In this document: positions 1 through 64,000 of the stretch, one piece after another
How the letters are laid out: each line of letters begins with the position of its first letter
Position numbering within the stretch: the stretch's first letter is position 1
IMG/VR virus record: IMGVR_UViG_3300027749_000082
Span: 18,118-82,117 of that record
DNA: 64,000 bases
From: a virus
Direction: 5' to 3' (one strand)
Notes under the pieces: generated by a model
Seen by the model: only the letters and a program-made list of their open reading frames with translations
Database searches by the model: none
Told to the model about the DNA's origin: nothing
Made by a program: the position numbers and the translations under genes

Positions 1-52
1 GCGAATCTGTACCTCTTCTAATTTTGAGCTTAACAATTGTAATATCAGGCAT
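1..52 (-). CDS. 5' fragment of a probable tail fibre / virion protein (runs off the window start)
   Basis: Manual translation MPDITIVKLKIRRGTDS. KIRRGT is a common phage fibre N-terminal motif. TAAATA box on the minus strand at 60-65. Confidence 0.55.
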   Translation of the reverse strand, partial: MPDITIVKLKIRRGTDS

Positions 53-168
53 ATAATTTTATTTATGTAAAAAAACGAGTATAAAGAGTGTTGATATTTT
101 TCTCTGACACTGTATACTATATATGGTGTCGCTATCTTCATTATTTATAGTAGTCAAATAAGAAAACA

Positions 169-846
169 ATGAAAAAAGTAGTAGTAATTGGTGGTGGTGT
201 AGATGTAACCTCTAAACAACGAGGTGAATTTCTTAATAATACATTTGATGAAATTATTATTATGAAAAGATCTATATATCATCTTGAATCACATAAAGAT
301 TATATCGGTATACCTACAATATGGGTTAATGGTGGTAGAGAGTGGCGTAAATATGATTGGATTACATCAGAAGTAGAAGAAAGACTTTTATGGCGTGAAA
401 AATATGATAAGAATATTAATATTACTCTACAACATAAAGCATACGACATATTAGCTGAGTCAAAAATAAGAGAAGTGTGGTTAAATTACTTAGATAGAGC
501 AGATCATTACCCCTTTACACCACCTAATAATATTAATATAAAGTGTATATCAGGATTAAAAGATATACACAAAGAAGCAACATATTTTTGTTCAGTAGGA
601 CTTCAAACAATTGCATACGCAATAAATCAAGGCTATGAAGTATATTATTTTGGTATTGATTCTTTTCTTAAAGGGCATCATTACTACCCTGAATCAACGT
701 ATACATTTATATCACCTGAAAGTTTAGATCCTCAGGATGTTATGGATTACACCCATAAGTGCTCTAATTATTTACGTGAGTATAAAGAGATAAAAAAATT
801 AATTAAAGAAGGTAAACTTAAACATATTGATACTATATGTACTTAA
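169..846 (+). CDS. Putative glycosyltransferase, sialyltransferase (GT29/GT42)-like
   Basis: N-terminal VVVIGGG and C-terminal SVGLQTIAYA...VYYFGIDSF...HHYY resemble sialyl-motif regions. Lies next to another GT. Confidence 0.45.
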   Translation: MKKVVVIGGGVDVTSKQRGEFLNNTFDEIIIMKRSIYHLESHKDYIGIPTIWVNGGREWRKYDWITSEVEERLLWREKYDKNINITLQHKAYDILAESKIREVWLNYLDRADHYPFTPPNNINIKCISGLKDIHKEATYFCSVGLQTIAYAINQGYEVYYFGIDSFLKGHHYYPESTYTFISPESLDPQDVMDYTHKCSNYLREYKEIKKLIKEGKLKHIDTICT

Positions 847-1508
847 ATAATAAAGTAATGATTGGTTATGATGCTCGTGAAGATGCAGCATATAAAGCGT
901 GTGTAAACTCTTTACACAAAAATTCATCTTGTACTATAGATATTACACCACTCAAACAGGATAAACTTACACAGCAACAAATTTATAAACGCTTACCTGA
1001 CCCATTATCTAGTACAGAGTTTACATTTACACGATTTTTAACACCTTTTTTATGTGAGTATAAAGGTTGGGCAGTTTTTTGTGATTGTGATTTTATCTTT
1101 ATTGACGATATACAATCTCTATTCGAATTAAAAGATGAAAAGTATGCTATTATGTGCTGCAAGCATGAATATAAACCTACCGCAACACATAAAATGGATA
1201 ACTGCAAACAGCATCTATACCCTAGAAAGAATTGGAGCTCACTTATACTGTGGAATTGTAATCACCCTAAAAATAAACTAGTAACTCCAGAGTTAGTTAA
1301 CACTCAAACAGGTCAGTATCTACATAGATTTATGTGGTTAGATGATTCAGAGATTGGTTCTCTCCCATTAGAATGGAATTGGTTAGTAGGTTGGTATAAA
1401 GAACCTCAAGACGGTAAACCTAAAGCATTACACTTTACAGAAGGTGGTCCGTGGTTTGATAATTATAAAGATTGTGAGTATAGTGATGTATATAACTTAT
1501 ATAAATGA
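837..1508 (+). CDS. GT-A glycosyltransferase (GT8-like phage family)
   Basis: IGYD.RE, STEFTFTRFL, DCD (DxD), YPRKNWSS, EWNWLVG and HFTEGGPWF motifs. Confidence 0.8.
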   Translation: MYLNNKVMIGYDAREDAAYKACVNSLHKNSSCTIDITPLKQDKLTQQQIYKRLPDPLSSTEFTFTRFLTPFLCEYKGWAVFCDCDFIFIDDIQSLFELKDEKYAIMCCKHEYKPTATHKMDNCKQHLYPRKNWSSLILWNCNHPKNKLVTPELVNTQTGQYLHRFMWLDDSEIGSLPLEWNWLVGWYKEPQDGKPKALHFTEGGPWFDNYKDCEYSDVYNLYK

Positions 1509-2341
1509 AAAAAACAATTACACAGGTTAGAGATATACAGTATAACTTAGAGGAATCTATTAATTTATTAACTTCTTTAAAGAGTATTGAAATTAATCCT
1601 GTAGAAGCGTGTACACGTAAGTGTAGTTTTTGCCCGAGAAGTAATCCAGAGCTATACCCAACAACCAATAAACGTATTACTCTCGAAACGTGTGAGAAAA
1701 TTGCTAAAGATCTTCATAAAATAAACTATATAGGTAGAGTTGGGTTTGTAGGTTTTGGAGAACCACTATTACACAGACAACTTGAGCAGTGTATTGCTAT
1801 TATACGTCAGTATAATCCAAAAATAACCTATATAGAGGTTATAACGAATGGTGACTTACTTACAACAACGAGAATTCAATCATTATACGAGGCAGGATGT
1901 AATTTAATAGCTGTTAGTATGTACGAATATGATATTACAGAGCGTGTTGAAACACTACGTGGTAATATACCTATAGAAATAGTATATAGACATCATTACG
2001 ATGTAACTAAAAGCTATAACTTAGAATTAGTTAATAGAAATGAAATAACATTCGGTAAAACATATCTTAATATAGAATCACCGTGCTATATTCCGTTTTA
2101 TAAAATGTTTATTGACTGGAATGGTGATATCTTAACATGTCAAAACGATTGGTCACGTACATTAACATTCGGTAACATTAATATCGAGTCTATTAGTAAT
2201 ATATGGTTAGGTCAGCAATATAATGCGTTTAAAAATACTCTTAAGACAGGAAAACGTACTATTGAGCCTTGTAACAAATGTAATGTATGCGGTATTAAAC
2301 GTGGTGAAGCGGAATTTAACTTATTTACCGAGAGTAGGTAA
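1505..2341 (+). CDS. Radical SAM protein with SPASM/twitch domain
   Basis: CTRKCSFC (CxxxCxxC), GEPLL, TNG; C-terminal CYIPF...DWNGDILTC...CNKC. Confidence 0.9.
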   Translation: MKKTITQVRDIQYNLEESINLLTSLKSIEINPVEACTRKCSFCPRSNPELYPTTNKRITLETCEKIAKDLHKINYIGRVGFVGFGEPLLHRQLEQCIAIIRQYNPKITYIEVITNGDLLTTTRIQSLYEAGCNLIAVSMYEYDITERVETLRGNIPIEIVYRHHYDVTKSYNLELVNRNEITFGKTYLNIESPCYIPFYKMFIDWNGDILTCQNDWSRTLTFGNINIESISNIWLGQQYNAFKNTLKTGKRTIEPCNKCNVCGIKRGEAEFNLFTESR

Positions 2342-3061
2342 ATAATTATGTCTTAATTGTTTTTTCTTCTCAATTAATTTAAGCATCTGCATACTATCTG
2401 TATCTAACACGCATCCTGGTATATTAACCTCAACACAGTCGTGTATAGTATCAGGTATTGGAGATATACCACATAAAACATCGCGTAATAATAGTGAATG
2501 TTTATACCAAGGTATTAAAAAATTACTACTACCTTTATATGTATTATTATAAAACACCTCTATATGATTAACAACAGTTGTATTGGTAAGTATAGATGTC
2601 ATGTTAGCTAACATCTCTTGTGTTTTTTTAGTTTTACGTAATATAGCAACACCTGCATCACAAATATTCGTAGGTGATACTATTTTTGTAAGAGCATGAT
2701 CTTTAATCATACTAGCTGCTCTTTGTAATCGACTACTTACCATAAATGCATCCGGATCCAAATATATACCTACATCATCATCCGTAAGAGTATGTAGAAA
2801 GTGAACCCATGCACCTACTTGACTACCTGTAACATTAAGATACTCGTAATTATACCCGCAAAATGCGTCCTTAAGAGTAATAGTTTGTATGTGTAAGTTA
2901 CTATTATTAAAATATTGTGGAATATTAGTAACAACTGTAATACTATTAAAGAATTTAGTGTGTATTTTAGCCCATAAAGGTATTAACTCCTTAGAATAAA
3001 ATTCTTTTACATACTCAGGGCAGCTATCTACTACAATAAACGAGGTAAATAGATGATTCAT
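2321..3061 (-). CDS. Putative nucleotide-diphospho-sugar transferase
   Basis: YLDPDAF (DxD-like) after a beta-strand, plus DAGV motif; located in a GT cluster. Confidence 0.4.
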   Translation of the reverse strand: MNHLFTSFIVVDSCPEYVKEFYSKELIPLWAKIHTKFFNSITVVTNIPQYFNNSNLHIQTITLKDAFCGYNYEYLNVTGSQVGAWVHFLHTLTDDDVGIYLDPDAFMVSSRLQRAASMIKDHALTKIVSPTNICDAGVAILRKTKKTQEMLANMTSILTNTTVVNHIEVFYNNTYKGSSNFLIPWYKHSLLLRDVLCGISPIPDTIHDCVEVNIPGCVLDTDSMQMLKLIEKKKQLRHNYLPTLGK

Positions 3062-3978
3062 AATGTATTATATAGTTCTAAATCAAACAATGTCAATCTA
3101 TGAAACACTTTACCGTTAAATGTATACTCTTTTAGCTTATACCCCCTATATTCTGGTGTATTATTTAATAATATAAAATTTCCTGCAGCAGCAACTACAT
3201 CTAAACATAATAACTCTTTCACCTTATTAAATTGATTACACACATCAGTAAGGATATTTTGATTATGTAAAATATAATCAGCAAACTTTAAAGTTACACC
3301 GTTCAAGTACATAGGTCTAAATTGGTTTAGCCTCGCTATTAAAGTAGTATTGCTACTAATACAAAAACCAAGACGCATACCAGTTAATAACCCCATTTTA
3401 CTAAATGTTCGAACTATAATAAGATTGTATGGTAGATTGTTTAAGTTAATTACTTTAATAGGGTTAATATATGCTTCATCAACAATTACATATTTATATT
3501 GCTTACACAATTCTAATATTTCATTAGTATTAAACGTGTAACCCGTGGGATTATGAGGAGATACAATATACAACCCCGTATGTGATATATCCTTATTTAA
3601 AGTAAGATCTAAAGAGAATTCTGTTTCAAAATTAAAGGGTATTTGTATTAAATCTTTATTATATAGTTTACAATAAAATGTAAATAATTCAAATGTTGGT
3701 AATGTAGTTACCCATTTATTGCAATCTAATGTTTCAATTAGAGTCTTTAAAACAAATTCAGATCCATTATTAACGTGTATATTATCACTAGTACAAGTTA
3801 TAGCTTGTGCTAAACGTTTAATTACAGTAAACGGTGATGCATAACTATAGATATCTAAAGCAGTTACCTTAACATTTTTTAGTACTATATTTATAAGTGA
3901 TGGGCACAAGCACTCATTTTTATCTAATCTAAGATTAGAATGTGCATATAAAATTGGGTTTCGATTCATTTTGATCAA
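3058..3978 (-). CDS. PLP-dependent class I/II aminotransferase (HisC/CobD-like)
   Basis: NGS, PTF, SPHNPTG, VDEAY and RTFSKMGLLTGMRLG (PLP lysine) motifs. Confidence 0.85.
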   Translation of the reverse strand: MIKMNRNPILYAHSNLRLDKNECLCPSLINIVLKNVKVTALDIYSYASPFTVIKRLAQAITCTSDNIHVNNGSEFVLKTLIETLDCNKWVTTLPTFELFTFYCKLYNKDLIQIPFNFETEFSLDLTLNKDISHTGLYIVSPHNPTGYTFNTNEILELCKQYKYVIVDEAYINPIKVINLNNLPYNLIIVRTFSKMGLLTGMRLGFCISSNTTLIARLNQFRPMYLNGVTLKFADYILHNQNILTDVCNQFNKVKELLCLDVVAAAGNFILLNNTPEYRGYKLKEYTFNGKVFHRLTLFDLELYNTL

Positions 3979-4555
3979 TATATCTAATTATTTCAGAAAG
4001 ATAAGATAATGTTTCATTAAACATAGGAGGATAAGCTTTAAGTACCTCTATAATACTATCTGTTGTTTGTAATAATGTTTGATATCTATCCTTTGCACGA
4101 TTAATTGCTAAAATTAAATTTTTACTTTCATACATATCTAAATCATCATCATTCTTAATAAAATCTAAATTAACGCTATATTCCCTTTCAACATTTAACC
4201 ATATATTTTCTTTAAGTTGTAATAGTGTGAGTTGATCGAGAGTATTAAATTTAAAACCTAAAGATCGTAAAGTATGTAATATATGATATATTTTAACAAC
4301 ATCATAAGCATTTGCAATTAAAATAACATCATCTTCATTAAATAAACTTTCCTCTGATAGTCTTTTTATGTGCTCAACCTTATAATTAAAATACGATAAA
4401 AATAAATCATTATATTCATAAAGTGTATAATGTAAAGGTAGTTCTATATTACAAATACTATTAGTAAATATATCTCTAAATATAATAGTGTTATTAGAGT
4501 TACTTATTAATTCCCCACGATATGTTATATTTTTAAGTATTAACTCAATATACAT
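3935..4555 (-). CDS. Hypothetical protein
   Basis: 206-aa ORF packed in a minus-strand operon; no motif recognised. Confidence 0.6.
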   Translation of the reverse strand: MYIELILKNITYRGELISNSNNTIIFRDIFTNSICNIELPLHYTLYEYNDLFLSYFNYKVEHIKRLSEESLFNEDDVILIANAYDVVKIYHILHTLRSLGFKFNTLDQLTLLQLKENIWLNVEREYSVNLDFIKNDDDLDMYESKNLILAINRAKDRYQTLLQTTDSIIEVLKAYPPMFNETLSYLSEIIRYIDQNESKPNFICTF

Positions 4556-4557
4556 GT

Positions 4558-5190
4558 TTAAAACGCGGAAGGGTAAGTTAACGACCCACTATTATAATTA
4601 ATAATAACAGGTATAGCAGCAGATGTCCAGTTAGAGTTAAGATCCTGTATAATAATATTATCAATTCGATCTGAATTAGCGACCTGATATGTGTTAGGTC
4701 CATTATAAGGTATAGTAGTATTATCACTATTTCCAAACAACCCACCTACAGTCATCGTAACGTTAATAGCTGTATCAGAAACCACGGTTGTTGTACTTCT
4801 AATAAAAACATTACTGCTACTATATACTGATAACCTTAATTTAAACACTCCTCCTACTGACTTAGCATAATTTGTATTTATTGTAGCGATAACTGTACCA
4901 TCACCTGATCTAGAATACTTTTTCCATGATTCGGAAGTTGTTTTTATATCACCTGATAATATAAAATAATTTTTTGCTTGAAATAAGTTACAAATATCTC
5001 CGTATCCAATAATGTTATAGTTTGTAACACTAGCTCTATCCGTTACAGATTTAGACGGTTCATAATAAAAATTAAGATCAGTTAAACTTAACCCAACTGT
5101 AAAATTTGTAGATGATGCTGTAGTTGGTGAGTATCGTGGTTTAAAAATATTATCTAAATCTGTTTTATTATACTGGAAGTTAGACGACAT
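4558..5190 (-). CDS. Probable tail-fibre tip/adhesin protein
   Basis: Directly follows the S74 fibre. Three N-terminal xNF/Y...xDL/I..F/Y repeats; S/T/N-rich beta composition. Confidence 0.45.
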   Translation of the reverse strand: MSSNFQYNKTDLDNIFKPRYSPTTASSTNFTVGLSLTDLNFYYEPSKSVTDRASVTNYNIIGYGDICNLFQAKNYFILSGDIKTTSESWKKYSRSGDGTVIATINTNYAKSVGGVFKLRLSVYSSSNVFIRSTTTVVSDTAINVTMTVGGLFGNSDNTTIPYNGPNTYQVANSDRIDNIIIQDLNSNWTSAAIPVIINYNSGSLTYPSAF

Positions 5191-5193
5191 ATA

Positions 5194-5964
5194 TTACTTA
5201 GTTTGTACTAATATAGTTAATTCTTTAATAGCTTCAATTAATAGTGATGTAATTCGACCATAATCAATAGCAAGTGGTTCACCCTGTTCATCCTTTAGAA
5301 CGAAATCAGGTGCAACTTTATTAACTTCTTCAGCAATAAGTCCAGTATCACTCTTACCAGTTTCCTTCCAATCAAACGTTACACCTTCAAGCTTTTGAAC
5401 AATCTCAAGTGCATTTATAATAGGCTTAACGTTTTCTTTAAATCTAATAGAAGATGTAGAATTAAATGTAGGTGCTGTAACAGCATAATTACACTGAGTT
5501 GGTCCATTAATTGTAACACCAGCACCTTGAGCTCCTGTTACTGTACCACCTAAATAAACCATTCCTGTTCCAAGGCTAAAAGAAAAAGGTTTAAAATTAT
5601 TAGGACTACCTAACTGACTATTATAGTTTGTTAGTAATATATTAAAATTAGAATTATCGTTTTGCATTATTACACCATAATTACTACTAACATAACGATC
5701 TTGACCATGACCAGTACTGTAACCTGTTGTTATATTTTCACTATTAGATATAAATCCTCCTGTACTTGTAATAGAGCCTACAGATGAAAGTCCTCCGGTA
5801 ATCGATAGTCCATTACCTTTACGTCCGATAGAAATAGCAGATGTATTACCGAGTCCATCATAAACAATTGATTGACCTACTGCAGGTAGAGAGCTACCAT
5901 TTGCGTGTAATACACCAGCGTATGTATCACTAATCTTTGTCTGTGTTAATTTAATACTAGCCAT
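5194..5964 (-). CDS. Tail fibre protein with C-terminal intramolecular chaperone (peptidase S74)
   Basis: SSIRFKENVKPI...GVTFDWK...GLIAEEV...IDYGRITSLLIEAIKEL is the S74 signature. Confidence 0.88.
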   Translation of the reverse strand: MASIKLTQTKISDTYAGVLHANGSSLPAVGQSIVYDGLGNTSAISIGRKGNGLSITGGLSSVGSITSTGGFISNSENITTGYSTGHGQDRYVSSNYGVIMQNDNSNFNILLTNYNSQLGSPNNFKPFSFSLGTGMVYLGGTVTGAQGAGVTINGPTQCNYAVTAPTFNSTSSIRFKENVKPIINALEIVQKLEGVTFDWKETGKSDTGLIAEEVNKVAPDFVLKDEQGEPLAIDYGRITSLLIEAIKELTILVQTK

Positions 5965-5986
5965 CTTATTATTATATTTATACTGA

Positions 5987-7951
5987 TTATTCTATTATTA
6001 ATGTATTGCTTGGATCACCACTACCTGCATTATAAACAGGTGCAATTTCATCACCCTTATCAGGTTGTGTTAAAGTAATTAACTGTAACTGTAGATCGTA
6101 TATCTTACGTATTGTTCTATTGATTACCCCTGTAATATTTTTTTCATTATCATGAATAAAATATTCATAGTTAGTGTTATTATATAATTGTGTTAAATCT
6201 ATATTATAATTATAATCATTGTATATAAAAACTTTTAAAGCGTCATATGAACCTGTAAATCTACCTATAATATTATTTTTTAAATTAATTATATCATACA
6301 TTAACTTATAGATCTCCTTATTAAGAGAGCTACCCTGTATATATTCATTTGGATTTAGTGTAAACACGCTACCAAAATTATCAAAATTAGGTAGTTTGAG
6401 AACTGTTTTTACTAAATTTGGTTCTTTAAAGTAATAAATCTTAGTTTGCGATATAAAAAATAGTTTATCATAGTTTGAAGTTTGTGATGTTATCTTATAA
6501 CCTGCTAATACATCACTAAATACTCCGTTTTTAGTTGGAGCTTTATTTTGTATAGTATCTATTACCACAGATGTATCCCAGTTAAATAACGCGTTACCCC
6601 ACTGCATTGTAGCGTAATTCCAGTAGTTATTAACCTCATAGTGTGAGACAGTAGGGGCTTTAACATTTGCGAGTAGTTGCTCCGTCTGATAGCCTCCCTG
6701 CACAGAAGTAAGTTTATTTGTAAAATATTTATATACAGTATAATTAGTACAAATATAAAAGTGATTACTATCATTATAGGAAAAAGTAATATCATTTACA
6801 TACTCATCACTACGTAGAGTAACTGTTAATATTTGTGTATTAAGTATATCAAAGCATTGATCAAGTATGTATAATTTAAAACCTGTACCGTAATATGTTA
6901 ATATATATAAAAGATCGTAAAGCTTATTAAATTCTATTGCTGCAAGAGGCTCACTTTTAAAATTTATTTTTGTAATCCTTGCTTTAAAATTAAAATCTAA
7001 ATCATATATCTTAACAACTCTATTATATGAATCATTTACTGCTATGTAATCATTACCCGCAGCTATTTCCTTAGGTTGATTAAATAAAAGATTATCCTGC
7101 GCTCGACCTCTACCACCAATTATTTCGAGTAGATTGCGTTTGTTAGCTAAAACTGTATCTCCGTTTATATATCCGCTTATATCATACTTTAAAACTGTAT
7201 CATTACCTGTATCTGTTACATATAAATTATTATTAACAACTGCCATACCACCAATACTCGAAAATGTTAATATATTTTCTTGGGTTTGTGTCTGGTAATA
7301 TGGTGAAGTTTCAATAATACCAATAGATTGATCATTACATGAAAGAGTTATTATAGATGTATCTGTATAGGCAAATATTGCTGCGTGTGTCTCATCATAC
7401 GTATAATTTACCGGTACAAATCCTTTTATATCTGATATAAACTTAAAATTATCTGTATTTATAAATTCAATAGTATTGTAAAACGATCCAGAAAGTACGC
7501 TTAAAGAAGTATCTGTAACATTTAATATACCAGCATACTTAAGAATAGGGCTCGAAGGTAAATTAGAGTCTGTAACAAAAAATCTTGAGTATGTATAAGT
7601 TGTATTATCCTTTATTTTTGATAACTTATCTTTTAGTAAATCATAATTTAAGAAATCATTTGCTTCTATTAATATATCATTTAAAGCATAAGGTAAAGTT
7701 ATATTATCATTAATTGCTCTATCAAAAAAGAACTTAGAGCAAAGTAAATCTGTCTTGTAGGTGTTAAGACGTTCAAGAGGTTGATTTAAAGTCGGATCTG
7801 ATGTTATGCATTTTAAAGATAAATCTCCTATAGTACTTGCGACATACGGTACACCGCTTAAAACCTCTACATAACCCTCATAATTTGAACCGGTTAAAGT
7901 AAAAAGTCCCGTTTCAGCGTAAAATCGTTTGTAGTCACTATATTTTATCAT
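5987..7951 (-). CDS. Virion structural protein with NHL/beta-propeller repeats
   Basis: LYVTDTGNDTVLKYD and FNQPKEIAAG..IAVNDSYNRVVKIYD are NHL-like repeats. Confidence 0.6.
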   Translation of the reverse strand: MIKYSDYKRFYAETGLFTLTGSNYEGYVEVLSGVPYVASTIGDLSLKCITSDPTLNQPLERLNTYKTDLLCSKFFFDRAINDNITLPYALNDILIEANDFLNYDLLKDKLSKIKDNTTYTYSRFFVTDSNLPSSPILKYAGILNVTDTSLSVLSGSFYNTIEFINTDNFKFISDIKGFVPVNYTYDETHAAIFAYTDTSIITLSCNDQSIGIIETSPYYQTQTQENILTFSSIGGMAVVNNNLYVTDTGNDTVLKYDISGYINGDTVLANKRNLLEIIGGRGRAQDNLLFNQPKEIAAGNDYIAVNDSYNRVVKIYDLDFNFKARITKINFKSEPLAAIEFNKLYDLLYILTYYGTGFKLYILDQCFDILNTQILTVTLRSDEYVNDITFSYNDSNHFYICTNYTVYKYFTNKLTSVQGGYQTEQLLANVKAPTVSHYEVNNYWNYATMQWGNALFNWDTSVVIDTIQNKAPTKNGVFSDVLAGYKITSQTSNYDKLFFISQTKIYYFKEPNLVKTVLKLPNFDNFGSVFTLNPNEYIQGSSLNKEIYKLMYDIINLKNNIIGRFTGSYDALKVFIYNDYNYNIDLTQLYNNTNYEYFIHDNEKNITGVINRTIRKIYDLQLQLITLTQPDKGDEIAPVYNAGSGDPSNTLIIE

Positions 7952-10900
7952 TTGAAATCAATAAATTGTATATCGTTAATTTTAATACCCACTGGTAAAG
8001 CTGATGCTGTCTGATCGAGTATTATATTTTTGATGTTATTTTTAAAATCGGTATTAGTTATACCAGCATTCTTAACGTAAATATTTATACTTTTAGAACT
8101 CGATACGGGCGAATACTTAAAGTATCTCTCTATCTCTTCTATATTACTTCTTTGACCGGAAGGTATTGATATAACTAAATTATCAATAGGGTCTTTATTA
8201 ATATTTAAAGCAAATATTTCATCTGTTTTAAGCGCTCTATCATATATATGACAATTACGTATACTAGTATTATTTAAATAGTAATACCCAGGTTGTTTTA
8301 AGTATGTTGCAAGATCTAATCCATTAACAATACCTACAGCACCGAGATATAAGTCTTCAGATAATATTTGTTGTATATTATATTTATTAGGAGGTATTGT
8401 TAAGTTTTTATATATAATACCGTCAATAAATAAGGTAATATTACCTTGCCTACTATCAAAGCGATATGTAAATGTATGATAACCTATATCAAGATCTTGT
8501 AATGATAATTCTATATTTTGTTGAAGTGTATCTTCGGAGGATAGATAATTGGTGAGTGTCATATTAAATGACAAATCTGTACCGAGAGCCTGAATTTTAT
8601 TAAAGTTTGTTAAATTATATCTTTTTCTAATAGCAGATGTATCAGAAACATACTGACCTGTTATACCTAAGTCTACTTTATTAGGTGCAGTTTCAACATT
8701 AGTTATATTACTTGTAAGAATATTCTGAACAACTAAATTACCTACAGGATGTATATCAAGATTACTACCAGATAACATTAAAATAGTAGCGCTCTCATTT
8801 AAGCCTGTATCTGTATATTCACGAATAATATCAACGTGTATATTTTTATAAGGTCCAGCTCCAACAGGATCTACTGTTGTTCCTGATAATACATAAACCC
8901 GATTTGAAGTATATTGATACCAGTTAGTATCCGTTAATATAATAATATTATTATCTGTTGTTAAAGCAAAGTCATTAATAGTGCTTGATGTATCAAATAG
9001 TGACCGCGCGGTATTTGTAATTAAATTATAGTACCATAGTTGCTTATTATGAAGTAAAAAATAGATTTCATCTGCATTTTTATATTTAAATCTTTCACCG
9101 GGGATACTATATAATATATTATTATAGATAATTAAGCTTCTATGCTTACCCTGAATAGGTTCATTAACATATAATGGTAATAGTGTTGCATATACCGTGG
9201 TATAATTAAAGGTAAACTTATTTACTCGTACAACTACCCCAGTTATATCTAATAAAAAATATATATAATTATCATCTTGTGTATAATTTTTATAACTAGT
9301 AATAGGTATAACTTCTTTTTTTAACTTATTACCTAATTCATTAACTTTGTACAATAATCCGTTATTACATATTACAAAAAAATCATCAAGAGGCTTATAA
9401 ACTATAATATCTCTTACATCTGTATCAAAGGTAATAGTCTTAATCAGTGTATAATTAGTATTATATATATAAACAATATTATCTTGATAAAGCGTTATAA
9501 AGGGAGTTACTTTAGTATCATTGAGAATTGTAAATTCTCTACTAGAGTTAGCTAAGGAGTATCCAATAGGTGTGCCAGGGTTAACAAAAAGATCAAACGA
9601 GATAGTAAATTGTGAAGAGCAATTAACTGGATCTTTAATATTAAATTTATTATATTTTGTACCATCGTAAACTATACTATCACTAATATAAGGTATAGCT
9701 ACATTATTAGTTGTATAATAGTTAGAGAAGCCACTAACTAAAGGCATTGTATTTATTAAAGCATTTTGAATATCGTTACTATCTATCCTCGAGTAATAAT
9801 ACCTTGTGTTAGGCTCAATCGTTAGATCACTCTTTTTATCAAATATAAAATTTGATGTTCTACTAGGTGTATAGTAAATGGAGTCTATAGGATCTAAAAA
9901 AGAAGCAGAATAAGCAGGTGTAATACTAGAAGATAATGCTGCTTGTTTAGATATCCTATCAGGATAATAATATCTATCTACCCACATTCCCATATTACTT
10001 GCACCACCAGATAACCATGTGCATAAGTATCTACCGTTTTCGAATGTAGTACTTTTAGCACGTGAACGATATATCTTATCTGCTAGTAATGGAGATGTAG
10101 AAGGTAAACTACCGTTATATATAAATTTTGTATCGTTAATATTAAGCTTTTCGTATGGATATAAAGAAGACGGAGTTACAAAGTATGTATCTCTACCGCT
10201 ATATACTTCTATATCTTTATCATACCAAGTATAAATTAAAGAGATATGGTCATCTCCCCTTTCTTGATCATTACCTGTTCGTAATGTTGTATATTCTCTA
10301 AATAATGTGCTTGGTATATTTCCTTCATTAATCGTAGTACTTGCTCCACGCTTAATAAAACCTTTTTCTGATCTACTATTATCTAAAGCAATATGATTTA
10401 ATTCAATTGTATCACTAACCTCGTTATAATTTGTGTGTAGTATGTATTGATTAGTTTTATCAAAATCACTTTTTTCATTGTTAATACTTAGTGTATTAAC
10501 TTTATTAGTATTATAACTTATCCAGCTTGTATTTAATTTAGGGTTAATCGTCTCGTAATTATAATATACTCTAAATAATTTATTAACTCGACCAAATGAT
10601 GCACATAATACATTAACAAGTGTTAGGGATGTACCAGATAAGTTAACAGCAAATAGTGTATTATTATACTCTTTATATAATTGTAGGTAACCTGTACTAT
10701 CTAATTGATATTGGAAAATATCATCTCCTTCATTACCTGCTGGTATGTATGTTGATATACTAGGTATAAATTGTAAATTATTTTGATTAATTACATTTAA
10801 CACATAATAACCGTTCCCTGCATTATGTAAAACTCTTAAAACCTTATTATTAATAAAACTTAATTCAAAAAAGCTACCTGAATTATTATAATCAACAGTA

Positions 10901-11250
10901 CTTAAAATACTTAGAGTTGTTGTGTTATCTCCGGTTGCACGAACATTCAATACCTTTGGAACAGATAAAGAAGTGAGGTCATTTAGTATTAATGGTGTTG
11001 TAATAGTTCTTAAGTAATTATCCTTTTGACCAGGTAAAGAAATAAAATCTTCAAGTTTTTTAAGCCCTGTTAAATACTGTGATGTATAATTATTAATTGA
11101 TGAATCATATGCACCAGATAACGCATCTATAAGGTTAAACGAAAAGCCTTGTTCGCAAGTAATTGCAGATTGCTTATATTCATAATTACCGTCAAGATAT
11201 GTTGCTTTAGGTGTACGTATAGCAGCTAGGCTATATGTTTGTAAATTCAT
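7948..11250 (-). CDS. Large baseplate/virion protein with LamG-like domain (start probably ATG at 11250)
   Basis: YHTFTYRFD...ITLFIDG...LYLG...IYDRAL is a LamG pattern. TAAATA box 6 nt upstream of the ATG at 11250. Confidence 0.6.
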   Translation of the reverse strand: MNLQTYSLAAIRTPKATYLDGNYEYKQSAITCEQGFSFNLIDALSGAYDSSINNYTSQYLTGLKKLEDFISLPGQKDNYLRTITTPLILNDLTSLSVPKVLNVRATGDNTTTLSILSTVDYNNSGSFFELSFINNKVLRVLHNAGNGYYVLNVINQNNLQFIPSISTYIPAGNEGDDIFQYQLDSTGYLQLYKEYNNTLFAVNLSGTSLTLVNVLCASFGRVNKLFRVYYNYETINPKLNTSWISYNTNKVNTLSINNEKSDFDKTNQYILHTNYNEVSDTIELNHIALDNSRSEKGFIKRGASTTINEGNIPSTLFREYTTLRTGNDQERGDDHISLIYTWYDKDIEVYSGRDTYFVTPSSLYPYEKLNINDTKFIYNGSLPSTSPLLADKIYRSRAKSTTFENGRYLCTWLSGGASNMGMWVDRYYYPDRISKQAALSSSITPAYSASFLDPIDSIYYTPSRTSNFIFDKKSDLTIEPNTRYYYSRIDSNDIQNALINTMPLVSGFSNYYTTNNVAIPYISDSIVYDGTKYNKFNIKDPVNCSSQFTISFDLFVNPGTPIGYSLANSSREFTILNDTKVTPFITLYQDNIVYIYNTNYTLIKTITFDTDVRDIIVYKPLDDFFVICNNGLLYKVNELGNKLKKEVIPITSYKNYTQDDNYIYFLLDITGVVVRVNKFTFNYTTVYATLLPLYVNEPIQGKHRSLIIYNNILYSIPGERFKYKNADEIYFLLHNKQLWYYNLITNTARSLFDTSSTINDFALTTDNNIIILTDTNWYQYTSNRVYVLSGTTVDPVGAGPYKNIHVDIIREYTDTGLNESATILMLSGSNLDIHPVGNLVVQNILTSNITNVETAPNKVDLGITGQYVSDTSAIRKRYNLTNFNKIQALGTDLSFNMTLTNYLSSEDTLQQNIELSLQDLDIGYHTFTYRFDSRQGNITLFIDGIIYKNLTIPPNKYNIQQILSEDLYLGAVGIVNGLDLATYLKQPGYYYLNNTSIRNCHIYDRALKTDEIFALNINKDPIDNLVISIPSGQRSNIEEIERYFKYSPVSSSKSINIYVKNAGITNTDFKNNIKNIILDQTASALPVGIKINDIQFIDFK

Positions 11251-11320
11251 ATACAATATTTAATTATAATAATCAAGTTAGAAAGCTTTTATGTGTAAAG
11301 ACTAATTACAAATTATATTT

Positions 11321-11962
11321 TTATACTATATAAGAAAAATAACCATCAGGCTGTAAATATCTATAGATACCGTCCGGTCTAAATAAGTTACCCTGAGGTA
11401 TACTAGTTAAGCTAGTATATTGTGTACTACTACTTAGCGATGTTAGTAAGCTAGGTACAATTTGGATATTATTTTTACTTTCAAAGTTAACAAAAGTTGT
11501 ATTGTAAGAAATAGGCAATATTTGTGAGTTAATTGCTACATATTCTTTAATATCATCATAAAACGATCCGTGATATATATTAAAAGGTTGATAAAAGCTT
11601 ACGGTTTCCCCGCTATCGTAAGTTAGTATAAATTTAGCTACTACATTAAGTGAATGTGTCACACTATTATTAATATAATCATGAGAATAACTCGTACACA
11701 CTGAACCACCTATTTTTCCGTAAAGTATTTCATTAAAAATAGATTGGTTACGGTAGTCATAAACAGCATCCTTTTTAATTGAAACAATATCATTACTATC
11801 ACCCCATATTATATCTAAAAATAAAACCGTGTTGTATGGCTCAGTAATACCTGTAAGAATAAAATTAACTGTATTTTTACCCTTAAGTATTACAGGTTCA
11901 TTGTATATACTAGCAGATGTTACTGTTGATAAATTAAAAAATATAGTAGTAGATCTGTTCAT
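11321..11962 (-). CDS. Virion protein, PKD/Ig-like
   Basis: IIWGD...YSHDY PKD-like pattern; within the baseplate operon. Confidence 0.45.
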   Translation of the reverse strand: MNRSTTIFFNLSTVTSASIYNEPVILKGKNTVNFILTGITEPYNTVLFLDIIWGDSNDIVSIKKDAVYDYRNQSIFNEILYGKIGGSVCTSYSHDYINNSVTHSLNVVAKFILTYDSGETVSFYQPFNIYHGSFYDDIKEYVAINSQILPISYNTTFVNFESKNNIQIVPSLLTSLSSSTQYTSLTSIPQGNLFRPDGIYRYLQPDGYFSYIV

Positions 11963-14900
11963 AATATAAGTGCTCCATCTTGTGCTGTTAATGATCCCTG
12001 TATAGAGCCTGTTACAGCATATGATATTGAAGAGCTATAAAATCCTGTTGTGTTTACTATTTTGTCTGTTTTATAAAACTTTGCATCATAAAACGTTACA
12101 GCGTTATCGTTAATATTAAAGCTATAATCAAATACATAGAACATATTATTACTATCTGTACTGGTATAAGATAACTTATACATATTATTAAACGAATTAA
12201 ATGTAATAATAGGTTTATCTACCTTAACAATGTTAATATTAAATGTACTAGTTATATAACCTCTTAAACTAAACAATGCTGTAGCTGTATTCTGGATATC
12301 ACTTAATAGAGGGAAGACCTGTAATACAGAGTTATCAACTATATCATACCGGTAAATTGTTGGTAGTAAAATTTTAAAGTTAGATCCCGATAAACAATTA
12401 AATTCAGATTGTAAAATTTGAGCTGGTATTTCTTCTGTCGTTATATAATCATCACCTTCAGTAGCTATGTTATCACCACCATTTTGTGTTATCTGATTAA
12501 TAACACAAAAAGTAATTGTTCTATCTTTTTCATTAAAGAATCTATTAGAGAATTTATTAAATGCTGTTGAGGATGTTCTTGTAAAGTATGTATTTTTCGT
12601 AGCAGGTGTAACAAAGGCACCATCTTGATATTTAATTTTATCAAAAATTAAATAACTACTTGTTTCGCATATAATTGTATCATATATAATATCAAAATCT
12701 TTAATCTTATTAAACACTTCTGATTGAACAATACTTGTATATTTGTTAAAGGTTGTATTTAAGGAAGATGATAGAGGTAAAGATGTAGAATATCTTTGAT
12801 TTTTAACATATAACTTACCATTTAATTTTCGTTTATAAGCTTGGGTTTTAAGTATATTATCACCCGTTATTGTACTTATAATAGTTAAACTATTATTTGC
12901 TACAGTATTATAATATGTATAATTATCACCGTAGTTGTTATCATTAGTAAGAACACCTTGATCGTCTGTAAAGTACCCACAATCATAATCTTTAAATAAT
13001 ATTTGTGGAGCAGATTGCACAGCACTTAAAATATATTTTGCATTTAAAGTAAAATCAGAGTAACTAGTTGTAGGTGAACGATAACCTCTTTGTATATATG
13101 GTGAAAATTGACTTATTCCTCCGTCAATTAAGGACTCGTAGTAATAAGGACTAGGGGATGGGTAGTAAATTATATCATCTGCAGCAACCGGATCTGGTAG
13201 AGGTGTATTATTTTGAAAAGTAAACCCACCCGCATCTTTAAAGGTATATATTACATTACGTGAAGTTGTAGCAACTTCTTGATATGGTGCAAACTCTCTG
13301 AAAAAGAGTGTATATGGACTACCAGAAAGAGTAAATCTTGATGCAGAAAGAGTAGGTGTTGGTTTGTTTACTGTAAGAGCAGTTAATCCAGAACGTATAG
13401 AACCATTACTCTGTATACCTGTAATAGCATAATTAAATGTATAACCTTCGTAGCTATCAAAAAAGCTATAACCATCAAGCGTTAAATCGAGTATAGTTGA
13501 TGTAGTACCTAAATCTTCAATTGACTTAAAGGTATGACCTAACTCGTCTTTAAATAAAGCATACTCATTACCATAGACATCGTATTGAACTTTAGTTATA
13601 TATCCTTTATTATATAAGTCACTAAAATTTAAATTTAAACTATCTTCACTTACTATATTTTTTTCTGTATTTTGTTGTTTAGTGTAATACGGTGTAAAGG
13701 TTTGTTCGTAATTACTAATTTTAGGATCACCACTAGCAAATCCAGACGTATTATTTTTTACATCTTTAGAATAGTCATGAATAAAGACGAGAGGGTAATT
13801 CGGTTGCTTGTTAATTGATACATTACCATATACATTAGGGTCTGGAAAAATATAGACTTTGTTTGGTTCAAGCTTTGTTTTATCAATAGTATATGTATAA
13901 TTACTTGTATTAAGTTTAAATATACCTTGCGTATCTGGCTTAAAGAATAACCCTAAATCACGCAATAGTTTTAACTCTGTAGATGCTTCAACTGTTGCTG
14001 TATCAGCGGTTTGCAGATTTAAAATATTAGATGTTGGATTTTGTGCAACAATAAATCTATCATATATATTAGCCCCGTTAACTGTTGAGTAATAATAAAA
14101 GTCAACACCAATATACTTACTAATTAATTGTTTCTTGAGATAATCTATATCTGCTGTTGTAAGTCCACAAACTGTATTAGCATTTATAAGTGTTAGTGGA
14201 TCAGAAGGATTACATATAGGATCTGTTGTTACAGCAAAATTAACTGCTAGTGGCAACTCAGCTAAGAATGTTGTTGATTTAAAGACTTGTTGGGGTAATA
14301 CTTCCTTAAAGAATAAATTAATATCTATATCATTAGTATTTGCTGTATACTCTTTTTTTCTAAGAGGAGAAACTTCACTATTTGTTCTAGGTAAATCAAA
14401 ATAATTACCATATACATCAACAAATTCTTCTAAATCTATTTTCATTTCATTAACTACAGTAGATAATGAAAGGTTTAAAGTACTAAATTGTGGTTGCTCA
14501 TCTGCAGAAACTATATAATTATAGATCTTTTCAAAGATTGCTTTTTCAATAGACAGAGAACTACCTTTAATTTTAGATTTATCTACAACATATTTTGTCT
14601 CTTCTCTTTTTTCCTTATAAAATATTATAATCTGCCTTATTTTTTCAACATAAAGCGGTATAGCTATATCTAAATCAACAGGATCAGTAAGATCAAGTGT
14701 AGACATAAATCTTAATTCCTGCTGTGTTGAATAATTTAAAATTAAAGTCTTAAGAAACTCCACATAAAGATCAACAAAATTTACACTTACTCCTATAGTA
14801 TTGATACTATTTTTTATATCAGCCCACTGCTTTAAATAAAATAAGTAAAAGTTATTATACTCTTCAGGAGTGTAGTCGACATTAGTATTTTTTATAAAAT

Positions 14901-15003
14901 CTAAAAACGAGAGAGGTTGAGTGTTATCAATTGTTGTAGTAGAATTACTATTTGTAATAGAATTCGATACAATACTAACACTAAACGAATTTTTACTGAT
15001 CAT
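11959..15003 (-). CDS. Large putative baseplate/virion structural protein
   Basis: 1014 aa with its own TAAATA box, downstream of gp6 and the PKD gene. Confidence 0.55.
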   Translation of the reverse strand: MISKNSFSVSIVSNSITNSNSTTTIDNTQPLSFLDFIKNTNVDYTPEEYNNFYLFYLKQWADIKNSINTIGVSVNFVDLYVEFLKTLILNYSTQQELRFMSTLDLTDPVDLDIAIPLYVEKIRQIIIFYKEKREETKYVVDKSKIKGSSLSIEKAIFEKIYNYIVSADEQPQFSTLNLSLSTVVNEMKIDLEEFVDVYGNYFDLPRTNSEVSPLRKKEYTANTNDIDINLFFKEVLPQQVFKSTTFLAELPLAVNFAVTTDPICNPSDPLTLINANTVCGLTTADIDYLKKQLISKYIGVDFYYYSTVNGANIYDRFIVAQNPTSNILNLQTADTATVEASTELKLLRDLGLFFKPDTQGIFKLNTSNYTYTIDKTKLEPNKVYIFPDPNVYGNVSINKQPNYPLVFIHDYSKDVKNNTSGFASGDPKISNYEQTFTPYYTKQQNTEKNIVSEDSLNLNFSDLYNKGYITKVQYDVYGNEYALFKDELGHTFKSIEDLGTTSTILDLTLDGYSFFDSYEGYTFNYAITGIQSNGSIRSGLTALTVNKPTPTLSASRFTLSGSPYTLFFREFAPYQEVATTSRNVIYTFKDAGGFTFQNNTPLPDPVAADDIIYYPSPSPYYYESLIDGGISQFSPYIQRGYRSPTTSYSDFTLNAKYILSAVQSAPQILFKDYDCGYFTDDQGVLTNDNNYGDNYTYYNTVANNSLTIISTITGDNILKTQAYKRKLNGKLYVKNQRYSTSLPLSSSLNTTFNKYTSIVQSEVFNKIKDFDIIYDTIICETSSYLIFDKIKYQDGAFVTPATKNTYFTRTSSTAFNKFSNRFFNEKDRTITFCVINQITQNGGDNIATEGDDYITTEEIPAQILQSEFNCLSGSNFKILLPTIYRYDIVDNSVLQVFPLLSDIQNTATALFSLRGYITSTFNINIVKVDKPIITFNSFNNMYKLSYTSTDSNNMFYVFDYSFNINDNAVTFYDAKFYKTDKIVNTTGFYSSSISYAVTGSIQGSLTAQDGALIL

Positions 15004-15017
15004 TCAATTATATTTAT

Positions 15018-17132
15018 TTAATTAAAGAGATTCAGTCCAGTGTATAATTGATTAGAAAGAATATTAGAAATAATCCCACCTGGTTGAGACCAATCTTCGT
15101 AAGAACTAATATTATTACTAAGGGTATTTGTAATATCGTTATAGTTTATAGTATTATTAGTTATTGTACCGTTAATAGTAGGGTTATGCTCATAAAAAAG
15201 ATAATACTTACTAAGATCAACAACTGTTGCTCCTTCAGGTGTTACTAATCCCCAACCCCAAGTACTATTATAACTGCTTAGTTTATAAGTTCTAAGCGTA
15301 TTATTAATTACAGTTGCACTTAAAGATGCTACGAAAGGCAAATATGTATTTAACCGTTTAAATACACCACTATACTTTTCAAATGCTACAATATCAACCC
15401 CTGCTGTTATAGTATAATTAAGTGTTGATATTTCATTACCTAAATTAGAACCGTATATCTCACTATCTTGATAACCGTATGTTTTAAAATCATAATTATA
15501 TAAGTCAGCAAAACCTTTTAGTCTATTAAAGTTTATTGAAAGTAAATCAACAAGTCTTCCTATATCTGCTGGGTAGAGATAATTAGAACTATCATATTGA
15601 ATATTATCATTACTACCTACCATCTTAATTAAAGATACTAAGCTTTGTATACCAGCATAATCTAATGTAGAGTTATTATCAACGAAGTTTTGAATTTTTT
15701 CGTATGTTCGTTTACCTAATGTATCACCAATCGGTGAGGATAGATTACCAACAATACTACCCATAAAATCATCAAAGAGTATAGGATTGTCTAAAAATAA
15801 TGGCTGCATAGCAATATCTTTGAATTGCTGTGTCATATCAATATCTTCCCCTTTCTTAGCTACATTATAATAGTTTTTTGAGTATAGATTGAAGGTATTA
15901 GAGACACTAGTATTAGATCCACCTATTAATATATAAACATTTTTAAAAGCGTATGGTGCATAATATACATTACTACCAATTGTTATGGATGGTTGGCTAA
16001 GATCTACATAAATTGAACCTTTATAAAAATTACCGCTAATTAATGAAGATAGCGGTCCAAAGTTATTAATAATAGTTGTATATTCGCCTAGATTATCTCC
16101 ATTACTTAGAACTATAGTAGCATCTAAATCATCATTAATTAAAAGTGGTCCTGTTTTGTTTGTAAAATTGTTTGTATCTTTTACTTTAACCACAAAACCT
16201 ATTTTTGTATTGCCGAATTTATTATTACCTATTGGAAAAAGATTTGAAGTTTGACCTTCACTAGTTATACCGTTAGCATTTATAGAGTAGTGGTCGTAAC
16301 TTGTATTGGCTACTATAATAGCACTCATACCTACAGTTGATGTGTTAGCAAATTCTAACAATTCACCAGGTTGATAACCAAAAAATAGATTTACTTGTGA
16401 TTTAGGTACATCGCTCTTAAAATATACATCTTGATAACCTGTTATACCGCAGAAAAATGCGTGGGTATCAGAAACATCTGTATATACTATATTAGTACCT
16501 GATAACTTACAGTAAAGCGGTGTAGTTGTTGTTTGAAAAGAAGATATTTCAAAAAAATCTGTTATACCGTTTAGACCAACTTCTTTAAGGTAAAAGGAAG
16601 AATATGGTTGTAAGTGACCATAAGCTTGTTTATCTAAACCTAATTCAAAATAATTATCATCACACCCGGAGCAAAAAGCTACAATTGTCTTATTATCTGT
16701 AGCATCAACTAAGTGTTGATAAGAAACAGAATTAGTAATGTGTATAGGTGATAATAATTGCCCGGAAATTAAAGTATAATTTATAGGGGTACTAACTTGT
16801 AAATTAATACTATTAGGTACAAAATCATACACATCCACCATTTGGAAGTAACTATTTACATAACACTGACCATCACCTGTATATAAAGAACACGTAACTT
16901 TATAATTACCAGCAGTTGTATATGCATGGTTAGCAGTAACTGCCTCCATAATTGAACCATCCCCAAAATCCCAAACAACCCGGTGCGTAGAAAATATATG
17001 ATCTGTTGTTTCTAATCTAGGTATAAAAGTAAAGGTGGCAAATGGCAGCGTATAACTCAGTGTATTTAGTACTCCTGTATAGTTATAAGTGTCAAAATAA
17101 GCGTAAACAGTATTAATATTACTCATCTTCAA
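15018..17132 (-). CDS. PKD-domain baseplate protein (gp7-like position)
   Basis: WDFGDGS...ANHAYTTAGNYKVT PKD signature; immediately after gp6. Confidence 0.65.
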   Translation of the reverse strand: MKMSNINTVYAYFDTYNYTGVLNTLSYTLPFATFTFIPRLETTDHIFSTHRVVWDFGDGSIMEAVTANHAYTTAGNYKVTCSLYTGDGQCYVNSYFQMVDVYDFVPNSINLQVSTPINYTLISGQLLSPIHITNSVSYQHLVDATDNKTIVAFCSGCDDNYFELGLDKQAYGHLQPYSSFYLKEVGLNGITDFFEISSFQTTTTPLYCKLSGTNIVYTDVSDTHAFFCGITGYQDVYFKSDVPKSQVNLFFGYQPGELLEFANTSTVGMSAIIVANTSYDHYSINANGITSEGQTSNLFPIGNNKFGNTKIGFVVKVKDTNNFTNKTGPLLINDDLDATIVLSNGDNLGEYTTIINNFGPLSSLISGNFYKGSIYVDLSQPSITIGSNVYYAPYAFKNVYILIGGSNTSVSNTFNLYSKNYYNVAKKGEDIDMTQQFKDIAMQPLFLDNPILFDDFMGSIVGNLSSPIGDTLGKRTYEKIQNFVDNNSTLDYAGIQSLVSLIKMVGSNDNIQYDSSNYLYPADIGRLVDLLSINFNRLKGFADLYNYDFKTYGYQDSEIYGSNLGNEISTLNYTITAGVDIVAFEKYSGVFKRLNTYLPFVASLSATVINNTLRTYKLSSYNSTWGWGLVTPEGATVVDLSKYYLFYEHNPTINGTITNNTINYNDITNTLSNNISSYEDWSQPGGIISNILSNQLYTGLNLFN

Positions 17133-18924
17133 TAATTATTTTATTAGTAAGGTTAGATATTTCGTAAAAATACGCGTACATAAAGCTTTCTAACGTATAA
17201 TTTTGCGATACAAAAGTTACATCATCTGTTTCATATAATGGATTCCATACTACATAATTAATTTGTGAAGATTCATACCCTGTATCAACACGTCTAGTAA
17301 GGATTCGCTTAACACCAATAATATTGAGTATATCGTTTGTTATTTGATTAAGATTAATAGTATCACCTAACTGTATATTAGAAAAATATGTATTAAATAT
17401 ACTTAAGATCTGACCTTTTAAAGAGGCACTATTAACCCGGGTATTAATATCACGCTTTATTACAAGATATGTATGATCTTTTAACGCTACCGATTCTAAC
17501 TCTCCTGCAACTTGTAATCCAAAGCTAAAAGCTTTATAAACAGGATCCATACACACTATTGATTGTGTAATATCTTTCTTTAAATTACACTCATTAGTTA
17601 ATAACTGCTTTTGAGAAGCATTTAAGTAGTTTGGTGTACGTTCATTTAATATAGTTGATATTTTAGGTACAGTAAACACATATACACTATTAAAGTTTGT
17701 TGATGGTGCAAAGAACACCTGATTAAACAATACTCTACAATCTTCATTAGGTCTATTAAGTCCTATTTTATAAAAATATGCAAGATAGTTTGTTGTAAAT
17801 TCTTCATTAGACAGAATATTTACAGACTTAATAATATTATTATAGTTTTTAGCAATAAAAGCTTTGTAATCACCTTGAGTTACTAATCTATCTTGTGTAG
17901 TAAACATTTTAGGTGCATTTTGCTTTATCTGATCTACAGTTTCAGCATCAGCAATAGGAGATGACTTACTGCTATTATTAGGAAATAAGTGTGGTAGATC
18001 GGTACCTACTACTAATCTAGTACCACTATCATAAAGGTACTGTGATATATCAATAAATGATGCTGAACTATATAAATTAATTTTTTGCTTGTTAAGAACA
18101 CCAGCACTTATCTCACCAGTAGCACCATCTGATAAAACGTAAAATATTTTTACTTGCTCACCTATTTGAGGCGCTTTACCTGTAACACCATTACCAAATT
18201 TAAATTCGTAATTACCGTTTTCGTTTAATCGTTTTTCATACCTTCTTGCATCAGATGATTCAAGATATAGTGATGATGTTTCTTTCCATTCGTACCACTT
18301 GCTATCATTATTGCTAAGTATAAAGACAGAAAAACTATTATCTGCTATAAAGCTCGTGCCATTAACACCTACTGTATTAACAAGTATATATGTCTCAAAA
18401 GTTTCACCTGTACTAATATATGTTGGAGCTTCAATAATAGATCCCTGCATTAGTGTACTATTATTAATATATAAAGTTTCTGTATTAGTTGTTGTTTTTT
18501 CAAACGAAATATCAGATATTAGTGTATAAGGTATACCGTTTGCATTAATAAAAGAAAAGCGAGGTAATAAATAACTACTTTGCGCAAGACCGCTATCTGC
18601 AGATAAGCTCAAAGTAACAAGAGATGTTTGTTGTCCTAGTGGCTTATAACCAAGTAGAGAGACAAGCTTATTAACATTTTCATAGAGTGATGCTGTGGTA
18701 AAATTACTTTCAGTTGATGTACTATTTAAATAAAATAGTAATACATGATACATATAAGCCACAACATCAATAAAAGCATTAATATTAGAACCTTCAAAGT
18801 TTTGATCTCTAAAAACTTGGCTTTCATTTAATCTAGCTATGATTAAGTTCTTAAGAGTTTCAGCCTCAAACGCTGTGTAAGCGTCTTTAGGTAAGTTAAA
18901 TTCTGTAAAGTTATTAATATTCAT
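17119..18924 (-). CDS. Baseplate wedge subunit, T4 gp6-like
   Basis: F.D.NFEGSNI..FIDVVAY, LGYKP, YEFKFGNGVTGKAP, ETVDQIKQNAP..FTTQDRLVTQGDY motifs. Confidence 0.9.
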   Translation of the reverse strand: MNINNFTEFNLPKDAYTAFEAETLKNLIIARLNESQVFRDQNFEGSNINAFIDVVAYMYHVLLFYLNSTSTESNFTTASLYENVNKLVSLLGYKPLGQQTSLVTLSLSADSGLAQSSYLLPRFSFINANGIPYTLISDISFEKTTTNTETLYINNSTLMQGSIIEAPTYISTGETFETYILVNTVGVNGTSFIADNSFSVFILSNNDSKWYEWKETSSLYLESSDARRYEKRLNENGNYEFKFGNGVTGKAPQIGEQVKIFYVLSDGATGEISAGVLNKQKINLYSSASFIDISQYLYDSGTRLVVGTDLPHLFPNNSSKSSPIADAETVDQIKQNAPKMFTTQDRLVTQGDYKAFIAKNYNNIIKSVNILSNEEFTTNYLAYFYKIGLNRPNEDCRVLFNQVFFAPSTNFNSVYVFTVPKISTILNERTPNYLNASQKQLLTNECNLKKDITQSIVCMDPVYKAFSFGLQVAGELESVALKDHTYLVIKRDINTRVNSASLKGQILSIFNTYFSNIQLGDTINLNQITNDILNIIGVKRILTRRVDTGYESSQINYVVWNPLYETDDVTFVSQNYTLESFMYAYFYEISNLTNKIIIEDE

Positions 18925-19406
18925 ACGAAAGTGTAGCCATCAGTATTTAAGACACCCTTTAAGCTTAGCCCCTGTATATTGAGCGACGGTATAGATAAAC
19001 TTATAGTTATATTATATTGCTGTTCATCAATATTAGCGAGTACTTCTAACATATCAATTTGAACACGTGGCTCAAAGCTTGTCAACCCCTCATGTAGGTC
19101 GGTACCCAGAAAAAAGGCACGACTTTCTGATATTGTCTCAAATAAATACCCTCGTAAATCTAATCCAAACTTAGGATTAAGTAGCTTCTCACCGGGTGAT
19201 GTTGTAAGAATATTTTTAATAGCATTAATTACAGACCCACTATCATAAATTGGCTTTAAATCATTTTTTTCACTAGTTTTATGCAACTGTGGATTATCTG
19301 TAAATTGAGGTATTAAGTCAAAACCAATATCCTTATATAGATATCCATCGTTAACAGATGTATCTAAAGGAGTTACGGGTCTCTGAACGTTTAACTTAAT
19401 TGCCAT
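18921..19406 (-). CDS. Baseplate wedge subunit, T4 gp25-like
   Basis: AIKNILTTSPGEKLLNPKFGLDLRGYLFE...FEPRV. Confidence 0.9.
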   Translation of the reverse strand: MAIKLNVQRPVTPLDTSVNDGYLYKDIGFDLIPQFTDNPQLHKTSEKNDLKPIYDSGSVINAIKNILTTSPGEKLLNPKFGLDLRGYLFETISESRAFFLGTDLHEGLTSFEPRVQIDMLEVLANIDEQQYNITISLSIPSLNIQGLSLKGVLNTDGYTFV

Positions 19407-19581
19407 ATTGTTGTATTAACTGTTCGTAAGTTTCAGTAAAAGTTTCTTTTTTTTCTTCATCTTCTGCATTTATACGAAGAGCTACTAAGTACTTTTTTGC
19501 TTTTTCGATAGAGTCAGAACAGCCTACCTTTTTACCTGTTTTTTTCAAATAAACACACTTACCAACTCTTTTATAAGGCAT
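19396..19581 (-). CDS. Small basic hypothetical protein (start revised to ATG 19581)
   Basis: MPYKRVGKCVYLKKTGKKVGCS...; TAAATA box 5 nt upstream of 19581. Confidence 0.6.
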   Translation of the reverse strand: MPYKRVGKCVYLKKTGKKVGCSDSIEKAKKYLVALRINAEDEEKKETFTETYEQLIQQYGN

Positions 19582-19627
19582 ATCATTATTTAATGTCGAA
19601 ATATTTAATCCGAGCATAAATAGATAT

Positions 19628-20212
19628 ATGGCAAAAAAGTATTTAATGCTCGTCGAAGACTATATGAAGCGATTTGAACGTGGTGGATTCCTCGTAGGTG
19701 ACATCTTTGAATTTAATAAGAATTTTAAAACAGAAGATGAGTATAAGAGTCTCGGTCAAAACGTAAAAGACATGATCGACGAAATGCTTGATTCAGGATT
19801 AAACATCCGTGTTGTTGGTATTAAAGACAATACAGGTGCAAGATTTCCTGGTAGTAATCAATCTTCATCTAATGATGTTGAATTATCATTAGCATTAGAT
19901 AACACAGGTGGTAGATTTACGCATTATGTATCTGTTTCACCTAGCTTAGGTCAACCTGGCGACTCTGGTTATCCAGGACTTACACCAATACCTGATGAAG
20001 TTAAGCGAAAGGATAAAGTTAACATTAAACCAAAAGAAATGGAAAAGAGTAACAATAACTCTAACAAGTCTGATAGAGGTGATGGTAAATTATCCGATAC
20101 AGAAAGAACTTTAACATGTAAAAATACAGTTCTACCACATAAATCTACCTCACCTTCTCCAGCTGTAGCTTCACAGACACACCATTACTTGAAGGATTTA
20201 GCTAAAGCTTAA
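19628..20212 (+). CDS. Hypothetical late protein
   Basis: 194-aa ORF; TAAATA at 19617-19622, 5 nt before the ATG. Confidence 0.7.
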   Translation: MAKKYLMLVEDYMKRFERGGFLVGDIFEFNKNFKTEDEYKSLGQNVKDMIDEMLDSGLNIRVVGIKDNTGARFPGSNQSSSNDVELSLALDNTGGRFTHYVSVSPSLGQPGDSGYPGLTPIPDEVKRKDKVNIKPKEMEKSNNNSNKSDRGDGKLSDTERTLTCKNTVLPHKSTSPSPAVASQTHHYLKDLAKA

Positions 20213-21141
20213 GCGATACGCTCAAGCATAATCCAACAAGCAAAAGAACAAATTTCTTTGTCTAAGACAAAGACAATTTTATAGAGATGATCAGCAATAA
20301 CCGCTATCATCTCTTTCTTTTTGTTATCAGCTACAGGCGCTGTATAGATATAGTTAAGAAAACTACGAAGTAAGCTATCATAGTCGTTATAAAACCTATC
20401 TTCATTCTCAATAAGGTACTTTCTCAACGAAATCGTGTCTTTTTCTTTGATCTTCGTGAAGATAGTATCAAGAAGCTCGGTATCAACGCTAATATTAGTA
20501 ATACAGAGGACGTTGTGAATACAGTTCTTTTGAATTTCATTAATTGTTTTTCTTAAATCGGGGAAATTAGCTCTTACAAGTTCTACAAACTTTTTCTTTT
20601 GAATATCATCTACTTCTATACTCTCTAACTTGAGAATATTGTAACATCTCTTAACAGCATCCTCAATAGTAGGTTTAATATCAAGAGACTGACATCTAGA
20701 CTGCAAAGCAGGTATAATCTTATGTTTATGGTTAGCAGTAAGTATAAATCGTGTATACTTAGCAAATGACTCCATAGTATTACGTAGAGCTGCTTGTGCG
20801 TTAGCTGTTAGGAAATCCGACTCATCTAAGACAACAACCTTAACCTTACCATCAAACGATTTAGTTTGTGAGAAATTAGTTACTTTATGACGAATAGTAT
20901 CAATACCAGTTTCATCAGAGGCGTTAATATATAAAAAATCGCAACCGAGAATTTCATTTACAATAATACGAGCTGCTGTAGTTTTACCAGTACCGGGAGT
21001 ACCCACAAATAGTAAATTAGGAATCTCATCTTTAAAACTACCTATAATATCTCGATTTCTATCAGAAAGAATTAAATCATCGAGCTTAGTTGGTCTATAC
21101 TTTTCACACCATAGTGCGTTTAAATTTAGCGTTGTACTCAT
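20209..21141 (-). CDS. Clamp loader AAA+ subunit (T4 gp44 / RFC small subunit-like)
   Basis: WCEKYRP, Walker A GTPGTGKT, NASDETGID, Walker B LDESD, ALQSRC, FPDLRK. Confidence 0.95.
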   Translation of the reverse strand: MSTTLNLNALWCEKYRPTKLDDLILSDRNRDIIGSFKDEIPNLLFVGTPGTGKTTAARIIVNEILGCDFLYINASDETGIDTIRHKVTNFSQTKSFDGKVKVVVLDESDFLTANAQAALRNTMESFAKYTRFILTANHKHKIIPALQSRCQSLDIKPTIEDAVKRCYNILKLESIEVDDIQKKKFVELVRANFPDLRKTINEIQKNCIHNVLCITNISVDTELLDTIFTKIKEKDTISLRKYLIENEDRFYNDYDSLLRSFLNYIYTAPVADNKKKEMIAVIADHLYKIVFVLDKEICSFACWIMLERIA

Positions 21142-21147
21142 ATTATA

Positions 21148-21579
21148 TTAGTTACCAGAAGAGCCAAAGCCCTTATCACCTCTAATACTATCCTCAATCT
21201 CACCCTCTTCAATCAAAGTATTGTAATTTTTATATACTACAAACTGTGCAATTCGATCTCCTGCTTTAACCTCATAGTCTATATCTGTGTTATTAATAAG
21301 CTTAATACCACAATTTCCACGATATTGCTCATCAACTACACCTTGAAACGCTGTGATTCCTTTTGCAAATCCCATACCGCTTCTGCTTTGGATCTGAAAC
21401 CAAAACCCCGGTGTAATATAAGCAAGAGTAAGACCTACATCAACAACAGCACTACCACGTGCTGGAATTACCTTGTTTTCCACTGCTGACACATCGTATC
21501 CCGTATCGGAAGCATTATTCTTAGTAGGTAGCTTAGCATCTTGGTGAACACGCTTAAAACGTAATATAACATCATTCAT
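21148..21579 (-). CDS. dut: Trimeric dUTPase
   Basis: GYD, SRSG, GVVDEQYRG, GDRIAQ and RGDKGFGSSG motifs. Confidence 0.95.
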   Translation of the reverse strand: MNDVILRFKRVHQDAKLPTKNNASDTGYDVSAVENKVIPARGSAVVDVGLTLAYITPGFWFQIQSRSGMGFAKGITAFQGVVDEQYRGNCGIKLINNTDIDYEVKAGDRIAQFVVYKNYNTLIEEGEIEDSIRGDKGFGSSGN

Positions 21580-21585
21580 ACTATG

Positions 21586-21613
21586 ATTATAACCATTGAT
21601 AAACCTAAATCAA
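21586..21613 (-). promoter_or_regulatory. Sigma70-like promoter of the dut-clamp loader operon
   Basis: Minus strand TTGATT-16-TATAAT, then 6 nt, then ATG. Confidence 0.65.
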
Positions 21614-21629
21614 GATTAAATACATAATA

Positions 21630-22073
21630 ATGGAAGAAAATCTAGACAATATTGTAGGTGATATAATTACACAATTAAAAGGTACTACAGCATTGGCTAG
21701 AAAAGAGCCGGAGGATGAGCTAACAAAAGAAAAATTAGAGGAATTTATTATTAAAAACTCTGGCAGACTTATTAATAAGTCACTTAATATAATTGATGAG
21801 GTTCAAGCTTATATTTCTTCAGCACCTGATGCTAAAGATGTAGCTGCTTTTGCTGAATTACTTAAAGCATCTTCTGCTAGTATGGAATCACTTAATAAGA
21901 TCTATATTTCACTTGAGAAGAACAAGACTACAAAGGATATTAAGCAGATGGACCTTGATTCGAGGGAAAAGATTAATACTCAGGATAATATAACACACCT
22001 TTTATCTCGTAAAGAGATCATGAAAGAGTTAATGAATAAAGCTGATAAGGCTGATACTACTATTACGGTGTAA
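21630..22073 (+). CDS. Probable terminase small subunit (T4 gp16-like)
   Basis: Helical pattern EFIIKNSGRLINKSLNIIDEV...PDAKDVAAFAELLKA...LNKI...LSRKEIMKEL follows the gp16 layout; has a late TAAATA box. Confidence 0.55.
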   Translation: MEENLDNIVGDIITQLKGTTALARKEPEDELTKEKLEEFIIKNSGRLINKSLNIIDEVQAYISSAPDAKDVAAFAELLKASSASMESLNKIYISLEKNKTTKDIKQMDLDSREKINTQDNITHLLSRKEIMKELMNKADKADTTITV

Positions 22074-24234
22074 GTCTTATATGACCATCATTATGTTCAA
22101 TTGACCCGAAATATGCAGCTGCACCACCCCAACCTGAAGTTATAGGCCACCTATTAAGATCGTATACTTTAATATACTTATCTCGTCTTACTAAGTAGTT
22201 TATAATTTTAAGAGCAGCATCTGTATTAAAATAAGGATCAAGTAGCTGTGCATCGGTAAGCGGTTGACCATTGTTTAAATTATAAGCGAGACTTTTACCA
22301 TCTAAATATGATAATTGGAATAACCCTTTCGAATTACCATGATCACCTGTTGCTGTATTTTTAAAACCTGACTCTTGTTCGCATAATCTCATAAAGAAAG
22401 CTGACCACTCAGTCACAGTACCGTTAGATATACCATAAGCATCACCATCTAGCGGTTTTGATGTAAACGCAGGGAATGATGGTATTCTTTGCTCAATATA
22501 TGATTTAAGTTGCTGTTTATTAACTTCACCTGTATTACTTTTATTTAAATCAGCAATTGTACCAATAACAAACTCAATTGTACAAGTTGTTTTACTTGGA
22601 CATGCATACTGTTCATATACACTTACTTTACCATTATCTGGATCATCGAGAATATAAGGACTACCAGTTGTTACAGGTTCTTTCCCAAATATCGCTTTAA
22701 AAGTAGGTATAGTAAAATAAACACCAGGTCCTGTGCTTTCATCTGGAGGGAGATCAAATACCTTTACAACAATAGCATTACCACCGTTATCAGGTTTAAC
22801 TCTAGCATACACACGCTTATCAGAATCACCTGTATTACTTATATACTGCTCTAATTCTCCTTCACCATACGAAAATCCACCACTTGAAGTAAAGTAAGCT
22901 TTAAGTATAGCAGGATCTATAGCAATTCCAAGATTAAATTTATTATTTTCAAACTTAATTAAATCAACACTAGTAGTATAACCTTGCGCTTTTAATTGTT
23001 TATAAAATTCCCAACTTGAAGGTCCTGTCTTATATTGATCATTATCCCCCTTTTTATCCTTACGTTGCGCTTTTATTAACCCATGCTGTGTATCACTACT
23101 ATTTGATTTATTACTGTAGAATGTTGTACCGGCTAAATGACCTCCATAAATCATTATATTATTTTTTGTAGATGATGGAGAACCATCTGTAACAAACGGT
23201 ATAGGGTTAGTAATAGCTACATAATTATCTAAAGGTTGAATAAGTGTTGGATTTCTGTTACCGATACCTCCATAATCTAAATTATCTGCATTACTACCAC
23301 CAGAATTTGATGGTGATTGCCCAAATAGTGTTCTTTGAAACATACCTGATGTAGGGTTAGAGCTATTAACAGTATCCGGTATCCCAGATCTAGATACATT
23401 TTCAAGATTCTGTTTAGGGTCGTAAGGATTATATCTATAATCGTGTTGATAATCTCTAAAGCAATCACCTAATTCCGCCGCTGTTTCAGCTAAAATGTCA
23501 GCAGCTATCTTATTTAAAGTTATATGTGAAGCGTAATCTGGCGTATATCTATAACCTGCTGTATTAAGCCTCATAGAAGACCCATCATGTGCAAGATTCT
23601 CGAGAGTTGTTTTATTAGCAGTATCTACCATTGATGTCTGCGTCTCAGACCACGCTTGTAGTGCTAGTGTTTTTAAATTAACTATACTCTTTTGAAATAG
23701 TTCAGGTATCTTATTAAAGAGTGTAGCATCAATACCACCTGTAAACATAGCAGTATTATCTTTCATGCTACCTACAGCAAAAACAGAGTTCTCGTTTGAA
23801 AAAATAGATCCTTGTGATAACTTACTAATAGAGCTTGAAGTTCTTCCAAACGGATTGCAGGGAGATGTTAAACAATCATTAGCATTTCTAATTGAGCGTG
23901 CTAGTGATGTATTTAAACCATTTAAATTTGCAAATGTATAATTAATGTATGATATTTGTTCTGCAAAAATAGGATATGTTTCCATTTTTTGCCTATAAAA
24001 TTTCTTTGTAGGTATATCTATACTTGCACCACTTAATACAAAAGTAGTCACGAATGCATTAAGTGCATCTTTATTACCATTGATAGCCTGATTAAAATTT
24101 ATAGCTAAATCAAAATCTAATGCGAGAGCAGGATCGTCTAAGTGCTCGCAATAGGGTGATTGATACTTAATAAACTCTCGAGAAATCGCATAACCAAAAA
24201 GTTTAGCGTGTAAATTATGTGAGTATATTACCAT
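22063..24234 (-). CDS. Virion-associated protein with C-terminal lytic transglycosylase (SLT/lysozyme-like) domain
   Basis: EQESGF...SKGLFQL...LLDPYFN motifs; follows the hub gene. Confidence 0.75.
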   Translation of the reverse strand: MVIYSHNLHAKLFGYAISREFIKYQSPYCEHLDDPALALDFDLAINFNQAINGNKDALNAFVTTFVLSGASIDIPTKKFYRQKMETYPIFAEQISYINYTFANLNGLNTSLARSIRNANDCLTSPCNPFGRTSSSISKLSQGSIFSNENSVFAVGSMKDNTAMFTGGIDATLFNKIPELFQKSIVNLKTLALQAWSETQTSMVDTANKTTLENLAHDGSSMRLNTAGYRYTPDYASHITLNKIAADILAETAAELGDCFRDYQHDYRYNPYDPKQNLENVSRSGIPDTVNSSNPTSGMFQRTLFGQSPSNSGGSNADNLDYGGIGNRNPTLIQPLDNYVAITNPIPFVTDGSPSSTKNNIMIYGGHLAGTTFYSNKSNSSDTQHGLIKAQRKDKKGDNDQYKTGPSSWEFYKQLKAQGYTTSVDLIKFENNKFNLGIAIDPAILKAYFTSSGGFSYGEGELEQYISNTGDSDKRVYARVKPDNGGNAIVVKVFDLPPDESTGPGVYFTIPTFKAIFGKEPVTTGSPYILDDPDNGKVSVYEQYACPSKTTCTIEFVIGTIADLNKSNTGEVNKQQLKSYIEQRIPSFPAFTSKPLDGDAYGISNGTVTEWSAFFMRLCEQESGFKNTATGDHGNSKGLFQLSYLDGKSLAYNLNNGQPLTDAQLLDPYFNTDAALKIINYLVRRDKYIKVYDLNRWPITSGWGGAAAYFGSIEHNDGHIRLTP

Positions 24235-24280
24235 TGTAATTATTTATCGTGTAATCCTAAGAACTAATTAATTAATACAA

Positions 24281-25906
24281 TTAAAATTGTGGATTTATAC
24301 TAGGATTAAATTGATTAGTAAACGATTGATTTGCTGTTTCTAATACCGCTGGAGTAGGTGGTGGTATTGTAGGAGCACTAGTAGTTACACTAACACCCGG
24401 ATTTACATTAGGATTAAATTGATTGTTAAATGAATTAAGTGCTGATTGTAATGCAGGTGTCGGTGTTGTTTCGGGTGTAGTTTTATATATACCAGCTGGT
24501 ATATTAGATATATTAGCTCCAGGTCGAACAGCCGTACCCTTAGTATGAAGTTTAGCACATACTATTTCATTTGTATAAAAATCACCTTTAAATACATGTT
24601 TTACAGAAATAATAAACCAGTATCCATCCATACTATCATCTGTTGTTGCTTTATTAATGATACCCTCACCCTTATAATTTATTTTAATAAATTTACCTGA
24701 CTGTCTATATGCCTTACCAGGAACACTAAATGTAAGATGCTTATTATCATATATGAAACTTTTCATCATAATATTAACAACAGCACTTTTTGTTAGTGTA
24801 TCATTCGCATCATCTATATTTTTATGTACAATCCTTCTATTTGACTTACCAGCTTCATTATTTCTTGTTACCGTAGGTAAGTTCGCTGCGTTGCCAGCTA
24901 ACATCTGTGTAGCAAAATCATACTTTACACCTTCATAAGTAACGGTTGGTGCAGCTGTACTTGTTATATCCTCACTACCAGAGCCGCTAACTATTGTATC
25001 AATCCACTTATTTTCTAAAACATCACCTTGATCAACGTGTATAAAGCTATAATTATCTATAAAGTTCGTATTTAGAGCAGCACTATTATTAGCAGAGCCT
25101 ATTACAAACTCCTCCGTAACATATTCATGAAGATCCTCTGCTTTTTGATTATACTTTATATAAAACCCTTTAATATACTCTGCTAACGGTCTTAATACAA
25201 GTTTTCTCTGTAAAACCCCATTCTTTAATACTGTTACACCTGTTAGTAAACCAGGCCCTGCAATATCACCTGTATAAGTAACATATTGATATAATTTACA
25301 AATAATATCATATAGTGTTGTTTTTCCCTTCTTATACACCCCCGCTAAACTAATATTATTAGGAGCATCAGCTACAAATGCATCCTTTATCGTGATATTT
25401 GTAGTTATATCGTCTACAGATTCTTTATTAGAATGCTTAAGTAGTGTGTGAATTAATTTACCTGGGGTATCGTTTAACTTAGAGTCATTCGGTAACTGAT
25501 ATATACTTTCTGTTTTTAATTTTGCGACGAAGTATTCTTCAAAGGAAAAAGAAAGACCCTTATCGATAATATTAATTGAGTCTTCTACACCTTTTGTAAG
25601 AAAAGCTAAAAACGCTATTGAAGCATCAGCATTTGTTTTTGACTTAGAAAGGTTAGAATCCTTAATACTAATATACAAACAATTAATACCCGTTACATCT
25701 AACACATTTAATTGTTGTAAAATACCATAAAAATTATTAATGGTACAGCTACCACCATAACCAAAAAATGCTAAGCTATCTTCAATTATAAGATTATCTA
25801 TTGAACCCTTTGTTAATGGTAAGTAAATTTCAGCTCCTGGTTTAGTATTTACTAGACCGAACTCAAATTCATAAATATCGCTATTAATGTTACTCTGCTT
25901 ACTCAT
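24281..25906 (-). CDS. Baseplate hub protein (gp27-like)
   Basis: C-terminal VPG...GKFIKI...DGYWFIISVKHVF...YTNEIVCAK is typical of contractile-tail hubs; followed by a Pro/Thr/Asn-rich tail. Confidence 0.65.
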   Translation of the reverse strand: MSKQSNINSDIYEFEFGLVNTKPGAEIYLPLTKGSIDNLIIEDSLAFFGYGGSCTINNFYGILQQLNVLDVTGINCLYISIKDSNLSKSKTNADASIAFLAFLTKGVEDSINIIDKGLSFSFEEYFVAKLKTESIYQLPNDSKLNDTPGKLIHTLLKHSNKESVDDITTNITIKDAFVADAPNNISLAGVYKKGKTTLYDIICKLYQYVTYTGDIAGPGLLTGVTVLKNGVLQRKLVLRPLAEYIKGFYIKYNQKAEDLHEYVTEEFVIGSANNSAALNTNFIDNYSFIHVDQGDVLENKWIDTIVSGSGSEDITSTAAPTVTYEGVKYDFATQMLAGNAANLPTVTRNNEAGKSNRRIVHKNIDDANDTLTKSAVVNIMMKSFIYDNKHLTFSVPGKAYRQSGKFIKINYKGEGIINKATTDDSMDGYWFIISVKHVFKGDFYTNEIVCAKLHTKGTAVRPGANISNIPAGIYKTTPETTPTPALQSALNSFNNQFNPNVNPGVSVTTSAPTIPPPTPAVLETANQSFTNQFNPSINPQF

Positions 25907-26277
25907 ACATTAACTTGACTTAATACGCTATTAATAATACTATCTATATTATCAGGATAAAAATACTTATATGCTATACCAGGCTCTGCATAGAATATAT
26001 TTTTTGGTTTATTTATTAAAAATAATAACCACCATAAGTTAGTAGTACCGTATAATTTATATGAAAATGTTGTCCAAGGTAATTTCCGATTCAAAGTAAA
26101 AGCACCTATTAGTGTTGGATCGATATCTGTTGGTATATTAACCTTGTTTAATATATTATAAAAATAATATACATCTGTAGCAGTTTTATTAGTAGTATAG
26201 ACATTAAAAATATTTTCATATCTCGTATTATCTAATTTTTCTAATGTAGGTATATCGTTTTGTGGAAGTCCGTTCAT
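25903..26277 (-). CDS. Baseplate wedge protein, T4 gp53-like
   Basis: SYKLYGTTNLWWLLFLIN (LysM-like gp53 motif). Confidence 0.8.
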   Translation of the reverse strand: MNGLPQNDIPTLEKLDNTRYENIFNVYTTNKTATDVYYFYNILNKVNIPTDIDPTLIGAFTLNRKLPWTTFSYKLYGTTNLWWLLFLINKPKNIFYAEPGIAYKYFYPDNIDSIINSVLSQVNV

Positions 26278-26302
26278 TTTTAAAATCTTACAATTATATT
26301 AT

Positions 26303-27499
26303 TTAAAATAAAGATAATACACCCGTATTTATCTTATTACCGAAATCCGGAGACGCCATCATATTACCTATATCCGCTAGTAAGCCTGTAAAGGTAATTG
26401 ATACTACATACGCTTCAGGTATTGGTGCTGTAATAGTTGTACCTGCACGATCATTACTTGGAATAGCAACCGGTAAAATACGCTTTGTGCCTTGAAACTC
26501 TACAGACATATTACTTATATAACAGTAAGGCATAGATTTAATGCCTGGTATAGAGAGTGTATATATCTTTGGTGGTAATATTCTTGAAAATGAAGTTCTA
26601 TATGGTTTATTCTGATACGCTAGCATCCATAACAGTTCATAATTTTGTTGATATGGTAATACTGAACTATCACCAGGGTTATACGTGTTAAGTAGTGGAA
26701 ACTTAATAGTGATAGATTCACCTTCAGAAGGATATTGAAAATATCTAGGCTTTTCAATAAAGGTACCAGGTTGTAGTACATTAAGTGTTGCAGCTGCTTG
26801 ATCTACAGATGTTTCAACCAATTCCATATATTTTTTCGAGATCAAGGGTCGTTCTTGACTTTGACTACCCCATGAATTAGTTACAGTCATTGTATCACTG
26901 CCGAAGTAAGGCAATATATATCTAAACCCTGTTTTCTTAGTCAGATATATACCTATATATGACTTTAAAGTACTCTTCGAATAACTTAGTAAGCTTTGAT
27001 CATCAAAAGATGATACAAGTTTTTGAAGCTTTGATTGTAGAGCTTTCATTGTAGATTCAAAACTTGAACCAGTAGCTGTACTACCTAAACTTGAGCTTAT
27101 TAGTGTAGTAATATACGTAATTATTTTATTACTACTTTCTTTATCTAAATTATTTGTTGATCCTCCTATACCATTTATAAACGATGTAACATAATATAAA
27201 GCGGAGGAAATAAGTGAATTCGTTTCCTGTGATCTCTCTGTAAGAAATACACAAGGAATTGATGGTAATACACCTTTTTTAGGAGATACTGTCCAAACAA
27301 AATCACCTCTAACATCTATTATACCTGTAGGACTCTTCGGATGTAATATAACATTACCGTTTGTATTATTTACAGTGCCAATATTAGCTAATGATGGTGC
27401 AGAAATTAACCCACCTATAACATCTATACCACCTATACTAAGAAGATTGGTTGTAAGAGTGTTAGATGTATAAGAGTATAAAGATGTAGGTGTAGACAT
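26303..27499 (-). CDS. Baseplate-tube cap protein, T4 gp48-like
   Basis: PPKIY...PYCYISNMSVEF...P.AYVVSITF tube-fold pattern; located between the tape measure gene and gp53. Confidence 0.55.
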   Translation of the reverse strand: MSTPTSLYSYTSNTLTTNLLSIGGIDVIGGLISAPSLANIGTVNNTNGNVILHPKSPTGIIDVRGDFVWTVSPKKGVLPSIPCVFLTERSQETNSLISSALYYVTSFINGIGGSTNNLDKESSNKIITYITTLISSSLGSTATGSSFESTMKALQSKLQKLVSSFDDQSLLSYSKSTLKSYIGIYLTKKTGFRYILPYFGSDTMTVTNSWGSQSQERPLISKKYMELVETSVDQAAATLNVLQPGTFIEKPRYFQYPSEGESITIKFPLLNTYNPGDSSVLPYQQNYELLWMLAYQNKPYRTSFSRILPPKIYTLSIPGIKSMPYCYISNMSVEFQGTKRILPVAIPSNDRAGTTITAPIPEAYVVSITFTGLLADIGNMMASPDFGNKINTGVLSLF

Positions 27500-27515
27500 A
27501 TAGTTCTGTTAGGTG

Positions 27516-29144
27516 TTATGCTAATAAAGTCTGATTATTATAATCAGTTCTGTAGTTTTCAGGTGATGGGGTATTATATGAGTTAAAAGAGGCTCCAGAG
27601 CCACCACCTACTGGTTTTCTTACAAGTTGAACAAGTAATTCAATCATTGTATCTTGACGTTTAATCTGTTCAGATAATGCAGCTTTAGCAAACTTATTAT
27701 ATTCAGCAGTATTAGATACAAGTGTCTGCATATTATTATCACCGGTTGTGGTTAACGTGCCAGAGATTTCACTATTAACCTTCTTTTGTGTGCCTAATAG
27801 GTTCCACAATGCTTCGTTAATGTTATTAATATTTTTAATGGTCTTATCTACATCAAGATTGCCTAATATATTAAAATCTTTAACAGCTGCTAATTCTTTA
27901 AGAGCATTTGTTAGTTTTTCTATACCAGGTGCAGCTTTACCGAGTTCTATTATCTTATCAAACGGACTTTTTGCACCAAATAGTGAACCAATACCATCTA
28001 TTATACTACTAAAAAGACTACCACTACTAAACACTGCTAATCCCGCTCCTATAGCAGCTAAAGCTGGTCCTACAGCTAGCAAGACACTTACTGGCATATC
28101 TTTAAGCTTTACTAAAGAATCTGCAATTTTATCAAGAGCTGGCGCTGCAAGATTAGCTGCATATGCGAATGGTATAAGGGCAATACCAAGTAATCCAAGT
28201 GCAATAGCACCCATACCTATTAATTCAGGAATTGGTCCAGCACCTGCGACACCACCAATAACACCTAACCCAACTATAGCAGCACCAGCTATCTTCAAAA
28301 CTTTCCAATCCATTTTAGCAAACGGTTCTACAGCTTTTGATATACCCCATAATGCAGCATCCATAAGACCAAGCCCTAATGCGCCTAATGCAATATCTTT
28401 AAAGTTACTACCTATAAGTTTTCCTGCTACTCCTAATGCTGTTATAGCAACTCCTGCTTTTCCTAATGTCTCCCACCCTATACCTTCAAAAGGTTTAAGC
28501 CCCTTATCTACAAGAAATTCTAAAGCAACGGTAGTTGCACCTATACCAGCTGCTAGCTTAATCAAATTCCAACCTAATCCTTTAACCCCTTTATTAAGCA
28601 TATAAATGGTTAATATTGTACCACCTACTACAACACCAATTTTAAGTATAGTCTTCCAGTCTAAATTTTTGAAGGTAGTCATAACACTATCTATTAGACC
28701 ACCTACTACACCTTTTATTTTTTCTTTTAATTCTTTCGGTAGTAATGACCACCCAAAAACACCAAGAGCTGCAGCTCCGAGAGCGCCCAACATTGTTTTA
28801 ACAAAGTCACCCTTGTTGTCTTTTATATTACTAACCGCACTAACAACTCTATCTTTCATAGAACCTAAGGCTCTTATTGGTGTAATTGTCGACACTCTTT
28901 TAGCTACCGTGTCTTGCGCATACTTTCCTATCTCAACAATTTTACCAAATTCTTCTCCAAAGATTTTAGCTATTTTTCTAAGTCTGGATTGTTCATCAGA
29001 AGTTAAATTTGATTTAACTCTATTTTCTTCGTTATTAATAACACTAGAAGAATTAGCAGATTTTGAGTCTACACCTTTTGGCTCTGTTCTCCCTCTTAGG
29101 AGTGCAGACATAGTTTCTAAAACACCTAATTTATCATTAGCCAC
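27516..29144 (-). CDS. Tape measure protein (GTG start)
   Basis: Ala/Gly/Leu-rich amphipathic repeats with periodic Trp, in the tail operon. TAAATA 5 nt upstream of the GTG. Confidence 0.65.
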   Translation of the reverse strand: MANDKLGVLETMSALLRGRTEPKGVDSKSANSSSVINNEENRVKSNLTSDEQSRLRKIAKIFGEEFGKIVEIGKYAQDTVAKRVSTITPIRALGSMKDRVVSAVSNIKDNKGDFVKTMLGALGAAALGVFGWSLLPKELKEKIKGVVGGLIDSVMTTFKNLDWKTILKIGVVVGGTILTIYMLNKGVKGLGWNLIKLAAGIGATTVALEFLVDKGLKPFEGIGWETLGKAGVAITALGVAGKLIGSNFKDIALGALGLGLMDAALWGISKAVEPFAKMDWKVLKIAGAAIVGLGVIGGVAGAGPIPELIGMGAIALGLLGIALIPFAYAANLAAPALDKIADSLVKLKDMPVSVLLAVGPALAAIGAGLAVFSSGSLFSSIIDGIGSLFGAKSPFDKIIELGKAAPGIEKLTNALKELAAVKDFNILGNLDVDKTIKNINNINEALWNLLGTQKKVNSEISGTLTTTGDNNMQTLVSNTAEYNKFAKAALSEQIKRQDTMIELLVQLVRKPVGGGSGASFNSYNTPSPENYRTDYNNQTLLA

Positions 29145-29152
29145 ATAGTTAT

Positions 29153-29887
29153 TTATTCACCGGCTAAAAAGCCAGCGTCTATATTTAACTTAGTACCGTC
29201 GCTGAATGTAAAGAACTCTTGTTCATACTCCTTATATTTTGCAATAAAGTCAAGTAACATATTATTAAGTTTGAGAGGTAGGTTTTCAACAATATTTTTT
29301 CTATCGTAAATACCATGCTCACCAAAATTAATGATAGAATCCTCTATTTGTATTGTTTGTATAAATTTTATTAGTTCATATACTAATAAAATACTAATAG
29401 AACCACCAATTTTTTTATCGTCTGCAGCAAGCTTGGATATCTCAGAAATACTCTTTTCTGTAATTTTTGAATCTTCTATAAGTGTTGGTATCTTTACTTT
29501 AACCCTAATACCTTTATATTCAAACTCTTGCTCCTCTACATACTTAAACTTAAAAGGTGGTAGACTATCGAGAGAATAATCAATACTGTTAATAGTTACT
29601 TTATCACCGTTAATTTGACGTCTAATATCTAAAAGAATCTTACTTCTATCGTAATGTTTAAAAGCAATATCTTCAGTAGAATTTTCCTTAACGATATCAT
29701 TAAAAATCTTAGTTGAGAGTATAGTACCTTCAACACCTTCGAGAATAGTCTTAATTACATCTCTTTGTTGTTTAACAGAAAATGATTTAAAGGGAATTTT
29801 CTTATTAATAGACGGTACATATACATCTACAAACTCGTTATCATTAAATTGTTTAAGTTCATCCAAAAAAGACTTAACATCACTCAT
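29153..29887 (-). CDS. Baseplate hub assembly protein, T4 gp26-like
   Basis: YVPSINKKIPFKSFSVKQQR N-terminal motif; KIPT. Confidence 0.65.
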   Translation of the reverse strand: MSDVKSFLDELKQFNDNEFVDVYVPSINKKIPFKSFSVKQQRDVIKTILEGVEGTILSTKIFNDIVKENSTEDIAFKHYDRSKILLDIRRQINGDKVTINSIDYSLDSLPPFKFKYVEEQEFEYKGIRVKVKIPTLIEDSKITEKSISEISKLAADDKKIGGSISILLVYELIKFIQTIQIEDSIINFGEHGIYDRKNIVENLPLKLNNMLLDFIAKYKEYEQEFFTFSDGTKLNIDAGFLAGE

Positions 29888-29895
29888 AAATGTAT

Positions 29896-30723
29896 TTACT
29901 CACGCTTCTTGCTTTGCAACTCCTTATTTTGATCATCAATATCCTTATTATATATGTTAATTAATACTCGTGTATCAAGAGGTGTAAGATCAAAAAACGT
30001 ATCACCTGATATAGAAAGTCTATTTGAAAAAACATATAATAATTCGAAAAAGTTTTTTAACCCTGTTGAGAAAATCATCATAATAAAATTCATAAACTCA
30101 TTTGAAATTATATTTGTATTAATACCTTCTATATTAAAAGCTTCATTATGCTCTATAATTACAAAATCCTGTAATTGTTTAGAAATCTGAGTTATATACT
30201 TATTAATATGTGGAAATAGTAAGTTTGGGATAGTAGCTAAAACTTTTTCTTTTTCTTGTTCTGTTAATTCAGCAAAATTGAGTACATTATCTTTAAATTT
30301 AATAGTTCTTATTATACTTGAATATATATCATCAATACTCTTAAAATACAGAGTATTCGGTAACCCTAAATCAACTGTAAAATCTTGTACGTTTATTGTT
30401 TGCTCAAAATCATTTTGAAAACAATCAATTTTTTCAAGTATTGTAGATATACCGTAATTTACCGTACCGTTGGTATTTGAAAATAATAAATCAGGATCTA
30501 TAAAAAGCATTCGTATAGTTAATAGAATATAGAACTTATCTATAATATCTAAAAACTTAAGGTCACCCTTAAAAATAATGAAATTAAATAAATCATTTAA
30601 TCCCTCAATATCTGCATTCTCGCAATACTTTAGTATAGTTAAATAATCCTTATTCTTTAACTCCTCTAACCGTATACGTTTACCGCTTGGTAATTGAATT
30701 TTAATTTTAAAGCCGTGGCTCAT
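29896..30723 (-). CDS. Second gp26-like protein with gp51-like C-terminus
   Basis: QLPSGKRIRL...DKFYILLTIR; C-terminal FFDLTPLDTRVLINIYNKDIDDQN resembles gp51. Confidence 0.55.
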   Translation of the reverse strand: MSHGFKIKIQLPSGKRIRLEELKNKDYLTILKYCENADIEGLNDLFNFIIFKGDLKFLDIIDKFYILLTIRMLFIDPDLLFSNTNGTVNYGISTILEKIDCFQNDFEQTINVQDFTVDLGLPNTLYFKSIDDIYSSIIRTIKFKDNVLNFAELTEQEKEKVLATIPNLLFPHINKYITQISKQLQDFVIIEHNEAFNIEGINTNIISNEFMNFIMMIFSTGLKNFFELLYVFSNRLSISGDTFFDLTPLDTRVLINIYNKDIDDQNKELQSKKRE

Positions 30724-31424
30724 ACTACAGGTATAGTATAGTAACGACTAAAAGCAAATCCAACTGTCTTACTAACTTCCGCAAAACTAATATCAGAATA
30801 ATTTAATTCATCACCGCTAACTTGGTGAGGTATAGCATCCTCAAAAATAAGTGCTTTTCTATGCTGAAAGACTGGTAACCCACCTTGACCCGGTTTAGCG
30901 CGGGTATAGTAGTTAACCATTATATTACATTTTATATCTTCTTTACCATCTTCTATAAGACCCTTATATGATGCAGCTATAATCCAAGGTCTTATAAAAT
31001 TGTCAATAATATCTAAATTAGTTTCGATAAATGTAATAGATAATCCGTTACTTGCACCGTAACCATTTCTGTCTCCACTAATATAACCTGGTAAAAATCC
31101 TCCAACATTATCAAGTGAAGAGTTACTTACATTATATGCATCATTAGGTAAAGCAACATTTTGTGCAAACATATAACCATAATAACTGTTTGGATCTGAT
31201 TGATAATCAAACAACCCACTTACAACCGGCCATTTATTAGGTCCTTCATAACGTGCGAGTATGGAGGAGATATTAGCTCCTATATCGCTCATAGTATTAG
31301 CAGCAAACAAGCTAGCCGCTGCTGCACCCCGTGGAAAGAAAGATATCGTCCAAAGAAACTTAAGTGGAACATCATTAGCCCACTCGTTCTGTAGACTGAT
31401 CCGTAATGGAATTGATCCAGTCAC
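30720..31424 (-). CDS. Baseplate tail-tube initiator, T4 gp54-like
   Basis: AQNVALP, LSITFIET...FIRPW, FEDAIP...ELNY...VGFAFSRY tube-fold pattern; follows the tube gene. Confidence 0.6.
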   Translation of the reverse strand: MTGSIPLRISLQNEWANDVPLKFLWTISFFPRGAAAASLFAANTMSDIGANISSILARYEGPNKWPVVSGLFDYQSDPNSYYGYMFAQNVALPNDAYNVSNSSLDNVGGFLPGYISGDRNGYGASNGLSITFIETNLDIIDNFIRPWIIAASYKGLIEDGKEDIKCNIMVNYYTRAKPGQGGLPVFQHRKALIFEDAIPHQVSGDELNYSDISFAEVSKTVGFAFSRYYTIPVV

Positions 31425-31437
31425 TTATGTTTAGTTT

Positions 31438-31989
31438 TTATTGAGCAACAGGAGGATTAGTATAGTAGTGGTAAGCAATTGTAGCTGTAACGTCTACAGT
31501 TTGACCAGTACCTGCAGCTATTGAATATGAGATATTCTCAATATTTCTTATAGAAGCTCCAACAAGCTTATACGAACTAATTGGCTTAAGATCCTTATCT
31601 AATTGCGCTAATGTAATATAGTGTGTTTGATCTGGTGTACCATATTGACCTGTAGAAGTACTATCGTCAAATAATGCTCTTGAAGCAGTTTCAAAGTAAT
31701 TTCTAAGGCTACTAGCTGCATCAAGATAGAATACAATTTGATAACCTTCAGAACCTGGATATGTAACACCACCTGGAACATTAATGTTTAATCCCATATA
31801 AGGTACAGCAACATTACTAATATTTCTACCTGGAAGAGCAGCTGTCTTAGCATAGATTAATTGACCTTCTGTCATCGCAGGAACACCAGCAAGATTTAAC
31901 TCAGTTACTCTAAAAAGGAAATCTCTAGAGAAATCTCTATCTGCTGCTGTTTTATAGAAGTTTTGGATATTTTGGTTTACGCCGGCCAT
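31438..31989 (-). CDS. Tail tube protein, T4 gp19-like
   Basis: SRDFLFRV, AKTAALPG...VPYMG...PG, LAQLD, TIAYHYY; follows the sheath gene. Confidence 0.88.
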   Translation of the reverse strand: MAGVNQNIQNFYKTAADRDFSRDFLFRVTELNLAGVPAMTEGQLIYAKTAALPGRNISNVAVPYMGLNINVPGGVTYPGSEGYQIVFYLDAASSLRNYFETASRALFDDSTSTGQYGTPDQTHYITLAQLDKDLKPISSYKLVGASIRNIENISYSIAAGTGQTVDVTATIAYHYYTNPPVAQ

Positions 31990-32021
31990 ATTAATATTTA
32001 TGTAACCTGATATAGAAATAC

Positions 32022-32051
32022 AAAAAAAAGCCGGTTGTTTCCAACCGGCTT
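32022..32051 (-). terminator. Rho-independent terminator after the sheath gene
   Basis: AAGCCGGTTG-GAAA-CAACCGGCTT followed by a T-run on the minus strand. Confidence 0.85.
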
Positions 32052-32072
32052 AATTATTTTAACTACTTTTTA

Positions 32073-34505
32073 TTAACCACCAATTAACTCTTGGAAGTTG
32101 GTATCGGTGCGAGTTGCGTAAAAATTTATTAAGATAAATTCAGCAGACTTAACAGGCTTTAAGTAAATATCTACTACTAATTCATTGTTATCGATAACAT
32201 CACCAGTGTTGTTACGGCTATCACATACAATAAGGTAATCATAAAGACCATCTGATTGTTTAACTCTCTCAAAGAAAGGTGTAAGTGTATTAACGACACG
32301 AGTTCTTGTGAATAGTGTATTATTCTCAAATAAGAAGTATCTCATTACGTCTCTCGTAGCTTTTTCTAAGTATAAGAAGCTTCTACGAACGTTAATTCTA
32401 TCGAAAGCACTTGGCTTTTTAAGAAGTGTCTTTTGACCGTATACAACAATACCTTGATCAGGTACACGTGTTACAGGATTAAAGTTAAACTTATAGAACT
32501 CATCACGCTGTCTTTGGTTAGGTGAAAGAGCAACATCAAGCGCATCATTAATTACACCGCGTGAATAACCAGCAGGCGCTGCCCATGGTCCTTGATCTGT
32601 ATCTGTTGATGCCATTCTCGCTGCTGCAAATCCTGAAGAAGGTACATAAATGTATAAGCCACTATATGCATCATATACTTTCATATAATTTGCAAATACA
32701 CCTGCATACGACGTATTAGTATTTTCAAATTGATGTCTAAGAGGCCAGTAAATGTGTTGTGAGAAGTTAAGACCAGGTATATTAATAACCTTTGTATCTT
32801 TACCTGTTACAAATATTTGACGAATAGGGTCAGCGATAAAGAATATATCACCTCTACCACCATCTTTTACTGGTCCGCAGAATGTATTAAATTGATTAAA
32901 GATTGTAGTGTAACTATCTCTTGCATTTGTAATAGTTAGATCATTTGATGTTCTAAGAGCTTCAATATCAGGAGCAGTCTTTGTATCATCAAAGTAAGTG
33001 AGACCAGTAGCACAAACTGTTGTCCATATAGTACCAAGACCACCTTCTGCTATAATATCGATATTAAAAAGCTGATCATTTCTAACACGCTCTAAAGCAC
33101 GACTAATCTTATCTGGTATATTACCAACACTCTTTGAGCTAATCTTAACAGCACCGTAAGCACCAAGCGGGAATAACGCATCACCGTAGCCAATTCCTGT
33201 AGCTGCTTGGAACTGCGCATATGTAACGCCGAAAGGAGCGTATGCTGCTTGTGCAGTTGAGAGTGCTGATGCAGAAAGACCAGATACAAGTAAGGTAGCA
33301 GTATATGTATTATTAATTGCTGATAATGAATTAACTAATTGTGTTGAAATAACACGTACCTTCTTTGACGGTGTACCATCTGGATTGAGTTGTATACCAT
33401 TGAAGTAATCGGAAATATATGGATTAACTAATAATTCAAGATTTCTCGAACCATTCTCAACATTTTCAAGGAAAAAGTTAACCGGCTTGCCACCGTTTTC
33501 ACTATTAATTTGTCTAGCATAGCCAATTGAACCATTATAACCTTCTTCGATAATATAATCTAAAGTTGTTGAATCATTAGCAAATACTGATTGTCTTAAT
33601 TTAAAGATACCAACATTAAGTGTATCGTCAAAGAATCTTGTACCAATATCATAATTAGTAATTTTTTCTTCCATCACTTGCGATACTGTATTAGTAGCAG
33701 GATTATTTCCATAAGCAGGTGTTGCTGTTAAGGAGAAAGCTAATCGGGATTTCGGAATACTATTATAAGCTGTAAGACCAGAAGTACCAGCAGACTGTGT
33801 AACAGTATAAGCAGTTTGAATACTATCATAATTAGAAGCAGGGTTAATATTTGTATTATCTGCTAAACCAACATAATAACCTTGATACTTACCGTCAATT
33901 GTTGTTTGTCCAGAATTGATTGCTATTACAGCAGCACCTGAAAGACTCTGTAGAGAGTTGAATGTTGTTAGTGCACTATTACTCCATTGCGAGAATAACG
34001 TACCGTTAACAAGGTTTGTGTAATCTGTTTGTGAGATATTAAACTGCGTTGGTTGTCCAAGCAAATATGTAGCACCTGATGCTCCTAAATAAGTAGTAGA
34101 AATATTAGTTGCAGATAATGTACCTGTACCGGAGAGTGGTGTGTTAGCACCAATACCTGATATAGCATTTGCAGCTACGATAGCTGGGTAAGCGAGAACA
34201 GATATAGAAGAACCAAATCCTTCACCTGTACCGTCACCATAAGGTAATCTGTTAATAAGTACATTAGCAGATGAATTAAGTGTTGCTTTTACAGTATGAT
34301 AGCAATATCTTTCTGCTGGTGTCTTTGGATTTCCGTAAATAGATTCAAATTCTGAAATGCTTCCTACGCTTAAAACCTCATCTGTTGGACCTTGATCTGT
34401 ATAACCTGTAATATAAACGGTTGTGCCGGCAGGTGTTGGTACTCTTAGAGATAAATCATTTTCCCTAATTTCAACACCTGGTGATTGGATTGTTCTTTTC
34501 GCCAT
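32073..34505 (-). CDS. Tail sheath protein, T4 gp18-like
   Basis: SPGVEIREND, PW.APAGYSRG, YGQKTL...SAFDRINVRR.F, FENNT.FTR, KPVKSAEFILINF. Confidence 0.96.
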   Translation of the reverse strand: MAKRTIQSPGVEIRENDLSLRVPTPAGTTVYITGYTDQGPTDEVLSVGSISEFESIYGNPKTPAERYCYHTVKATLNSSANVLINRLPYGDGTGEGFGSSISVLAYPAIVAANAISGIGANTPLSGTGTLSATNISTTYLGASGATYLLGQPTQFNISQTDYTNLVNGTLFSQWSNSALTTFNSLQSLSGAAVIAINSGQTTIDGKYQGYYVGLADNTNINPASNYDSIQTAYTVTQSAGTSGLTAYNSIPKSRLAFSLTATPAYGNNPATNTVSQVMEEKITNYDIGTRFFDDTLNVGIFKLRQSVFANDSTTLDYIIEEGYNGSIGYARQINSENGGKPVNFFLENVENGSRNLELLVNPYISDYFNGIQLNPDGTPSKKVRVISTQLVNSLSAINNTYTATLLVSGLSASALSTAQAAYAPFGVTYAQFQAATGIGYGDALFPLGAYGAVKISSKSVGNIPDKISRALERVRNDQLFNIDIIAEGGLGTIWTTVCATGLTYFDDTKTAPDIEALRTSNDLTITNARDSYTTIFNQFNTFCGPVKDGGRGDIFFIADPIRQIFVTGKDTKVINIPGLNFSQHIYWPLRHQFENTNTSYAGVFANYMKVYDAYSGLYIYVPSSGFAAARMASTDTDQGPWAAPAGYSRGVINDALDVALSPNQRQRDEFYKFNFNPVTRVPDQGIVVYGQKTLLKKPSAFDRINVRRSFLYLEKATRDVMRYFLFENNTLFTRTRVVNTLTPFFERVKQSDGLYDYLIVCDSRNNTGDVIDNNELVVDIYLKPVKSAEFILINFYATRTDTNFQELIGG

Positions 34506-34510
34506 ATAAG

Positions 34511-34518
34511 TATTTATA
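34511..34518 (-). promoter_or_regulatory. T4-type late promoter TATAAATA (sheath gene)
   Basis: Exact TATAAATA on the minus strand, 5 nt before the ATG. Confidence 0.8.
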
Positions 34519-34536
34519 CTTTTTAAGTATAAATTT

Positions 34537-35112
34537 TCAGCTTAAAAGCGATGTATGCAGCTGAGAGTAAACAAAGGTAAAGGATGATTCGATTTCTCCA
34601 TCTTCTCTATAGTTATAATTAATACCTCCTAAATCAGTAGGAAAAGCTTTAGTGTAAATAAATTTAATTTTTTCGTTATTATACTCATCAAGCCCGTATA
34701 TTGTTAGGTCTGTTTGATAATCCTTAAATCTGTCATCTTGAACAAGACCTGAACTATCATATACACCTGTATATTCGTCGTGAAGTAAATTAATCCATTT
34801 ATAAATCGTCCAATAATTATTATATTGGTTATCTATTGTAAAATTAACCGTTACCGGGGGGTAAGGATTTTTACTGTGTGTAGAATTATAAAGAGTACTA
34901 CCAGAATATCTTATTTCTAACGCTGGTACAGTAATTGCAGGTACAACAGTTCCATATATAGAAAGCTGCATTGAATCTTGTATAACAGTAGCGTTATTAC
35001 GTTCATCGTGCTTATTAATTTTCTTTAGTGCATTAGGCAACTGAAAGACAAGTCTAAACTTATCAACATGTGACTTATTAAGAACTGATTGTGTATATTG
35101 ATTAGTGGCCAT
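34537..35112 (-). CDS. Tail completion / sheath stabiliser, T4 gp3-like (start revised to ATG 35112)
   Basis: KFRLV, VPAITV, VNFTIDNQYNNY..IYKWI, KAFPTDLGGINY motifs. Confidence 0.75.
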   Translation of the reverse strand: MATNQYTQSVLNKSHVDKFRLVFQLPNALKKINKHDERNNATVIQDSMQLSIYGTVVPAITVPALEIRYSGSTLYNSTHSKNPYPPVTVNFTIDNQYNNYWTIYKWINLLHDEYTGVYDSSGLVQDDRFKDYQTDLTIYGLDEYNNEKIKFIYTKAFPTDLGGINYNYREDGEIESSFTFVYSQLHTSLLS

Positions 35113-36808
35113 ATGGTTTCCATCCTTCCGCTGCCATTGATTCCATTTCTGAGAGTTGTTCTGTATATCCCATACCGAAAACAATAGGCGTCATGTATGG
35201 ATTATTTAATCCTACTACTTCAAAATCATTGTATATAGATGTAGCATTCTCAAATGTAGCTACACCGAAATCCATTGCTTCTATAACCATAGGTTTTCCA
35301 TGATCATCTAGTTCAAGTATATCGAAGTATCTCTCTGTTATTTCTTTCTCTAATATAAAAAGCGCATATAAAAGAGACATAACTCTATCATCATTAAATC
35401 CTCCTTTAGCTTTCCATGTGCCATTAGGATATCTAACGAAATCTCGCATCTCTTTAAGTGTCTGAATATCTTGTAAAGTAACAGAGCGTGTTTCGTTAAT
35501 AAAGTATCGCATATTCATAACACCTTTATATTTGGTGTTAGTATGAGCAATCATACCCATCTGTGGTCTACCACGAAGTGCTGCTTTAGCACCATACGAT
35601 ACAACCTTCTCGTAACCTACATCAAATGCAAGTCTATCAACAACTTGTGCACCGCAGTTATTACGTTCAATAAGAGCTAGAGGAGATCCCCAGTTTAAAA
35701 GTATTGTGTGTAGTTTATTTGAAAATTCTAGTGGTGGTATATTTCTATTATGATATACAGCAACCTGCTTAATATCTCTTGTATCTGTTATATCTAATAT
35801 CTGTATAACAGAAGCATCTGCTCCTACTCCTTCAGATATATCAACACCAGCAACATATATTTTTGAAGGGTCCGGTTCTTCCCAGATCTTATAGTTACCA
35901 TCATCTAATATAATCTTCGCTTCTGTACACTTTCTTGACATTTCTTCAAAAAGCTCTTCATCAATAGAAGATTCACCAGAGTTAATAAATTCACAGCAAA
36001 ATTCTTGAAGCCAAGCCTCTGTAGAGCCAAGAGCTTGTCTAGTAATAGAAGCCCACTTTTCATCTCTACCTGGAACCTCGTCCCACATGATTCTATCATG
36101 ACCCCACCCGTTTTCACCTTTTTCAGCACCATCATATATTTTATGAAACAGATTACCTGTACCATTAGCGGTAGAACATATAAACACTTTAGATTTTTTA
36201 GATGATGTAATAATAGGGAATACTGATTTCCAAAACTCCTCTACTAAATGAGACTCAATGAAGGCACACTCATCAATGATCAACAAATTTACCGATTGAC
36301 CCCGAGCAGCTGTACCAGTTGTAGTTGTAATACCAATACGGCTACCATTATCTAGTGTCATCGATGTCTTACCATACTCCTTAACACCTGGCTTTAACCA
36401 TATAGGTAATTCCTCAAATGCCATTCTAACACGTTGAAAGATTTCAATAGCAGTTGCTTCTTTGTTAGCTACTAGAAGAATACGCTGATCATCCATAAAG
36501 CATGCATACCATAACATATAAATTGTCATTAGTGTAGACTTACCGATTTGTCGAGATGCTAATAAAATAAAGAATCTATTATCTCTCATTTTTCGCATTA
36601 CACGTTTTTGACATGGGTGTAATCCAATCTTTTCGCGACCCCTATCTAGATTAATAATATGGAAGTAATTTTCAGCAAAGTGTAATATGTTTTCTTTACA
36701 CTTTTTTATCTCTTTTACCATCCATGGTTCATACGCTATTTGCGCATCTGCAGCTGGTAAGTTAGGGTTTCCAAGATAAAACTCTGTTTTATTAGCTTTT
36801 TTAGACAT
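35102..36808 (-). CDS. terL: Terminase large subunit, T4 gp17-like
   Basis: YLGNPNL, SRQIGKST (Walker A), IIDECAF (Walker B), STANG, QEFCCEF, GVDISEGVGAD, NDDRVM. Confidence 0.97.
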   Translation of the reverse strand: MSKKANKTEFYLGNPNLPAADAQIAYEPWMVKEIKKCKENILHFAENYFHIINLDRGREKIGLHPCQKRVMRKMRDNRFFILLASRQIGKSTLMTIYMLWYACFMDDQRILLVANKEATAIEIFQRVRMAFEELPIWLKPGVKEYGKTSMTLDNGSRIGITTTTGTAARGQSVNLLIIDECAFIESHLVEEFWKSVFPIITSSKKSKVFICSTANGTGNLFHKIYDGAEKGENGWGHDRIMWDEVPGRDEKWASITRQALGSTEAWLQEFCCEFINSGESSIDEELFEEMSRKCTEAKIILDDGNYKIWEEPDPSKIYVAGVDISEGVGADASVIQILDITDTRDIKQVAVYHNRNIPPLEFSNKLHTILLNWGSPLALIERNNCGAQVVDRLAFDVGYEKVVSYGAKAALRGRPQMGMIAHTNTKYKGVMNMRYFINETRSVTLQDIQTLKEMRDFVRYPNGTWKAKGGFNDDRVMSLLYALFILEKEITERYFDILELDDHGKPMVIEAMDFGVATFENATSIYNDFEVVGLNNPYMTPIVFGMGYTEQLSEMESMAAEGWKPYGH

Positions 36809-36813
36809 ACTAC

Positions 36814-36821
36814 TATAAATA
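36814..36821 (+). promoter_or_regulatory. T4-type late promoter TATAAATA
   Basis: Exact motif 5 nt before ATG 36827. Confidence 0.8.
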
Positions 36822-36826
36822 TATAT

Positions 36827-37810
36827 ATGTCAAGATCAAAAAACGACTTCGCATCCATCGGAAATTTATATGGTGGTATGTTAAATGGTATCAAGAGTCA
36901 GCTCGTAGCTGAAGGAAAAATTGGACCTGCTGTTAAAACAGCTAAAACTAACCCAACTATTAAACCTGGTGAAATCGGCGATGTCGCACTTGCTCCAGAT
37001 AGAGGGCCTCGTACCACTGCTGGTTATTTACCAGCTAAGGTTGATAAAAAGACAATGTCTAAAAAAGACATTGATGATAACCTCTATAAAATCGATGATC
37101 TTTCATATGATGAGGATGAAGAGACAAAGAAAAAAACTAAAAAAACTGCTTTAAAGAAAGCTAATGTAGTTAAGGCTAAAAAAATGTCCGAAGAAGATGA
37201 AGAAGAACTTGTAAAAGAAAGTGGAAAAATCGCTAAGGAGAGACTAAATAACTTTATGAGAAGAAAATCGATTTTTGATAAACTTTACGAAAACGTTATG
37301 CAACCGGACGGCCGCCCTGAAGGCGGAGAGATGGATGATTCACAGGAACTTGATGCTCTCGGCATTGACGGTGAAGGTGACGAAATGGGTGGTGAGGATG
37401 AAGTAACCTTTACACTTGACCGTGCTACTGCTGAAAAGCTTCTTGATGTTATCGGTGCTGCTATGGGCCAAGGACACGAAGAAGGTGAAGCAGAAAATGA
37501 ATACGGTGGTGAAGAAGATTCTGGCGAATTCGGCGGTGAAGAAGACGAAGAAGGCTTCTGGGACGAAGACGAAGAAGAACTTGCAGGTGCCAAGGAATTC
37601 ACAAAGGAAGTTAACTTCGGTAAAAACAACAAGGTCAGTAATCTTAAGGTTCAAAACCAATATGTAACAGGTAGTTATACAGACAAGACGGGTGTAAGTG
37701 ATGAATATGGTCACTCACTCATTAACGCTAAGCAAGTTGGTATGGGCAAAGATCCTAAAGTCAAATCAGTACTTAAAAGCGCTGGTGGTAAGAAAGTGTT
37801 TGAAGTCTAA
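36827..37810 (+). CDS. Highly charged late protein (possible prohead core / internal head protein)
   Basis: Lys-rich and Glu/Asp/Gly-rich low-complexity blocks; has its own late promoter and terminator. Confidence 0.5.
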   Translation: MSRSKNDFASIGNLYGGMLNGIKSQLVAEGKIGPAVKTAKTNPTIKPGEIGDVALAPDRGPRTTAGYLPAKVDKKTMSKKDIDDNLYKIDDLSYDEDEETKKKTKKTALKKANVVKAKKMSEEDEEELVKESGKIAKERLNNFMRRKSIFDKLYENVMQPDGRPEGGEMDDSQELDALGIDGEGDEMGGEDEVTFTLDRATAEKLLDVIGAAMGQGHEEGEAENEYGGEEDSGEFGGEEDEEGFWDEDEEELAGAKEFTKEVNFGKNNKVSNLKVQNQYVTGSYTDKTGVSDEYGHSLINAKQVGMGKDPKVKSVLKSAGGKKVFEV

Positions 37811-37830
37811 TTTTTAACTAAAAATTTAAT

Positions 37831-37865
37831 AAAGCCCTGTAGTTTCTCACTACAGGGCTTTTTTT
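37831..37865 (+). terminator. Rho-independent terminator
   Basis: AAAGCCCTGTAG-TTTCTCA-CTACAGGGCTTT followed by TTTT. Confidence 0.88.
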
Positions 37866-37866
37866 G

Positions 37867-37874
37867 TATAAATA
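37867..37874 (+). promoter_or_regulatory. T4-type late promoter TATAAATA
   Basis: Exact motif 5 nt before ATG 37880. Confidence 0.8.
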
Positions 37875-37879
37875 ATAAT

Positions 37880-38263
37880 ATGGTAACGTTTAGTGACTAC
37901 TTACTCGAATACACCAAGAATAAAGAAAAATCTTTATTCTTCGGTATAGCAAAAATGAAACATGGCAACAACGGTAAGGACTGGAATAGAGCTCATGAGA
38001 GAAAACACATTAATACTGTTACTAAAGAGTACAACCATAAGCACCCTATTATAAACAGTATATGCCAAGGTAAAGCAGATAATGTACCTATTACAGGTGT
38101 AAATCTTAATAATATATTAAAGCTTTATAGTATGATATTTGAACCAGGTCTTAAGACTATAGGTAACTCAGATGTTGAAATAGAGATGTTTGAGGATGAA
38201 GAAGGCAGACAACACGGTAGATTGAGAAATAAGAAAAAGAAAACTTTACCGTATGGCTTGTAA
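37880..38263 (+). CDS. Hypothetical late protein with capsid-targeting-like N-terminus
   Basis: MVTFSDYLLE resembles the T4 internal-protein leader MKTYQEFIAE. Confidence 0.5.
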   Translation: MVTFSDYLLEYTKNKEKSLFFGIAKMKHGNNGKDWNRAHERKHINTVTKEYNHKHPIINSICQGKADNVPITGVNLNNILKLYSMIFEPGLKTIGNSDVEIEMFEDEEGRQHGRLRNKKKKTLPYGL

Positions 38264-39140
38264 CCCTAATCAAATTAACTGTAATAGTAATAGTCCTGGA
38301 ATGGATTGGTATAACGCTGCTGCAGAATCACCAGAGTGTAGTCAATTCTTTGATCCATCTAACTTTCAAGCTGAACAGGTAATATATGATGCTGCTTATC
38401 AGGATATGATCAATAGCTTTGGTATACCTATAGATTACTATATTAATACATTTAATTTATCAGCTGCAGATACACTTTATGGTGAGCAACCTACAGCTAT
38501 ATTTTACGGTCCCGTTTCTTTACAAATGTATGTAGAGCTTACTGAACCTGCAGTTAATCTTTCTAAATTTGGTTTTGCTTCTGATGATGAGATGACCGGA
38601 TTTCTACATATACAAACGTTTATGGATGCAGTATCTGGAAAACGGTTCTATATACGTACATCAACAGGTAATATACTATCAATTAACGAATATTTCTCAC
38701 AAAATAAAAGAGCGGTAGGTATAAATGATACACTAATGAGTCAGTTCACAACTAATGGTCAAGTACTTGAACCAAAGTCAGGTGATCTTATACAGTTATC
38801 ACCTTTGGGTTGTGATAGACCAAATGGTCGTGGTGCTAAGATATTTGAAGTGACAGAAAGAGTAGATCAAGATGTTGCTTCTTTAAATCCTCTTATGGGA
38901 CACTATGTTTATAGATTAAGAGCTAAACGTTACGAATATTCATTCGAACCTGGCGCTCCACAAGAACAACAGAATCAACAGGTATTTGAGAATGCGTTCT
39001 CTGGTAAAAAATCTTCTACTATAACAGGTCAAGTATCATCAGCTCCTAAATCGTATCCAGGCGATGTAGATACGGAGTCACAGACAAAAGTGTTTGATAT
39101 GACTGCTAATGAGACAGATATATACGGTACGTATTATTAA
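38253..39140 (+). CDS. Neck (head closure) protein, T4 gp14-like, copy A
   Basis: EQ...G.PIDYY...DTLYGE...QMYVE...LSKFG..DDE...PKSGDLI...IFEV...YVYRLRAKRYEYS matches the gp14 pattern. Confidence 0.75.
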   Translation: MACNPNQINCNSNSPGMDWYNAAAESPECSQFFDPSNFQAEQVIYDAAYQDMINSFGIPIDYYINTFNLSAADTLYGEQPTAIFYGPVSLQMYVELTEPAVNLSKFGFASDDEMTGFLHIQTFMDAVSGKRFYIRTSTGNILSINEYFSQNKRAVGINDTLMSQFTTNGQVLEPKSGDLIQLSPLGCDRPNGRGAKIFEVTERVDQDVASLNPLMGHYVYRLRAKRYEYSFEPGAPQEQQNQQVFENAFSGKKSSTITGQVSSAPKSYPGDVDTESQTKVFDMTANETDIYGTYY

Positions 39141-41104
39141 TTGTATAAATTACCATATACATCTAAATCTGCTTGTGTAATTAGATTTAATGGTATATAT
39201 GTACCAGCTATTGTGTTTATAGCGGTTTGTATAGCATCTGAGTAATATGATATTGATGGACCACCATATGTATACCAAAATGTCATTAATAATACAGGCT
39301 TTTTATTTATAAAGCATATATTAGGATGTCCACTATCCCCAGCTCGTGCATTCTTAAATGATAATACAGCACCTTCATTTGAGGAAAATACAGTATTGTT
39401 ATAAGTCCAAGTAGGATCTGCTGTCCAAAAAGATGTACTATACGAACCTGGGGTAATATCTTGATCTTGCGAGATCCTATAACCATGAATCCACGGCGGT
39501 ATTTTTGTAGCTGAATTAGCACAAATTAATGAGTTAGGTAGTATATAAAACCCCGGGAAAGCTGAAACAGGAAGTGCAGGACTAAGTTCGTATAATGCTA
39601 TATCACCACTATTAGCTATAAGTGTTTTACTTATAATATTTGTATTATATATTTTAGAGGGATTATTAAAATCTCTAAAATATACAGCCCGTGGTAGTGG
39701 TGTGCCGGGAGAACCTGGATCTAAGTGATTTGCTGTAATAGCAAATCTCGGATGTATTATATTTGTAGCGTAATCATTTCCTGCAAATCCGTTATAATTA
39801 TTTAGCACCGATAAAGGCCACGTGTACATACTATTTGTATTCATACCAAAAGCAGTATTTAATGCTCCATAATAAGAGTTTTGAAATGTACCATCACTAA
39901 GTGGTATATAAAAAGAATAGGGTTGTCTTTTACCTGAAAGAGGATCTGTAACAGTTTTATATTGTTCCATTAAAAGCGTGTTAGACTTTGTGGGTATAAT
40001 ATCATATAGAGGAATTGAGGTAATATTATATGCAGATAAGAGTTTAAACACTATTTCTGCAGGAAAAGGATTATTAGTAAACTTCCAAGTTGTAGGGTGA
40101 CATACTCCACTTGAATTTATATTCGAGGTTAAAACATTTACCTGTGTTGTACTTAATGCATTAATAAAATTAAAATTACTGACAGTAGAACCACTTAGAT
40201 TTGTTAATATTGTTGATTTATTAAGATTAGTAAAATCTATATAAGAGGTGCTTAATGGTATATTTGATGAATTAAAATAATAATAGTCGCCAACTGTTTG
40301 GTTAGCAGAAATTGTAGGATATATATTAGTTGAGGAAAGAGATAAAGTTGTTATTTTAAGACCTGTTAGTGTATTAGATGTTAGAGTTAAATTAAATGTT
40401 GTTAATACTGATACATTCTGATTAAATGTAAAATTTAAACTAAGATAAGGGCATCTATTATAAGGATATCGCGCATTACTACTACTCGTGGGTATATTAA
40501 AAGTTGTATTAAATTGCTTGATAGGGTCACTTATGTTAAAATATATAACATTAGCTTGTGTTGAGTAATTTGTCCAGCTAGTATCTAGATTATATGTAAT
40601 ATAGCAATTTACGGATGTTAATAGAGGATTATTAGCAAATGTAATGCTTGGCCGAAAATAAGTAGTATCACGGGGAAAACCTTTAAGATAATACCCAACA
40701 CCCCAAAACATGTAACTACTTAAAGATATATCTGTTAAAACATTATTACCTGTAACAGCAATATTATTTGTCCCTAAAAAAGGCATCAAAATAGTATAAT
40801 TACTATTTTGTATAGAATCATAGTATGTACTAACTACAGGTACAATTGTGGTATCTGGAAAACTAAAATTAATAGTTTTAAATTGACTATCTCTAATTTT
40901 AATTATTTTAAGTGCATCCTTATAGTTGTAGAATCTTTCTACTACATTCCAATTACCAGATAACCCTCCACCCATATTAATATATGTGGAACAAGATTGA
41001 CCTAGATCGATCGCCCAAAAATCCGATCGTAGATAGTTAAGTGTATACGTATTTGGTATAATAACGTTAGATAAATAAAAGGAAGTAGTTAAAAAATTAT
41101 ACAT
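39137..41104 (-). CDS. Virion appendage protein with C-terminal trypsin-like serine protease (start probably ATG 41104)
   Basis: Catalytic triad motifs ITANH, GDIALYEL and AGDSGHP; S/T/N-rich N-terminal region. Confidence 0.7.
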   Translation of the reverse strand: MYNFLTTSFYLSNVIIPNTYTLNYLRSDFWAIDLGQSCSTYINMGGGLSGNWNVVERFYNYKDALKIIKIRDSQFKTINFSFPDTTIVPVVSTYYDSIQNSNYTILMPFLGTNNIAVTGNNVLTDISLSSYMFWGVGYYLKGFPRDTTYFRPSITFANNPLLTSVNCYITYNLDTSWTNYSTQANVIYFNISDPIKQFNTTFNIPTSSSNARYPYNRCPYLSLNFTFNQNVSVLTTFNLTLTSNTLTGLKITTLSLSSTNIYPTISANQTVGDYYYFNSSNIPLSTSYIDFTNLNKSTILTNLSGSTVSNFNFINALSTTQVNVLTSNINSSGVCHPTTWKFTNNPFPAEIVFKLLSAYNITSIPLYDIIPTKSNTLLMEQYKTVTDPLSGKRQPYSFYIPLSDGTFQNSYYGALNTAFGMNTNSMYTWPLSVLNNYNGFAGNDYATNIIHPRFAITANHLDPGSPGTPLPRAVYFRDFNNPSKIYNTNIISKTLIANSGDIALYELSPALPVSAFPGFYILPNSLICANSATKIPPWIHGYRISQDQDITPGSYSTSFWTADPTWTYNNTVFSSNEGAVLSFKNARAGDSGHPNICFINKKPVLLMTFWYTYGGPSISYYSDAIQTAINTIAGTYIPLNLITQADLDVYGNLYN

Positions 41105-41109
41105 AATTA

Positions 41110-41424
41110 TTAAAAGGGTGTACCGTACGTTCTGCCGTAATACCATGTATTAAAGGCTGTATCTACCGGTACGAATTCAAAAGCGCTTAATAGAGGTACT
41201 ACAGATTCATTTACACCTATAATAGTACCAGTTCCACCAGCAAAGGTTATTTCCTGTAAAATTTGTTCTGCGTAGACTATCGATACTACAGGTCTATTAG
41301 GAGTATTACCTAGGTAGTTATCTTTACCAGAAGCTGCTATATAGACTGCAGTTCTACTAGCAAATGTCCTAGCGTCAGGACCATCCGCATCAATCGTAGC
41401 ATTTCGTACACCGTATGATATCAT
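41110..41424 (-). CDS. Hypothetical protein
   Basis: 104-aa ORF translationally coupled within the cassette. Confidence 0.6.
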   Translation of the reverse strand: MISYGVRNATIDADGPDARTFASRTAVYIAASGKDNYLGNTPNRPVVSIVYAEQILQEITFAGGTGTIIGVNESVVPLLSAFEFVPVDTAFNTWYYGRTYGTPF

Positions 41425-41867
41425 TGAAGTAATCCTGTTAAGAGAAACACACTATCACCTACTCTACCAATAGATGCTACTGCACCAACACCTGCTGTTG
41501 TATATAAGGAGTTATACGAAACTAGTCTAGCATTATAACCTGAAGATAGATTAATTGTTATTGTACCTGTGCTTAGTTGTGCTACTGTTGTATTTGCACC
41601 AACTGTATTTAAAGCGCTATCAATCCATGCAGTTATATTCTGTGTACCACTATATATTAACATCTTTGCGTTATAGTCTACATGAGATATTATAAAACTA
41701 TTGGAAGCGCTTATTGTGTTTAGATATGTACCATTTAAATTAACAAGAAAGCTAGAAAGCGTATTGACTGTTGCACGCTTTGTTTCTACTTCGTTATCCA
41801 CTATAAGATAATCAGTTCCAAGTACTGTAGTAGCAGTATTAAGTTGTGATATTAATTGGTCATCCAT
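41421..41867 (-). CDS. Short fibre/decoration protein with ISQL N-terminal module (start revised to 41867)
   Basis: MDDQLISQLNTATTVLGTDYLIVDN...TKR is homologous to the N-terminus of 44920..46524. TATAAATA 5 nt upstream. Confidence 0.6.
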   Translation of the reverse strand: MDDQLISQLNTATTVLGTDYLIVDNEVETKRATVNTLSSFLVNLNGTYLNTISASNSFIISHVDYNAKMLIYSGTQNITAWIDSALNTVGANTTVAQLSTGTITINLSSGYNARLVSYNSLYTTAGVGAVASIGRVGDSVFLLTGLLQ

Positions 41868-41943
41868 ACATATATTTATAATAACACACACGTAGTGGTG
41901 TAGCTTTAAGCTAATATCATTGATACTATTAAATAATATAGTA

Positions 41944-42813
41944 ATGGCTTGTAATACTACTAGACAAAACTGCCCACCGAGTAGCGTATTTTCTGCTATG
42001 GCATCTCCCGGTTGTAGTCAGTTCGCAAACCCTGCTAATTTCCAAGCAGAGCAATTTGTTTATAGTGCGGCGTTTAGAGATTCTATAAACAATTTTGGTA
42101 TACCTGTAGACTACTATATTAATACATATAATATTAATACAGCTGATAACTTATACGGTGAACAACCTACAGCTATATTTTATGGTCCTATATCATTAAT
42201 GATGTATGTTGAATTATCTGAAAACTCTATTAATCTATCTAAATTTGGTTTTGCTTCAGATGATGAAATGACAGGCTTTTTACATATACAAACATTTACT
42301 AATGCAATATGCGGTAAAGAGTATTTTGTTCAAACATCAACTGGCGAACTACTTACTGTAGAAGAATATTCAGATACATTTAACTTAGTAGTATCAGATA
42401 AAACACTACTTCAACCTTATTTAAATAGTAATCAAGCAGTTGAACCTAAATCAGGTGATCTTATACAGTTATCACCTTTAGGCTGCGATAGACCAAATGG
42501 AAGAGGTGCTAAAATATTTGAAGTAACAGAGAGAATGGATCAAGATGTATCATCTATTAACCCCATGCTTGGTCATTATGTATATAGACTAAGAGCTAAA
42601 CGATATGAATCTTCATTCGAACCAGGAGCTCCTAAAGAACCACAAAATCAACAAGTATTTGAAAATGCTTTTTCTGGTAAGGTATCTTCTACTATACCTG
42701 GAGAAGTGCCATCTAATCCTAAATCGTATCCAGGAGATATTAATACCGAGTCACAGACAAAAGTGTTTGATATGACTGCTAATGAAACAGATATATACGG
42801 AACGTATTATTAA
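41944..42813 (+). CDS. Neck protein, T4 gp14-like, copy B (start revised to ATG 41944)
   Basis: Paralog of 38253..39140: same MACN start, LSKFGFASDDEMTGFLHIQTF, and identical C-terminus ESQTKVFDMTANETDIYGTYY. Confidence 0.75.
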   Translation: MACNTTRQNCPPSSVFSAMASPGCSQFANPANFQAEQFVYSAAFRDSINNFGIPVDYYINTYNINTADNLYGEQPTAIFYGPISLMMYVELSENSINLSKFGFASDDEMTGFLHIQTFTNAICGKEYFVQTSTGELLTVEEYSDTFNLVVSDKTLLQPYLNSNQAVEPKSGDLIQLSPLGCDRPNGRGAKIFEVTERMDQDVSSINPMLGHYVYRLRAKRYESSFEPGAPKEPQNQQVFENAFSGKVSSTIPGEVPSNPKSYPGDINTESQTKVFDMTANETDIYGTYY

Positions 42814-43496
42814 AATAAAGGAGCTGGTGCTACCTGTTTAGCCGTTATATATGATCCACTGGTTATTGTAACAGGAATAATTCCGGGGGATACTGTACTA
42901 TGAAATAATGTTATAACTGTAGGACTATAAACTGTTAATAACAATTTATAAGAAGTTGGACGATTAAACATATTATATAGCCCTTGACTAGGATTACCTA
43001 CTATAAATGTAGATAGTGTATTATTTATATTTGACATATATACCCCTGTACCCGGAGTATTAACGGGTATACCCGAACTGTATGGTAAATACCCCATACC
43101 TAATGAAGTAACAGGGTTAGAAGCAGATAAAGTAAAATCTATAGTCCATATACCGGTGCTGGATAAGGTAGAAGTATTATTACCAGTTGTATAAGGATAA
43201 ATTAATGCAGTTACAAAATAAACACCAGAAGATAATGTTAATGTTATACCTGATGGAACATAGGCAGAGGTAGCAAAAACAGTAGTAGAATCCGATGTTA
43301 ATATACTGGTATATGTGTTACCATATCTCATATCCCCATAACCTCTATTAATTATATCACTACTTAAAGTAGTGATTTGGCTTGCAGCAATAAACTGATT
43401 ATTAATAGTTAAATTACCTGTTAAGTTTATATTACTTAAAGTAGGAGATGCTGTAGAATCTGTATTGGATAAATCTGATAAAGCATGAAGAGGCAT
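42810..43496 (-). CDS. MPLHALSDLSN-family appendage protein, paralog 3
   Basis: Shared N-terminus with the two upstream genes; divergent beta-rich C-domain ending GSYITAKQV. Confidence 0.7.
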   Translation of the reverse strand: MPLHALSDLSNTDSTASPTLSNINLTGNLTINNQFIAASQITTLSSDIINRGYGDMRYGNTYTSILTSDSTTVFATSAYVPSGITLTLSSGVYFVTALIYPYTTGNNTSTLSSTGIWTIDFTLSASNPVTSLGMGYLPYSSGIPVNTPGTGVYMSNINNTLSTFIVGNPSQGLYNMFNRPTSYKLLLTVYSPTVITLFHSTVSPGIIPVTITSGSYITAKQVAPAPLF

Positions 43497-43511
43497 ATAT
43501 TTATTTTATAT

Positions 43512-44183
43512 TTAAAGTGTTGGTCTTGCTATTATAAATGAACCTCTATGACAAATTAGTAAAGCAGGTGGTGATGTGGTAGAAGTAGGGGTAGCAGTAA
43601 TAAAAATTCTTGTATTATTATTATAAATTTTTAAAGAATAATTAGCTATATAATATTTAGCACCAGTATCACCAGCAGAATAAGCAAATGTACCTTGCGA
43701 TACGGCACTAAGAGATATTCGCATACTTTTTTGACTAGATTGTACAGTAGAATAAGCTTGTATTGTACCGAGTGTACTGGGTAAGGGTGATATAAAACTT
43801 CCCATAATATCTATAGTATCCGTAGCAGATAAACCATGTCCATAAGAAGGTGCTCCTCCAGATAAATTCTGAAAAAATATTTTTGATTCGACAGTATATG
43901 TACCTGCATTTAGAATCAAAGAAATACCCATCTCGGTATATGTAAGGGGTGTAGTATATAAATTACCCACAATACTATCAGCAGATAATATACTCATATA
44001 TATATTACCATATCTTTTATCAGCAGTAGCTTTAGTAACTACACTACTACTTAAAGTTAATACTTGATTAGGAGCATATATTTGGTTATATACTGATAAA
44101 TTATTAGTTATAGTCAACCCACTAATAGTAGGAGATGATGTAGAATCCACATTAGATAAATCTGATAAAGCATGAAGAGGCAT
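43512..44183 (-). CDS. MPLHALSDLSN-family appendage protein, paralog 2
   Basis: Shared N-terminus; C-domain ending GSFIIARPTL. Confidence 0.7.
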   Translation of the reverse strand: MPLHALSDLSNVDSTSSPTISGLTITNNLSVYNQIYAPNQVLTLSSSVVTKATADKRYGNIYMSILSADSIVGNLYTTPLTYTEMGISLILNAGTYTVESKIFFQNLSGGAPSYGHGLSATDTIDIMGSFISPLPSTLGTIQAYSTVQSSQKSMRISLSAVSQGTFAYSAGDTGAKYYIANYSLKIYNNNTRIFITATPTSTTSPPALLICHRGSFIIARPTL

Positions 44184-44921
44184 ATATTTATTTTATTTAT
44201 TATTAACCAACTTGTGTGGCTATCATCCATGATCCCTTGTACATTGTTACAGGATTACCTACAGTTAATGTATTTTGAAAATACAAAATATAAAACCTAC
44301 AAGGTGTATTTACAAATATAGTTGTTTGATGTAAGAACATTCTACCCCCATTTAATGCTGCTGTATCAGAAAATGTGTTACCATTAACTCCTGATATTGG
44401 AGTTAAAGAAGTTGTATTTATATTTATAATAGTTCCACCTAAAGCTGCCGTAGCCCATGTACTTCCTATAGGTGCTGTAGTAGGCTGTTTAATACCTGTT
44501 ACAATAATATTAGCATCAGTAACACTAGTTGTACAATTAACATTAGTTGTAATAATACTCATTTTTAATCCAGTAGCTGTAGTAGAATTTAAATTATTAC
44601 CGTAACATAGTGAATCTATTATGTATACTCCGGTAGAAAGGGCTAAGTATAAGGGACAAGCAGATAATATGTCAGCATACCCCATAGCATTATTATCAAT
44701 AGGAGGTCCGTCAGCAGATAATATATTTACAAACATATTACCATACCTTTTATCTGCTGCATACTGAGTCATTACACTACTACTAAGTGTAGCTGTCTGG
44801 TTAGGAGCATATATTTGATTATATACAGATAAATTATTAGTTATAGTCAACCCACTAATAGTAGGAGATGATGTAGAATCCACATTAGATAAATCTGATA
44901 AAGCATGAAGAGGCATATATT
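44095..44921. repeat. 94-bp exact direct repeat (44095-44188 and 44828-44921) covering the 5' ends of paralogs 2 and 1
   Basis: Direct comparison by eye; similarity continues a further ~25 bp with 2 mismatches. Partial third copy at ~43441-43500. Confidence 0.85.
44203..44916 (-). CDS. MPLHALSDLSN-family appendage protein, paralog 1
   Basis: Shared N-terminus; C-domain ending GSWMIATQVG. Confidence 0.7.
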   Translation of the reverse strand: MPLHALSDLSNVDSTSSPTISGLTITNNLSVYNQIYAPNQTATLSSSVMTQYAADKRYGNMFVNILSADGPPIDNNAMGYADILSACPLYLALSTGVYIIDSLCYGNNLNSTTATGLKMSIITTNVNCTTSVTDANIIVTGIKQPTTAPIGSTWATAALGGTIININTTSLTPISGVNGNTFSDTAALNGGRMFLHQTTIFVNTPCRFYILYFQNTLTVGNPVTMYKGSWMIATQVG

Positions 44922-46524
44922 ATATTGAAGTTGTTGTTAAGGCTCCACTATTATTAACTGTTATTCTCCATCTTGAACCATTAGGAGATTTAATAATTAA
45001 CCCACTAGCTATATTTATTGCTTCAAAATCTGTATTGGTATATATAGAACTTGTAGCACTTATATTACCAACTACAGTTTGATTGGTGGAAAAATTATTA
45101 TTAACATTTTTATATACACCGTTAGTTACAGTATCAGCATTACCTGTAACACTACCTGTTAAGTTACCTGTAACACTACCTAAAATATTTGCTTGTAGTG
45201 TATCAATTTTAAATGTAGGTCCTGTAACATCAATTAAGTTAGTATCAGCTGGTTCCGCTGTAACGCCGCTAAATAAAACCCAGTTATTTGTTAAGGCTCT
45301 TCTAGCTAATCCTGTGTGTTGATATAATCCATTATTAAAATGACCTACAAATCCTAAGTCTAATGAATTACCAGTTGAACCTGTACCAAGATATATTAAA
45401 GGATCACTCACCGACATACTAGATGCAGCAACTTGTAAAGAAGAACCAGAGATATATAAACTTCCTAATACATTTAAATCACCCGGTGTAGTTATTGAAC
45501 TAGGTAAACTTATCGTATAGTTATTACCTGTAGCAGATACACTTATCTGATTTGTTGTGCCGTTTATTTGTTTTACAAAGGTGCTTGAAGCAGTTTGATA
45601 TGCAGTAGCTATATTATATGATGTATTCCAGTTAGCACTATTAGCTTGAACAGTTGTGTAAACATTAGAACTATTAGCACTATTAGCTTGAACAGTTGTG
45701 TAAGTATTTTGCCAATTATTTGATGTACCACCTACAGTTGATATAAGACCAACTACAGTAGCATTGTTCATATATGTAGTATTATCAGCAGTACTAGATA
45801 AACTAGAACCAATAGCAAAGGAATTATTATGGGTTACTAGATTATTTTGACCACCTAATATACCAGAATAATTACCACTTACTGTATTAAGACAACCACC
45901 TCCAACAGTAGAATAAGAACTTAAAGCACGATTATAAGCTCCACCGCCTATAAATGAATAACTACCACTAGCTGTATTACATTCCCCACCAACCACACTA
46001 GAATAATCACAAACTGTATTATCTCCTCCACTACCTATAAACGAATGACGACCTAAAGCAGAATTACTTTCTCCTCCAACTACTACAGGCATATAACAAC
46101 CGCTAGCTGTGTTATTTCTACCACCACCTATAAATGAATAACATCCACTGGCTGTACTACTAAATCCTCCAACAATAGTGGAAAAATAACCATTAACTGT
46201 ATTATGATCACCACCAGCTACATTAGAATAAGCACTTAAAGCTTTATTATTATTACCACCACCTACTGTAGAATATATACCGCTAGCTGTATTATTTAAC
46301 CCTCCACCTATAGTAGAATAAGTGCCGCTAGATGTATTATGACCGTTAGTAGGTTGGATTGATGTTGTAGCATTTACTAGCGTATATGGCTTAGTTCCTA
46401 TAGTAGAATATACAAAATCAGAAGTTGTAATACGCTTTGTTACAATGCTGTTATCTATTATAATATAATCAGAGCTGAGCGCTGCAGTAGCAATATCAAG
46501 TTGTGATATTTGTTTGTTAGCCAT
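44920..46524 (-). CDS. Fibre protein with YadA-head-like GGxxNxA repeats
   Basis: About 12 14-aa repeats (STIGGGLNNTASGIY...), a duplicated YTTVQANSAN, and C-terminal SPNGSRWRITVNNSGAL. Confidence 0.75.
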   Translation of the reverse strand: MANKQISQLDIATAALSSDYIIIDNSIVTKRITTSDFVYSTIGTKPYTLVNATTSIQPTNGHNTSSGTYSTIGGGLNNTASGIYSTVGGGNNNKALSAYSNVAGGDHNTVNGYFSTIVGGFSSTASGCYSFIGGGRNNTASGCYMPVVVGGESNSALGRHSFIGSGGDNTVCDYSSVVGGECNTASGSYSFIGGGAYNRALSSYSTVGGGCLNTVSGNYSGILGGQNNLVTHNNSFAIGSSLSSTADNTTYMNNATVVGLISTVGGTSNNWQNTYTTVQANSANSSNVYTTVQANSANWNTSYNIATAYQTASSTFVKQINGTTNQISVSATGNNYTISLPSSITTPGDLNVLGSLYISGSSLQVAASSMSVSDPLIYLGTGSTGNSLDLGFVGHFNNGLYQHTGLARRALTNNWVLFSGVTAEPADTNLIDVTGPTFKIDTLQANILGSVTGNLTGSVTGNADTVTNGVYKNVNNNFSTNQTVVGNISATSSIYTNTDFEAINIASGLIIKSPNGSRWRITVNNSGALTTTSI

Positions 46525-46541
46525 ATGTATATATTTATAAC

Positions 46542-46574
46542 AAAAACGCCTCTTTATAAAAATATAAAGAGGCG
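46542..46574 (-). terminator. Rho-independent terminator
   Basis: CGCCTCTTTATA-4nt-TATAAAGAGGCG followed by TTTTT on the minus strand. Confidence 0.75.
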
Positions 46575-46603
46575 ATATTAAATCGGTACTATGTAATCTT
46601 AGC

Positions 46604-46861
46604 TTATTTCGCTAAGCTATTAATATGAGCTGTAACAGCAGTTAAGATATCTGCATTTGACCATTCAAGTGGTTTGTCATAGTTGTCTCCAGATAATTCA
46701 GTAAGAACAACTCTACCAAGACCTTGAATAAATACAGCTACTTCTTTTTGTGAAGGAATATCAACAATTCTTTCAATAGATACTGTTGTTGGAAGTGTTG
46801 TAGTAACAGCAGGTGATGTAACAACTACAAGTTCTGTAGGGAGTGTAATGTCTAAGCTCAT
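46604..46861 (-). CDS. Small fibre-associated hypothetical protein
   Basis: 85 aa; TATAAATA 5 nt upstream; own terminator. Confidence 0.65.
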   Translation of the reverse strand: MSLDITLPTELVVVTSPAVTTTLPTTVSIERIVDIPSQKEVAVFIQGLGRVVLTELSGDNYDKPLEWSNADILTAVTAHINSLAK

Positions 46862-46896
46862 ACTAGTATTTATAGTTAAGAGTTAATTATTCAACA

Positions 46897-47517
46897 CTAA
46901 ATAATATTCGAACCAAAATCCTTAATTTGTATGATAGAATTAAAAGGTTCTATTTTCTTTGTTAGACATTTACCACCCTGTCTATTGTTTTTACTCATTT
47001 GCTGTAATATCTTTGCATAGAAATTATCTATCTCCATACCAGAAGCATCACACATATAGATAATATCATCAAAAATCCTATGATTAACTCCATAAGCGTG
47101 TAGTTCTACTATCTGATTATTAAACAATTGCTCTTGTAATCCTCCAAAATATAACAAATCAAAATTTTGTATATTAAAATAATTACCATTTAATAATACA
47201 TTAGGGTCTATTGTAAATTTAATATCATCTTCAAATATAAGGATATTCTTATAATTATTAACTTTAGCATCCTTGATAATGTTTAGGTGTGCTGCTCTAC
47301 AACCAAGTTGACCTTTAATATACTTTTCTTCTCTGTGTATAAAGTTTCTATATAGAGAGATATCTGGTATAGTATCAACAACTATACCTGTAGCACGTTG
47401 ATAATTAGTAATATTGTATTGTTTAAATTGATCTAGTATGTGTTGATTCCTATCAACATCCTTATCTAAATTAATATAATATACTTTATCAAATAAATTA
47501 TTAACTAAATTATTCAT
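46897..47517 (-). CDS. Glycosyltransferase family 25-like
   Basis: YYINLDKDVDR, GQLGC..AH, LIFEDD, LLYFGG, HAYGV motifs. Confidence 0.85.
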   Translation of the reverse strand: MNNLVNNLFDKVYYINLDKDVDRNQHILDQFKQYNITNYQRATGIVVDTIPDISLYRNFIHREEKYIKGQLGCRAAHLNIIKDAKVNNYKNILIFEDDIKFTIDPNVLLNGNYFNIQNFDLLYFGGLQEQLFNNQIVELHAYGVNHRIFDDIIYMCDASGMEIDNFYAKILQQMSKNNRQGGKCLTKKIEPFNSIIQIKDFGSNII

Positions 47518-48338
47518 TGTTTATAATTGAAGATATCACGATACCATTGAAAGTTAGTATCAATCCAATTACAAATATCTCGACCTAGTACCTGTTGAGG
47601 TTTATTATCCTTTAATTCTAATTTAGGTTTAATAACATGATCACCAAATACACCATAAACGCTATCATCTTCCTGTGTAGCTTGTTCAATACGATTTACA
47701 TTATGATTAGAATAGAAGGGTAGTTCAAAATATTCGTAAATTTTCTTTAATACAATATTAGGAGTTAAACACAAATCTTCATACTTGACAAATAACATAT
47801 TCTCATTTAATCCCTGTCTAAAGATCTCCTGTAGTCTCTCTATAGCTAATCCTAAAGGCTGAGTATTAACATAATGATCAACTCTCTTACCAGTAGATGT
47901 ATTTTTAAGCTCAGCATGATTAACAATCCCACTATCCTTATCAGGTGAAGATCTAAACTTATTCTCCATAGAGCATATGATTTGTTTCATATCTCTAACC
48001 ATGCATATTACCTTGGGTTGTTCGTTAAGAGCAAACTTCAATAAATCCTGATGAATTCCCCAACCTCTTGATTTCTCGAGTACAATAGGCTTATCAGTAA
48101 CAGCATCATAAAATCCTCTTAATCCTGCATTACAGAAATTTTGGAATCCTTTTCTCATTAAATCACTATCCTGTGCTTTAAAGGTAGGGTCATTAGAGAA
48201 ATTTGCTCTAGCTCCATATATAAGTTCGAGTGTACCTGATGTTGGTGTACAGTAAAAGTCAGGATTTTGAGCTAATATATTTTGAATTAGTGTTGATCCT
48301 GCTCTTGGTAGAGATGAGTTAAATAGTAGTTTTTTCAT
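47514..48338 (-). CDS. Sulfotransferase family protein
   Basis: SLPRAGSTL (5'-PSB loop), EKSRGW, MVRD...S (3'-PB), VKYEDL. Confidence 0.88.
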   Translation of the reverse strand: MKKLLFNSSLPRAGSTLIQNILAQNPDFYCTPTSGTLELIYGARANFSNDPTFKAQDSDLMRKGFQNFCNAGLRGFYDAVTDKPIVLEKSRGWGIHQDLLKFALNEQPKVICMVRDMKQIICSMENKFRSSPDKDSGIVNHAELKNTSTGKRVDHYVNTQPLGLAIERLQEIFRQGLNENMLFVKYEDLCLTPNIVLKKIYEYFELPFYSNHNVNRIEQATQEDDSVYGVFGDHVIKPKLELKDNKPQQVLGRDICNWIDTNFQWYRDIFNYKQ

Positions 48339-49225
48339 ATAAGATTTTTTAAGATTGCATCAACATCGAATATCTCGTAAGGGGATGTATATGGACACTC
48401 GTGAACAGCTCCTGTAAAATTATAATCATACAAGTAAGAATCAACTGTACCTTCTCTAAATTCTACTACTGGCTTAATATTATTATGCATACTATAACCA
48501 AAGATTTCTGGTTGAGTAGCTACCCACACAACAGTAGAAGGGAGGTTCATAGCTGCAGCTGCGTGTTGTAAGGAAGAGTCAATTAATAGTCTAGCTTGTG
48601 ATTGTTGTAAGGCACTAAATAATACTTTCTTTTGCATTACTTGATCTACACGTAGAGCGCTATTTAATACAGGATGTAAGTCATAACACACATGAACTAC
48701 AAAATACTTTTCACTTAAGAGATCAACAATCCTCTGTGCAATAACAGGATGTATGTCTCTCATCCATGAATAAGGAGTCTCTTGATGACCTGTACCAGGT
48801 CCTCCGAACGGTTGAAATATAATAACTGGTTTATCAGTTGGATTTTGAAATAATTTACTACCTAATTCCTGCTCTCTAAAGTTAAAGTGCAGTGATGGTA
48901 GTTCGTTATTATACACAACACCAATCATATTACACCATGTATCTATAAGGTTCTTACTTTTTGTAATATGAGATGTTTGTTTATAAGGTTCTTGAGCAAA
49001 AACCTCTACATCTTTTTCAAAAATAAAATCTTTATAAAAATGAGGTGTATTATTGAGCTTATAAACTCTATCAATAAAAGGGTTGTTTAGATAAACTTCA
49101 GGCCAAGCGCAATTAACAATAACTCTTGTTAAAGGATTGTGTTTTTTATAGCACTCAACAACTGCAGTTGAAGCTATATGCTTTCCTATACCTCCCTCAA
49201 TATGAAAAATTGCTGTGTCAGACAT
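48335..49225 (-). CDS. GT9 (heptosyltransferase)-like GT-B glycosyltransferase
   Basis: GGIGK..., NNPFID, IDSSLQHAAAAMNLPSTVVW..T.P..FGY. Confidence 0.75.
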   Translation of the reverse strand: MSDTAIFHIEGGIGKHIASTAVVECYKKHNPLTRVIVNCAWPEVYLNNPFIDRVYKLNNTPHFYKDFIFEKDVEVFAQEPYKQTSHITKSKNLIDTWCNMIGVVYNNELPSLHFNFREQELGSKLFQNPTDKPVIIFQPFGGPGTGHQETPYSWMRDIHPVIAQRIVDLLSEKYFVVHVCYDLHPVLNSALRVDQVMQKKVLFSALQQSQARLLIDSSLQHAAAAMNLPSTVVWVATQPEIFGYSMHNNIKPVVEFREGTVDSYLYDYNFTGAVHECPYTSPYEIFDVDAILKNLI

Positions 49226-49270
49226 TAATAAAATTTAATGTCAACCAGTGATAAATCAATAGCTAATTAA

Positions 49271-51058
49271 TTATACAATAGTTAATACACCACCATTACT
49301 CCATATAGAACCTGTACCTAAACCATCGCAACTTGTAGGTACATTAGTAAGAACAAGAGTTGGTGCATATGCTGTATTAGCTGAGATAGCAGTAATATTT
49401 GTTCCAGCTATAACAGACGAGCAAGTAGCTGTAGAGCAAGTGCAATTACTCTTACCCCCTAAAATACTAGAATAATCTCCACTAGCTGTATTAGAACGAC
49501 CACCAGCTATATTAGAAAAATAACTACTAGCTGTATTACGAAAACCACCAGCTACATTAGAGTAACTACTAATTGCTGTATTACACCAACCACCAGCTAC
49601 ATTAGAGTAATTGTTACTAACTGTATTACATATACCACCAGCTATATTAGAATTATTAGCACTAACTGTATTACAACAACCACCACCTATACTAGAATAC
49701 GTACCTAAAGCTGTATTACAACAACCACCTCCCACTACACTCCAATTCCTAGCTGTATTACACTGACCACCACCTATAGCTCCATATCTACCTGATGTTG
49801 TATTGCAACTACCACCTGCTATAGTACCGTAACCAACAGCACTACAAGTCTTATTATAAGCACCACCACCTATTGTAGCATATTGACCACAAACTACTGT
49901 GTTACTAAGACCTCCTACAATTATTGAGTAAGTTGTATTAGTAGTAGTAGTTGTATTGCAACAACCGTTACCTATAAAACTATAATTACAACTAGCTATA
50001 TTATTACAACCACCAGCTATATTAGAAAAATAACCGCTAGCTGTATTACAAAAACCACCTAATACACTAGAAGCAAGACCACATGAAGCATTACAATACC
50101 CACCACCTATATTAGAGCAGTTACCACTAACTATATTAAACTGTCCACCAGCTACATTAGAATAACTACCATTTGCTGTATTACCACAACCACTACCTAC
50201 ACTAGAATATGCGCTTAGAGCTAAATTACTACAGCCACCAGCTATATTAGAAGTATTCCCACTAGCTGTATTAGAACGACCACCAGCTATATTTGAAGCA
50301 TATCCACTAGCTGTATTAAAACGACCACCAGCTACATTAGAGTAATTGTTACTAGCTGTATTTTGTCTACCTCCTGCTATAGTAGAGGCAAAACAACAAG
50401 AGTTATTAAAAGCACCACCGCCTATAGTTCCAAAATAACCGTTAGTTATGCAGTTAGTACTACCTCCACCTACAAAACTATAATTCGCTCCAGCGCAATT
50501 ATAACCACCACCACCAACAGTTGAACCCACAGCACCGCTAGCTATGTTACCGCAACCACCCCCTATAAAATTATAGATTCCATTACTAACTACATTTAAA
50601 GTTCCTCCTGCAATAACAGCTCCAACAGTACCATTACATATATTATTACTAATACCACTACCAATTATTGATTGTTGGCTACCGGTAATATTATTACAAC
50701 AACCAGCTACTATAGCACTATTCCATGTATAAGCACAGTTTGTTATAATATTGCAATAACCACCAGCTATTGAATTGCAACCTGTTGTAGGTAATGCATT
50801 ATTTGTACCTATTTGCAAATAATTTGCTGAAACTCCACCAGCAATACTTTGAGTAGTTGTAAAATAATTATTAGCAGTTTTAACAGCAAAATTATTACAC
50901 ACCGTATTAAAATTATTATTAGTTAAAAATATGCCTGAAAGATAAGGTGTGAGGGAAGCTAATGGCTCTTGCTTCGTTACGCCTACTTGAACAAAAGGTA
51001 TTAATTCATTGCCTGTAAAAGCAGTACCTAATGGAAGACATGAAATTTTAACGGACAT
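49271..51058 (-). CDS. Cys-rich fibre protein with long YadA-like 14-aa repeat array
   Basis: Roughly 30 GGxxNTASxxYSxI repeats with many Cys; N-terminal KISCLP...NELIPFVQ; C-terminal GSIWSNGGVLTI. Confidence 0.75.
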   Translation of the reverse strand: MSVKISCLPLGTAFTGNELIPFVQVGVTKQEPLASLTPYLSGIFLTNNNFNTVCNNFAVKTANNYFTTTQSIAGGVSANYLQIGTNNALPTTGCNSIAGGYCNIITNCAYTWNSAIVAGCCNNITGSQQSIIGSGISNNICNGTVGAVIAGGTLNVVSNGIYNFIGGGCGNIASGAVGSTVGGGGYNCAGANYSFVGGGSTNCITNGYFGTIGGGAFNNSCCFASTIAGGRQNTASNNYSNVAGGRFNTASGYASNIAGGRSNTASGNTSNIAGGCSNLALSAYSSVGSGCGNTANGSYSNVAGGQFNIVSGNCSNIGGGYCNASCGLASSVLGGFCNTASGYFSNIAGGCNNIASCNYSFIGNGCCNTTTTTNTTYSIIVGGLSNTVVCGQYATIGGGAYNKTCSAVGYGTIAGGSCNTTSGRYGAIGGGQCNTARNWSVVGGGCCNTALGTYSSIGGGCCNTVSANNSNIAGGICNTVSNNYSNVAGGWCNTAISSYSNVAGGFRNTASSYFSNIAGGRSNTASGDYSSILGGKSNCTCSTATCSSVIAGTNITAISANTAYAPTLVLTNVPTSCDGLGTGSIWSNGGVLTIV

Positions 51059-51104
51059 ATTAATATTTATTGGATTAAGCTATTATTTATAATACAATAC
51101 TCTT

Positions 51105-51812
51105 ATGATCGTTTTCGATGAAAAATCGCATACTTATACTAATACTGAATCTAATAATCGTTATATTTCAGTTACAACTTTACTTGGAAAATATAAGAAG
51201 CCATTTGATTCGGACGGTCACTCAAAGCGTGTTGCAGAGCGAGAAGGCGTAACACAAGAATTTGTATTAGAGTCATGGAAAGCTACAACAAAGACAGCTA
51301 CTGATAAGGGTACAAAGATTCACTCTTTAATGGAGCAATTTGTAAAAACCGGTGAAGTAGTAGATACATATAATTACCTTTATAAAAGCTATGATAGCTT
51401 AGTCTCACGAGTTATTGGTAACTATAAAAAGGTTCACTCAGAAAAATTGCTCTTTTTGCACGATTATGAAGTTGCAGGTACATCTGATCTTATATACGAA
51501 CGTAAAGATGATTTTATTGTTGCTGATTTTAAGACAAATAAACAATATAGGTTTAATAGTGATTTTAACGATTACTTTAAAGCGCCGGTTGAGCACTTAC
51601 AGACCTGCGAATTTAATACGTACTCTTTACAATTATCTTTATATGCATATATGTATGAACAAGAATCCGGTAAGAAGTGTAGTAAGCTCGTAACCTTCTA
51701 CTTACAAGAAGATAAGTGGATTCCATACCATTCTAATTACCTTAAAGCGGATGTTTTAAATATTTTAAAAGATTATCAATTTAATCAGCAGAAAGTAACT
51801 ACAAAAGACTAA
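51105..51812 (+). CDS. PD-(D/E)XK exonuclease (RecB/Cas4-like)
   Basis: SVTTLL, GTKIH, AGTSDL, ADFKT, QLSLYA motifs. Confidence 0.88.
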   Translation: MIVFDEKSHTYTNTESNNRYISVTTLLGKYKKPFDSDGHSKRVAEREGVTQEFVLESWKATTKTATDKGTKIHSLMEQFVKTGEVVDTYNYLYKSYDSLVSRVIGNYKKVHSEKLLFLHDYEVAGTSDLIYERKDDFIVADFKTNKQYRFNSDFNDYFKAPVEHLQTCEFNTYSLQLSLYAYMYEQESGKKCSKLVTFYLQEDKWIPYHSNYLKADVLNILKDYQFNQQKVTTKD

Positions 51813-51839
51813 TTAACTTAAATCGATTAAATAATAACA

Positions 51840-52064
51840 ATGAATAAAGGTACATTAATTCGCAAGATAAACGAGAAAATTGACAAAATCACTAACGCAA
51901 TTTATGATCTTAGAGATTTACTTGATGATACAGAAAATGACGATCTTTCTCAGATGGGTAATGACTTAGCAGATGCTATGGTAGAATTTATTTCTAATAA
52001 TGATACTGCTACGAGTAGTGATATATTAGCATACATAGAAGAATATTATGGCAAAAAGCAGTAA
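51840..52064 (+). CDS. Hypothetical protein
   Basis: 74 aa, acidic and helical; TAAATA 6 nt upstream. Confidence 0.65.
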   Translation: MNKGTLIRKINEKIDKITNAIYDLRDLLDDTENDDLSQMGNDLADAMVEFISNNDTATSSDILAYIEEYYGKKQ

Positions 52065-52266
52065 ACACACAAGTTTTTTAAAATACTTTATTAGTAAGTA
52101 TCTTAAGCCTGTCGATGACACTATTGAGTATGATCCTGAGCAAGTTGCTAAGGGTACTAAGGAAGAAATGGAGCACACCAAGTATCCGAAAATAGCGGAA
52201 GTTATTGCTAAGCAGCAAATTGCTGCTAATCCTAATATGTACAAAAATAAAGAAGAAATTAGTTGA
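52048..52266 (+). CDS. DUF5661-like small phage protein
   Basis: DPEQVAKGTKEEMEHT..IA..IA....PNMY pattern. Confidence 0.55.
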   Translation: MAKSSKHTSFLKYFISKYLKPVDDTIEYDPEQVAKGTKEEMEHTKYPKIAEVIAKQQIAANPNMYKNKEEIS

Positions 52267-52291
52267 TTTAATTATATAGTGATAGTATAAT
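52263..52291 (+). promoter_or_regulatory. Sigma70-like promoter of the rhamnose operon
   Basis: TTGATT-17-TATAAT; ATG 8 nt downstream. Confidence 0.7.
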
Positions 52292-52299
52292 TATTCTAT

Positions 52300-53160
52300 A
52301 TGAGTAATGTATTAATTATCGGTGCTGGTTATGTAGGTAATAATCTATATGAGTGGATGAATAAGGAAATACACAATCATAAATTATGGTTGGTAGCACG
52401 TAAAGCTTTAGATTATGCAGATCAATCCGATCTTAGAAAATTTATATTAAACAATGACATTCACTATATTGTTAATTGTAGCGGATTTACTGGTAGGCCT
52501 AATGTTGATGAGGGTGAACTAAAGAAGAAAGAGTGTTGGGATCTTAATGTAGTTATACCTCTTAATATTAGTAATACCTGTAAGCAATTAGGTATTAAAT
52601 ACATTCATATTTCATCGGGGTGTATCTATAGCGGATACGATAAGGTATGGACGGAGCTAGATGAACCTAATTTTGGTTTATTTGATCAATCGTCAACATA
52701 CTCTAAGTCTAAGCACGCTTTTGAGACACTTAGTGATTACGGTTGTATAGTGCGTGTACGTATGCCTTTTTGTAATAACTACAATCCGCGAAGCTTCCTT
52801 ACAAAAATTCATAAGTACGATCAATTAATTAATTTTAAAAACTCTAAAACATATATACCGGATTTGTGCAGGTTTATAGAGTATCTTATTAATAATAAAG
52901 TTGACCTTTCTGCAGTTAATACTATTAACTTTGTTAACCCTCAAGCTCTTGATACTATGCAAGTTACTGATTTAATGTCAGCAAATGGTTTGGATAATCC
53001 TAAATGGGCTTATGTTGATCCTAAACTGCTTAATATGTTAGCACCAAGATCTAATTGTGTCTTATCCATTAGTAAGCTAAAATCATTGTTTCCTGATTTT
53101 GATATACAAACAGAAAAGCAGGCTCTTGATAAAGCTCTTAGTAATATTAAAATAGACTAA
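52300..53160 (+). CDS. dTDP-4-dehydrorhamnose reductase family, NRS/ER (bifunctional epimerase/reductase)-type
   Basis: GAGYVG, GFTGRPNVD, SSGCIY, YSKSK, RVRMP, NPRSFLTKI motifs. Confidence 0.8.
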   Translation: MSNVLIIGAGYVGNNLYEWMNKEIHNHKLWLVARKALDYADQSDLRKFILNNDIHYIVNCSGFTGRPNVDEGELKKKECWDLNVVIPLNISNTCKQLGIKYIHISSGCIYSGYDKVWTELDEPNFGLFDQSSTYSKSKHAFETLSDYGCIVRVRMPFCNNYNPRSFLTKIHKYDQLINFKNSKTYIPDLCRFIEYLINNKVDLSAVNTINFVNPQALDTMQVTDLMSANGLDNPKWAYVDPKLLNMLAPRSNCVLSISKLKSLFPDFDIQTEKQALDKALSNIKID

Positions 53161-53161
53161 T

Positions 53162-53896
53162 ATGACTAAAGGTATTATTTTAGCGGGAGGAAAAGGTACA
53201 CGATTATACCCACTTACCCATTGCATTAGTAAACAGTTACTTCCTGTTTATCATAAACCAATGATCTACTATCCATTGCAGACTCTGAAGAGTATGGGTA
53301 TAACAGAAGTTCTTATTATTACAGCTGATCCACAGCAATGTAGATTGTTTGAAGATCAACTTAAAGATGGCTCACAATATGGTCTCAATTTAACTTATAA
53401 GGTCCAAGATTCGCCACGCGGCTTACCTGATGCATTTATTGTAGGGGAAGCATTTATTGGTAGTGATGATGTAACTTTAATTCTTGGTGATAACGTATTT
53501 ATTACACCAGAAGTAATTGAAGCTGAGCCTAATACAATCTTTACTTATAAAGTTAAACATCCAGAATCATACGGTGTTATCCAGTTAACAGAAGATGGTT
53601 ATATCGACAAGCTTATTGAGAAACCAGTAGAGTTTGTTAGTAATGATGCGGTTGTAGGTTTATATGTATTTAAAAATGAAGTAGTTAATGTAGCAAAAAC
53701 GTTAACACCTTCAGCCAGAGAAGAGCTTGAAATTGTTGATCTAATTAAAGCAATGAATTCTATAGAGAGAGTAAAGGTACAGCAGTTAGATGGATTTTGG
53801 TTTGACTGCGGTACACACGACGATTTACTTGAATGCTCAAATCTCGTACGAGCAATAGAACAAAGAACAAACACAATCGTTGGACTTTATGAATAA
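53162..53896 (+). CDS. rmlA: Glucose-1-phosphate thymidylyltransferase
   Basis: GIILAGGKGTRLYPLT..SKQLLPVY.KPMIYYPL, LILGDN, EKP, SAREELEI, WFDCGT. Confidence 0.95.
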   Translation: MTKGIILAGGKGTRLYPLTHCISKQLLPVYHKPMIYYPLQTLKSMGITEVLIITADPQQCRLFEDQLKDGSQYGLNLTYKVQDSPRGLPDAFIVGEAFIGSDDVTLILGDNVFITPEVIEAEPNTIFTYKVKHPESYGVIQLTEDGYIDKLIEKPVEFVSNDAVVGLYVFKNEVVNVAKTLTPSAREELEIVDLIKAMNSIERVKVQQLDGFWFDCGTHDDLLECSNLVRAIEQRTNTIVGLYE

Positions 53897-54860
53897 AATA
53901 ACTTACCTTGTTACCGGATCATTTGGGTTTATTGGCTCTCATGTCATTATAGAACTATTAAAAAATCCTAATGCTATTATTATTAATATTGATAATTTGA
54001 GTATTGGGAGTGATCCAAAAAACGTACCTATTAGCGAAAGATTAATCAATTATTATATAAATATCTGCGATGAAAGCATCTTTGAAATCTTTGAATCTCA
54101 TAGACCGGATTACATTATTCATCTTGCAGCGGAGTCGCATGTTGATCGATCGATTAGCAATCCTCTTAGTTTTGTCGAATCTAATGTAAACGGTACAGCT
54201 AATATTCTTGAGGGTATGAGACGATTCGTACCTAATGCAAGAATGGTGCATGTGTCTACAGATGAAGTATATGGTCATTTAGAAATAGATGATGAACCGT
54301 TTACAGAAGAAACACCAATTGATGCTCGTTCACCTTATTCTGCATCTAAAGCAGCATCTGATATGTTAGCTTTGTCTTACAGAAATACTTATAAACTAGA
54401 TATTACTGTAACTCGATGCTGTAATAATTATGGTGAGCATCAACACGATGAAAAACTGATTCCTACTATAATTCGTTCTATTGTGAGTGGTAATAGAATA
54501 CCTGTTTACGGAAAGGGTGATAATATTCGTGAGTGGGTATATGTTAAGGATCATGCTAAAGCGGTATTAGAAGTACTCCATCACTTCTCACGTCGACGGA
54601 TCTACAATCTATATGGTATAGAACGCTACCGTAACTTAGATCTTATTAAAAAGATTATAGACGAGCTTGTTGAAATCTATCCAATTTATAAGCGTGACTC
54701 GTATGAGGATTATATTACTTTTGTAGAAGATAGAAAAGGTCACGATTTTAAATACGCAATGTCCTCTATACACGATGAGATTACTGCTTTACATCGACAG
54801 GAAAGCTTTACAACAGCGATTACTAAAACAATCAACTACTATGTGTCTAAATATGCTTGA
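53889..54860 (+). CDS. rmlB: dTDP-glucose 4,6-dehydratase
   Basis: TGSFGFIGS, HLAAESHVDRSI, HVSTDEVYG, PYSASKA, NNYG, EKLIP, DRKGHDFKY. Confidence 0.95.
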   Translation: MNKITYLVTGSFGFIGSHVIIELLKNPNAIIINIDNLSIGSDPKNVPISERLINYYINICDESIFEIFESHRPDYIIHLAAESHVDRSISNPLSFVESNVNGTANILEGMRRFVPNARMVHVSTDEVYGHLEIDDEPFTEETPIDARSPYSASKAASDMLALSYRNTYKLDITVTRCCNNYGEHQHDEKLIPTIIRSIVSGNRIPVYGKGDNIREWVYVKDHAKAVLEVLHHFSRRRIYNLYGIERYRNLDLIKKIIDELVEIYPIYKRDSYEDYITFVEDRKGHDFKYAMSSIHDEITALHRQESFTTAITKTINYYVSKYA

Positions 54861-55315
54861 TGCTCGTTCTCTCCCCATCACCTGGAATAATTAAAGATAC
54901 AAAATTAGACTACGACCTCATTTCCTTTATTTTAAGTCAGTTTATTACTGTAAAACGTAAAGTATATTTAAAAGTTGAAAAGTCTAAGACAACATATTCT
55001 TGCTGTTACCCCGATGAAAAACTTATTCAGATTGATCTCAAGCAGGGAACATCGTTAAAATATGTTATAGCGACACTCCTTCATGAAGTAAGGCATTATA
55101 TCCAAATTAAGCATTTCAACAGTAAGATTCAATTTAAATACGCATCGTATAATGATTACTATAATTCTGCAGAAGAAAAGGATGCACGAAAATATGAAAA
55201 GCTTACAACAGAAGTCTGTAAAATTTACACTAACTACCAAATTATTAAGCGTAAATTTTTAGAATTAGATCTTGATACTTTTAAGGAACTTAACGATAAT
55301 TTAGATAAGCAATGA
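54857..55315 (+). CDS. Putative zinc metallopeptidase
   Basis: TLLHEVRHYIQ (HExxH) with downstream EKDA. Confidence 0.65.
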   Translation: MMLVLSPSPGIIKDTKLDYDLISFILSQFITVKRKVYLKVEKSKTTYSCCYPDEKLIQIDLKQGTSLKYVIATLLHEVRHYIQIKHFNSKIQFKYASYNDYYNSAEEKDARKYEKLTTEVCKIYTNYQIIKRKFLELDLDTFKELNDNLDKQ

Positions 55316-55545
55316 ATATAGTACGGTGTGTTGATAACTACGAGGGTGAAGGCACTCTTATCGATCTGGAGTACGAGTACGATAAAAAATCAAAAAAGTT
55401 TAAAGTAGTTGATTTAAGAATTCACGCTATTATAAATAACATTGTCGGTGAAGTAATGGGATCAGTCAGCGTTGTTGATAAGATCGTCATTGCAAAAGAA
55501 ATAGTATACTGGCTAGAACAAGAAAAAACAGATAACGAAGAATAA
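55312..55545 (+). CDS. Hypothetical protein
   Basis: Coupled ORF. Confidence 0.6.
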   Translation: MNIVRCVDNYEGEGTLIDLEYEYDKKSKKFKVVDLRIHAIINNIVGEVMGSVSVVDKIVIAKEIVYWLEQEKTDNEE

Positions 55546-55546
55546 A

Positions 55547-55726
55547 ATGTATAACGGTAAAATTAGTGAGTTTCGTTTTGAACACGACTCAGATACAAAT
55601 CGCATTATGGTGTATGAAGAAGGTAGGGGCGTTGAGCCTGTATCTCTCATTCATGTAAAACCAAATCTTACGGAAAAGGACTTCCATATAGAGATAATGG
55701 ATTTTTATTCAAAATCAGGTAACTAA
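55547..55726 (+). CDS. Hypothetical 59-aa protein (absent from the ORF track)
   Basis: MYNGKISEFRFEHDSDTNRIMVYEEG...SGN fills the gap exactly. Confidence 0.6.
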   Translation: MYNGKISEFRFEHDSDTNRIMVYEEGRGVEPVSLIHVKPNLTEKDFHIEIMDFYSKSGN

Positions 55727-55734
55727 GCAATAAT

Positions 55735-55983
55735 ATGTTTTGCGGTTGTGGTAGTATTGTAGAATCAGCGCGTGCTGATCTAAATTTAAGAACGTGTCGT
55801 ACATGTGCCTTTACAGGTCCTGATGTTCAACGACCGAAAGGTACAATGATCTATTCTCATAAAACTTCTGGTGAGATTGAGATTCATACGGCAGATAGTT
55901 GGCGTGAAAAAAAGAAGTACTATGTACCTAATGGTAATGGAAGGTCTTGTGTTAAGAACTTTAGTAAGAATATTGCAGTTTAG
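55735..55983 (+). CDS. Small zinc-finger protein
   Basis: CGC...R...CRTC. Confidence 0.55.
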   Translation: MFCGCGSIVESARADLNLRTCRTCAFTGPDVQRPKGTMIYSHKTSGEIEIHTADSWREKKKYYVPNGNGRSCVKNFSKNIAV

Positions 55984-56756
55984 TTTTTTCTTTGAGATGA
56001 AGCTCTACACCTTACGCTGCAATAAGTTTTTTGTTTAAGAACACCCGGTTTACCGTATATTAAATTATCACACTGAGCGCATGGTTTGGATATTATTAAA
56101 GCAAATCTTGTTGGTGGTTTAGATTTACCCTTCCTAGAGTTATCTGTACATTCCTTTGAACAAAATTTTCTTTTTTCAATTATATTTGGTGTGTTAATCA
56201 TTAACTCCTTACAACATTCACACCTTTTTTGTATACGTCTTTGTTGTGACTTACTAGAACAAGCAGTTGAGCAATAAGAACGTCCTTTAGACTGTGATGG
56301 TATAATCTCAAAATCTTGATAGCAGCCCTTACACTTTAAAATTGCTTTATTTTTTTGACTGTCAACTTTACACTGTATACTACAAAAAGATCTATTACTA
56401 CATTCTAAAGATTTAAAAGTAATTCTACAATGTTTACAAGTTGTGTCTATACGTGGTACATATAATTTTCTTCTTAACCAGCCATACAATTTATTTCTTC
56501 TCCAGTACTTACTTACCTTTGTATCTTTTGACATTACATCACAAGCTCTAACTAAACGTAGATTGTTAGGGTATATCTTAACTAGTAACTGATGAGCTAC
56601 ATAATGTTCTTCTGGTGTAAGAGATACTAAATTTTCAGGTTCATCACTACCACCCATACATCGTGGTATAATATGATGTATTTCTTTATAACCTTCAATT
56701 ATACCTCTTACCTGACCACGCTTCACCAGCTTTTCATATATTAATTTGTATTGCAT
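55980..56756 (-). mobile_element. Free-standing HNH homing endonuclease with four zinc-ribbon repeats
   Basis: EIHHIIPRCMGGSDEPENLVSLTPEEHYVAHQLL, then four CxxC...(F/Y)CSxxC units; inserted against the local gene direction. Confidence 0.88.
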
Positions 56757-56813
56757 TTCAAATATATTTATTCAAATAAACTTGATCTCAATATATATTA
56801 CAATAAATAGCTT

Positions 56814-56884
56814 AAAGCCTAGTAGGTCTATATTACTCTGTATTGCATTTCAACTTACTAAGTAAAAACCTACTAGGCTTTTCT
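56814..56884 (+). ncRNA. Candidate hairpin antisense sRNA against the HNH mRNA 5' end
   Basis: 14-bp perfect inverted repeat (56814-56827 / 56868-56881). The loop carries a 23/25 copy of 56737-56761. TAAATA at 56804-56809 upstream; T-run after the stem. Confidence 0.6.
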
Positions 56885-56885
56885 C

Positions 56886-56913
56886 TTGCAGTTAAGAAAA
56901 ATTAAACTATAAT
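56886..56913 (+). promoter_or_regulatory. Sigma70-like promoter
   Basis: TTGCAG-16-TATAAT; ATG 6 nt downstream. Confidence 0.6.
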
Positions 56914-56919
56914 ATAAAA

Positions 56920-57648
56920 ATGTCTATGTTCGATTCAATTAAAATAGAGTTACCGCTTCCAAGTCTTCCACAAGGGGTACTTGATCGTTGGATACTAAAA
57001 GGTGAGCCAATTACTTCAAGTGAAGTTGTCTTTCAAACAAAAGATACACCTAACCAAGGAATGTCTCTTTATAACATCGATGCATCCGGGCAGCTGTTTA
57101 TTCAAAACGTTGAAGGTTATTGGGAAGAACCAGAACCTGTCGAAGAGGATGTTATTAACGATCCTGATAAATTAGTACCTTATCCAAGCTTCCTAACAGC
57201 TCTTGGTAACTATAAAGAAACGTCACGTTCTTGGGAAGAAGTAGACTTTACAGGATCAATTAATTTGTACGAATCGTACGAACATGCAGATAAACCTAAA
57301 TATGGTGATGAACTTTATAATCATGAAGATGATCGTTTCCGATATATGTCAGGTTGGGTTGAATATCAGGTACAGTTAGTTAAGGGTAAGGTCCAGAGTG
57401 AAGTTATTCTTGTTAGTCATGAATTACCAATTCGTTATAATGATGAAGAGCTTGCAGCAAAAAAAGAAAGTTGGGCAATTCAACGTGCAAAGGATGTAGA
57501 AGTTTATAAAGAAAATCGTAGAAAGTATCCTTCTGCTGAACAGAAGCTTATTGATTCAATTTATAAAATATCAAAAGATGCTGAAGTACTTCAACAAATT
57601 GATGAGTATCGTGAAAAATTTGACATTTGGTATACAGATGAAAACTGA
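56920..57648 (+). CDS. Hypothetical phage protein
   Basis: MSMFD...FQTKD...FTGSINLY...WVEY pattern, recalled from phage hypotheticals. Confidence 0.7.
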   Translation: MSMFDSIKIELPLPSLPQGVLDRWILKGEPITSSEVVFQTKDTPNQGMSLYNIDASGQLFIQNVEGYWEEPEPVEEDVINDPDKLVPYPSFLTALGNYKETSRSWEEVDFTGSINLYESYEHADKPKYGDELYNHEDDRFRYMSGWVEYQVQLVKGKVQSEVILVSHELPIRYNDEELAAKKESWAIQRAKDVEVYKENRRKYPSAEQKLIDSIYKISKDAEVLQQIDEYREKFDIWYTDEN

Positions 57649-57862
57649 ACTAACAATAGAACAGAAGACTAAAATTAGCCTCATTAAGGCTAGTATTGGT
57701 GATTTACAAGAACAGCAAGATATGCTCTTTGAGCAGCTATTATCTGATCTTAATATTGTTGAACCAGCTGATAATGACGCTATGTTCGATTACATATATA
57801 ACGATTACATTAACCCCTCACACGATTTATGGCAACAGGAAACATCGCACGCAATAGTATAA
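57638..57862 (+). CDS. Hypothetical protein (start probably ATG 57638)
   Basis: MKTELT... overlaps the end of the upstream gene. Confidence 0.55.
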   Translation: MKTELTIEQKTKISLIKASIGDLQEQQDMLFEQLLSDLNIVEPADNDAMFDYIYNDYINPSHDLWQQETSHAIV

Positions 57863-58170
57863 CAGGAAAATTCATTAAGACAGATCCACCTAACCAGGCT
57901 TATAGGGATGGTTGGGATAACATCTTTAAAAAGAAAAATAAACTTATTCTAGCTTCAGCTAGTTTTTGTGGTCCGTGTAAAATACTTAAATCACAAATCG
58001 ATGGAGAAAATCTAACTGTTGAGATTAAGCAGATGGAAGATGAGATTGATTTCTTTAAGCTACACGCTATTAAGAGTGTACCTCGCTTGCTTGTATTTAA
58101 AGGAGAAGAGCTCATCGATACCGTACAAGGTGCTGATCAAATTTTGCAACGAATTAAAGACGAAAATTGA
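57829..58170 (+). CDS. Thioredoxin/glutaredoxin-like protein with N-terminal extension
   Basis: SASFCGPCKILK active site; IKSVP cis-Pro motif. Confidence 0.85.
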   Translation: MATGNIARNSITGKFIKTDPPNQAYRDGWDNIFKKKNKLILASASFCGPCKILKSQIDGENLTVEIKQMEDEIDFFKLHAIKSVPRLLVFKGEELIDTVQGADQILQRIKDEN

Positions 58171-58205
58171 GGGAAGCTTAATAAGCTTTATAAATATGGA
58201 ATACA

Positions 58206-58763
58206 ATGAACGACACTGAATCAATAATACCAATGAGTGATCCAGATACAGAAACCACTAACGGGGAGGTAGATAGTAGTCATATGAGATTTCATAAAGA
58301 ACATGAACATCTTAATACTACATTCGGTAACGCTTGGTTTGCTCTCAAAGCGGAAGCATTTGCACGTTTTTTCGGCACACCAATGTTTATTATAGGGCAG
58401 ACAGTTTTTGTAACTATCTGGATTATTTTAAATACTATAGGTGTTTGTCATTTCGACCTTTACCCTTTCATTTTATTGAATTTAGCATTCAGTACACAAG
58501 CAGCCTATGCAGCACCTCTAATTCTTCTTGCTCAAACTCGTCAAGCTGATAGAGATAAAGCACACACAGAAGCAGACGCAAAGCATCGTGATGATGTTGC
58601 ACTTGAAGCATCAAGACGTCAACAAGCTGCATCTATACAAACAGAAACTCTTCTCGAGCTTATTAAAAAGAATACAGAGTTGACCAAAAGTATTAAACAA
58701 ATGAACAAGCGTATGACAGTTCTCACAGAGGAAGTTCATGCTGTTGTTACAGCGAAAAAATAG
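58206..58763 (+). CDS. DUF1003 membrane protein
   Basis: ARFFGT...WIILN...FDLYPFILLNLAFSTQAAYAAPLILLAQTRQADRD. Confidence 0.88.
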   Translation: MNDTESIIPMSDPDTETTNGEVDSSHMRFHKEHEHLNTTFGNAWFALKAEAFARFFGTPMFIIGQTVFVTIWIILNTIGVCHFDLYPFILLNLAFSTQAAYAAPLILLAQTRQADRDKAHTEADAKHRDDVALEASRRQQAASIQTETLLELIKKNTELTKSIKQMNKRMTVLTEEVHAVVTAKK

Positions 58764-58764
58764 T

Positions 58765-58989
58765 ATGAAAGTAAACTTACCTATTAAGGGTCGCCGTTAC
58801 CATATTAGAGGTTACGAGTTTGTTGTTAATAAAATTCAGGTATACGAACAAAAAAAGGATTCGTATATAAGTGAAACATCGCTTGAAAATGCTGATCATA
58901 CATGGGTAAGTGAGACAGGTAATACTTGGTACAATTGGGGTAATGGTTCTCTTTTTGAGGAAGTTAAAGAAGAGGGCTTGATAAATTAA
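58765..58989 (+). CDS. Hypothetical protein
   Basis: ORF from MKVNLPIKG. Confidence 0.5.
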   Translation: MKVNLPIKGRRYHIRGYEFVVNKIQVYEQKKDSYISETSLENADHTWVSETGNTWYNWGNGSLFEEVKEEGLIN

Positions 58990-59006
58990 CGGAACTATCT
59001 TATAAT
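58978..59006 (+). promoter_or_regulatory. Sigma70-like promoter with GGAACT spacer element
   Basis: TTGATA-17-TATAAT with GGAACTATCT directly before the -10; ATG 5 nt downstream. Confidence 0.6.
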
Positions 59007-59011
59007 GGAGT

Positions 59012-59233
59012 ATGAGCGACACTCTTAAAGAACTCAAAATAACAATTCAACCTTACGAGTATGAGGATTGTGGATGCGGCTGTGGAGAAAATGGTGATAC
59101 TATTTTTGTTAATGGTATTGATGTAGGAGATGTCATGCATGGTGATCGTGATATTGCAATCCATTTAATTTTAGAGCATCTCGGTTATGATGTAACAATC
59201 GAATATAATGATAAAGATGGAGAGGAATATTAA
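59012..59233 (+). CDS. Hypothetical protein
   Basis: Acidic 73 aa with CGCGC; promoter directly upstream. Confidence 0.65.
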   Translation: MSDTLKELKITIQPYEYEDCGCGCGENGDTIFVNGIDVGDVMHGDRDIAIHLILEHLGYDVTIEYNDKDGEEY

Positions 59234-59237
59234 AATT

Positions 59238-59405
59238 ATGAATATTGTACAATGGTTAAGAGGTTATAAAGCAGGTCGTAATAGTACATTACATGCAGAT
59301 AGAGAACTACAAGAACAGTGGCAACTCCGCGTTCTTAATGGTTCAGAGACATATGAAAGCTTTTGGGTATGGTGGAAAGGTTATAAAACTTCTAATAAAT
59401 TATGA
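59238..59405 (+). CDS. Hypothetical protein
   Basis: MNIVQWLRGYK...WWKGYK internal repeat. Confidence 0.5.
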   Translation: MNIVQWLRGYKAGRNSTLHADRELQEQWQLRVLNGSETYESFWVWWKGYKTSNKL

Positions 59406-60208
59406 ACAACATTGACACAAAACAATTGACCGCAATCGAGATAAAACTTGATCATCTTACTACCAATCTTTTCCGATTGCAAAAATCGGTAGATGCAAAC
59501 AACGTATATGAATCAGGCCATCTGTATCTGACTGATGTCATTGATGATAAGTACAAGTATTACTCAGGATTTTCTTATAATAAAGATCTGACCGCTCTTG
59601 CTAAACTAAATTATCTGACCGATATATTCTTTGACAAGAGGGACGATGCCGAATGCCAAAAGCTCGATCAGCAATACAATGATGCTCTATTAGATAACTG
59701 GGTAACAGACGAAGAGAATGAAGTCCTCAAGGAGGAGCGTGATTGGTATAAACTCGCACTAGAGAAGATTTGTAAACGTCAAGGTCTTCGTCCTGCACCA
59801 TCACTAGAGGAATGTAAATACATTGCTTCTAATGCATTGGATTTGTATAATAAGGATACCGTAGAACCTGATCAATATAAAGAAGCACTTGAAGAGATTA
59901 CTAAACGGCCTCGTAAAGCTGAGACATGTAAATTGATTGCAAAGAAAGCATTGGGATTATTGTCTGATGATAACTATCAACCTGAATTGTTGATTGAAGA
60001 AAATCTCAAACTCAAGATCGAGAATGAAAACCTCACTTCTACGTTGATTGAGAAAGCACTTACCGAAATTTACTCTTGGGATAAAAGTAATTACAATGCC
60101 TCTCATAAACTTAACGATCTTCAAGCACGATTTAATGTATGTGAAGGTCTGAAGCAACAGTATTATAATCAACTTTGTGAAAATGGATTAGCTGAATACG
60201 GAAACTAA
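59402..60208 (+). CDS. Hypothetical coiled-coil protein
   Basis: Internal repeat YK.ALE.I.KR...CK.IA..AL occurs twice. Confidence 0.65.
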   Translation: MNNIDTKQLTAIEIKLDHLTTNLFRLQKSVDANNVYESGHLYLTDVIDDKYKYYSGFSYNKDLTALAKLNYLTDIFFDKRDDAECQKLDQQYNDALLDNWVTDEENEVLKEERDWYKLALEKICKRQGLRPAPSLEECKYIASNALDLYNKDTVEPDQYKEALEEITKRPRKAETCKLIAKKALGLLSDDNYQPELLIEENLKLKIENENLTSTLIEKALTEIYSWDKSNYNASHKLNDLQARFNVCEGLKQQYYNQLCENGLAEYGN

Positions 60209-60211
60209 ATT

Positions 60212-60772
60212 ATGAAACTAAAACTACTTACTCATCCTTATTTCTGGCGCGAATTAAAATGGAAGATTCATGACTATTTCTCTCCTAAGAGTAAATGGTT
60301 ATTCAAAAAAATTGGTAACAGTTACTGCGATCATTGCGGACTTATTGATATTGTCTTGTTTGAAATTTTGATTAACTTTGTTGAAGCGGAAGATGGGTTA
60401 AAATCTATTTGGGATGATGAGCTATATGCAGATGATCTTAATAAAGGTTTTATTACTGATGACTATAAGCGAGAGCGTTCTGAAGTTAGGAATCAATTAT
60501 ATACAGCTTATTTGTATATTAAGCATGAACGTCCAGAACTTGAAAAAAAGCATGATGAATCCTATCCCAAGCCGCTAAAATTACATACAGAATGGTTCGT
60601 TCCATGCGAAGATGGTAGTGGTAACAGTAGAATGCTATCATGTGAAGAAAGATATGGCATGTCATTTGAAGAGGCATATGCAGAGACGACAGCACTTGAT
60701 AAACAAATGCAAGATATGGATACTCTCACTATGGAGATTATAATTAAAAACCGTAAATATATGTGGACATGA
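60212..60772 (+). CDS. Hypothetical phage protein
   Basis: LFEILINFVEAE...II..R.YMWT pattern, recalled from T4-like phage hypotheticals. Confidence 0.65.
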   Translation: MKLKLLTHPYFWRELKWKIHDYFSPKSKWLFKKIGNSYCDHCGLIDIVLFEILINFVEAEDGLKSIWDDELYADDLNKGFITDDYKRERSEVRNQLYTAYLYIKHERPELEKKHDESYPKPLKLHTEWFVPCEDGSGNSRMLSCEERYGMSFEEAYAETTALDKQMQDMDTLTMEIIIKNRKYMWT

Positions 60773-60885
60773 AAATAGTATTATTGATCATTATAGCTAT
60801 TACTTGTTGTTCGTGCTCTACTCACTATACTGGACCTAGTCCAGCTGATAGGATGAAGTATAATGCAGATATATACGATATGTAA
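60769..60885 (+). CDS. Small lipoprotein, 38 aa (absent from the ORF track)
   Basis: MKIVLLIIIAITCCSC signal plus lipobox-like Cys; ATGA-coupled to the upstream gene. Confidence 0.5.
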   Translation: MKIVLLIIIAITCCSCSTHYTGPSPADRMKYNADIYDM

Positions 60886-60896
60886 TAAATACACAT

Positions 60897-61289
60897 ATGA
60901 AGTACATTGTATTGCTATTTGCTATTATCTTGAGTTCGTGTGCTCCTAATCTTCCGCAGAATCCATTCCCATGGATGGAATCATGGGGACAGAATGATTG
61001 TCTTCCAACAGCAATTTGCTTCAAACAGGCACTTGGTACTGCTTGTGCGTGGAGTCATGTTATCTGTTATACCTATAAGGATGCCGCAAACAAAGGGCAA
61101 CTCACTGGTCATGCTATTGTAGCGTATATGTACCCAACAGGTCAAAACCAACTATGGACATATGACTATATGGGTAGTTATCGTGTAAGAGCCTATCTCA
61201 CTGACCCTATTGTCATTGCTCAGTTAGCTGAAATTGAGCGTGGACGTCCAATGAATACCGTAACTCAAGCTGAGTTTGTAGATAAGTGA
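60897..61289 (+). CDS. Lipoprotein with possible transglutaminase/papain-like Cys-His-Asp triad
   Basis: MKYIVLLFAIILSSC lipobox; NDCLPTA, GHAIV, TYDY. Confidence 0.6.
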   Translation: MKYIVLLFAIILSSCAPNLPQNPFPWMESWGQNDCLPTAICFKQALGTACAWSHVICYTYKDAANKGQLTGHAIVAYMYPTGQNQLWTYDYMGSYRVRAYLTDPIVIAQLAEIERGRPMNTVTQAEFVDK

Positions 61290-61411
61290 AAAAGCTTTTA
61301 TTACTGGTAGTAATCACATCAGCACTTAACTCTTGCGGTATAGTTGCTGGTCAGTATAGTACGTGGGAAAAACATAAATCATATTCTGTCAGTCATACCT
61401 TTGCATTTTAA
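61286..61411 (+). CDS. Small lipoprotein, 41 aa, GTG start (absent from the ORF track)
   Basis: MKKLLLLVVITSALNSC-GIVAGQYSTWEKHKSYSVSHTFAF; GTGA-coupled to the upstream gene. Confidence 0.55.
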   Translation: MKKLLLLVVITSALNSCGIVAGQYSTWEKHKSYSVSHTFAF

Positions 61412-61428
61412 AGGAACTACCTTATAAT
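61401..61428 (+). promoter_or_regulatory. Sigma70-like promoter with GGAACT spacer element
   Basis: TTGCAT-16-TATAAT with GGAACTACCT directly before the -10; ATG 5 nt downstream. Confidence 0.6.
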
Positions 61429-61433
61429 AAGGT

Positions 61434-62117
61434 ATGGCTAGACCGGTTTATATTTTAGGAGATGTTCATGGTAAATTTGACGAGCTTATGCGGATCGTCA
61501 AGGATAGTGACATTAAGGATTGTTATATTATTTGCGTTGGTGATTTAGGTATTGGTTTTCATGATAATCGATTAAAAGAAATTAGAGCTGTTAATCTCTA
61601 TAACCAATTCTTTAAAGCAAGAAATATTTATTTTATGTCCATTAGAGGTAATCATGATGATCCATCTTACTTCTTTAATAAAAGAGGTAAAATGGAACAC
61701 TCTAATTTTGAACTACTAGACGACTACACAACTAGAACGATTAACGGTGAGAAGTATCTGTTTGTAGGTGGAGCAGTTTCTATTGATCGTAGAATTCGAA
61801 CGTTCGGTAAATCTTATTGGGAAGATGAAACATTTAACTTAATACCAGAAAAGATTGCAGACTGTGATATTCTTATTACCCACAGTATTCCAAGTTGGAA
61901 TGGTAATTTCTCAAAATCTAACATCAATAGTTGGTGTGAAAAGGATGCAACACTTTGGGATGAGTGTTTAAAAGAAAGAGAAGACCACGATAAGCTTATT
62001 ATGTTATCTAAGCCTACAAAGCATTACGCGGGGCATATGCATACATCATTATCTACTACTCTAAATGGATGTACCTCAAGAATTGTTGATGAACTTGAGA
62101 TTATTGAACACCGTTAA
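61434..62117 (+). CDS. Calcineurin-like metallophosphoesterase
   Basis: GDVHG, VGDLG, RGNHD, ITH, GHMH motifs. Confidence 0.92.
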   Translation: MARPVYILGDVHGKFDELMRIVKDSDIKDCYIICVGDLGIGFHDNRLKEIRAVNLYNQFFKARNIYFMSIRGNHDDPSYFFNKRGKMEHSNFELLDDYTTRTINGEKYLFVGGAVSIDRRIRTFGKSYWEDETFNLIPEKIADCDILITHSIPSWNGNFSKSNINSWCEKDATLWDECLKEREDHDKLIMLSKPTKHYAGHMHTSLSTTLNGCTSRIVDELEIIEHR

Positions 62118-62126
62118 AATAACATT

Positions 62127-62519
62127 ATGAATGCATCAACGAGAATTTATCAAAAAGAAGATGATCAACTCTTTAAACGTCGTGGTCGTAAATACATTCC
62201 AGTTAACGATCCTTATGCGCTAGATGGTTTACGCGACGGGTGGTGGCTTGTAAAGGTCGCTCCAGGGTTAACTTCTATTCGTCAAGCTGTTTACCCTCAT
62301 AAAGCAGAAGTTACTGCAGCCGCTCGTGATAAAGAAGATCAACTGGTTGAGATTATTCGCGCAGCATCAGAAGCACGACCACCAACTAGACCTATATCAG
62401 TAGAAGCAGCAAAAGATTGGAAGAAGTTTATTAAGAAGCATGGAGATCAATTCTCGACGCTTGAGTATCCTTCTATTCAAGAAAATGCCGAGAAGATCAT
62501 CGAAGCACTAATCAAATAA
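62127..62519 (+). CDS. Hypothetical protein
   Basis: 130-aa ORF, LFKRRGRKYIPV. Confidence 0.65.
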   Translation: MNASTRIYQKEDDQLFKRRGRKYIPVNDPYALDGLRDGWWLVKVAPGLTSIRQAVYPHKAEVTAAARDKEDQLVEIIRAASEARPPTRPISVEAAKDWKKFIKKHGDQFSTLEYPSIQENAEKIIEALIK

Positions 62520-62520
62520 T

Positions 62521-62616
62521 ATGACAGACATAGCAATCGGTGTAATTTCAACAATGACGTTTTTTAGTATTATGATCATTTGTCTCACTATTTTAGTATA
62601 TAAACAAAAAATATGA
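62521..62616 (+). CDS. Small membrane peptide, 31 aa
   Basis: MTDIAIGVISTMTFFSIMIICLTILVYKQKI, a single TM helix that fills the gap. Confidence 0.45.
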   Translation: MTDIAIGVISTMTFFSIMIICLTILVYKQKI

Positions 62617-62858
62617 ATAGTAAATTTTTTAGATGTGATTGTTATCAAGATGGTATTTTTGTGCAGCACGATGAGCACTGGGGTACTGAGTTTGCTTTTT
62701 ATTCAAGTAATCCTAATAATCGATCATGGAGAAATCGCTTTCAGTTAGCATTAAGATGTCTAAAAGGTAAACCTTATTCAGATATGGTTATCCTTAACGA
62801 TCAAGAGCTTGCAAATTTGGTTGATCATCTCTTAAAGATACAAAATAGAAATTATTAA
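62613..62858 (+). CDS. Hypothetical protein
   Basis: 81-aa ORF. Confidence 0.6.
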   Translation: MNSKFFRCDCYQDGIFVQHDEHWGTEFAFYSSNPNNRSWRNRFQLALRCLKGKPYSDMVILNDQELANLVDHLLKIQNRNY

Positions 62859-62866
62859 TTTTTTAG

Positions 62867-62895
62867 TTGATTCATAATAGGTAGTAGGTTATAAT
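62867..62895 (+). promoter_or_regulatory. Sigma70-like promoter
   Basis: TTGATT-17-TATAAT. Confidence 0.65.
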
Positions 62896-62908
62896 ATCTG
62901 AACACAAA

Positions 62909-63244
62909 ATGAAATACGGAACAGTACGCGACAAACAAGTAATTACGATTACTGTGGCAGGGTTTAAACTTAACAATGAGCTTAAACTATCCCTTAACTG
63001 GGATGCTGACTTAGATGATTGGAAACAAGCATTTAAGACAATCCTTATTCATCAAACGTTTGATGAGGATACCGTAAAAGAACTATTCGAAAATTATGAA
63101 GAAGAAATTCCTAACTACGATTATAACAATACTGATAGCCTTAACAACTTCACGTACTGCAGCAACACCGATCAAGTCTCATACAAAGGATCAATGGATA
63201 ACTGCTCGGATAACATACTATACTCCTGCGAGCCCCGACGGTAA
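62909..63244 (+). CDS. Hypothetical protein
   Basis: Follows the promoter; its 3' part overlaps the next gene by 149 bp. Confidence 0.55.
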   Translation: MKYGTVRDKQVITITVAGFKLNNELKLSLNWDADLDDWKQAFKTILIHQTFDEDTVKELFENYEEEIPNYDYNNTDSLNNFTYCSNTDQVSYKGSMDNCSDNILYSCEPRR

Positions 63245-63527
63245 GCATGTTGCCTGGTCTAAAGTAAAAGCTGCTAAGGAAGGTACAACAATAGCGGCAC
63301 ACCCAAAGCTCGCGTTTGGTACAGCAATTGAGATACCAGAGTTAAGAGGAATAGTAGGAAATGGTATCTTTATTGTACAAGATAGAGGTACTGCTGTTAC
63401 AAATAGAAAAGCATCACACGGTAAAACAGATGTTATCGATGTTTTCGTAAATTCTGAGAAAAAGCTACGATCTCTAACGAAAACGAAGCCAAAATACATG
63501 AAAGTCCACATTGTTTCGCATAAATAA
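63096..63527 (+). CDS. Secreted 3D-domain (MltA-like) peptidoglycan hydrolase, candidate endolysin
   Basis: Signal-like MKKKFLTTIITILIAL; ITYY, IAAHP..FGT, VQDRG.A, IDVF. Confidence 0.75.
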   Translation: MKKKFLTTIITILIALTTSRTAATPIKSHTKDQWITARITYYTPASPDGKHVAWSKVKAAKEGTTIAAHPKLAFGTAIEIPELRGIVGNGIFIVQDRGTAVTNRKASHGKTDVIDVFVNSEKKLRSLTKTKPKYMKVHIVSHK

Positions 63528-63886
63528 TGATAGTTATGGAACCCCACAAATCATTGGTAGGAGAATTTATGCGCGGCGGCTGGATCATACCTTTTGTAGG
63601 TGCAAGTGCCATGGTAGCCCGGTTATTATCAACTCACGATCATGGTTTTAACTGGTTTGAACAATTAAAGCGTATATTTACCGCATCAATCGCTTCAAGC
63701 GTAGTATGGGTAATTTTAGATTCTGGTGTTGTTATTGAACCATCATACATTACTCCGCAATCACAGCTTACCAAAGCAATAATTTACGGGGTTGTAGGTG
63801 TTATCTCACCAGAGATTATCAGCGGTCTACTTAAACTTGGTACAAAATTCCATAAAGATCCAGGTTCGTTCTTTAAATGGTGGTAA
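63527..63886 (+). CDS. Putative holin (LydA-like; start may be ATG 63536)
   Basis: Three hydrophobic segments, basic C-terminus, adjacent to the 3D-domain gene. Confidence 0.55.
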   Translation: MIVMEPHKSLVGEFMRGGWIIPFVGASAMVARLLSTHDHGFNWFEQLKRIFTASIASSVVWVILDSGVVIEPSYITPQSQLTKAIIYGVVGVISPEIISGLLKLGTKFHKDPGSFFKWW

Positions 63887-63887
63887 G

Positions 63888-64000
63888 TTACCTTTTAAAT
63901 AAAGTCCTAACTTTAGAAAGTTTAGATTTTAGAGCATTCCAGTGAGATATCTTTGCTGGTGTATCTAAGTCAAAAGACTCAGCAACTATCTCTTCTTCTA
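63888..64000 (-). CDS. 3' fragment of a gene entering from the window end
   Basis: Open frame ...EEEIVAESFDLDTPAKISHWNALKSKLSKVRTLFKR*. Confidence 0.45.
   Translation of the reverse strand, partial: EEEIVAESFDLDTPAKISHWNALKSKLSKVRTLFKR

What the first reader, a model, noticed from the sequence alone, without database searches (positions are those of the whole stretch)
56737..56884. HNH endonuclease paired with a divergent hairpin RNA whose loop is antisense to its own start codon
Seen: upstream of the minus-strand HNH gene is a perfect 14-bp inverted repeat, AAAGCCTAGTAGGT (56814-56827) / ACCTACTAGGCTTT (56868-56881), enclosing a 40-nt loop. The loop segment 56829-56853 (TATATTACTCTGTATTGCATTTCAA) matches 56737-56761 (TATATTAATTTGTATTGCATTTCAA) at 23/25 positions, the last 15 exactly. 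That target is nt -5 to +20 around the HNH ATG. There are back-to-back promoter boxes: TAAATA on the minus strand (56765-56770) for the HNH gene, and TTGATC-16-TAAATA on the plus strand (56782-56809) just before the stem, which ends in a T-run. Inference: a ~70-nt plus-strand RNA displays a single-stranded loop complementary to the extreme 5' end of the nearly leaderless HNH mRNA, acting as a dedicated antisense repressor that travels with the mobile nuclease. Known: T4 homing endonucleases (I-TevI and others) are silenced by cis hairpins that hide the RBS, which cannot work on a leaderless mRNA, so a separate RNA would be a different solution. Alternatives: the repeat is a duplicated operator for autorepression (as I-TevI does), or the RNA is a guide or partner bound by the nuclease.
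Basis: partly seen in the sequence, partly recalled or inferred. Interest (0 to 1): 0.9.

Follow-up and report, generated by a model that had tools for sequence, protein, structure and literature searches.

The report
Antisense hairpin RNA guarding a homing nuclease
A selfish DNA-cutting (HNH homing endonuclease) gene in an uncultured T4-like phage carries, back to back with its own promoter, a small hairpin gene whose loop is complementary to the first bases of the nuclease's message; the same design recurs in about a dozen diverged relatives, so it most likely makes an antisense RNA that holds the nuclease down, a control I did not find described for these genes.

Summary
A perfect 14-bp inverted repeat (56814-27 / 56868-81) encloses a 40-nt loop, and the loop holds a 23/25 copy of the HNH start region.

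The hairpin belongs to the mobile HNH cassette. A second phage carries the same cassette, hairpin included, between diverged neighbours.

Of 247 distinct relatives' start regions, 11-12 independent loci (37-97% protein identity) have a 10-15 bp stem of different sequence, with 7-8 compensatory changes. Each loop copies that gene's own start, and the copy begins 0-2 nt from the predicted transcription start.

On the strand opposite the gene, a T4-type late-promoter box sits 4-14 nt before the stem and a T-run usually follows it. Cognate loop-mRNA duplexes are strong and specific.

No RNA data could be obtained, so the transcript and the repression are inferred.

Closest known are IS10 RNA-OUT/RNA-IN and divergent type I toxin-antitoxin pairs such as RalR/RalA. 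Here the antisense segment is a displaced copy shown in a hairpin loop, aimed at a nearly leaderless late mRNA.

Earlier agents of this scan noted related antisense cassettes on homing-endonuclease genes in other phage DNA. I took these as unchecked notes, not as support.

The parts
55980..56756 (-). HNH homing endonuclease gene, 258 aa: an N-terminal Mob-type HNH domain followed by 4-5 CxxC...FCSxxC zinc-ribbon repeats.
   Evidence: ORF. PHROG 655 'homing endonuclease' at E = 3e-42 and a Pfam HNH match just under the gathering cut-off. tblastn hits to annotated homing endonucleases of T4-like phages. Family alignment A1.
56737..56761 (-). Target: the 5' end and start region of the HNH mRNA. 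The ATG is at 56756-56754. The predicted transcription start is 56759, which gives a 3-nt leader.
   Evidence: Direct repeat D1. The start site follows the rule box end + 6, taken from leaderless late genes in the window.
56765..56772 (-). Late-promoter-like box AATAAATA for the HNH gene, 8 nt before the ATG.
   Evidence: Sequence. The same box lies 5 nt before the ATG of about 10 other genes in the window. A box at this place is present in all 11 hairpin loci.
56802..56809 (+). Late-promoter-like box AATAAATA facing away from the HNH gene, 4 nt before the stem. It is the predicted promoter of the antisense hairpin RNA.
   Evidence: Sequence. A xxTAAATA box lies 4-14 nt before the stem on this strand in 11 of 11 loci.
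56814..56881 (+). Hairpin with perfect 14-bp arms (56814-27 and 56868-81) and a 40-nt loop.
   Evidence: It is 100% identical in L003. Homologous stems in L164 and L086 show compensatory changes.
56829..56853 (+). Loop segment complementary, as plus-strand RNA, to the HNH mRNA 5' end. The predicted 13-nt apical loop holds the anti-start CAU.
   Evidence: Duplex -22 to -23.5 kcal/mol, or -11.5 after opening costs, covering mRNA nt 1-24.
56879..56887 (+). T-tract TTTTCTCTT directly after the stem: a possible, probably leaky, intrinsic terminator tail.
   Evidence: Sequence. The first 6 nt after the stem hold more T on this strand than on the HNH-sense strand in 8 of 11 loci, with 2 ties.
56815..56887 (+). 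Predicted antisense hairpin RNA of about 70-75 nt. It may read on into the gene at 56920.
   Evidence: Inferred from the box, stem and T-tract geometry. There is no transcript evidence.
55927..56884 (.). Mobile cassette tract, near-identical to IMGVR_UViG_3300005805_000573 (L003). It holds the last ~55 nt of the neighbouring 82-aa gene (a co-conversion tract), the HNH gene, both promoter boxes and the hairpin.
   Evidence: blastn and MAFFT comparison: 0 differences in 134 nt at 56757-56890, against about 20 in the 777-nt HNH ORF. The flank boundary 'ttgcaag|' is shared with L002, where a different HNH sits at the same site.
55735..55983 (+). Flanking 82-aa gene, convergent with the HNH gene and overlapping it by 4 nt. 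It has no family match.
56920..57648 (+). Flanking 242-aa gene downstream of the hairpin on the plus strand. It has no family match and no late box of its own at the usual 5-nt distance.

Best explanation
The HNH homing-endonuclease cassette carries two back-to-back T4-type late promoters.

One makes the nuclease mRNA, which starts about 3 nt before its AUG and has no Shine-Dalgarno sequence. The other fires in the opposite direction and starts at the base of a 14-bp stem. It gives an RNA of about 70-75 nt that is essentially one hairpin followed by a U-tract, and some of it may read on into the next gene.

The loop of this hairpin is complementary to mRNA nucleotides 1 to about 24, start codon included. 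Pairing between the loop and the mRNA 5' end, as IS10 RNA-OUT pairs with RNA-IN, would stop the ribosome from loading on the nearly leaderless message, and may expose the duplex to RNase III. That would keep nuclease output low.

Shown: the anatomy, its membership in the mobile cassette, its recurrence, and the co-variation of stems and loops.

Inferred: that the RNA exists, where its ends lie, that the pairing occurs in the cell, and that its effect is negative.
For: 1. The hairpin is part of the mobile unit. Window and L003 share a ~960-bp tract (~97% identical; 55927-56884) that ends just past the hairpin, between neighbours only 50-60% identical. In L002 a different HNH occupies the same site with the same flank boundary and no hairpin.

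2. The design recurs. 11-12 distinct loci among 247 unique HNH starts have a 10-15 bp perfect stem whose 32-50 nt loop holds an exact 10-18 nt copy of that gene's own start, always including the ATG. Shuffled controls never exceed 11 nt.

3. The loop sequences differ between lineages and match the cognate gene each time. Cognate loop-mRNA duplexes are -19 to -29 kcal/mol, or -10 to -18 after opening costs. Non-cognate pairs average -2.4, and only close relatives cross-react.

4. The stems differ in sequence. There are 7 both-sided compensatory changes in three homologous clades, an eighth by reading the alignment, and none that break a pair. Two G.U pairs form only on the antisense strand.

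5. Strand signals. A xxTAAATA box lies 4-14 nt before the stem on the antisense strand in 11 of 11 loci. T-richness right after the stem is greater on that strand in 8 of 11, with 2 ties. In about 1.3 Mb of fetched DNA, every box / large-loop hairpin / T-run unit found was one of these.

6. In this phage the same box sits exactly 5 nt before the ATG of about 10 late genes, which sets the transcription start at box + 6. By that rule the copied block begins 0 to -2 nt from the HNH transcription start in all 11 loci, although its distance to the ATG varies from -4 to -9 (sd 0.77 against 1.70). Every predicted duplex starts at mRNA nt 1.

7. The module occurs only where the HNH gene is divergent from its upstream neighbour: 12 of 12 hairpin loci against 33 of 144 without a hairpin. 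In that layout no upstream read-through transcript exists to form a cis hairpin.

8. The non-coding tract 56757-56890 has 0 of 134 differences from L003, against about 2.6% in the ORF.
Against: - No transcript evidence of any kind.
- The T-run is weak in 4 of 11 loci and only moderate in the window, and a 40-nt loop is unusual for an intrinsic terminator. The RNA may therefore be the 5' leader of a longer outward transcript. L002's hairpin-less cassette also has an outward-facing late-like box.
- Hairpin energies do not favour either strand. One inner U.G extension in the window works only on the sense strand.
- Mismatches between loop copy and start show no bias towards wobble-compatible changes.
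- Both RNAs would come from late-type promoters, so the timing logic is not obvious.
- Only about 5% of sampled relatives carry the module, and none of 8 cultured-phage Mob genes examined does.
- The lineages are few, about 6 independent ones.
Confidence: 0.6

Rival explanations
1. Outward late promoter with a leader hairpin. The plus-strand box mainly drives the flanking gene, making up for the polar effect of a cassette inserted against the operon. The hairpin would then be a stabilising or attenuating 5' leader of that mRNA. The anti-start loop would still be present on this longer RNA, so this concerns the RNA's 3' end and main job more than the pairing.
For: The 242-aa gene at 56920 has no late box of its own at the usual distance. 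L002's hairpin-less HNH cassette also has an outward-facing late-like box. The T-runs are weak in several loci. The HNH gene is always opposite to its neighbours.
Against: It gives no reason for the loop to copy and track the nuclease's own start in every lineage. Six loci have good T-runs right after the stem.
Confidence: 0.12
2. DNA- or RNA-level duplicate binding site. The start region and its copy are two operators for one protein, either the HNH enzyme itself (as I-TevI represses its own late promoter) or a translational repressor. The hairpin arms would present the second site.
For: Autorepression through an operator that resembles the homing site is established for I-TevI (review PMC2988022). 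The two copies are in direct orientation.
Against: The copied sequence differs completely between lineages, so the protein's specificity would have to change each time along with both sites. The copy does not overlap either promoter box. The block ends at the predicted transcription start, which a DNA operator has no reason to respect. This reading does not explain the conserved opposite-strand box and T-run.
Confidence: 0.08
3. Sense-strand decoy. On HNH-sense read-through RNA the hairpin loop shows a second start site with a mini-ORF (MQYRVI-stop in the window). This would titrate ribosomes or couple translation to the downstream gene.
For: On the HNH-sense strand the loop copy starts with ATG and is an open mini-frame. 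The sense-strand fold is as stable as the antisense one.
Against: The cassette ends about 3 nt beyond the hairpin (flank boundary; at most ~14 nt by the L003 alignment), so it has no sense promoter upstream of it. Flanking genes run the other way, so sense read-through is unlikely. Mini-ORF lengths range from 2 to 15 codons with no conservation (read). The sense late box lies downstream of the hairpin.
Confidence: 0.05
4. Terminator or insulator only. The hairpin stops plus-strand transcripts that run antisense through the HNH gene from the upstream operon, and the loop identity is a relic of how the cassette arose.
For: The orientation and position fit a terminator for the flanking operon, and a T-run is present.
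Against: A relic would decay. Instead, 13-18 nt identity is kept in lineages whose proteins are only 37-60% identical and whose starts differ, so it is maintained by selection. Large loops are not needed for termination. The box right before the stem is conserved.
Confidence: 0.05
5. Guide or partner RNA. The nuclease binds the hairpin RNA and uses it to find its DNA target.
For: RNA-guided nucleases with HNH domains exist (established knowledge). The RNA and the nuclease gene are always adjacent.
Against: The variable loop matches the inside of the element itself. That sequence is absent from an empty homing site, so it cannot direct homing. The protein has its own zinc-ribbon DNA-binding repeats.
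Confidence: 0.03

Closest known systems
IS10/Tn10 RNA-OUT / RNA-IN
   Same: A stem-loop antisense RNA of about 70 nt, made by a mobile element, pairs with the translation initiation region at the 5' end of the element's own nuclease (transposase) mRNA and blocks ribosome binding (PMC5006887).
   Different: RNA-OUT is cis-encoded and overlaps RNA-IN by 35 nt. Here the two promoters are divergent and the RNAs do not overlap. Complementarity comes from a displaced 13-25 nt copy placed in the loop. The element is a phage homing-endonuclease cassette, and both promoters are T4-type late boxes.
Divergent (trans-encoded) type I toxin-antitoxin pairs: RalR/RalA, TisB/IstR-1, ZorO/OrzO, ShoB/OhsC
   Same: A small RNA gene lies next to its target, does not overlap it, and shares only 16-23 nt of complementarity with the mRNA. 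In RalR/RalA the protein is a DNase of a prophage, and a 16-nt repeat pair was the first clue (PMC4041452).
   Different: RalA pairs inside the coding region and needs Hfq. Here the pairing covers the mRNA 5' end and the start codon and is shown in a hairpin loop. No addiction or toxicity has been shown. The setting is a lytic-phage homing element.
Cis hairpin plus late promoter control of T-even homing endonucleases (I-TevI, I-TevII, I-TevIII, segB, Aeh1 mobE)
   Same: A late promoter close to the start of a homing-endonuclease gene, a stable hairpin nearby, and control aimed at translation initiation (PMC2988022; metagenomic examples in PMC2677866).
   Different: Those hairpins lie on the mRNA and sequester its own ribosome-binding site. 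Here the hairpin lies upstream of the sense promoter and does not contain the real start. Its copy is direct, so it cannot pair in cis.
CfrI antisense RNA of cyanophage S-PM2
   Same: An experimentally detected antisense RNA linked to a homing-endonuclease gene in a T4-like phage (PMC2984593).
   Different: CfrI is about 225 nt, overlaps the endonuclease gene and psbA in cis, and has no known function. It has no hairpin-loop copy.

Membership tests
Cis-encoded antisense RNA of a mobile element (IS10 RNA-OUT type) | The antisense RNA is transcribed from the strand opposite the target's 5' end and overlaps it. | tested here: not met
   The promoter boxes are back to back (56765-72 minus, 56802-09 plus). 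The predicted RNAs diverge and do not overlap.
Cis-encoded antisense RNA of a mobile element (IS10 RNA-OUT type) | A stem-loop RNA whose loop pairs with the 5' end and initiation region of the mRNA. | tested here: met
   In silico only. The apical loop holds the anti-start. Duplexes start at mRNA nt 1 in 11 of 11 loci.
Cis-encoded antisense RNA of a mobile element (IS10 RNA-OUT type) | Represses translation of the element's nuclease. | not testable with these tools
   Needs a reporter assay. No RNA data are held.
Trans-encoded type I toxin-antitoxin (RalR/RalA, ZorO/OrzO type) | An adjacent, non-overlapping small RNA gene with 10-25 nt of complementarity to the mRNA. | tested here: met
   Exact blocks of 10-18 nt, extended to 15-25 nt, lie 23-60 nt upstream of the gene on the other strand.
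Trans-encoded type I toxin-antitoxin (RalR/RalA, ZorO/OrzO type) | The protein is toxic when unrepressed, and the RNA is labile and neutralising. | not testable with these tools
   Nuclease toxicity is plausible but untested.
T-even cis regulatory hairpin of homing endonucleases (I-TevI / mobE type) | A hairpin on the mRNA sequesters that mRNA's own ribosome-binding site or start. | tested here: not met
   The real start (56754-56) is 57 nt outside the hairpin. The copy is direct, not inverted.
T-even cis regulatory hairpin of homing endonucleases (I-TevI / mobE type) | The late promoter sits inside the hairpin, so late transcripts escape it. | tested here: not met
   The sense late box lies 40-50 nt downstream of the hairpin.
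Free-standing Mob-type HNH homing endonuclease (the protein) | An HNH catalytic motif and similarity to the Mob family. | tested here: met
   PHROG 655 at E = 3e-42. Pfam HNH scores 20.2 bits, just under the 21.4 cut-off. The HH...N...H core is invariant in alignment A1.
Free-standing Mob-type HNH homing endonuclease (the protein) | Lies between conserved genes, is variably present, and has a co-converted flank. | tested here: met
   The same cassette sits between diverged flanks in L003, with about 55 nt of near-identical flank. A different HNH occupies the same site in L002.
Free-standing Mob-type HNH homing endonuclease (the protein) | Site-specific cleavage of the empty allele. | not testable with these tools
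   No empty allele was found, and this needs a biochemical assay.
Intrinsic (Rho-independent) terminator | A G+C-rich stem, a short loop (3-8 nt) and a U-run. | tested here: inconclusive
   The stem and a U-rich tail are present on the plus strand, but the loop is 40 nt. The consensus scan finds no terminator. T-runs are good in 6 of 11 loci.
Any described RNA family (Rfam 15) | A match at the gathering score. | tested here: not met
   The best hit scores 27.5 bits against a cut-off of 80 and is a chance-level match to an unrelated family.

The most novel reading that the evidence does not exclude
These cassettes form a set of mutually orthogonal nuclease-and-antisense pairs. Each lineage has re-coded both the 5' end of its leaderless nuclease mRNA and the matching hairpin loop. 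The RNA acts in trans during mixed infection as a specificity-bearing immunity factor. It would silence the same-type nuclease arriving on a co-infecting genome, or set a copy-number threshold as IS10 multicopy inhibition does. Antisense specificity would then be an arena of conflict between homing elements and phage genomes.
Probability: 0.15. Interest if true: 0.9.

Novelty: new variant of a known kind. Interest (0 to 1): 0.78.

Why it matters
Phage homing endonucleases are a textbook case of tightly restrained selfish genes. The controls described so far are cis hairpins that hide the ribosome site, choice of promoter, and autorepression (PMC2988022).

A dedicated hairpin RNA that travels with the gene and pairs in trans with the 5' end of a leaderless message would be a further layer. 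It would also show how control is achieved when no leader exists to fold.

It would give a natural set of short, orthogonal RNA-target pairs that act on leaderless mRNAs. It would also link phage homing elements mechanistically to IS10 and to type I toxin-antitoxin modules.

The claim can be tested directly with a reporter fusion and compensatory mutations.

Tried and rejected
The DNA around the closest protein relatives (P0003-P0026, 44-78% identical) could not be fetched, and these would have been the best material for fine-scale co-variation.
- **The metagenome scan** gave no close relative of the cassette. It did add two distant members of the hairpin set: L086 and L087, both among the 11-12 hairpin-bearing loci.
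- **RNA evidence:** no RNA holder was listed by the look-up of sequencing runs.
- **Rfam:** nothing meaningful.
- **Cultured phages:** the regulatory region has no relative there. Eight Mob-type HNH genes of cultured phages lack the module.
- **A single-protein IMG/VR scan** with L087 and a stem-pattern scan added no new members. The two extra pattern hits are unrelated palindromes.
- **MAFFT** cannot align stems across clades. I therefore built no covariance model and counted compensatory changes clade by clade in a script.
- **Strand tests** by hairpin energy and by wobble bias of loop/start mismatches were uninformative.
- **The sigma-70 reading** of the plus-strand promoter was rejected.
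- **Chance** was rejected by shuffles.
- **Recent duplication or gene conversion** was rejected as the sole cause. The identity persists in lineages with saturated divergence, and the repeat is short and flanked by unrelated sequence.

Full report
**What is in the window**

The window is part of an 82-kb IMG/VR fragment of an uncultured T4-like phage. The ORF at 55980-56756 on the minus strand encodes a 258-aa protein. Its N-terminus is a Mob-type HNH homing endonuclease: PHROG 655 at E = 3e-42, a Pfam HNH match just under the cut-off, and tblastn hits to annotated homing endonucleases of many T4-like phages. Its C-terminal half is 4-5 zinc-ribbon repeats (alignment A1).

The gene lies opposite to both neighbours. 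It overlaps the convergent 82-aa gene by 4 nt and diverges from the 242-aa gene at 56920.

- The arms at 56814-27 and 56868-81 are perfectly complementary over 14 bp around a 40-nt loop.
- Loop 56829-53 repeats 56737-61 at 23/25, and that stretch is -5 to +20 around the HNH ATG.
- As plus-strand RNA the hairpin folds at -26.3 kcal/mol (z = -4.7), with the anti-start CAU in a 13-nt apical loop.
- It is the only inverted repeat in 64 kb with a stem over 12 bp and a large loop.

**The hairpin belongs to the mobile element**

A second phage contig (L003) has a 97% identical HNH at the same site. Its neighbouring proteins are only about 50-60% identical. The near-identical DNA tract runs from the last ~55 nt of the 82-aa gene, which is a co-conversion tract, through the HNH gene and both promoter boxes, and ends just past the hairpin (window 55927 to about 56884-56895).

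The non-coding stretch 56757-56890 has no difference in 134 nt. The ORF has about 20 in 777 nt.

In a third contig (L002) the same intergenic site holds a different HNH gene. It has the same flank boundary and no hairpin. The hairpin therefore came in with this nuclease and is not a resident terminator.

I collected HNH relatives from IMG/VR and metagenomes, located 247 distinct start regions, and looked upstream of each for an exact copy of its own start (-12 to +24).

Nine of the first 163 loci had copies of 13-18 nt. The largest copy in 815 shuffled controls was 11 nt, and there was no excess at shorter lengths. With later additions there are 11-12 distinct loci: window/L003, L164, L086, L165, L166, L168, L169 (imperfect stem), L230, L087, L311, L301 and L188. 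Their proteins are 37-97% identical to the query.

In every one of them:
- the copy includes the ATG;
- the copy lies in the 32-50 nt loop of a perfect 10-15 bp stem (L169's stem is imperfect);
- the copied sequence is that gene's own, and it differs between lineages.

The stems differ in sequence too. Three pairs or trios have recognisably homologous stems: window/L164/L086, L165/L166 and L087/L311. Among them there are 7 both-sided compensatory changes by script, an eighth by reading the alignment, none that break a pair, and two one-sided changes that give G.U on the antisense strand only.

**Which strand**

On the strand opposite the HNH gene, a xxTAAATA box lies 4-14 nt before the stem in 11 of 11 loci. 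The first 6 nt after the stem are T-rich: mean 4.1 T against 1.8 on the HNH-sense strand, greater in 8 loci, tied in 2 and lower in 1. In about 1.3 Mb of fetched DNA, the only units of box, large-loop hairpin and strong T-run were six of these hairpins.

The box is the late promoter of this phage. (T)ATAAATA lies exactly 5 nt before the ATG of about ten genes in the window, many of them large ORFs in the block of virion-type genes, with no Shine-Dalgarno sequence. TATAAATA is the late-promoter element of T4-type phages (PMC2677866; PMC2988022).

Late mRNAs here therefore appear to be leaderless, with the transcription start at box end + 6. By that rule:
- the HNH mRNA starts at 56759, giving a 3-nt leader;
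- the opposite-strand RNA starts at 56815, the second base of the stem.

A sigma-70 reading of the plus-strand promoter does not pass a consensus scan.

**Two further results point to RNA-RNA pairing**

First, the copied block begins 0 to -2 nt from the predicted HNH transcription start in all 11 loci, although that start lies anywhere from 3 to 9 nt before the ATG (sd 0.77 against 1.70). A DNA operator or a relic has no reason to end at the mRNA's first base.

Second, predicted duplexes between the antisense loop and the mRNA are -19 to -29 kcal/mol for cognate pairs. After subtracting the cost of opening both RNAs they are -10 to -18, and every one starts at mRNA nucleotide 1. Non-cognate pairs average -2.4, and only close relatives cross-react.

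**Context**

The module is found only where the HNH gene is divergent from its upstream neighbour: 12 of 12 hairpin loci, against 33 of 144 loci without a hairpin. With no upstream read-through transcript and almost no leader, the classical cis hairpin cannot be used.

**What remains open**

- No RNA run was listed for this DNA, so the RNA, its ends and its effect are inferred.
- The T-run is weak in four loci and only moderate in the window, and the loop is far larger than in usual terminators. Part or all of the transcription may therefore continue into the flanking gene, which lacks a late box of its own. L002's cassette also has an outward-facing late-like box.
- Energies and wobble patterns do not discriminate between the strands.

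**Comparison with what is known**

The described controls of phage homing endonucleases are cis hairpins that hide the ribosome site combined with late promoters, reliance on host promoters, and autorepression (PMC2988022). Hairpins upstream of metagenomic endonuclease genes were read in the same way (PMC2677866). One cis-overlapping antisense RNA, CfrI, is known in cyanophage S-PM2, and its function is unknown (PMC2984593).

In mechanism the present module is closest to IS10 RNA-OUT/RNA-IN (PMC5006887). In gene layout it is closest to divergent type I toxin-antitoxin pairs, especially the DNase RalR with its adjacent sRNA RalA (PMC4041452).

It differs from all of them in three ways. It places a displaced copy of the target in a hairpin loop. 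It aims at the very 5' end of a nearly leaderless late mRNA. It sits in a homing-endonuclease cassette. It matches no Rfam family, and nothing like it was found in cultured phages.

Earlier agents of this scan reported related antisense cassettes on homing-endonuclease genes of other uncultured T4-like phages, mostly with facing promoters and cis overlap, and one with loops matching the start. These are unchecked notes on other DNA. I took two paper leads from them and did not count them as support.

**Verdict**

I put the antisense-RNA reading at about 0.6, with most of the remainder on variants in which the same RNA is part of a longer transcript. It is a new variant of a known kind of control, and it can be tested directly.

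Noticed in passing
window, e.g. 32073-34505(-), 36827-37810(+), 37880-38263(+), 31438-31989(-), 27516-29144(-), 46604-46861(-), 49271-51058(-), 60897-61289(+): A (T)ATAAATA late-promoter box lies exactly 5 nt before the ATG of about ten genes, with no Shine-Dalgarno sequence. Late mRNAs of this T4-like phage therefore appear to be leaderless as a rule, unlike T4 itself. This may hint at a host that translates such messages well.
   Followed up: partly
L002 3230-3886 (-) and 3887-4000: In a related phage the same intergenic site holds a different 218-aa HNH endonuclease with a different C-terminus and no hairpin. The site lies between the 82-aa gene and the 242-aa gene. This cassette has late-like boxes on both strands, and its flank boundary is identical to that of L003. 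The site is a hotspot for homing-endonuclease insertion.
   Followed up: partly
window 55927-55983: The last ~55 nt of the 82-aa gene are nearly identical between the window and L003, while the rest of that gene is about 70% identical. This is a co-conversion tract, and it suggests the cleavage site lies near this gene's 3' end.
   Followed up: partly
window 56773-56790; L168, L086, L164, L188 upstream of the sense late box: A semi-conserved motif of the form tCAACTGTTTgAYTAAATA sits directly upstream of the HNH late box in the loci with a long spacer. The window variant is GATCAAGTTTATTTGAATAAATA. It may be an extended promoter element or a binding site.
   Followed up: no
window 55983-56450 (C-terminal half of the HNH protein): The C-terminal half has four to five tandem repeats of the form CxxC...(K/R)(K/R)(F/Y)CSxxC (zinc-ribbon-like). 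They are conserved across the family, and a shorter form with about 211 aa also exists (alignment A1). This is probably the DNA-binding module. Pfam finds no match to it.
   Followed up: no
L188 (two HNH genes); L330 and L322 upstream of HNH: One contig carries two HNH genes within 5.5 kb, and only one of them has the hairpin. Two other contigs have a tandem duplicate of the promoter stretch TAAATAATAGTAT before the HNH gene instead of a hairpin.
   Followed up: no
L003 3001: In L003 the HNH start codon is GTG and codon 4 is GAA, while the loop copy is unchanged. Both changes are A-to-G in the mRNA and would still pair as G.U with the antisense loop.
   Followed up: partly
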